Source: Candidatus Eiseniibacteriota bacterium (GTDB lineage Bacteria; Eisenbacteria; RBG-16-71-46). From it: a stretch of 32,619 nt of DNA. The stretch is taken from the NCBI GenBank assembly GCA_031364845.1, contig JANLWX010000011.1, positions 1 through 32,619 on the forward strand, read 5' to 3'. The notes under the pieces were generated by a model. The model did not search any database and had not been told where the DNA came from. It saw only the letters and a list, made by a program, of their open reading frames with translations. Of the stretch, positions 1 through 32,619 are shown piece after piece. The position numbers and the translations under genes were made by a program. Each line of letters starts with the position of its first letter. Within the stretch, counting starts at the first letter, position 1.

Positions 1-409
<409 letters not shown>

Positions 410-499
410 GTAATTTTGATCACATAGGCGCTCAATTAAATACGCGTTCTTCCAGCGTCTCTTTCGATTGTCGATTTTTAGAATAAAGCGAATAATATT

Positions 500-613
<114 letters not shown>

Positions 614-629
614 TTTAAATCATCCGATG

Positions 630-667
630 GCCCCGTGGACACTGTCCGCGGGGCTTTCGGCTTTTTT
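630..667 (+). terminator. Intrinsic terminator of the rRNA operon
   Basis: Stem GCCCCGTGGAC/GTCCGCGGGGC (630-654) followed by TTTCGGCTTTTTT. Confidence 0.85.
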
Positions 668-817
668 GTGGATGCAGACCGGCTCGCCCGTTCCGGCCGC
701 GGCGGCGTCGGCCCTGCAGACCCGCTGCCCCGCCTGGTCCACGCCCGATCGCGCCTTCCGTACCCCAAGGGGCAGTATGACTTCCTGGGGGGTCTGGGGC
801 GCCGGCATAGAAGGTCT

Positions 818-842
818 GGAACGTGTTGCGCGGCAAGTCGTT
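818..842 (+). promoter_or_regulatory. Putative ECF sigma promoter GGAAC-N16-CGTT
   Basis: GGAAC at 818-822, 16-nt spacer, CGTT at 839-842, about 70 nt upstream of ATG 912 (SD GAGGAG at 898-903). Confidence 0.5.
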
Positions 843-911
843 CCAAGGCATTCTCCTTGGGATCCTCCACGGCACGTCGGGTGCATGCCGATAGGGTGAG
901 GAGAGCCGATC

Positions 912-1814
912 ATGCATCCATTCCGATCCATCACGTTCAACGCCACCCGGCCCCGTGTCGAGCGCGCCTTTCAGCGGGGTCAACTCCTGCGTACGGTCCA
1001 ACGGGCTGCCACCGGCGCGCGCGCGATCGCAGTGGCGTTCTTCATGGCGTTGATGGCGTTCGCTACGGTCAACGCCGTTGCACAGGACTCCGGCCGCGAC
1101 CGCGTGCTTGCGGCGCTCGAAGCGACGGATCGCAGGATCGAGCAGGCTGAACTCCATGCGTCTTCCGCCGACAGTCCTGCGGCCGAAGCGGAGGTCTCGG
1201 CAGCCCGGGATCTTCAGTCCCGCGCCCGCGAGGCCTTCTCGGCCGATCGGTTTCCGATCGCGATGCGACTCACCCTGGACGCGCGCCGGCGCGCGGACCG
1301 CGCGATCGCGCTGGTGCGGGGACTGCCGGATCCCGATCGCGTGGAGACTCAACTCGAGCGCACGCGCGAACTGATCCAGCGCGCACGCGAGCGCATCGAG
1401 GAATGCGACGGAGACCGGGCGAAGGGTTTGATTCGCGCGGGCGCGGAAATGCAGTCGCGCGCCGAGGAATCGGTGCGCTCGGGGCGGTACCTCGTGGCGC
1501 TCCAGCTCACGATGGGAGCCCGCGAGCGTGCGCACCGCGCGCTGCGTCTGTGCCGCATCGAGGATAATCTTCAGGAGTCCGCGGAACGGGCGCTGCGCCG
1601 CACGGATGATGTGATCGCCCGAGCGCAGGAGCACCTGGGCGCAGGCGCGCCGGATGGGGCACGCCAGTCGCTCGCGCGCGCCGTCGATCTCGAGACGCAA
1701 GCGCGGCAGGACTACGCCGGCGGCCAGTTCGAGCTGGCGCTGCGGCGCACGCAGTCGGCGCGGGCATTCGCATACCGTGCCTTGCGACTGGCGGGCTCGG
1801 ACGGTCGGCGGTAA
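912..1814 (+). CDS. Exported all-alpha protein with three tandem ~79-aa repeats, function unknown
   Basis: SD GAGGAG before ATG; hydrophobic segment and AVA|QD cleavage site; three alignable helical repeats at aa 62-136, 141-215 and 221-295. Confidence 0.85.
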   Translation: MHPFRSITFNATRPRVERAFQRGQLLRTVQRAATGARAIAVAFFMALMAFATVNAVAQDSGRDRVLAALEATDRRIEQAELHASSADSPAAEAEVSAARDLQSRAREAFSADRFPIAMRLTLDARRRADRAIALVRGLPDPDRVETQLERTRELIQRARERIEECDGDRAKGLIRAGAEMQSRAEESVRSGRYLVALQLTMGARERAHRALRLCRIEDNLQESAERALRRTDDVIARAQEHLGAGAPDGARQSLARAVDLETQARQDYAGGQFELALRRTQSARAFAYRALRLAGSDGRR

Positions 1815-1894
1815 TCGCGTGAGTTTCTTGAGCTCTTTCGCGCGCTGCTCGCCCGTTCCCGGCCACAACCCCGACTGAGTCGCCCGCCCGCCAC

Positions 1895-3211
1895 ATGCGC
1901 TGCCTGGCCGCCGTTCTCGCGTGGTGCCTCATCGCCTGCGTGCAAACCGATGTCGCGCGTTGCGAGGACGCCCGAGCCGACACGATGGGCTGGCGCTTCG
2001 AAATCGGCGGGCGCTCGGACTGGACCACGGAACAGTTCTACGAAGATGTTTTCACCGACACGACGTTCCTCGCGCGGCGCCTCGTCGACACCCCGGAGTC
2101 CCGAAACGCGGGCGTGTTCTCGGCCCTGCTCGCCGGAACGCGCAAAGGACGGCGCCAATCGTTCCTCGCCGGCGCCGACGCGAGTGTCGGCGACCGCCTG
2201 AACCGCGGCGTGCTCCACGGAACCTACCGAAGCGAGTCCGATCGCCTGCGCTGGACCACCACGCCACGCGCCGAGTACGAACGCGATCGTACGTTCGGCC
2301 GCGACCTCGAACGTGTCCGTCTGGCCGCGGACTCGCGGGTTCGCATCGCACTGGGTGATGGCGTGAACCGGATCGAGGCCGGCGCCGGGGGAGAATGGAT
2401 GCGCGCGCGCGGGGAAGGTTCGCAGTACCTCCTCGATCGCGGCGTCGCACGCTCCACCCTGGGACTCGAGCGTCTGCCGGTGACGGGCGCCGAGTGGCGC
2501 GCCGCGTGGATCTTCACGGCGCGGACATTTCCCGACTCCTCGGTTCGAGATCACCTCGAACACGGCTGGGAAGCACATGTTCGCGGCGATCTCGAGGGCG
2601 GACACTCCTGGATGGTCGAGACCCGAGGGGCGCGGCGAACCACGCGGATCAAGCCTCCCGACACACGCGACCGGTTCGCCGAAGCCGGCCTGGCGGCCGA
2701 CGCCAACCTGCGTTTCACGCCGTCGTGGGCAGCGGGCCTGAACGCGGGAGTCGAAGCACTGCGCTACGACGAAGCCGACAGTGCGGTGTTCTTCGATTAC
2801 GCCATCGCGCGCGCCCGGATCATGCCGCGTTTCGAGCGCGCGTCATGGACGCTCGCGATCGGCCCCCGCGTCGAAGTGCTCGAAACCGCGCTGGGATCGC
2901 TCGAAGAGTATCGTGAGCTATCCGCCGTGCTCGAATTCGAGGGTTTGCTGCCCGGCGTCTGGTGGTCGGTCGCGCCCGAACTCGGATGGCGCGAGTATCG
3001 AGAGCCGGGCCCGGGCCGTGACGACCTCGCGGCCGAACTCGGCGCGCACTCCTCCTACCGCTTCGTCGAACTGAATCTGTACGCCGACCAATCGATACCC
3101 GCGGGAATGCGCGTGCGACTGCTCGGCAGCGGACGCCACGAGACGCACACCCAGACATCGGATGGGGCGCGGAGCCTTTACATCTCAGTCGACATCCGTA
3201 AGATCTTCTAG
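1895..3211 (+). CDS. Putative outer-membrane beta-barrel protein
   Basis: N-terminal signal-like segment, many amphipathic alternating beta-strands with aromatic residues, C-terminal LYISVDIRKIF ending in Phe (BAM beta-signal-like). Confidence 0.75.
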   Translation: MRCLAAVLAWCLIACVQTDVARCEDARADTMGWRFEIGGRSDWTTEQFYEDVFTDTTFLARRLVDTPESRNAGVFSALLAGTRKGRRQSFLAGADASVGDRLNRGVLHGTYRSESDRLRWTTTPRAEYERDRTFGRDLERVRLAADSRVRIALGDGVNRIEAGAGGEWMRARGEGSQYLLDRGVARSTLGLERLPVTGAEWRAAWIFTARTFPDSSVRDHLEHGWEAHVRGDLEGGHSWMVETRGARRTTRIKPPDTRDRFAEAGLAADANLRFTPSWAAGLNAGVEALRYDEADSAVFFDYAIARARIMPRFERASWTLAIGPRVEVLETALGSLEEYRELSAVLEFEGLLPGVWWSVAPELGWREYREPGPGRDDLAAELGAHSSYRFVELNLYADQSIPAGMRVRLLGSGRHETHTQTSDGARSLYISVDIRKIF

Positions 3212-3213
3212 TT

Positions 3214-3335
3214 GCAGGCTTCTGAGAAGCCCGATTGCTGCGTTGCTCAGTCATTCCTCGCTGCGACGTATCCTGCGGATACGCCTCGCTCGTCATTTCC
3301 CTCGCGCCTTGCACTCGGGCTTCTCAGAAGCCTGC
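3214..3335. mobile_element. 122-bp MITE/REP-like element with perfect 21-bp terminal inverted repeats
   Basis: GCAGGCTTCTGAGAAGCCCGA (3214-3234) is the exact reverse complement of 3315-3335; central hairpin CGTATCC-TGC-GGATACG (3267-3283); no coding capacity. Confidence 0.7.
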
Positions 3336-3370
3336 GCGCATCGCGCTGAAAAGACTTTTCCGGAGGTCTC

Positions 3371-5092
3371 GTGTCGGCTCGTCGCGGCGTCTTGTTGTTC
3401 GTGCTGCTGTTGAGCGTTATCGGGACTGCTGTCCTGTTTGCGGCCTTGCGCCTGCGCGGGCCTTCGGGGGGCGCTTCGGCGGGGACGATGATCGTCTTCG
3501 ATCTGCCGATGGACCTGCCGGAGGGTGAGGCGCCGTCGCGGCCGCTGGCGCTGGGATTCCACCGCAGTCGCTACGTCATGCATGAAGTGCTCGAAGGACT
3601 TCGCCGCGCGGCCTCGGACGACGACGTGCGCGGCCTCGTGCTTCACATCGAGGATCTCGACTGGGGCTGGGCGAAGGCCTATGAAGTTCGCGACGCGCTT
3701 CAGGAGTTCCGCAGCTCGGGCAAGCCCGTTTACGCTTCGTTCGAATCGGGCGGCGAGCTCGAATACCTGATCGCCTCGGCTGCGGACATGATCGTGATGC
3801 CGCCCGCCGGCGTGCTGCAACTGGACGGTCTCAGCGCCTCGTCGATGTTCCTGCGCGGCGCGCTCGACAAGCTGGATGTGAGGCCCAACTTCGTCCAGTC
3901 CGGACCGTACAAGTCGGCGGTCGAACAGTACACGCGAACCGGCATGTCCCCCGCGGCTCGCGAAGCGGTCGATGCGATGCTCGACGTCGCCTACGGCATG
4001 CTCGTCGACTCGCTGGCGTCCGCGCGCGGCTATTCTTCCGCGGACGTAATGCGAATTCTCGATGCGGGACCCTATGTCGCCGAAGACGCGCGCTCGGCGG
4101 GGCTCGTCGATTCGCTCATCTACGACGCGGAAGTGGATTCGTTCGCGCTCGCCGAATTCCCCGACAACGTCGCGACCGCCGATTTCGCGGACTACATCAG
4201 CCATCACGGTACCCCGCGCACGGGACAGCGCATCGCGCTCATCACGGCTTCGGGCACGATCCTGCCCGGCAAGAGCCGCAGCGTGCCCGGCGAGGAGAAC
4301 ATCATGGGGTCGGAGACCATGATCGATGCCCTGCGTGAGGCCCGCACCCGGGCTTCGATCAAGGCGGTCGTGCTGCGCATCGACAGCCCCGGCGGATCGG
4401 TGCAGGCGTCGGACGACATCTGGCGCGAAGTGAAGCGGCTGGCCGACGAGAAGCCGGTGATCGTGAGCATGTCGGATCTCGCGGCATCGGGTGGCTACTA
4501 CATCGCGGCCCCCGCGCATCGCATCGTCGCCCAGCCGTCGACACTGACCGGCTCGATCGGTGTGTTCGGCGGCAAGCTCAACATCGGCGGACTGTTCAAC
4601 AAGGCGGGTGTGAATATCGAGACCGTGACCCGCGGCGCACACGCGGGGATGATGTCACCGTACCGCGACTTCACCGCCGAGGAACTGCAGCGCTATCAAC
4701 AACAGGTCGACGCGTGGTACCGGCTGTTCGTGGGACGCGTCGTCGAGGGGCGCGGGATGTCGTTCGCCGAAGTGGACTCGGTCGGCCAGGGCCGTGTGTG
4801 GACCGGGCTCGACGCGTGGGAGCGGGGGCTGGTGGATTCGCTGGGCGGACTCGAAACCGCCCTCGCGATCGCGCGCGAGTCCGCAGGTCTCGAACCCGGA
4901 GGTCCGATCGAAGTGCTACCGCGGGTTCAGCGCCACTGGTACGAGGATGCGTTCGAGGCGATGCTCGATCAGGAGCAGGCGGTGTCGATTCCGGAAATGA
5001 TGTCGCCGATCGTGAGCGCATGGTTCACGGCCGCGCGGCTGCAATCGGGACTCGTGCTCGCCCTGATGCCGTTCAGTGTGGAGATCCGCTGA
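3371..5092 (+). CDS. sppA: Signal peptide peptidase SppA (protease IV, long two-domain form)
   Basis: N-terminal TM; motifs GPYKSAVE, VVLRIDSPGGS, SMSDLAASGGYYIA, TLTGSIGV, GQGRVWTG. Confidence 0.95.
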   Translation: MSARRGVLLFVLLLSVIGTAVLFAALRLRGPSGGASAGTMIVFDLPMDLPEGEAPSRPLALGFHRSRYVMHEVLEGLRRAASDDDVRGLVLHIEDLDWGWAKAYEVRDALQEFRSSGKPVYASFESGGELEYLIASAADMIVMPPAGVLQLDGLSASSMFLRGALDKLDVRPNFVQSGPYKSAVEQYTRTGMSPAAREAVDAMLDVAYGMLVDSLASARGYSSADVMRILDAGPYVAEDARSAGLVDSLIYDAEVDSFALAEFPDNVATADFADYISHHGTPRTGQRIALITASGTILPGKSRSVPGEENIMGSETMIDALREARTRASIKAVVLRIDSPGGSVQASDDIWREVKRLADEKPVIVSMSDLAASGGYYIAAPAHRIVAQPSTLTGSIGVFGGKLNIGGLFNKAGVNIETVTRGAHAGMMSPYRDFTAEELQRYQQQVDAWYRLFVGRVVEGRGMSFAEVDSVGQGRVWTGLDAWERGLVDSLGGLETALAIARESAGLEPGGPIEVLPRVQRHWYEDAFEAMLDQEQAVSIPEMMSPIVSAWFTAARLQSGLVLALMPFSVEIR

Positions 5093-5098
5093 AGCCGG

Positions 5099-5548
5099 TC
5101 ACTTCGCTTTCGGGGCTCTGAACGTCCGGATGTAGGCGATGAGGTTTTCGATGTCGCCGGGCTTCACGCCCTGCCGGCTCCACGCGACCATGCCGGACTT
5201 GGGTTTGCCGTTCGTGATGCAGTCGCGCAGATAGTCGTCGCCGTAGCGGGGATCGGACATCCGCTTCGCGTCGCGCCAGTCCGGCGTCGGTGTGACGGTA
5301 ACTTTGATTCCGCCGCTGCCGTCGGCCCGATGGCACGCCACGCACTTCACGACGAAGATCTTCTTGCCGAGGACGGCGTTGCCGCGGCTCACCCGTTTGG
5401 CCGCGACCGAGTCGGGTCTGGCGATCGCGGAGTCGGGCCGGACGACGGTGGAGTCGGGACTTGCAACGCCGGTCGAATCGGCAATCGCATACATCGCGAA
5501 GCCGATCCCGAGCACCGTCACGAACCAGCCCAGCGCACGTCGCGTCAC
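5099..5548 (-). CDS. Exported monoheme c-type cytochrome
   Basis: Signal peptide, single CVACH heme-binding motif, distal Met in KSGMVAW, SD GAGGAGG upstream of the GTG start. Confidence 0.9.
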   Translation of the reverse strand: MTRRALGWFVTVLGIGFAMYAIADSTGVASPDSTVVRPDSAIARPDSVAAKRVSRGNAVLGKKIFVVKCVACHRADGSGGIKVTVTPTPDWRDAKRMSDPRYGDDYLRDCITNGKPKSGMVAWSRQGVKPGDIENLIAYIRTFRAPKAK

Positions 5549-5672
5549 GTCATCCTCCTCGGGTTCGCAACGCCATTCATCTCCCCGAGTCCCTCGAGGA
5601 CGAATGGTGAGCGTGTCGACTCCTCAGCGAATGACAGTAGCGCGCCAACGCCTCGCTTCGCTACCCATTCCC

Positions 5673-5702
5673 TTGACCGTCATTTGCGCACAATGTTAGC
5701 GT
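5673..5702 (+). promoter_or_regulatory. Possible sigma70 promoter for the EF-G2 cluster
   Basis: TTGACC, 18-nt spacer, TAGCGT preceded by TGn (extended -10-like). Confidence 0.3.
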
Positions 5703-5798
5703 CCGATCTCGCAGTGATTTAGGCCATGCTGGCCGTGTCTTACTGTAATAGAGCGATCCTGCGCCGGCATCGCATCCCATCCGCGGGGGAGGTGCGTT

Positions 5799-7898
5799 TT
5801 GAAGGATTACACCACCGCTCAGATTCGCAACGTCGCACTGGTCGCCCATCACGGAGTCGGCAAGACCACCTTTGCCGAGGCCATGTTGTACCTCGCCAAG
5901 TCCACGAACCGCCTCGGCCGCATCGCCGATGGCACCACGGTTCTGGATCACGCCCCCGACGAAATCCACCGGCAGATCACGATCAACATCGGTCTGGCCC
6001 AGTTCGAATGGGCGGGACACAAGATCAATCTGCTCGACACTCCGGGATACGCGGACTTCGTCGGCGACGTCCACAGCGCGCTGCGCGTCGCGGACTGCGC
6101 GATTCTATTGCTGCGAGCCAATGCGGGCGCGGAAGTCGGCACCGAAGTCGTGTGGGAGATCGTGAAGCAGGACAAGACGCCGACGCTGATGGTCGTCAAC
6201 ATGATGGACAAGGAGCATGCGGACTTCATGGGGGCGATCCGCTCGGCGCACGACCGTCTCGGCATCAATGCGGTCCCGACCCAGCTGCCGATCGGCCAGG
6301 CCGAAACGTTCCACGGCATCGTCGATCTGATCGAGAACAAAGCCTACACGTTCTCGGGCAAGGGAATGGAAGAGAAGAGCACCGAGTCGCCGATTCCCAC
6401 GGAACTCGTGGCCGAAGCCGCCGCGGCGCGCGCGCTGCTGCTCGAAGAGGCGGCGACCGGCGACGAGCACCTGATGGAGAAATTCCTCACGACCGGTGAT
6501 CTGACCGTCGAGGAAATCCGGCGCGGACTGTGCGAGCGTGTCGTTCAGGGCGATCTCGTGCCCGCGTTCTGCTGCTCCGCGTTCAACAACCACGGCGTGA
6601 AGGAAGTGCTCGACGAGGTCGTCGACGTGCTGCCGTCACCGCTCGACGTGAAGCCGCAGGTCGGGGTCATCGAAGGCGCTGCCTCGGCCGAGTGCAAGCC
6701 GGACGCGGCCGAGCCCGCCGCCGCACTCGTGTTCAAGACGCTCTCGGAACAGCACCTCGGCGATCTTTCGCTGCTGCGGCTCTACAGCGGACACGCGGAA
6801 CCGGGCAAGGAACTCGTGAACACCGCGCGCCATCGGCCCGAGAAGCTCGGCGCGCTCTACAACCTTGTGGGCAAGGAACGCCACGAGTGCAAGCAAGTGG
6901 TCGCCGGAGACATCTTCGCGGCCGTGAAGCTGAAGGAGACGCACACCGGCGACACGCTCGCCGACAAGTCGCGGCCGGTGAAGCTCGATTTGCCGATCTT
7001 CCCGGACCCTGTGACCGCCGAGTGCATTCGCGCGAAGAACAAGGGCGACGAGGAGAAGATGGTCCAGGGCCTCGCGCGGTTGCACGAAGAAGACCCGACG
7101 TTCGGGCGGCACTACGAGGCCAGCACCAAGGAATCGCTGGTGCACGGGATGGGCGATCTTCAACTCGAGATCATGGTCGATCGCCTGAAGAAGCGCTTCG
7201 GAGTCGAAGTCGTGCTGTCGAAGCCGCACGTCGCCTATCGCGAGACGATCAAGGGCAAGGCGCAGGGCGAGTACCGCCACAAGAAGCAGACCGGCGGGCG
7301 CGGCCAGTTCGGCGAAGTGCATCTGCGGCTAGAACCGCAGGCGCGCAGCGCAGGCTTCAAGTTCGTCGACGAGGTCAAAGGTGGCGTGGTCCCGAACCAG
7401 TTCATTCCCGCCGTCGAAAAGGGCGTCATCGCGGCGATGGAGCGCGGACCGCTCGCGGGCTATCCGGTGGTCGACGTCCTGACCGCGCTGTTCTTCGGCA
7501 AGTACCACGACGTCGACTCGTCCGAAATGGCGTTCAAGATCGCGGGTGAGAGTTGCTTCCATCAGGTCATGCTCGATGCGCGGCCGGTGCTGCTCGAACC
7601 CATCGAAGAGATCCAGGTGCGCGTTCCCGAGGAGTTTCTCGGCGACGTGATGGGTGACCTGTCGTCGCGGCGGGGCAAGATCCTCGGGACCGAGGCCGAC
7701 GGGCATCACCAGATCATCCGCGCGCACGTTCCGCAGGCCGAGACCTACAAGTACGCGACGCATCTACGTTCGCTCACTCAGGGGCGCGGGATGCATGGAG
7801 CGAAGTTCGCCCACTACGAAGAGGTTCCGCGCGAACTCTCCGACAAGGTGATCGCGGCCGCGCGGGCCGAGAAGGAGGCCGGGGCGCACGCGAGTTGA
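5799..7898 (+). CDS. Elongation factor G paralogue (EF-G2 / EF-G-like)
   Basis: Full five-domain EF-G length (699 aa); KKQTGGRGQFG, YHDVDSSEMAF, LRSLTQGRG; divergent G motifs AHHGVGKTT, RQITI, DTPGY, NMMD; outside the str operon; TTG start with SD GGAGGT. Confidence 0.93.
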   Translation: MKDYTTAQIRNVALVAHHGVGKTTFAEAMLYLAKSTNRLGRIADGTTVLDHAPDEIHRQITINIGLAQFEWAGHKINLLDTPGYADFVGDVHSALRVADCAILLLRANAGAEVGTEVVWEIVKQDKTPTLMVVNMMDKEHADFMGAIRSAHDRLGINAVPTQLPIGQAETFHGIVDLIENKAYTFSGKGMEEKSTESPIPTELVAEAAAARALLLEEAATGDEHLMEKFLTTGDLTVEEIRRGLCERVVQGDLVPAFCCSAFNNHGVKEVLDEVVDVLPSPLDVKPQVGVIEGAASAECKPDAAEPAAALVFKTLSEQHLGDLSLLRLYSGHAEPGKELVNTARHRPEKLGALYNLVGKERHECKQVVAGDIFAAVKLKETHTGDTLADKSRPVKLDLPIFPDPVTAECIRAKNKGDEEKMVQGLARLHEEDPTFGRHYEASTKESLVHGMGDLQLEIMVDRLKKRFGVEVVLSKPHVAYRETIKGKAQGEYRHKKQTGGRGQFGEVHLRLEPQARSAGFKFVDEVKGGVVPNQFIPAVEKGVIAAMERGPLAGYPVVDVLTALFFGKYHDVDSSEMAFKIAGESCFHQVMLDARPVLLEPIEEIQVRVPEEFLGDVMGDLSSRRGKILGTEADGHHQIIRAHVPQAETYKYATHLRSLTQGRGMHGAKFAHYEEVPRELSDKVIAAARAEKEAGAHAS

Positions 7899-7919
7899 TC
7901 GCGATCCTCCGGGTCCACG

Positions 7920-8669
7920 ATGTCGGGTCATTCGAAATGGGCGACGATCAAGCGGAAGAAAGCCGCCACCGATCAGGCCCGCGGCAAGGTGTTTTCCAAG
8001 TACATCAAGGAGATCACGATCGCCGCGCGCCATGGCGGCGGTGACCTCGAAGCCAATCCGCGGCTCCGCACGGCCGTCAACACGGCCAAGGGCGTGAACA
8101 TGCCGGCCAACAACATCGAACGCGCGATCAAGCGCGGTACCGGTGAGATCGACGGCGTGCACTACGACGAGATGCAGTACGAAGGCTACGCACCCGGCGG
8201 CGTTGCGCTTCTGGTCGAGGTCGCGACCGACAATCGCAACCGCACGGCCGGCGACATCCGCCACATCTTCACCAAGCACGGTGGAAGCCTGGCCGAGGCG
8301 GGTGCGGTTTCCTATCTCTTCAAGCTGCGCGGAGTGATCACGGTCGACAAGACGGTGGCGTCCGAGGAGTCGGTGATGGAGACCGCACTCGAAGCCGGCG
8401 CCGAGGACGTGGTCACCGAAGCCGACACCTTCGAGATCCTGACGCCGCCCAACCAGCTCGAGGGTGTGCGCGAGGCGCTCGGGGCGAAGGGCATCGCGAC
8501 CCAGAGCGCCGAGCTGACCAAGATCTCGTCGCAGATGGTTCCGCTCGAGGAGAACGCCGTGGGATCGGTGCTGCGGCTGATCGAAGCGATCGAGGATCAC
8601 GACGACGTGCAGAAGGTCTACTCCAACTTCAGCGTCACCGACGATGTGCTCGCGCGCCTGATGCGCTGA
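7920..8669 (+). CDS. yebC: YebC/PmpR family protein
   Basis: MSGHSKWATIKRKK, YEGYAPGGVA, TDNRNRT, DDVQKVYSN; precedes ruvC as usual. Confidence 0.97.
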   Translation: MSGHSKWATIKRKKAATDQARGKVFSKYIKEITIAARHGGGDLEANPRLRTAVNTAKGVNMPANNIERAIKRGTGEIDGVHYDEMQYEGYAPGGVALLVEVATDNRNRTAGDIRHIFTKHGGSLAEAGAVSYLFKLRGVITVDKTVASEESVMETALEAGAEDVVTEADTFEILTPPNQLEGVREALGAKGIATQSAELTKISSQMVPLEENAVGSVLRLIEAIEDHDDVQKVYSNFSVTDDVLARLMR

Positions 8670-9217
8670 TGCGCGTTCTCGGTCTGGACCCCGGCAGCCG
8701 CTGCACCGGCTACGGCGTCGTCGAGCGCCACGGCAACCGCTACACGATGGTGGCCTTCGGCGACGTCAAACCTCCCGCCAAGCTCGACCTTCCGCACCGG
8801 CTCCACACCATCGCCGAGCGCATCGGGGCGGTCATGGACGAACACCAGCCCCAGTGCGTGGCGGTGGAGGAGGCGTTCTACCACGAGAGCGTGCGCTCGA
8901 CGCTGGTGCTGGGACACGTGCGGGGTGCGTTGATCGTCGCCGCGGTTTCACGCGGATTCGAGATCGCCGAATACAGTCCGCGCGCGATCAAGCTCGCGGT
9001 GACCGGCAACGGTGCGGCAGCCAAGGAGCAGGTGTCGTTCATGGTCCGCCGCCTGCTCGCAATCGAAGGGACGCTCGCGACCGACGCCGCCGACGGGCTC
9101 GCGGTCGCGTTGTGCCATCTGCAGCGCGCGAACCGGGTCGTCCCCGAGCGGCGCCCATCGAGCGCCGCCGCGCAGCGGCTGGAAGCGCTGCTGCTCACCC
9201 GCCGCGGCACGCCGTGA
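8669..9217 (+). CDS. ruvC: Holliday junction resolvase RuvC
   Basis: VLGLDPGSRCTGYGVV, AVEEAF, DAADGLAVALCH; TGATG overlap with yebC. Confidence 0.97.
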   Translation: MRVLGLDPGSRCTGYGVVERHGNRYTMVAFGDVKPPAKLDLPHRLHTIAERIGAVMDEHQPQCVAVEEAFYHESVRSTLVLGHVRGALIVAAVSRGFEIAEYSPRAIKLAVTGNGAAAKEQVSFMVRRLLAIEGTLATDAADGLAVALCHLQRANRVVPERRPSSAAAQRLEALLLTRRGTP

Positions 9218-9834
9218 TCGCCTCGCTGCGCGGGTTCCTGCTCGAAAACCAGGGCCAGAGCTGCGTGATCGAGGCAGGCGGTGTGGGATACCTCGTCAGC
9301 ATCTCGAGCCACACCGCGCGCGGATTGCCGGGGCGCGGCGAAGAAGTCTTCCTGCGCACTCGCCAGATCGTGCGCGAGGACGCGCTCATGCTGTTCGGGT
9401 TCGCCGACGCCGAGGAGCTGCGGCTGTTCGATCTCATGATCGCGGTGAGCGGCGTGGGTCCCAAGCTCGCGCTCGCGGTGTTGTCGGGACTCAAGGCCGC
9501 GGTGCTCGCGCGCGCGATCCGCGAGGAGCAGATCGGCGTGCTGGTCGCGATCCCGGGCATCGGGCGCAAGACGGCCGAGCGGCTCGTCATCGAACTGCGC
9601 GATAAGGTCGAAGTCTCAGGGGCTCCGCTGCCGGCGACCGATTCGGCGCCGGGCGCGCTGCCGCGTTCGGAGCGATTCGACGACGCGGTCGCGGCACTCA
9701 TTCGACTCGGGTACACTGCTGCTCAGGCTCAGGAAGTCGTACGCAGTGTCGGCGCGGGCACCGAGGATCTGTCGCTCGAAGCGCTGGTCCGTCGCGCGCT
9801 CGCCCGGCTCACCAAGCCGGTCGCCGCCCGCTGA
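9214..9834 (+). CDS. ruvA: Holliday junction branch migration protein RuvA
   Basis: GTG start at 9214 overlapping the ruvC stop (GTGA); MIASLRG, GGVGY, VSGVGPKLAL, IPGIGRKTAERL. Confidence 0.96.
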   Translation: MIASLRGFLLENQGQSCVIEAGGVGYLVSISSHTARGLPGRGEEVFLRTRQIVREDALMLFGFADAEELRLFDLMIAVSGVGPKLALAVLSGLKAAVLARAIREEQIGVLVAIPGIGRKTAERLVIELRDKVEVSGAPLPATDSAPGALPRSERFDDAVAALIRLGYTAAQAQEVVRSVGAGTEDLSLEALVRRALARLTKPVAAR

Positions 9835-9901
9835 ACGCGGGCCGCTCCGCTCCCGTACTTCGGCCTTCGTGTAGCCGACCGACACCTCGCGAGGAGATGC
9901 C

Positions 9902-10999
9902 ATGACGCAGCCGTCCGCCGCGAAGCCGCGGAAATCGCCCGCCGCGCATCCTGCCCGGCTCGCCGATCCCGCGCCGTTCGCCGATGATCTCAAGGAAGAG
10001 CCGCGGCTGCGGCCCACCGCGCTCGACGACTTCGTCGGACAGCCGGCCGTGCGCGAGCAGTTGCGGATCTACCTCGAGGCGGCCAAGCGACGCGGCGAAG
10101 CGCTCGATCACGTGCTGTTCCACGGTCCGCCCGGACTCGGCAAGACCACGCTCGCGGCGATCCTGGCCGAGGAACTCGGCGTCGAGATCACGCACACGTC
10201 GGGCCCGGTGATCGAACGGCCCGGCGATCTCGCGGGGCTGCTCACCAACCTCGGACCCCGTGGGATTCTGTTCGTGGATGAGATCCACCGCCTGAGCCCG
10301 GTGGTCGAAGAGTATCTGTATCCGGCGCTCGAAGATTTCATGCTCGACATCCTGCTCGACAAGGGCCCGAATGCGCGCTCGCTCAAGATCAATCTCGAGC
10401 GCTTCACGCTGGTCGGAGCCACGACGCGGTCGGGCCTGCTGTCCTCGCCGCTGCGAGCCCGCTTCGGCGTGACGCTGCGGCTCGACTACTACGGCGCGGA
10501 CGATCTCGCGTTCATCGTCAATCGCTCGGCCGGTATCCTCGGCGTGCACATCGACGCCGATGCCGCGCTCGAGATCGCGCGCCGCTCGCGCGGCACTCCG
10601 CGCGTGGCGAACCGCCTGCTGCGCCGTGTGCGCGATTTCGCGCTGATCAAGGCGGACGGCGCTGTGTCGCTGCCGGTCACGCGCGAGGCGCTGCGCCTGA
10701 TGGAAGTCGATGAGCGCGGGCTCGACGAGATGGACCGGCGCCTGCTCGATGCGCTGATCACCAAGTACCAGGGCGGACCGGTCGGACTCAGCACGCTCGC
10801 GGTCGTGGTGGGCGAGGAGCCGGGCACGCTCGAAGACGTCTACGAGCCGTACCTCGTTCAGGAAGGCTTCATCAAACGCACGCCACGCGGTCGCGAAGCA
10901 GCAGCGCTCGCCTACACGCATCTCGGCTACGAGATCCCGGCCGCGTTGCGCGCGGGCGAGCCGTCGCGCGTGCGCGAGCCAGAACAGCCGCGGTTCTGA
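9902..10999 (+). CDS. ruvB: Holliday junction helicase RuvB
   Basis: [57 protein letters not shown]. Confidence 0.98.
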
Positions 11000-11031
11000 T
11001 CGCGCCCGCGATCGCGAGATCTCCCGCCATC

Positions 11032-12057
11032 ATGCGCCTCGAAGACCTCGACTACGTGCTGCCCGAAGAGTTGATCGCGCAGACGCCCTCCGAGCGCCGC
11101 GAAAGCTCGCGGCTGCTGGTCTCTGCGCGCGATGGCGCGCGGACCGACGCGCACTTCGAAGACCTCGGCGCATTCCTCGAATCCGGCGACACGCTGGTCG
11201 TGAACGAAACCCGCGTGCGGCCCGCGCGGATCGACGTGCGCCGCCCGACCGGAGGCCGTGTCGAGCTGTTGCTGGTGCGTCCCGAAGCGGACGGCAGCTG
11301 GCGCGCGCTCTCGCGGCCGGCCAAACGCGCGGGAATCGGTACGCGCCTCGAAACTCCGGACGGATCGCTCACGCTCGAAGTCACAGGCGTTGGCGACGAC
11401 GGCGAACGCGTGGTGCGTGTGCTCGCGGGTGATCTGCTCGCGACGCTCGATCGCCTCGGAGCGATTCCGCTGCCGCCCTACATTCATCGCGCACCTGATG
11501 CCGCGGACCGTGAGCGCTATCAAACCGTGTTTGCGCGTCTCGACGGTGCGGTCGCGGCCCCGACCGCGGGACTGCACTTCTCACGCGAACTGCTGGCGTC
11601 GCTCGCCGCGCGCGGTATCGCGACCGTGCCCGTCTTGCTCCACGTCGGTCCTGGCACGTTTCGGCCGGTCACCGCGGACGATCCACGCGAGCATCGCATG
11701 GATCCGGAGTGGTACGAGGTGTCGCCGGCCGCCGCCGAAGCACTGCGGGCGACGCGTGCGCGCGGGCGTCGCATCGTCGCCGTCGGCACCACGGTGGTGC
11801 GGGCGCTCGAATCCGCGTGCGATGCGCTCGGCGGTGAGATCGGCGCGGCGTCGGGATGGACGCGCAAGTTCATCGTGCCGCCCTATACGTTTCAAGCGGT
11901 CGACGCGCTGATCACGAACTTCCATCTGCCGCGCACGACGCTGCTGTTGCTAGTCGCCGCGTTCGCCGGAGAAGACCGCATGCGCGCGGCGTACGCGCAT
12001 GCGGTCGCGGAGCGGTACCGATTCTATTCGTACGGAGACGCGATGCTCGTGCTGTGA
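11032..12057 (+). CDS. queA: S-adenosylmethionine:tRNA ribosyltransferase-isomerase
   Basis: LPEELIAQ, PLPPYI, YQTVFA, AAPTAGLHF, HVGPGTF, TNFHLP, YRFYSYGDAML. Confidence 0.98.
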   Translation: MRLEDLDYVLPEELIAQTPSERRESSRLLVSARDGARTDAHFEDLGAFLESGDTLVVNETRVRPARIDVRRPTGGRVELLLVRPEADGSWRALSRPAKRAGIGTRLETPDGSLTLEVTGVGDDGERVVRVLAGDLLATLDRLGAIPLPPYIHRAPDAADRERYQTVFARLDGAVAAPTAGLHFSRELLASLAARGIATVPVLLHVGPGTFRPVTADDPREHRMDPEWYEVSPAAAEALRATRARGRRIVAVGTTVVRALESACDALGGEIGAASGWTRKFIVPPYTFQAVDALITNFHLPRTTLLLLVAAFAGEDRMRAAYAHAVAERYRFYSYGDAMLVL

Positions 12058-12128
12058 ACGGGCCGCGGGCATCCTCGGCCCGCGGCAACGCACGAATGGC
12101 CACGCGGCGAACTCCGATCGCGGCGCTA

Positions 12129-12743
12129 TTAGCGCTTCGACAGCGCCTGCGCCGATTCCGGCAGCGCGCGGCCCAGACTTCTCGCGCTGATCGCCACCAG
12201 CTTGCGCGCGCTCGGCAGTGCGCCGCGAGCCGCACCCCGCACCTTGCCGTTTTCGTCCAGCACGAAGTAGGACGCCCCGTGGCGCTGCGTCTCCGGATTG
12301 AGGCTGCCGTAGAGGCCGCCGATCACGCAGCGCGCATCGGCGATCACGTCGCACTTGAGTTCCAGCCGTCGCGCCAGCCGCGATGCGGAACCCGAGCCCA
12401 TGTCGAGCACCGCGACCGGATGAACGCCGAGATCCTCGAGCACCGGCCGTATCCGGTCGAGTGCCTTGAGATCCTCGTCGCGCGCACCGAACACCAGCAA
12501 CACCGGTCCGCGGGCGAACAACTGCCGAAAGCCGTGCCACTGGCCGTCGATACCGATGTAGGAGAAGCCCGGGGCGGAGTCGCCGATCTGAATCTGCTGG
12601 GGCGAGCTGTCGCCTCCGAGCCATCCACGATCAGACCCACTGCGGGATTCGGCGGGCGACGACGGAGCCGCGGCACGTTCTGCCGCATGAGCGCCGGTTG
12701 CGGCGAACACGACGAGTCCCGTGAAGAGAAGCCTGCCCCACAT
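12129..12743 (-). CDS. Exported AhpC/TSA (redoxin) fold protein lacking the canonical active-site cysteines
   Basis: Start re-called at ATG 12743 (SD AAAGGAG); signal peptide AHA|A; IGDSAPGF...GPVLLVF...YFVLDENGKV thioredoxin-fold pattern. Confidence 0.75.
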   Translation of the reverse strand: MWGRLLFTGLVVFAATGAHAAERAAAPSSPAESRSGSDRGWLGGDSSPQQIQIGDSAPGFSYIGIDGQWHGFRQLFARGPVLLVFGARDEDLKALDRIRPVLEDLGVHPVAVLDMGSGSASRLARRLELKCDVIADARCVIGGLYGSLNPETQRHGASYFVLDENGKVRGAARGALPSARKLVAISARSLGRALPESAQALSKR

Positions 12744-13035
12744 GATGTGACACTCCTTTGCGCACACGAACGAATACCGCCTGGTCCATCCCCGTGACGG
12801 ATCAGTGCAAGCTGAGGACCAGTCGCAATTGGCGGAGAATTCGTGAGGCCGCTCGCACGTGGAGGGCAGAATCCGGTGCGGGAGGGTGCGGATTGCGAAC
12901 GTGGGCGGAATCACCCGGGGGCATGCTGGCCACTCGTGTGCGGGAGGACGCATCACCCGTGCAGGTGCTCGAGATGCCGTTGTCGACTCCCGGAGAGAGC
13001 GTGTACGCTTTCGACGCCGCATGGGGAGGCCAAGA

Positions 13036-15531
13036 GTGAATTCTCGCTGCGTTCAACTGCTCCTGACTGCGTTCGTCGCAGGCACATTCCTTCTCCCGTG
13101 CGACCCGGCCGCCGGTGCTCCGCTCTTCCAGGCGGGCTACTACTCCCGATCCATTCCGGCCGATCCGGCGCCATTGATGAGCACCATGACGCTCGCGGAC
13201 GTGGATGCGGATGGCCACGTCGATGCTTTGTTCGACTACGGAAACCAGATCTTCAAGATGTCCGGCAATGGAGATGGCACTCTGCGCCCACTCCAGATGT
13301 GCGCTTCGGCCGGTCGCGAGACGAAGTCCATCCTGGTCACGGATCTCAACAGCGATGGCCGTCTGGACCTAGTGTTGAGTTCGCGGATCGACTCCGTGGT
13401 GTCGGTTTGCCTTGGACTGGGCGCCGGCGCCTATGGGGCGCCCTCCATCGTTACCACGCACGGAGCATGTCCGAGCGTGGGCGACCTGAATGGTGATGGC
13501 GTTCCTGACCTGGTGGTCGCACGTGATCAAGCGGCCGCAGCCGATTGGGTGGAGATCTGGCGCGGTATCGGAAACGGAACGTTCGCGTACCTCGGAGCGG
13601 CGCGCGTTCGGGTCAGCCCCTCCGTGACGCTCGTCCGCGATCTCAACGGCGACGGCAAGCGCGATCTCCTCGTGGGGCACGTCGGTACTCCGGAGTCGGG
13701 CGGCATCCTGTCCGTGCTGCTCGGCAACGGTGACGGGACGGTCGCACCGCGCACCGACTATTCAATCGCCGGCGAATTGCGTGCGATCGAAACGGCCGAC
13801 ATGAACTCCGACGGAAAGCTCGACATCGTGGGGGGAACCTCCAGCAAGCTGGCCGTCCTGCTCAATCAGGGGGTGGGCGGATTCAGCATCTATCAGGTGG
13901 CGCCCCTGAGCGTGCGGTCGATGGCGATCGGCAAAGTGAATTCCGACTCGCATCCCGACGTCGTCCTGGGTGGCGGCGCAGTTCGGTTCCTGCCCGGCAC
14001 GGCGTCCGGTTGGCTCCTTGACGCCGGAACCGTGCCCGCCGGGGAAGCCACGATCCTGATCGGGCTCGCCGACTTGGATGAGGATGGAATGCTCGAGGCC
14101 GTTGCATTCAACAGCGGGAGCCGATCCGTGACGGTCCATCCGGGCACGCCTGGGGGTCCTTATGGGTCCATGCTGTACTCGCCCGTGGCCTCGAGCATCG
14201 ATCCGCGGCTTATGGCTTCAGCGGACTTCGACCGAAATCGCGTGCCCGACTTGCTCGCGGTGATGTGGAACTACTCGAGCGATTCGGTCCTCTGTTACCT
14301 GGCCACGGGTGTGGGTTCGTACCGCACGGCGGGTGCGGTGTATCTCATGAACAAACGAGTCGTCACCGCCAGCCTGACGGACTACAACCAGGACGGAACG
14401 CCCGACGCTTATCTCGTCACCCGGCCCAATTGCAACCAGCCATACTGCGCGCCGATGCGTGGGCATCTGGTGACACTGCGCGGTGACCTGGACGGCACGC
14501 TGGTGCCGATCTCCATGATTGAACTCGGATATAACTCAACGGGGATCGCCGTGGGGGACTTCAATGAAGACGGGTTTCCCGACGCCGCCGTATCCAACAA
14601 CCATGACTTCGAAGGAGTGGGCATTCTCTCCGTACTGCGGGGAGGCCCTTCAGGTCCGAGCCCGCCTACCGATTACGACGTATTGCCAAACCCCGAATTC
14701 ATCGCGACGTCGGACCTGACTCACGATGGCCACCTGGACCTGATCGCGATCATGGGATCGAACTCAGCCCTGTTGCAGGGTCGCGGCGACGGGACATTCC
14801 TCCCCGCCTCATATCACGCTCTGCCTCCGAACCTGGGAAGTCCCTTCGCATATTCGGATGTCACCGGCGACGGAGTGCCCGACCTCGTGTCGAAACGCAG
14901 TAGCGACAGAATGCTGTTCGTCATTCCGGGCAGCAGCTCGGGGTTCGGTACTCCGATCGACTCGGTCGCGGTCGGCGAACATTTTTCGGATGGTAAAGTT
15001 GCCGACGTCAACAACGACGGCAAGCTCGATGTCGTCATCAAGAGCTACTTCGTGGTCAAGGTCTACCTGGGAACCGGAGATGGCCACCTCGTTCCCGAGA
15101 ATGAATATGGACCCCAACCCAGTTCATTCGGGATCGTCGATGTCGACGGTGATGGCCGCTCCGATATCGTGACCACGAACCAGATCAACCTCCCGTACCG
15201 CTTCGGGACCTTCATGAATGTCGGCAACATGCCGCTGCACGTCCCAGACGAGAAGGACCCTGTATCAGGCAGTATCGCCCTGTATCCGCCAAAGCCCCAT
15301 CCCGTGGTGGGCGCGCTTCGAATTTCCCTTGCCTTGGCCCGCGGAGACGACATCGATCTCGGTCTCTTCGATGTCGGCGGCAGGAGGGTCATGAGCAAGC
15401 GATTGTCCCTGCCTGCGGGATCGCATTCGATCGAATTGGCTGACCGGGCATCGTTGCCGTCCGGTGTCTATTTCGTGCGCGCGGAGGCGGGCGGGCGAAC
15501 CAGCACTTTGAGGGTGTGCGTCATCCGTTAG
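13036..15531 (+). CDS. Secreted FG-GAP/VCBS repeat protein with a T9SS-type C-terminal sorting-like domain
   Basis: Start re-called at GTG 13036 (SD GGGAGG); signal peptide; 14 DxDxDGxxD-type repeats; C-terminus PHP...LFDVGGRRV...LPSGVYFVRAEAGGRTSTLRVCVIR. Confidence 0.9.
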   Translation: MNSRCVQLLLTAFVAGTFLLPCDPAAGAPLFQAGYYSRSIPADPAPLMSTMTLADVDADGHVDALFDYGNQIFKMSGNGDGTLRPLQMCASAGRETKSILVTDLNSDGRLDLVLSSRIDSVVSVCLGLGAGAYGAPSIVTTHGACPSVGDLNGDGVPDLVVARDQAAAADWVEIWRGIGNGTFAYLGAARVRVSPSVTLVRDLNGDGKRDLLVGHVGTPESGGILSVLLGNGDGTVAPRTDYSIAGELRAIETADMNSDGKLDIVGGTSSKLAVLLNQGVGGFSIYQVAPLSVRSMAIGKVNSDSHPDVVLGGGAVRFLPGTASGWLLDAGTVPAGEATILIGLADLDEDGMLEAVAFNSGSRSVTVHPGTPGGPYGSMLYSPVASSIDPRLMASADFDRNRVPDLLAVMWNYSSDSVLCYLATGVGSYRTAGAVYLMNKRVVTASLTDYNQDGTPDAYLVTRPNCNQPYCAPMRGHLVTLRGDLDGTLVPISMIELGYNSTGIAVGDFNEDGFPDAAVSNNHDFEGVGILSVLRGGPSGPSPPTDYDVLPNPEFIATSDLTHDGHLDLIAIMGSNSALLQGRGDGTFLPASYHALPPNLGSPFAYSDVTGDGVPDLVSKRSSDRMLFVIPGSSSGFGTPIDSVAVGEHFSDGKVADVNNDGKLDVVIKSYFVVKVYLGTGDGHLVPENEYGPQPSSFGIVDVDGDGRSDIVTTNQINLPYRFGTFMNVGNMPLHVPDEKDPVSGSIALYPPKPHPVVGALRISLALARGDDIDLGLFDVGGRRVMSKRLSLPAGSHSIELADRASLPSGVYFVRAEAGGRTSTLRVCVIR

Positions 15532-15569
15532 AGAGACTGCGTGCCGCTGGGCGGCACGCAGTCGCGGTC

Positions 15570-17120
15570 TCACAGCGGCGGGTTGCCGTGCTTCTTGAAG
15601 GGCAGCGTCTGGCGCTTGTTCCGCAGCATCTCGAGTGCGGCGATCAGCTTCGGTCGCGTGTCGGCGGGCTCGATCACGTCGTCGAGATACCCGAGCTCGG
15701 CGGCCACCCACGGGCTCGCGAACTTGTCGTTGTACTCGGCGATCAGGCGCTTGCGCTCCGCCACCGGGTCCTTCGCCTTCGCCAGCTCCTCGCGGTAGAG
15801 GATGTTCACCGCGCCGTCGGCGCCCATCACGGCCATCTCGGCGCTCGGCCATGCGACGTTGTAGTCGCCGCGGATGTGCTTGCTCGACATGACGTCGTAC
15901 GCGCCGCCGTACGCCTTGCGCACGACGACCGTGAGCTTCGGAACCGTCGCTTCGCAGTAGGCATACAGCAGCTTCGCGCCGTGACGGATGATGCCGCCCC
16001 ACTCCTGGCGCGTGCCGGGCAGGAAGCCGGGCACGTCCTCGAACGTGATGAGGGGAACGTTGAAGGCGTCGCAGAACCGGACGAATCGCGCGGCCTTCAC
16101 CGATGAGTCGATGTCGAGCACGCCGGCGAGCACCTTGGGCTGATTGCCGACGATGCCGACCGGACGGCCGTTCATGCGCGCGAAACCGACGATGATGTTG
16201 CCCGCGAAGTGCTCGTGGACTTCGAAGAAGTCGCCGTCGTCGACAACGCGGCGCACGAGGTCCTTCATGTCGTACGAGCGGTCGGACGACTCGGGCACGA
16301 TCGTGGCGAGTTCCGCATCGCGCCGCTCGGGGGGATCGGTGCACGCGCGCCGCGGCGGCTCTTCCATGCAATTCTGCGGCATGAACGACAGCAGGCGTCG
16401 CACAGTGCGGATTGCGTCGGCGTCGTCGCGCGCGGCGAAATGGGCGACGCCGCTCTTCGAGTTGTGCGTCATCGCACCGCCGAGTTCCTCCATCGAAACG
16501 TCCTCGGCCGTCACCGCCTTGATCACCTCGGGTCCGGTCACGAACATGTGGCTCGTGCCTTCGACCATGATCGTGAAGTCGGTGATCGCGGGCGAGTAGA
16601 CGGCACCTCCCGCGCACGGGCCCATGATCGCCGAGATCTGCGGCACGACGCCGGAAGACAGCGTGTTGCGCAGGAAGATGTCGGCGTAGGCGCCGAGTGA
16701 GACGACGCCTTCCTGGATGCGTGCGCCGCCCGAGTCGTTGAGGCCGATGACCGGCGCACCGTTGTCCATCGCGAGGTCCATGATCGTGCAGATCTTCTTC
16801 GCGTTCGCCTCGCTCATGGTGCCGCCGAACACGGTGAAATCCTGAGCGAAGCAGTAGATCACGCGTCCGTCGACGGTGCCCCAGCCGGCGACCACGCCAT
16901 CGCCGGTGATGCGCTTCTTCTCCATGCCGAAATCAACCGAGCGATGGGTGACGAACGCGCCGACCTCGGAGAACGAGCCCGGATCGAGCAACAGATCGAG
17001 GCGTTCGCGCGCGGTGAGGCAGCCTTTCGCGTGAAGCTTGGCGGTGCGTTCCGGTCCGCCGCCGGCCAGCGACTCTTCACGGCGGCGGGCGAGCTCTGAG
17101 AGACGCTGCTCACGGTTCAC
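15570..17120 (-). CDS. pccB: Acyl-CoA (propionyl/methylmalonyl-CoA) carboxylase carboxyltransferase subunit
   Basis: Start re-called at GTG 17120 (SD GGAGG); [51 protein letters not shown]. Confidence 0.93.
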
Positions 17121-17372
17121 GGGGCGAGGCCTCCACGGGGCGAAGCGGATGATGCGGACCGCCGCATGGAACCGGATTCGCCGCCAAGGGTCAAGAACGC
17201 AGCCCCGCGCCCGCGGGCATCGTCCACGGCGCGTTGGGGCGCATTTCCTCCGCTCCCGATCGAAACCACGGCGATGGGTGAGCAGCGTTGCCGGGCTTCC
17301 GCTATTCTTCCCGCGCCGCCCAGGGTCCGGGAGACGCTCCCGATGCCGGAGCCCGCCATTACCGGAGGAAAC

Positions 17373-18776
17373 ATGGAAGCACATCGCACACAGACACTCC
17401 GTCACGTTGCGGCGTGGGGGACGGGGCTCGCGGCGTTGCTCGCGTTCGGACCCCACGGCGCGGAGGCCGAAGCCTTGAAGGTTCCCTACCAGACGTTCAC
17501 GCTCGACAACGGACTCAAGGTGATCCTCCATGAAGACCACTCGGTTCCGGTCGTCACGGTCAACACCTGGTACCACGTCGGCTCGGGTGACGAGAAGCCG
17601 GGCCGCACCGGGTTCGCGCATCTGTTCGAGCACATCATGTTCATGGGTTCGCAGCACGTGCCGACCGGTGACTTCGACCGGCTGCTCGAAGCGGCGGGCG
17701 CCACCAACAACGGATCGACCACCGAAGACCGCACAAACTACTACGAAGACGGTCCCGCCAACGCGCTGCCGCTCATGCTGTGGCTGGATTCTGACCGCAT
17801 GGGCTATCTGCTTCCCGAGATCACGCCGGACAAGGTCGATCTCCAGCGCGGTGTCGTCCAGAACGAGCGCCGCCAGTCGTACGAGAACCAGCCGTACGGT
17901 CTTGCGGAGGAGAACATCCTGAGCCGGCTCTATCCGGCCGAGCATCCGTATCACTGGCCGGTGATCGGATCGATGAACGATCTGTCGGCGGCGACGATCG
18001 ACGACGTGAAGGAGTTCTTCAAGAAGTACTACGCGCCGAACAACGCCACCATGTGCATCGCGGGCGACATCAAGCCGGCCGAGATCCGCAAAGCGGTCGA
18101 GCAGTACTTCGCCGATGTTCCGCGCGGCCAGGACATCGCGCGTCCGACCGCACCGGCATTCACGCTGCCGGCCGACATCTTCCACACGCTCGAGGATCGT
18201 GTGCAGGTTCCGCGCGTCTACAACGCGTGGCATTCGCAGAAGTCGTGGGGCACCGATGACGCGGCTCTTCAGGTGATGGCAGACGTGCTCGCGGGCGGCA
18301 AGTCGTCGCGTCTCTACAAGCGGCTCGTCTACGAGATGCAGATCGCAAACCAGGTCGCGGCCTATCAGGACGCCGGACGGCTCGACGGCAAGTTCGTGAT
18401 CTTCTCGACCGCGCGTCCGGGCCATACGCTCGACGAAGTGCAGCGCGTGATCGACGAGGAAGTGAAGAAGCTCGCCGAATCCGGCCCGACCGCCCGCGAG
18501 TTGGACCGCGTGCGGAATTCCACCGAGGCCCAGTTCATCGGCGCGATGGAGCAGGTCGGCGGATTCTCGGGCAAAGGCAATCAGTTGAACTACTACAATT
18601 ACTTTGCTGGCGAGCCGGATTCGTTCGAGGCGGATCTCAACCGTTATCGCAACGTGACCGCCGCCGACGTTCAGCGCGTGACGCAGAAATATCTCGCCCA
18701 GCCCAAGCGCATCGTGCTGAGCGTCGTCCCGCAGGGCCAGACCAAACTCGCCGCCACGCAGGGAGTGCAGCCATGA
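17373..18776 (+). CDS. M16B family zinc peptidase, catalytic subunit (exported)
   Basis: Start at ATG 17373 (SD GGAGG); signal peptide; [11 protein letters not shown] inverted zincin motif; VQNERRQ. Confidence 0.93.
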
Positions 18777-20281
18777 GCCCGCGACTCGCGTTCGGAAAGA
18801 CGATGCCGGCGCTGTTCGCGCTCACGGCGTGCGCGCTGCTCGCATGGCCGGCGGGCGTGCTCGCGGCGGGAAAGGACTCCATGAAGAAGACCGCCACCAA
18901 GACCGCAGCGTTCGATCGCACCAAGCCTCCGGCGCTCGGAGCCACGCCCGCGCTCAAGCTGCCGAAGATCCAGACCGTGAAGCTCGCGAACGGACTCGAG
19001 GTCGCGGTCGTCGAGATGCACGAAGTTCCGGTCGTCGACGTGACGCTGCTGCTGCGCGCGGGGGCGGTGCGCGATCCGGCCGACCTGCCGGGACTCGCCA
19101 CGTTCGTCGCGAACATGCTCGATGAGGGCGCGGGCTCGCGCGACGCGCTCGCGATCGCCGAGGAGACCGCGTTCCTGGGCGCCACGCTCGGTGCCGGTGC
19201 CGGCTCCGAGAACACGACCGTGAACCTGCACTGCATCAAGCCGCGCCTCGGTCCCGCCCTCGATCTGATGGCGGACATCGTGCTGCGCCCGGTGTTCGCG
19301 GATTCCGAAGTCGTCCGCCAGCGCGAGCTGCGGCAGAACGCGCTGCTCCAGCTGCGCGATCAGCCCACGCAGATGGCGCCGATCGCCTTCAACGCGATCG
19401 TCTACGGTGCCACGCATCCCTACGGTCGGCCGCTCGGCGGCAACGAGGCTTCGACGGCGAAGCTCACGCGCGATCGGGTGCTCGAGTTCTACGGCACGTA
19501 CTACCGCCCGAACAATGCCCGCATGCTGATCGTGGGCGACGTCACGCTGGCCGAGGCGAAGCAGTTCGCCGAGTCCCGCTTCGGCGCGTGGAAGTCGGGT
19601 GACATTCCGGCGCTTGCATCGCTGACCGCACCGGCCGCGGCACCGCGCACGTTCTACGTCGTCGACAAGCCCGGCGCCGCGCAGACGGTGATCCGTATCG
19701 GCCACGTGGGGATCGCGCGCTCCAATCCGGACTACATCGCGGTGCGCGTGATGAACACGATCCTCGGCGGTTCATTCACGTCGCGCCTCAACAACAATCT
19801 GCGCGAGACGCGCGGCTACACCTATGGCGCCCGCTCGCAGTTCGACATGCGCCGTGAGGCCGGTCCGTTCGTCGCGACCGCTTCGGTCGTGACCGCGAAG
19901 ACCGACAGTTCGGTCATCGAGTTCATGAAGGAACTGCGCGGCATGCGCGAGAAGGAAGTGCCGGCAGCCGAAGTCGAGAAGGCGAAGGCCTACATCGCCC
20001 TCGGTTTCCCGGGCGATTTCGAAGCGACGGCGGACGCCGCGGTCCAGTACCTGGATCTGATCGCCAACGACCTGCCGTTCGACGAGTACGCGACGTTCAT
20101 GGACCGGATTCTCAAGGTCACACCGGCCGACGTTCAGCGGGTGGCGAAGAAGTACGTCGATCCGGATCACTTCGCGATCGTCGTCGTCGGCGACCGCAAG
20201 GAGATCGAGCCGGGGCTGCGCGCGCTCAACGAGGGATCGGTGACGTTTCGCGATCTGTGGGGACAGGACGTTCAGCCGTAG
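18773..20281 (+). CDS. M16B family peptidase, non-catalytic partner subunit (exported)
   Basis: ATGA overlap with the upstream gene; no HxxEH motif; [22 protein letters not shown] motif. Confidence 0.92.
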
Positions 20282-20303
20282 AGCAACATTGCCGTGAAAA
20301 TGG

Positions 20304-20338
20304 AACCGGGCGCGGTCGAAGGACCACGCCCGGTTTTT
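20304..20338 (+). terminator. Intrinsic terminator after the M16 pair
   Basis: Stem AACCGGGCGCGGTC/GACCACGCCCGGTT followed by a T tract. Confidence 0.8.
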
Positions 20339-20375
20339 CGCATCCCCCGTTTCGCTGGGCGGCGAACGTTACCGG

Positions 20376-20888
20376 CTACTTCTTCTTCGCCGCCTCGAAC
20401 GTCAGCGACGCCGAGTTGATGCAGTAGCGCATCCCGGTCGGCTGCGGGCCGTCGTCGAACAGATGACCGAGATGCCCGTCACAGCGCGCGCACTCGACTT
20501 CGGTGCGCAGCATGCCGAGTGTGCGGTCCGAGGTCTCGGTCACGTGTCCCTTGGCCGCCGGCGCCCAGAAGCTCGGCCATCCGGTGCCGGAATCGAACTT
20601 CTCATCGGAGCCGAACAACTCGAGTCCGCACGCAGCGCACTTGTAGACACCTGCGGCGTGGTTGTCCCAGTAGGCACCGGTGAACGCCGGCTCGGTTCCG
20701 TTCGCGCGAAGCACGCGATATCGCTCGGGTTCGAGCAGTGCCTTCCACTCGCTCTCGGACTTCTCGATCCTCTTCACCATGACCGTGCTCCTGCGCGCGG
20801 GCTTGCCGGCGGCAGCCGGAAGCGCCGCCGCCAGTGACAGCGTTGCGATGGTCAACAACACCGCCCATGCGATGGAATCGTGCCGCAT
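20376..20888 (-). CDS. msrB: Peptide-methionine (R)-S-oxide reductase MsrB with N-terminal signal peptide
   Basis: GTEPAF, CAAC/CARC zinc sites, [34 protein letters not shown]. Confidence 0.96.
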
Positions 20889-20953
20889 TTGAATCCTCCG
20901 TCCGGTGCATTGCTTCGCCGGTTCGATGTTCCCGTTCGGCCTCGCACCCTACA

Positions 20954-20979
20954 TACGAAGCATGACGCACCGTGGGATG
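20954..20979 (-). promoter_or_regulatory. Putative SigK-like ECF promoter for msrB (CATCC-N17-CGTA)
   Basis: Minus strand CATCC at 20979-20975 and CGTA at 20957-20954; mirrors the motif upstream of the fasciclin gene. Confidence 0.55.
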
Positions 20980-21037
20980 TGCGGAAAGCCGCATTACCGT
21001 CCCGTCTTCGTCAAACCTCATGACCTGCGGCCAGGCT

Positions 21038-21062
21038 CATCCGACGGGCCGGTGGGACCGTA
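21038..21062 (+). promoter_or_regulatory. Putative SigK-like ECF promoter for the fasciclin gene (CATCC-N16-CGTA)
   Basis: CATCC at 21038-21042 and CCGTA at 21058-21062; resembles the mycobacterial SigK motif CCATCC-N15-CCGAA. Confidence 0.6.
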
Positions 21063-21140
21063 GCGGCGATGTGAACCCACAGTCCGATGGCGGACGCCGC
21101 TAGAGGCTTCACATCACCCCTCACTTTTGGAGGCAGCACG

Positions 21141-21710
21141 ATGAAGAACACGACGTTCACACTCCTGTTGGCGCTCGGAGTCGCCGGCTCCGGGATCGCC
21201 ACCGCGGGCATGATGAAGGACTCCAAGGAAGTGCAGGTCGGGGGCGAGGCGATGTTCGCCACGAAGGACATCGTCGACAACGCCGTCAAGTCCGCCGACC
21301 ACACGACGCTCGTGGCCGCGGTGAAGGCGGCGGACCTGGTCGCGACCCTCAAGACCGCGGGCCCGTTCACGGTGTTCGCGCCGACGAACGACGCGTTCGA
21401 AAACCTCCCCGACGGCACGGTCGAGACTCTGCTCAAGCCTGAGAACAAGGCGAAGCTCGCCAGTGTGCTGACCTATCACGTCGTGGCTGGGCGTATGACG
21501 GCGGGTGGATTGCGCAAGATGATCAAGGCGGGCAACGGCACGGCGGAGTTGAAGACGGTGAACGGCGGCCGGCTATGGGTGATGATGAACGGGCCGTCGA
21601 ACATCGTGCTCAAAGATGAGAAGGGCGCCATCGCCCACATCTCGACCTACGATGTGATCCAGTCGAACGGCGTCATTCACGTGATCGACCGGGTCGTGCT
21701 GCCCAGCTGA
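21141..21710 (+). CDS. Secreted fasciclin (FAS1) domain protein
   Basis: Start at ATG 21141 (SD GGAGG); signal peptide; GPFTVFAPTNDAF, LTYHVV, SNGVIHVIDRVVLP. Confidence 0.96.
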   Translation: MKNTTFTLLLALGVAGSGIATAGMMKDSKEVQVGGEAMFATKDIVDNAVKSADHTTLVAAVKAADLVATLKTAGPFTVFAPTNDAFENLPDGTVETLLKPENKAKLASVLTYHVVAGRMTAGGLRKMIKAGNGTAELKTVNGGRLWVMMNGPSNIVLKDEKGAIAHISTYDVIQSNGVIHVIDRVVLPS

Positions 21711-21761
21711 CGTCAGCGCGGACACGCGGCGAGTCGAATCGGCGGAATCGGCTTCGCCCTG

Positions 21762-21790
21762 CACGGGTCCGACCTTCGGTCGGGCCCGTG
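21762..21790. terminator. GC-rich hairpin between convergent genes, probable terminator
   Basis: CACGGGTCCGACC-TTC-GGTCGGGCCCGTG 13-bp stem; weak U tract. Confidence 0.55.
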
Positions 21791-21851
21791 GCGTGTTCTT
21801 GTGCCACCGTTCGCTGCTGTCGGTTTGTCGAGCCGCGATCGCGCGGATCGG

Positions 21852-22577
21852 CTAACGCGTCACCAAGGACGCGAGCGCGGCACGCGCTTCCGGGAGGACG
21901 GCGTTCACCCACTCGGAGTACATCGCGGCCGAGGGATGCAGGCCGTCGGGCGCCACCAGCGTTGCCTCGGTGGAAGCACGCCGCGAGATGGCCGTGATGT
22001 CCACGTAACGAACGCCTGCCTCAGCCGCCTCTTCCCGATTCACGGTATTGAACGCGTCGATCGCCCTCGCGATCGCGGCGCGATCACGGGACGCGGCAAA
22101 CGGAGTGACGCCCCAATCGGGTATCGAAACCACGACCACGCGCGCTGGACGATCGCCGGCAAAGTCGATTGCGCGGTGCAGCAGGCTGCGGAATGCGCCG
22201 CGATAGGTTTCGGCCTCGCCGCCGCGGTACTGATCGTTGACGCCCACCAGCAGGGAGACGAGTTCGTAGCTGCCCTGGGCCTTCGCGGAATCGATCCCCG
22301 CGTCGAGTTCCGCCGTCGTCCAGCCGGTGCGCGCAATGATCACGGGCTCGGAGACAGACACCCCTTCCGCGCGCAAACGCGCCGCGAGCTGGACCGGCCA
22401 GCGCGATTCGGGAGCGACGGATTCACCGATCGTGTAGGAATCGCCGAGCGCTAGGAAGCGCGGTGTCGAGGTCGACGCGACGTTCGAGGGAACGCCGTTG
22501 TCGAGGCGTTCGATGGAACATCCGGCCGTCGCCAGCGCGATCAGAGCCGCCACGAACAAACGGCCGATCCCGGGCAT
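21852..22577 (-). CDS. SGNH/GDSL hydrolase lipoprotein
   Basis: Start re-called at ATG 22577; lipobox LATAG|C; LALGDSYT, ARTGWTT, GVNDQY, DGLHPS. Confidence 0.9.
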   Translation of the reverse strand: MPGIGRLFVAALIALATAGCSIERLDNGVPSNVASTSTPRFLALGDSYTIGESVAPESRWPVQLAARLRAEGVSVSEPVIIARTGWTTAELDAGIDSAKAQGSYELVSLLVGVNDQYRGGEAETYRGAFRSLLHRAIDFAGDRPARVVVVSIPDWGVTPFAASRDRAAIARAIDAFNTVNREEAAEAGVRYVDITAISRRASTEATLVAPDGLHPSAAMYSEWVNAVLPEARAALASLVTR

Positions 22578-22722
22578 GCTCAATTGCGACGGCTTTGCGG
22601 CAGCGCGCGCTCCGGCCCGAGGGGCGAGCGCGACTGCAGGGCCGCTCGCGGGCGTGGTAGTGTCCCGTTTCCAGATTCGCATGGCCCGAGCATACGAGCA
22701 GTCCTCCATCGAAAGCCACCGC

Positions 22723-23184
22723 ATGACCGACGAAACCATCAGCGCCCGCATTCAGACCGAAATGGTCGCCGCCATGAAGTCCAAGAACGTGGATACCTTG
22801 AGCACGCTGCGCATGCTCAAGACCGCCCTCATGGAGGCCAAGACCAAGAAGCCGAAGGATGCCGTGCTCTCGGCGGACGAAGAGATCGAAGTTCTCCAGC
22901 GCTACGTGAAGAAGCGGCGCGAGACCATCACCGAGTTCCGCAAGCACGGGCGCGAGGACGTGGTCGAGAAGGAAGAAGCCGAGATCGCGGTCACGATGCG
23001 CTTTCTCCCGCAGCCGGTGTCCGACGAAGAGCTGCGCGAGATCGTGCGCGCCGCGGTGGCCTCGACCGGGGCGACCACCGGGAAGGACATGGGCAAGGTG
23101 ATCGCGGCCGTGATGGCGCAGGTCAAGGGGCGCGCCGAGGGTTCGGCGGTCTCCAAGCTGGTGAAGGAGTCGCTTCCCGGCTGA
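22723..23184 (+). CDS. GatB/YqeY domain protein
   Basis: Start re-called at ATG 22723; AMKSK..LSTLRMLK, KKRRE, FLPQ, KDMGKVI, GRAEGS. Confidence 0.93.
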   Translation: MTDETISARIQTEMVAAMKSKNVDTLSTLRMLKTALMEAKTKKPKDAVLSADEEIEVLQRYVKKRRETITEFRKHGREDVVEKEEAEIAVTMRFLPQPVSDEELREIVRAAVASTGATTGKDMGKVIAAVMAQVKGRAEGSAVSKLVKESLPG

Positions 23185-23222
23185 GCGCCCGCGGATGCCT
23201 ACGCGGCTTGAAGGCGAAACGA

Positions 23223-23251
23223 GCGGGGGCCGGCGCGATGTCGGCCCCCGC
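23223..23251. terminator. Hairpin between convergent YqeY and TonB-dependent receptor genes
   Basis: GCGGGGGCCGGC/GTCGGCCCCCGC 12-bp stem; no clear U tract. Confidence 0.5.
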
Positions 23252-23256
23252 GACGC

Positions 23257-25296
23257 TTACCGCCAGGTCAGCTGAGCACCGGCACTCACGCTGCGCGGGA
23301 GACCGGGTTCGAAGAACTCGCCGTTGATGCCGTTGATGAACACCGAAGCGACGTAGTTTTCGTCTGTCAGGTTCGTGCCGGTGACGAACGCGCTCAACGA
23401 GTGCTCGCCGAATGCCTTCTTCCATCGCGCGGTTGCCGACACCAGCGTCACCGCGTCGACCTCGCCTCCGGCCGAGTTCGCGTCGTCGGCGAAGTACTTG
23501 CCGATCGATTCGACACCGACATCGGCGCCGATGCCCCACGGTGACATCCAGCCGGCGTGCGCGCTTGCGATCGTCTTCGGCAGGCCCGCGATCTCTCGAT
23601 TCGCGAAGTCGCCGAGATCACCGGGGTACTCGAGATAGGTGTTGTCGGAGAGCGTGAGCGCCCCGCCGATCGTCACCGCCGGAACCGGCAGCCAGTCGAG
23701 ACCGAGTTCGAAGCCGCGGCGCCGCGACTTGCCCGACGTCAGGAAGTACGCGCCGCCGTTGAACGGCACCAGATCGTTGCGGACATCGATCTGGTAGACC
23801 GCCGCGTCGTAGCGCAACGTGGTTCCGCCCGGCGCCTGAGCCGAGCCGCGCGCACCGAGCTCGTAAGTGGTCGACTCGACCGCTTCGAGGAACGGATTGA
23901 GCGACGTGAGCGTGTCGAACGGCGGCGGCGGATCGATCTCGTTGAACGCCGGCGCCTCGACGCCGCCCCCGAGTGCCGCGAAGATCGTGTGCCGGTCGTT
24001 GTGCCACGACACCGATCCCTTCGGAGTCACCTTGGTGAAGCGCTTGCTGGCGTCCAGCACCGGATTGATGAAGTCCTCCGAGATGTACAGCAGGTTGTCG
24101 TAGCGCAGCGCGACGCGCGCCGACCAGCGGTCGTTCCACGTCAACTCCTCCTCGACGAACGCGCCGGCGCTGTTGGCGCCTTCGCGCTTGTTGGCGAACA
24201 GCACGTCGCTGCGCGTGCCGCCGGCCGCGACGTTGTAGAACAGGATCGCGCCGTCCTGAGTCGCTTCGTCGGCGCCCACACGCGTGCGCATCTCGAGCGT
24301 GGGGGTGGGTTGCGCCACTCCGCTCCACACCGCACTGCCACCGAAGTGAACGCGCGTGAAGTCCCGGAACCGGTTGCGCTCCGAGCGCTGCAGCACCTTG
24401 GGCTCCACGAACGTCGCGAGCGTGAGCGCGCTCGCGTCGCTCCATACGCGATCGAGCGTGAGCCCGAGCCGGCCGACGCGATTCCTGCGCCGTTCGTCGC
24501 GGCTCACGAAGCGCGGATTGGCCTGCTGCGGGGCGGAGTCGAGCTGTGCCGCCGTCAGCGCGCCCGGGAAGCGATTGAGATCGCTGACCGCATCGAGAAG
24601 CACACCGAGTCGCGTGCGAGGCTCGATCGGAACGTTGAGCCGCACGCGCGCCTGAGCCGTGGTGCTGGAGCTGTGATCGCGCCAGCCTTCGAACGTGGTG
24701 TTCGAGATCACGGCGAGCCCGCGCGCCGAGCCGATCGCGAACCCTGTGGCGCCCTGCTCGCGGTGAAATCCGAACTCACCGACGCGCTGGCCGTACGAGA
24801 GGTACGGGCGCTCGAAGTCGAGATTCGTGCGGAGGTTCACGACGCCGCCCGAAGCGTTGCCATAGAGCGATGACACGTTGCTGCGCAGGACCTCGATGCG
24901 ATCGATGCTCGCCAGATCCGCGAGGTCGAGCGACGTGCGACCGTCGGGCTCGGTGATCGGGATCCCGTCGCTCAGCACGCGAATGCCGCGCGTGTTGCCG
25001 GCGTTCGAGCGCTCGCCGTTGCCGCGCGCTCCGTAGCCGCGAATCGTGATGCGCACGTCCTGCGCGCCACTGCGGCTCTGGACGAAAACGCCGGGTACGC
25101 CGCTGAGCGCGTCCTTCAGGCTGATCGAGCGCGTCGACTCGAAGGCCGACCCCGGCACGACGGTGATTGCCGCGGGAGTTCGGGCCAGAGGCTCAGCGAC
25201 CCGGCTGCCGGTGACGACCACCTCCGGCACGGGAACGATGAGGGTGTCGGGTGTCGCGCCCGCCAGAACGGCGAGCGCGGTCAATATTGAAAGCAT
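23257..25296 (-). CDS. TonB-dependent outer-membrane receptor
   Basis: TonB box EVVVTGSR; plug motifs VPGV, IRGYG, DGIP, IEVLR..SSLYG..GGVVNL; C-terminal NLTDENY...PGLPRSVSAGAQLTW. Confidence 0.95.
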   Translation of the reverse strand: MLSILTALAVLAGATPDTLIVPVPEVVVTGSRVAEPLARTPAAITVVPGSAFESTRSISLKDALSGVPGVFVQSRSGAQDVRITIRGYGARGNGERSNAGNTRGIRVLSDGIPITEPDGRTSLDLADLASIDRIEVLRSNVSSLYGNASGGVVNLRTNLDFERPYLSYGQRVGEFGFHREQGATGFAIGSARGLAVISNTTFEGWRDHSSSTTAQARVRLNVPIEPRTRLGVLLDAVSDLNRFPGALTAAQLDSAPQQANPRFVSRDERRRNRVGRLGLTLDRVWSDASALTLATFVEPKVLQRSERNRFRDFTRVHFGGSAVWSGVAQPTPTLEMRTRVGADEATQDGAILFYNVAAGGTRSDVLFANKREGANSAGAFVEEELTWNDRWSARVALRYDNLLYISEDFINPVLDASKRFTKVTPKGSVSWHNDRHTIFAALGGGVEAPAFNEIDPPPPFDTLTSLNPFLEAVESTTYELGARGSAQAPGGTTLRYDAAVYQIDVRNDLVPFNGGAYFLTSGKSRRRGFELGLDWLPVPAVTIGGALTLSDNTYLEYPGDLGDFANREIAGLPKTIASAHAGWMSPWGIGADVGVESIGKYFADDANSAGGEVDAVTLVSATARWKKAFGEHSLSAFVTGTNLTDENYVASVFINGINGEFFEPGLPRSVSAGAQLTWR

Positions 25297-25462
25297 GGAA
25301 CTGCTCCTCCCATGAAGAAGTCACGCCGGCGGAGTTCCGCGCGGAGATGCGCCGGGCTCACGGGCGTGGAAATCACGAGCCGCGGCGAAGTCGCGATCCG
25401 CAATCGGGTCGCATCCGCGTCGGGCTCATGATGTGATGGGATGAAGCAGGAGGATCAGTTCC
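25297..25462 (-). promoter_or_regulatory. Structured 5' leader sequestering the receptor ribosome-binding site (SD/anti-SD inverted repeat)
   Basis: 25297-25310 GGAACTGCTCCTCC and 25449-25462 GGAGGATCAGTTCC are reverse complements at 13 of 14 positions; one arm is the receptor SD, the other spans the upstream stop codon. Confidence 0.7.
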
Positions 25463-27122
25463 TCAGAGGCACGAAACGCAGCGGGATCCGGAGGAGAAGC
25501 GCGCGACGGCGCGACGCGCGCGCGTGTGACGAGTGCAGTCGCGGGCCGGGGGCCACGGGACTCACCATGAGCGGCGCGCGCGGGGGCGACTCGGCGGTTT
25601 CGCCGTCGCGCGCGACCACCCATTCGGCGGCGGGACGGCTCAGTGCCACCGCTGCCGGCGCCGCAGGCTCGGATTCGTCGCCGACCCACGTCCAACCCTC
25701 ACGCAGCGCGAATCGCGCGGGCGGGGCCGCAGGATCGGCGACGATCCGGAAGGCGACCGAAGGCGCGAGCATCACTTCGTCGTGCCGCGATGGATGCTCG
25801 CGCCGGGCGGACTCTTCTCGCCGGCCGCGCCCGGCGGGCTCTTCATGATATCGGCCGCGCGCGGCACCGGCCCCGTCGTCCCGGGTTCCAGCGTTCGGGA
25901 CGGAACGTTCGGTTTCGCGCTCGCGCCGCGCTTCGCGCCCGACTCGCATCGCGATGCGCGCCGTTTCGGTCCCGAGGTTCGGCACACGCCACCGGAAGCG
26001 CCGCGTTCCCGGATCGATCTCCGGGGAAATGCGCAACGTGAAATGCCTGCCGTCGTCGATCGACAGCAACAACTCCATCTCTTCGACATCGGCGGGCGGC
26101 GACTCCCAGCGGATTTCCACCACTTCGCCCGCGCGCAACTCGCGCGGCAACCGCTCGAGCGGTGTGCGCCGGGTGCCCCACGATTCGGAAGTCTCGGCAC
26201 CCGTCGGGCTTCTGGGAGTGGAGTCCGGCGCCGCAGAGTCGGGAGCGGAAGGCTCGATCGGAACCGGATCTTCCGATGGAGTCTCGAGCGCAGGCGTCTG
26301 CGCAGGCTTCGGATCTCCGCCTCCGAAGAACCAGTCGGTGAGCGACTGCTTGGGCGGCTCGGCTCTGGATCCGATCGCCGCGGCGTATTGATCCGGCGTG
26401 AGGAACCCGCGCCGGCGCATGCGCGAGGCGATGAGCCGCACCCGCCGCTCGATGCGCCGGTTCGGCTGGAGAACCGAAAACCGCCGCGGGTTGATGATGA
26501 CCGCGGCGAGCAGCACCGCCTGGCGCTCGTTCAATCCGGCCGCGGAAACGCCGAAGTATCGCCGCGCCGCCGCTTCGGCGCCGAAGATGCCGTCGCCCCA
26601 TTCGATCAGGTTCAGATACAGCTCGAAGATGCGCCGCTTCGGAAGTGCCCGCTCGAGACGGATCGCGAGGAACGCTTCCTCGAACTTGCGGGTCAGCGTG
26701 CGGGCGTCGCCGAGGAACAGATTCTTCGCGAGCTGCTGGGTCACGGTGCTGCCGCCGCGAACCACCTTGCGCTCCTCGAGATTCTTGCGCGCGGACGCCT
26801 GGATCTCGTCCCAGTCGAGCCCCTCGTGGCTGAAGAACTTGTCGTCCTCCGCGATGAGGATCGCCCGGCGCAGCGTCGGCGAGACGCGGGTGTAGGGAAC
26901 CCACCGCTGATCAATTCGCAACGCTTTCCCCGCCTTGCGGGCCTCGCGTTCGCGCTGCTTCATCATGGCGGTGCGCTCGGGGGCGCTACGCGCGAGGGCG
27001 CCGACCGGAAACGTCTGGATGCGGATCACCGCGATCAGCCCGAGCAGCACGACCACGGCGAACGCGCCGAGCACGAATGCCTTGAGAAAGGAAAGCGCGC
27101 CGCGGCGCCGCCGCGGGCTCAT
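25455..27122 (-). CDS. mtgA: Monofunctional peptidoglycan transglycosylase (GT51) fused to a Pro/Ser linker, an Ig-like domain and a long C-terminal tail
   Basis: Start ATG 27122 overlaps the upstream stop (ATGA); TM; EDDKFFSHEG, RGGSTVTQQLAKNLFL, RKFEEA, ELYLN..EWGDGIFG; about 300 extra C-terminal residues. Confidence 0.88.
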   Translation of the reverse strand: MSPRRRRGALSFLKAFVLGAFAVVVLLGLIAVIRIQTFPVGALARSAPERTAMMKQREREARKAGKALRIDQRWVPYTRVSPTLRRAILIAEDDKFFSHEGLDWDEIQASARKNLEERKVVRGGSTVTQQLAKNLFLGDARTLTRKFEEAFLAIRLERALPKRRIFELYLNLIEWGDGIFGAEAAARRYFGVSAAGLNERQAVLLAAVIINPRRFSVLQPNRRIERRVRLIASRMRRRGFLTPDQYAAAIGSRAEPPKQSLTDWFFGGGDPKPAQTPALETPSEDPVPIEPSAPDSAAPDSTPRSPTGAETSESWGTRRTPLERLPRELRAGEVVEIRWESPPADVEEMELLLSIDDGRHFTLRISPEIDPGTRRFRWRVPNLGTETARIAMRVGREARRERETERSVPNAGTRDDGAGAARGRYHEEPAGRGRREESARREHPSRHDEVMLAPSVAFRIVADPAAPPARFALREGWTWVGDESEPAAPAAVALSRPAAEWVVARDGETAESPPRAPLMVSPVAPGPRLHSSHARASRRRALLLRIPLRFVPLRN

Positions 27123-28435
27123 TCTCCGCTGTGCTCGGAAACGACGACGACCGTCATGTCGTCGCTCTGCACGGCACGGCCGCGGAAGTTCACGACATCG
27201 GACATCACCGCAGCGATCGTGGTCGCCGGATCGGGTGAGGAGGTCGCCGCCCACAGCGCCTTGAGCCGGTCCTCGCTGTACTCGTTGTTCCTGAGATCCA
27301 GCGCCTCAGAGATTCCGTCACTGTAGAGCAGCAGCGCGTCGCCGGGCGAGAACGATTCCTCGCCCATCGCGTACTCCGAGTTGTCGAGGATTCCGAGCGG
27401 AAGTCCGCCCTCGCGCAGTTCGATGAGTGTTCCGTCGCGGCGCCGCAGCAGCGGATAGTTGTGTCCGGCGTTCGAGTAGAACAGGCGCCCGCGCTCGAGA
27501 TCCAGCTCTGCGTAGAAGAACGTGATGAACTTGCCACTCGATGCCGCACGCGCGACGCTGACGTTGATCATGCGCATCGCCTCGGTGATCCGGCTGCGCC
27601 CGTCGCAGTACGCCCGCGTCGATGCCTGTACGTTGGACATCAGCAGTGCGGCGGGGATGCCCTTGCCCGACACGTCGGCGATCGCGACACCCAGCCGCGA
27701 GTGGCCGAGCAGGAAGTAGTCGAATGCGTCGCCGCCGACTTCGCGCGCCGGAACAACCTGGCCCATCGCCTCCCACGCGCCCGAGCGCAGCGGGCGCGAA
27801 GGCACGAGTGTCATCTGGATCTCGCGCGCGAGGTTCAGCTCCCGCTGCAGTTTCTCCGCCTCCTCCGTCAGCCGCTGACGTTCGCGCGCTTCGACGCGCA
27901 GCCGCGCCTGTTCGATCACTCCCGCGGAGTTCGAGGCGACGATCGTGAGCAGCTGGATGTCCTCGGGCGCCCACACCCGTCCCGGTGTGGCGTGGGTGAT
28001 CGCGAGCATGCCGGTAAAGCGGTTCTCGACCTTGAGCGGAACCGCGAGCACGGCGCGCAGGCGCGTGTCCACGCCTTTGAGTCCGGGGAAGCGCGGATCG
28101 GACGTGAGGTCGGGCGTGGCGAGCGGCTCGTTCTTCGCCATGAGAAAGCCCATCACGTTCATCGACACGGTTGCCGGCCACGAGCCCGAACCGACTCCCG
28201 GGTCGCGCTTGGCGACCAGCGTCTTCACGGTCGGCTCCGACAATTCCGGTCCGAGCAGCTTGATGCTGCCTTCGTCGGCGGAGAACATCGCGGTGGTCTT
28301 CTGCACCATCCAGTCGAGGATCGGCTGGAGTTCGGTGTGCGAGGCGACGATCATGCTGAGCTCCGTCAGGAACTCCAGCTCCGCCATCAGTCGCTGCGGA
28401 TCGGGCGTCGCGCGGGTTCCAGGGCTCAGGGTCAT
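27119..28435 (-). CDS. GAF + PP2C/SpoIIE (RsbU-like) serine phosphatase
   Basis: N-terminal GAF; AREIQ, VGGDAFD, IADVSGKG, NAGH, YSDGISE, SDDMT. Confidence 0.93.
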   Translation of the reverse strand: MTLSPGTRATPDPQRLMAELEFLTELSMIVASHTELQPILDWMVQKTTAMFSADEGSIKLLGPELSEPTVKTLVAKRDPGVGSGSWPATVSMNVMGFLMAKNEPLATPDLTSDPRFPGLKGVDTRLRAVLAVPLKVENRFTGMLAITHATPGRVWAPEDIQLLTIVASNSAGVIEQARLRVEARERQRLTEEAEKLQRELNLAREIQMTLVPSRPLRSGAWEAMGQVVPAREVGGDAFDYFLLGHSRLGVAIADVSGKGIPAALLMSNVQASTRAYCDGRSRITEAMRMINVSVARAASSGKFITFFYAELDLERGRLFYSNAGHNYPLLRRRDGTLIELREGGLPLGILDNSEYAMGEESFSPGDALLLYSDGISEALDLRNNEYSEDRLKALWAATSSPDPATTIAAVMSDVVNFRGRAVQSDDMTVVVVSEHSGE

Positions 28436-28605
28436 GGGGCGGTTCCTCGTTCGAATCGCGGCAGAGCGGCTTCGGTAGGCGGGCCGAAGTGTAGGGCCGA
28501 CGTTCCCGTGTATACTACCCGGCTCCGCCGCCGAACGGGAACATTCGCGATGGCGGCGACCATCGTAAGTGTCTCGACCGCCCCCTATCTGCGACGGATC
28601 CGCCC

Positions 28606-29406
28606 ATGACGACCCCTGTCCTCAAAGCCTACGAAAACCTGCTGATCGAACGCACCGGTGCCGTCACGGTGCTCAAGGTGCATCGTCCCGACGTGCTGAA
28701 CGCGCTGAATCGCGAGACGCTGGCCGAGATCGACGATGCCGCCCGGGCGTTTATCGACGACGACGAGCAGGGCGCTCTGATCGTGACGGGTGCGGGGGAG
28801 AAGAGTTTCATCTCGGGCGCCGACATCAACGAGCTGGCGGTGCTCGGTCCCGCCGCGGCCGAGGAGATCTCGCGATTCGGCCAGAGTGTGCTCGATGTGC
28901 TTGAGCGCTCGCCCAAGCCCGTGATCGCGGCGGTGAACGGATATGCGTTCGGCGGCGGCTGCGAGCTGGCGCTCGCGTGTCACATGCGGCTCGCGAGCGA
29001 CAATGCGGTGCTCGGGCTGCCCGAGGTGAGCCTCGGAATCATTCCGGGATACGGTGGAACCCAGCGGCTGCCGCGCCTGATCGGCACCGGGCGCGCGCTC
29101 GAGCTGATGTTGTCGGGCGGCCGCGTGAAAGCGGATGAAGCGGCGCGCATCGGGCTCGTGAACCGCGTCGTTCCGAAGGAGCAGCTGCAGGACGAAGCGA
29201 TGAAACTCGCCCAGGCGATTCTCAAGAACGGACCGCTCGCGGTGTCGGCGGTGCTGGAAGCGGTTCAGCGCGGACTTCAGGGTCCGATCGATGCCGGGTT
29301 GCGGCTCGAGAGCGGACTGTTCGGTATCCTCGCCGCGAGCGACGACATGCACGAAGGACTGAACGCGTTCCTGGAGAAGCGGCCGGCGCGATTCCTGCGC
29401 AAGTAG
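28606..29406 (+). CDS. Enoyl-CoA hydratase (crotonase family)
   Basis: LNAL, FISGADI, AVNGYAFGGGCELALAC, GLPEVSLGIIPGYGGTQRL, AFLEKR. Confidence 0.95.
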   Translation: MTTPVLKAYENLLIERTGAVTVLKVHRPDVLNALNRETLAEIDDAARAFIDDDEQGALIVTGAGEKSFISGADINELAVLGPAAAEEISRFGQSVLDVLERSPKPVIAAVNGYAFGGGCELALACHMRLASDNAVLGLPEVSLGIIPGYGGTQRLPRLIGTGRALELMLSGGRVKADEAARIGLVNRVVPKEQLQDEAMKLAQAILKNGPLAVSAVLEAVQRGLQGPIDAGLRLESGLFGILAASDDMHEGLNAFLEKRPARFLRK

Positions 29407-29459
29407 ATGCGGTCCGCCGCGTGCCGCGCGGCGATCGCCGATAGGGAGGTCGGCAACTC

Positions 29460-29891
29460 ATGATGCAGGACCTGATCGCGATGCTGGTTTCGACGGTGCT
29501 CGGAACCATGGTCGGATGGGAACGCCAGCTCGGCCGCAAGCCGGCCGGCTTGAGGACGCACACGCTCGTCTGCCTCGGCTCGACCATGTTCGTGCTCGTC
29601 ACGCGCCATGCCGTCGAGAACATCGGCGGGCCGAATCTCGATCCGACCCGCATCATCCACGGCGTGATCACCGGCGTGGGATTCCTCGGCGCCGGCAGCA
29701 TCATGCGCACCGAGGGCTACGTGCACGGCCTCACCACGGCGGCGAGCGTGTGGATCGTCGCGGCGATCGGCGTCTCGGTCGGCGTGCACGCCTACTGGCT
29801 CGCCTTCATCGGCACCGTGCTCGCGCTGATCGTGCTCGAGTTCTTCCGCTGGGTCGAACGCTTTCTGTCCCCGGCTGAGGGCGACGGCTAG
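29460..29891 (+). CDS. MgtC/SapB family membrane protein
   Basis: GWERQ..KPAGLRTH, DPTRI, GVGFLGAG, GLTTAA. Confidence 0.93.
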   Translation: MMQDLIAMLVSTVLGTMVGWERQLGRKPAGLRTHTLVCLGSTMFVLVTRHAVENIGGPNLDPTRIIHGVITGVGFLGAGSIMRTEGYVHGLTTAASVWIVAAIGVSVGVHAYWLAFIGTVLALIVLEFFRWVERFLSPAEGDG

Positions 29892-29893
29892 GC

Positions 29894-30970
29894 TCAGCGG
29901 GGGACCGGCACGTGCTCCAATTCGCCCAGAACCATGTCGCCGATCTGCGTGGTCGAGTGCCCTGAGTCGGTACCGAGTGACGGCAGTCGTTTCGAGCGCA
30001 AAATGCCCGCCACCGCTTCCTCGATCCGCTGCGCGCCCTTCGACTCGCCGAGATAGTCGAGCATCATCTGGATCGCCATGATGGTGGCGATCGGGTTCGC
30101 GACGTTCTTGCCGGCGTACTTGGGGGCGGAGCCGTGGATCGGCTCGAACAGGCTGACCTTGCCCGGATGGATGTTGCCCGAGGCCGCCACACCGAGCCCG
30201 CCCTGAATCATGGCGGACAGGTCGGTGAAGATATCGCCGAACATGTTGCTCGTGACCACGGTGTCGTATTGCCCGGGCTCGCGGACCACGTACATGCACG
30301 CGGCGTCGATGTAGTTGTGCTCGCGCGCGATGTCCGGATACTCGGCGCCGACCTCGGCGAACGTGCGGGTCCACAGATCCATCGCGCGCACCGCGTTCGC
30401 CTTGTCGATCAGCGTCAGCTTCTTCGCGCGGCCCCGCTTGCGGGCCAGCTCGAAGGCGTAGCGGATCACACGCTCGACGCCCTTGCGCGTGAAGATGATC
30501 TCCTGCGTGGCGACCTCGTCGGGCGTGCCTTTTTTGAAGAAGCCGCGCATGCCGGCGTAGGCGTCTTCGGTGTTCTCGCGCACGACGATGAAGTCGACCT
30601 GTTCGGGCGTGACGTCCTTGAGCGGGCACAGATGCTCGGCGTAGAGCTTCACGGGCCGCAGATTGACGAACAGATCGAGCTCGAACCGCAGCTTCGCGAT
30701 GATTCCGAATTCGAGCAGCCCGATCTCGATTCGCGGATCGCCGATCGCCCCGAGCAGGATCGCGTCGTGCCGCTTGATCTCTTCGAACGCGGCCTCGGGG
30801 AAGATCTCGCGGGTCGCGAGGTAGTGCTCGGCCCCGAACGGGTAGGGGGTCGTCCGCACGCGGAACCCTTCGAGGGCCGCGACGCGATCCAGCACCCGCA
30901 GTCCTTCGCGGACCACTTCCGGGCCGATCCCGTCTCCGGCGATCACGGCGATCTGATATTCCCTGGCCAT
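29894..30970 (-). CDS. leuB: 3-isopropylmalate dehydrogenase / beta-decarboxylating dehydrogenase family
   Basis: [38 protein letters not shown]; exact substrate uncertain. Confidence 0.75.
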
Positions 30971-31281
30971 TCCGCTTGCCCTCGGTGTGCAGGTTTGCCT
31001 TGCAATCGGAGGCCGCGAGCGGCCCGTGAACGCGCATTCGAACGCCAGCGGACGCTAACAGACCCATTGCGTTTTGCAACACGCGCGACCGCGCACGGCA
31101 GCGCCCCGCGCCGCCCGGACAGCCCTCGACGCGAGTCTGTTATGGCGGCGCAACCAAGGGTTCGCTAGGATTCCACAGTAAACCCTTCAGCACTGACCTC
31201 GCACCGGAGCACTCTAGGAAAACCTAGCCCGAATCCCCACGTGAACGAGCAGGGCCGCGTCGATCCATACTCGAGGGCGCC

Positions 31282-32619
<1,338 letters not shown>

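Follow-up and report, generated by a model that had tools for sequence, protein, structure and literature searches.

The window analysed here, a stretch of 32,619 nucleotides from a genome of the phylum Eisenbacteria, holds one copy of a protein leader family that, judging from sequence, is real, conserved and unannotated in that phylum. The leaders share a gene order, a C-terminal motif, a UGA stop codon, a tail of fixed length and, near the stop, an anti-SD sequence matched to the SD of its own locus. The model that we consider fairly probable when taken whole, nutrient sensing included, is that the exported leader stalls the ribosome at P-L-R-x UGA, which would loosen an SD-hiding helix and turn translation of the downstream receptor on. 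If this is true, the family adds a new stop-codon arrest motif to the few leaders known to control outer-membrane import, as well as a new type of sensor, a folded Ig domain rather than a CxxC, in a phylum for which almost no regulation has been described.

The leader family and its receptors

In the window, the leader is the latter part of a fused open reading frame of 555 amino acids (27122-25455, minus strand), which joins an MtgA part to the leader and ends ...RIPLRFVPLRN-UGA. The leader stop codon (UGA, 25457-25455) is separated by a spacer of 158 nt from the AUG, at 25296, of a TonB-dependent receptor of 679 amino acids (23257..25296, minus strand), whose nearest family model is PqqU-like at 238 bits, far below the cut-off of 1200; convergent to the receptor gene lies yqeY (22498..23184, plus strand). 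At the other end, the mtgA start is overlapped in an ATGA by the stop of a GAF and SpoIIE phosphatase gene (27119..28435, minus strand; PF01590, PF07228), so the latter gene heads the unit in this genome, and no sigma-70 promoter was found across 22900-28700. One of the 14 plug-bearing receptor genes in this genome has such a leader.

Of 61 related genomes, 31 have relatives of the last 231 residues of the fused reading frame, matched almost always over the Ig part alone, and the leader profile finds matches in 73 of 206 genomes from the phylum, weak generic Ig matches included; the genomes of the relatives are kin. Most relatives are 195-265 amino acids long, and 58 of 60 family members have a signal-like h-region of their own, the family being one of small unannotated upstream reading frames with an N-terminal export signal. 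The preliminary description had called the upstream product membrane-anchored, which is correct insofar as an anchor is present, but the anchor belongs to the fused MtgA, is a feature of this genome only, and is what the window copy uses as its export signal. No Pfam family was found for 31 members at E 0.05, nor for the leader part of the window reading frame, and sequence searches of Pfam, NCBIfam and PDB yielded no family; a lone NCBIfam match (E 0.039, in one of 31) was disregarded. A word-indexed search of genome contigs with the window protein gave no match, and viral contigs gave no leader match. One related protein cluster is named Thermoanaerobaculia.

The domain that precedes the tail (25743..26150, minus strand) is predicted to be an Ig/FnIII-like beta-sandwich from the alignment, an AlphaFold model of a relative and FnIII/Ig matches. 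In that model the domain is a seven-strand sandwich with pLDDT above 90, the tail is predicted to be disordered, and structural comparison matches best to FnIII/Ig domains at Z 8-9; since this is a common fold, the structural match shows no function. The same beta-sandwich core, with G44, W51, S66, G70, W90 and P93 in common, is found in the Kre9/KNH-like (PF10342) Ig repeats of large secreted bacterial proteins, but these generic repeats lack the tail, the motif and the receptor link that leaders have, and atlas matches of the leader to them are weak, all below 0.9. Residues E60, E62, R105 and E112 are present in 100% of 247 leader domains, compared with 3%, 6%, 30% and 15% of 704 generic repeats; the invariant leader-specific residues in the window copy are E24, E26, R69 and E125 (numbered from 26150). 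CxxC occurs in none of 208 leader proteins, and these have no Cys/His metal motif. A -10-like box lies 6-11 nt 5' of an in-frame start in 25 of 59 leaders, compared with 1 of 59 per shifted frame and a background of 280 in 3392 genes of this genome, while an SD precedes the leader start in 3 of 51; on these counts many leader mRNAs look leaderless or nearly so.

The position of the leader proved to be conserved, as the preliminary description had anticipated: a TonB-dependent receptor, in one homology group with the window receptor, is next in 53 of 56 analysed loci, the remaining three being followed by a cut reading frame, an integrase fragment and no real gene. (Four of the 60 leaders had been left out before the RNA counts: L099 for its frameshift, L077 for having no downstream gene, and L022 and L085 because of contig ends.) Neither secA, secDF nor yidC is a downstream gene of the leaders; TonB receptors stand there instead. 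The receptors fall into at least five classes below 45% identity, PqqU-like, siderophore-like and ZnuD-like among them, all matches to receptor family models being under the cut-offs (23/55 scanned). Spacers are 53-195 nt long, apart from two of 288-289 nt, and in four genomes a tandem of two receptors has a separate leader for each. Mapping receptor class onto the leader tree (L031 and L107, having no receptor, were left out) takes 21 changes, with a possible minimum of 5 and a shuffled mean of 26; class A needs 14 changes, nine of them forced by starred branches. The leader tree does not track receptor class, as would be expected of a portable cis module.

The fusion to MtgA was found in the window genome only, at one of 20 mtgA loci. 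The MtgA part (26151..27122, minus strand) comprises a hydrophobic N-terminal anchor, a transglycosylase domain (26912-26418, minus strand; PF00912 match), a Pro/Asp/Ser-rich tail and about 20 linker residues; in the 19 other loci a short tail closes the gene, whose continuation into an Ig-like domain is peculiar to this locus. The gene spoIIE adjoins mtgA in 16 of the 20 loci, window locus counted, and yqeY is no more than about 1.5 kb from mtgA in 16 of the 19 others, mostly directly 3' of it, which makes it likely that a cassette of leader and receptor was inserted between mtgA and yqeY here, with loss of the leader's own start. One Logan contig, at depth 12, reads across the junction and agrees with it throughout, though its run may be that of the source sample; other samples have contigs for each side and none that bridges it. 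No fused form of the leader was found among proteins of 413-2000 amino acids, which is weak evidence. In the window copy, which is without a start and signal of its own, the MtgA part stands in for the usual promoter and signal peptide of the leader: the anchor would supply the export signal, and the MtgA operon the transcript. This copy also carries a 48-residue in-frame charged insertion in an Ig-domain loop (25779..25922, minus strand), outside the fixed-length tail and present in one of 31 alignment rows, its own. That it keeps the motif, the ruler, the invariant residues and the helix despite both fusion and insertion suggests that selection is still acting on it; that the copy is impaired is conceivable, but we doubt it.

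The C-terminal motif and the fixed-length tail

The candidate termination-arrest sequence of the window copy is L-R-F-V-P-L-R-N followed by UGA (25455..25481, minus strand), the family form being P-R-[F/S]-x-P-L-R-x-UGA, with the last residue free. As a guard against circularity, leaders were selected by a profile restricted to the Ig domain, applied to loci retrieved earlier with full-length queries; among its 77 matches, 5 ran into locus ends, 12 were complete but below 40 bits, and 60 had higher scores. The 12 weaker proteins are without the motif and are mostly generic secreted proteins. Of the 60 leaders, 58 end in P-x-R-x, one ends in P-x-Q-x, and the last has a frameshift that leaves FVPLRN in a different frame; the background is 29 of 3392 called genes, an approximate figure as the calls come from a simple caller. 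The stop codon is UGA in 58 of 59 intact leaders, whereas the share is 65% genome-wide and 18 of 32 among the receptor genes at these loci, so that the conserved P-L-R-x-stop end proposed in the preliminary description is indeed seen across the family. Database searches, whose profile included the motif, found it in 112 of 120 proteins; among single-domain representatives in the database, 98 of 112 have the motif, nine more keep Arg at -2, and five do not. The conserved C-terminal sequence lies more than 30 residues from the signal. Because four, five and five synonymous codons are used for the Pro, Leu and Arg of the motif, it is the peptide that is kept; pairing in the helix may account in part for the conservation of the UGA.

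We looked for the motif elsewhere as well. As a DNA pattern in 13 genomes, P-L-R-x-UGA is about as frequent as a reversed control, and 16 hand-picked matches yielded no second leader type. The terminal motif is not RAPP or RGPP, as had been stated earlier, and the literature searched outside subscription papers gave no account of the leader family or of a P-L-R-x-stop arrest motif. VPLRN, FPLRN and VPLRA were not found in the searched supplement text (12 files) of PMC10987492, and in the supplements of PMC12992588 the 4 matches listed, of 208 to PLRN or PLRA, are internal to RAPP proteins.

Before the motif lies a low-complexity tail of 76 residues (25458..25685, minus strand), predicted to be disordered, whose length is fixed and whose sequence is unconserved: identity in the tail is 0.24 among members and 0.23 after shuffling, compared with 0.43 in the Ig domain. 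The tail of about 95 residues after the Ig-like domain that had been reported for the window copy is confirmed at 95, the interquartile range for Ig end to stop being 91-94 residues (range 78-109, n=59). The distance is tighter when counted from a Trp element, E-G-W-T-W in the window (25686..25700, minus strand) and E-x-x-W-W in the family, which stands exactly 76 residues before the C terminus here, 71-78 residues before it in the 28 genome leaders in which the element was detected, and 74-78 (5th-95th percentile) in 98 database proteins. A subgroup of leaders has L-G-L-P at a similar distance from the end (median 75). A membrane helix is not a feature of the tail (12 of 208 proteins), and AlphaFold leaves the Trp element undocked and unordered (pLDDT about 52), a run on the Trp subgroup included.

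Pairing between the leader end and the receptor SD

The receptor ribosome-binding arm of the window (25297..25313, minus strand), with its SD GGAGGAG at 25310-25304, can be paired by two overlapping anti-SD arms, and the coordinates and pairings of both helices in the preliminary description are exact. Arm A (25449..25462, minus strand) spans the last codons and the stop, and the duplex of 25462-25449 with 25310-25297 has 13 Watson-Crick pairs in 14 positions, one A.G mismatch and an energy of -21.2 kcal/mol. Arm B (25436..25449, minus strand), at +6 to +19 after the stop, can pair from 25449-25436 with 25313-25301. Two predicted inner hairpins (25432-25372 and 25368-25322, spanning 25322..25432, minus strand) would bring anti-SD and SD together. 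In the predicted ensemble arm B is the major state (pair probability about 0.79) and arm A the minor one (about 0.21). The 231-nt region folds only modestly better than shuffled sequence (z -1.89, 9/200 shuffles), so this single locus is weak evidence and the comparative data carry the case. Neither the window nor 19 loci gave an Rfam match at gathering score, and a search at E up to 10 brought chance matches only.

Across the loci, the sequence that pairs with the receptor SD most often lies at +1 to +14 after the stop, and the final ten codons hold a second maximum. At least half of the SD is paired within -15..+20 in 27 of 56 loci, window locus included, compared with 13 of 267 ordinary gene pairs, and pairing within +1..+20 alone occurs in 25 of 52 loci, compared with 20 of 616 shuffled spacers. 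The other 29 of the 56 loci have no predicted near-stop helix, and the ZnuD-like class has one in 1 of 7. Duplexes formed within a locus average -18.9 kcal/mol and swapped ones -15.0, an advantage of 3.9 that was reached in 0 of 10000 permutations; a control window shows an own-locus bias of 0.7 kcal/mol (241/10000). With one locus per genus, in 21 genera, own pairing beats swapped pairing by 3.45 kcal/mol (control 1.2), with p <0.001 in 200 of 200 resamples. The arms therefore change together, as had been predicted for them. This covariation rests on the swap test because the spacers align poorly, and RNAalifold of four spacers did not recover the long-range helix. Starts were set by hand for 10 loci; L031, which has no receptor, was left out of the first swap test, L031 and L107 were left out of the per-genus, sliding and shuffled-spacer tests, and the two spacers of 288-289 nt were left out of the sliding tests and the shuffled-spacer count.

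When a ribosome footprint is slid along the leader, it has little effect four or more codons before the end, begins to matter in the final 2-3 codons and reaches a plateau at or next to the stop, with a mean modelled gain from a ribosome at the stop of about 3 kcal/mol. The plateau is the same for a stalled as for a normally terminating ribosome, and for the last sense codon as for the stop. At the window locus, the earlier claim that a stalled ribosome covers both arms and switches the receptor on agrees only in part with the fold model: arm A is fully covered, of arm B only the first nucleotides are, and the modelled cost of opening the ribosome-binding site falls from 16.4 to 12.2 kcal/mol. 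In the model the SD core is then unpaired at 0.06, as the 3' part of arm B, together with a local hairpin, keeps most of the SD paired; 12.2 kcal/mol is above the median of 9.3 for ordinary gene pairs. A transcription start inside the spacer, which would exclude the anti-SD arm, finds no promoter sign, a -10-like box (TAnnnT) being present in the spacer of 2 of 56 loci.

Proposed mechanism and comparison with known systems

In the mechanism that we propose, the nascent P-R-x-x-P-L-R-x peptide would arrest the ribosome at termination, at the RF2 step. The ribosome tunnel holds about 30-40 residues and the SecY channel 15-25, so in a ribosome at the stop the residue at -76 would be at or just past the exit; the 76-residue ruler would place the Trp element there, with the whole Ig domain in the periplasm. 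The stalled ribosome would loosen the helix over the receptor SD, and receptor translation would be on when the nutrient is scarce. A periplasmic event, most likely capture of the receptor's nutrient by the Ig domain with folding or docking, would pull on the chain and release the arrest, the helix would re-form, and the receptor would be off when the nutrient is plentiful. Our best guess for the sensed nutrient is a metal ion, because of the leader-specific invariant Glu/Glu/Arg/Glu patch; the sensing step is itself a guess, because there is no metal-binding motif and the Trp element is left undocked by AlphaFold. Force sensing is already a common use of arrest peptides, and a fixed spacing of 76 residues in otherwise random sequence would be a natural ruler from the active site of the ribosome to the exit of the translocon. 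It is possible, if doubtful, that the leader is a portable nascent-chain mechanosensor in full, in which a periplasmic Ig domain binds the nutrient through the Glu/Glu/Arg/Glu patch and force through the ruler releases an RF2/UGA arrest, one module, often on a leaderless mRNA, serving before at least five unrelated receptor classes.

The same arrest might act mainly on transcription, with the stalled ribosome blocking Rho at a C-rich stretch, as in TnaC or CruR, and with the helix secondary. Rho is present in this genome, the RNA is richer in C than in G over the final 120 nt of the leader and the 30 nt that follow (0.43-0.47 vs 0.24-0.34), and such a mechanism would cover the loci with spacers of 288 and 289 nt and no helix; CruR acts through Rho (PMC9426467). 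We nevertheless think this unlikely, since the C-richness also follows from Pro, Arg and Ala codons and from any anti-SD, and control by Rho needs no locus-matched SD pairing. Arrest and helix could also both be as we propose in a leader that monitors export or periplasmic folding capacity, like SecM or VemP, rather than a nutrient; the lack of a Cys/His metal motif and the service of one leader to at least five receptor classes agree with this, and the cis elements of VemP are reportedly about 70 residues before its arrest point. When arrested, these elements (Arg-85 and a short hydrophobic segment) contact the translocon (PMC7793623, PMC11470409). It makes little sense, however, to turn importers on while export is failing, known monitors precede sec or yidC genes, and the Ig domain has its own invariant charged patch, not in generic repeats, so that we regard an export monitor as quite unlikely.

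Two further readings dispense with regulated arrest. In plain translational coupling, any terminating ribosome would briefly open the helix and the leader would be an ordinary periplasmic partner made with the receptor; our fold model, being the same for stalling and termination, is compatible with this, and coupling by RNA unfolding over about 50 nt is known (PMC12548453). The invariant Arg at -2, the fixed tail length and the free swapping of receptor partners are left unexplained by coupling, which makes it very unlikely in our estimation. Short C-terminal motifs often serve as protein tags, and P-L-R-x-COOH could be one on the finished protein (for a protease, a PDZ domain or sorting), with no role at the ribosome. 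A tag would require no set distance from a folded domain and no particular stop codon, the tail is without a membrane helix, and the P-L-R-x end is on no other exported protein checked in this genome; a tag is accordingly the most improbable of these readings, hardly to be expected at all.

CutF, upstream of cutO in Rhodobacter capsulatus (PMC9973294), is likewise an exported upstream protein with a C-terminal stalling-like motif, and its intergenic stem that hides the SD is matched by the helix predicted for our leaders; CutF senses outside the cytoplasm during export and opens that stem. It carries a CxxxC, is proline-rich at its end and regulates a copper oxidase, whereas the leader family has an Ig domain, P-L-R-x-UGA and TonB receptors, and no Cys motif. 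CruR (DUF2946), before the TonB transporter gene bfrG in Bordetella pertussis (PMC9426467), resembles the family in having a leader reading frame, a long spacer and a TonB-dependent receptor, and its fixed CxxC-RAPP spacing has a counterpart in the fixed spacing of sensor element and motif in our leaders. In contrast to CruR, the leaders have no CxxC, RAPP or DUF2946 match, their motif abuts the stop, and their predicted SD-hiding helix starts at the stop. Of the hallmarks of CruR and CutF, then, the family has an exported upstream reading frame before a TonB receptor or metal gene, and, in place of a RAPP or proline-rich end, P-R-x-x-P-L-R-x. Upstream reading frames with RAPP or RGPP are widespread before TonB receptors (PMC12992588).

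Stop-dependent arrest is described for NSP-stop, NAP-stop and DGMK-stop (PMC10987492), which like our family have conserved residues directly before the stop; they arrest with the stop in the A site, which in PepNL is UGA. Their last residue is Pro or Lys, whereas in the leader family it is free and Arg at -2 and Pro at -4 are fixed; their C-terminal motifs are not found in the leaders, and, unlike these, they lie before sec genes or are very small peptides of the cytoplasm. Against the search criteria for export-coupled arrest peptides in PMC10987492, the family agrees in the small unannotated reading frame with an export signal and in the distance of the conserved C-terminal sequence from that signal, and differs in its downstream genes; a sequestered SD is predicted in about half of the loci, well above background, and in the model is only partly opened at the window locus. 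VemP and SecM (PMC7793623, PMC11470409) have a signal peptide, as the family does, and show what is proposed for it, an arrest near the C terminus, an upstream cis element and a stem opened by the stalled ribosome, but they arrest in elongation, control sec genes and have no Ig domain. The best reading of the sequence data is that the family represents a new kind of stop-codon arrest peptide, free of RAPP and CxxC, which would act in a mode like that of CutF, CruR and VemP.

Genomic neighbourhoods of the cassette

Quinone genes of the ubiA/ubiX/ubiD type often adjoin the cassette of leader and receptor genes (at the leader loci L114, L128, L133-L135, L036 and L110), with lexA lying past the receptor in three loci, and it is likely that these cassettes share a common insertion site within one lineage. 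At L126 (G001:C1, in a genome of the same genus), the leader comes immediately after yqeY and carries a signal peptide of its own; the receptor encoded 288 nt downstream is ZnuD-like. The mtgA/yqeY neighbourhood seems to attract the leader and receptor cassette. Upstream of the leader at L129, positions 1828-3287 hold two genes, one resembling a phosphate porin and the other of HTH_17+TOBE type, similar to molybdate regulators.

Orphan leaders, broken copies and a look-alike

Three leaders keep an intact motif and UGA with no receptor behind them: L031 (G032:C10) is followed by an integrase fragment in its place, L077 (G018:C93) by no gene, and L107 (G124:C242) by no real gene. L031 retains the usual pyrimidine arm past the stop despite the absent receptor. 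These orphans are usable as natural controls. Elsewhere, the receptor gene of L064 (G004:C75) is interrupted after 55 codons, and L099 (G117:C4) has a single frameshift in the leader tail, either of which may reflect decay or an assembly error.

On the minus strand of G000:C163, an uncalled ORF whose stop falls at about strand position 4509 ends in CVGTCVLRR-UGA, 77 nt upstream of the gene for an 887-aa secreted protein; this is probably due to chance.

Other features of the window

The window opens with the 3' end of a 23S rRNA and a 5S rRNA (1-615). The EF-G-like gene at 5799-7898, ahead of yebC, ruvC and ruvB and away from the usual ribosomal protein operon, is likely a second EF-G. A 951-codon frame (15570-18425) encodes a carboxyl transferase in its last half, and its first 460 residues match no family; its true start is probably further downstream.

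Probable origin of the Ig domain

Very large secreted proteins (P0161-P0179 and similar) carry the same Ig core in up to 34 repeats, and it is probably from such proteins that the leader acquired its domain.
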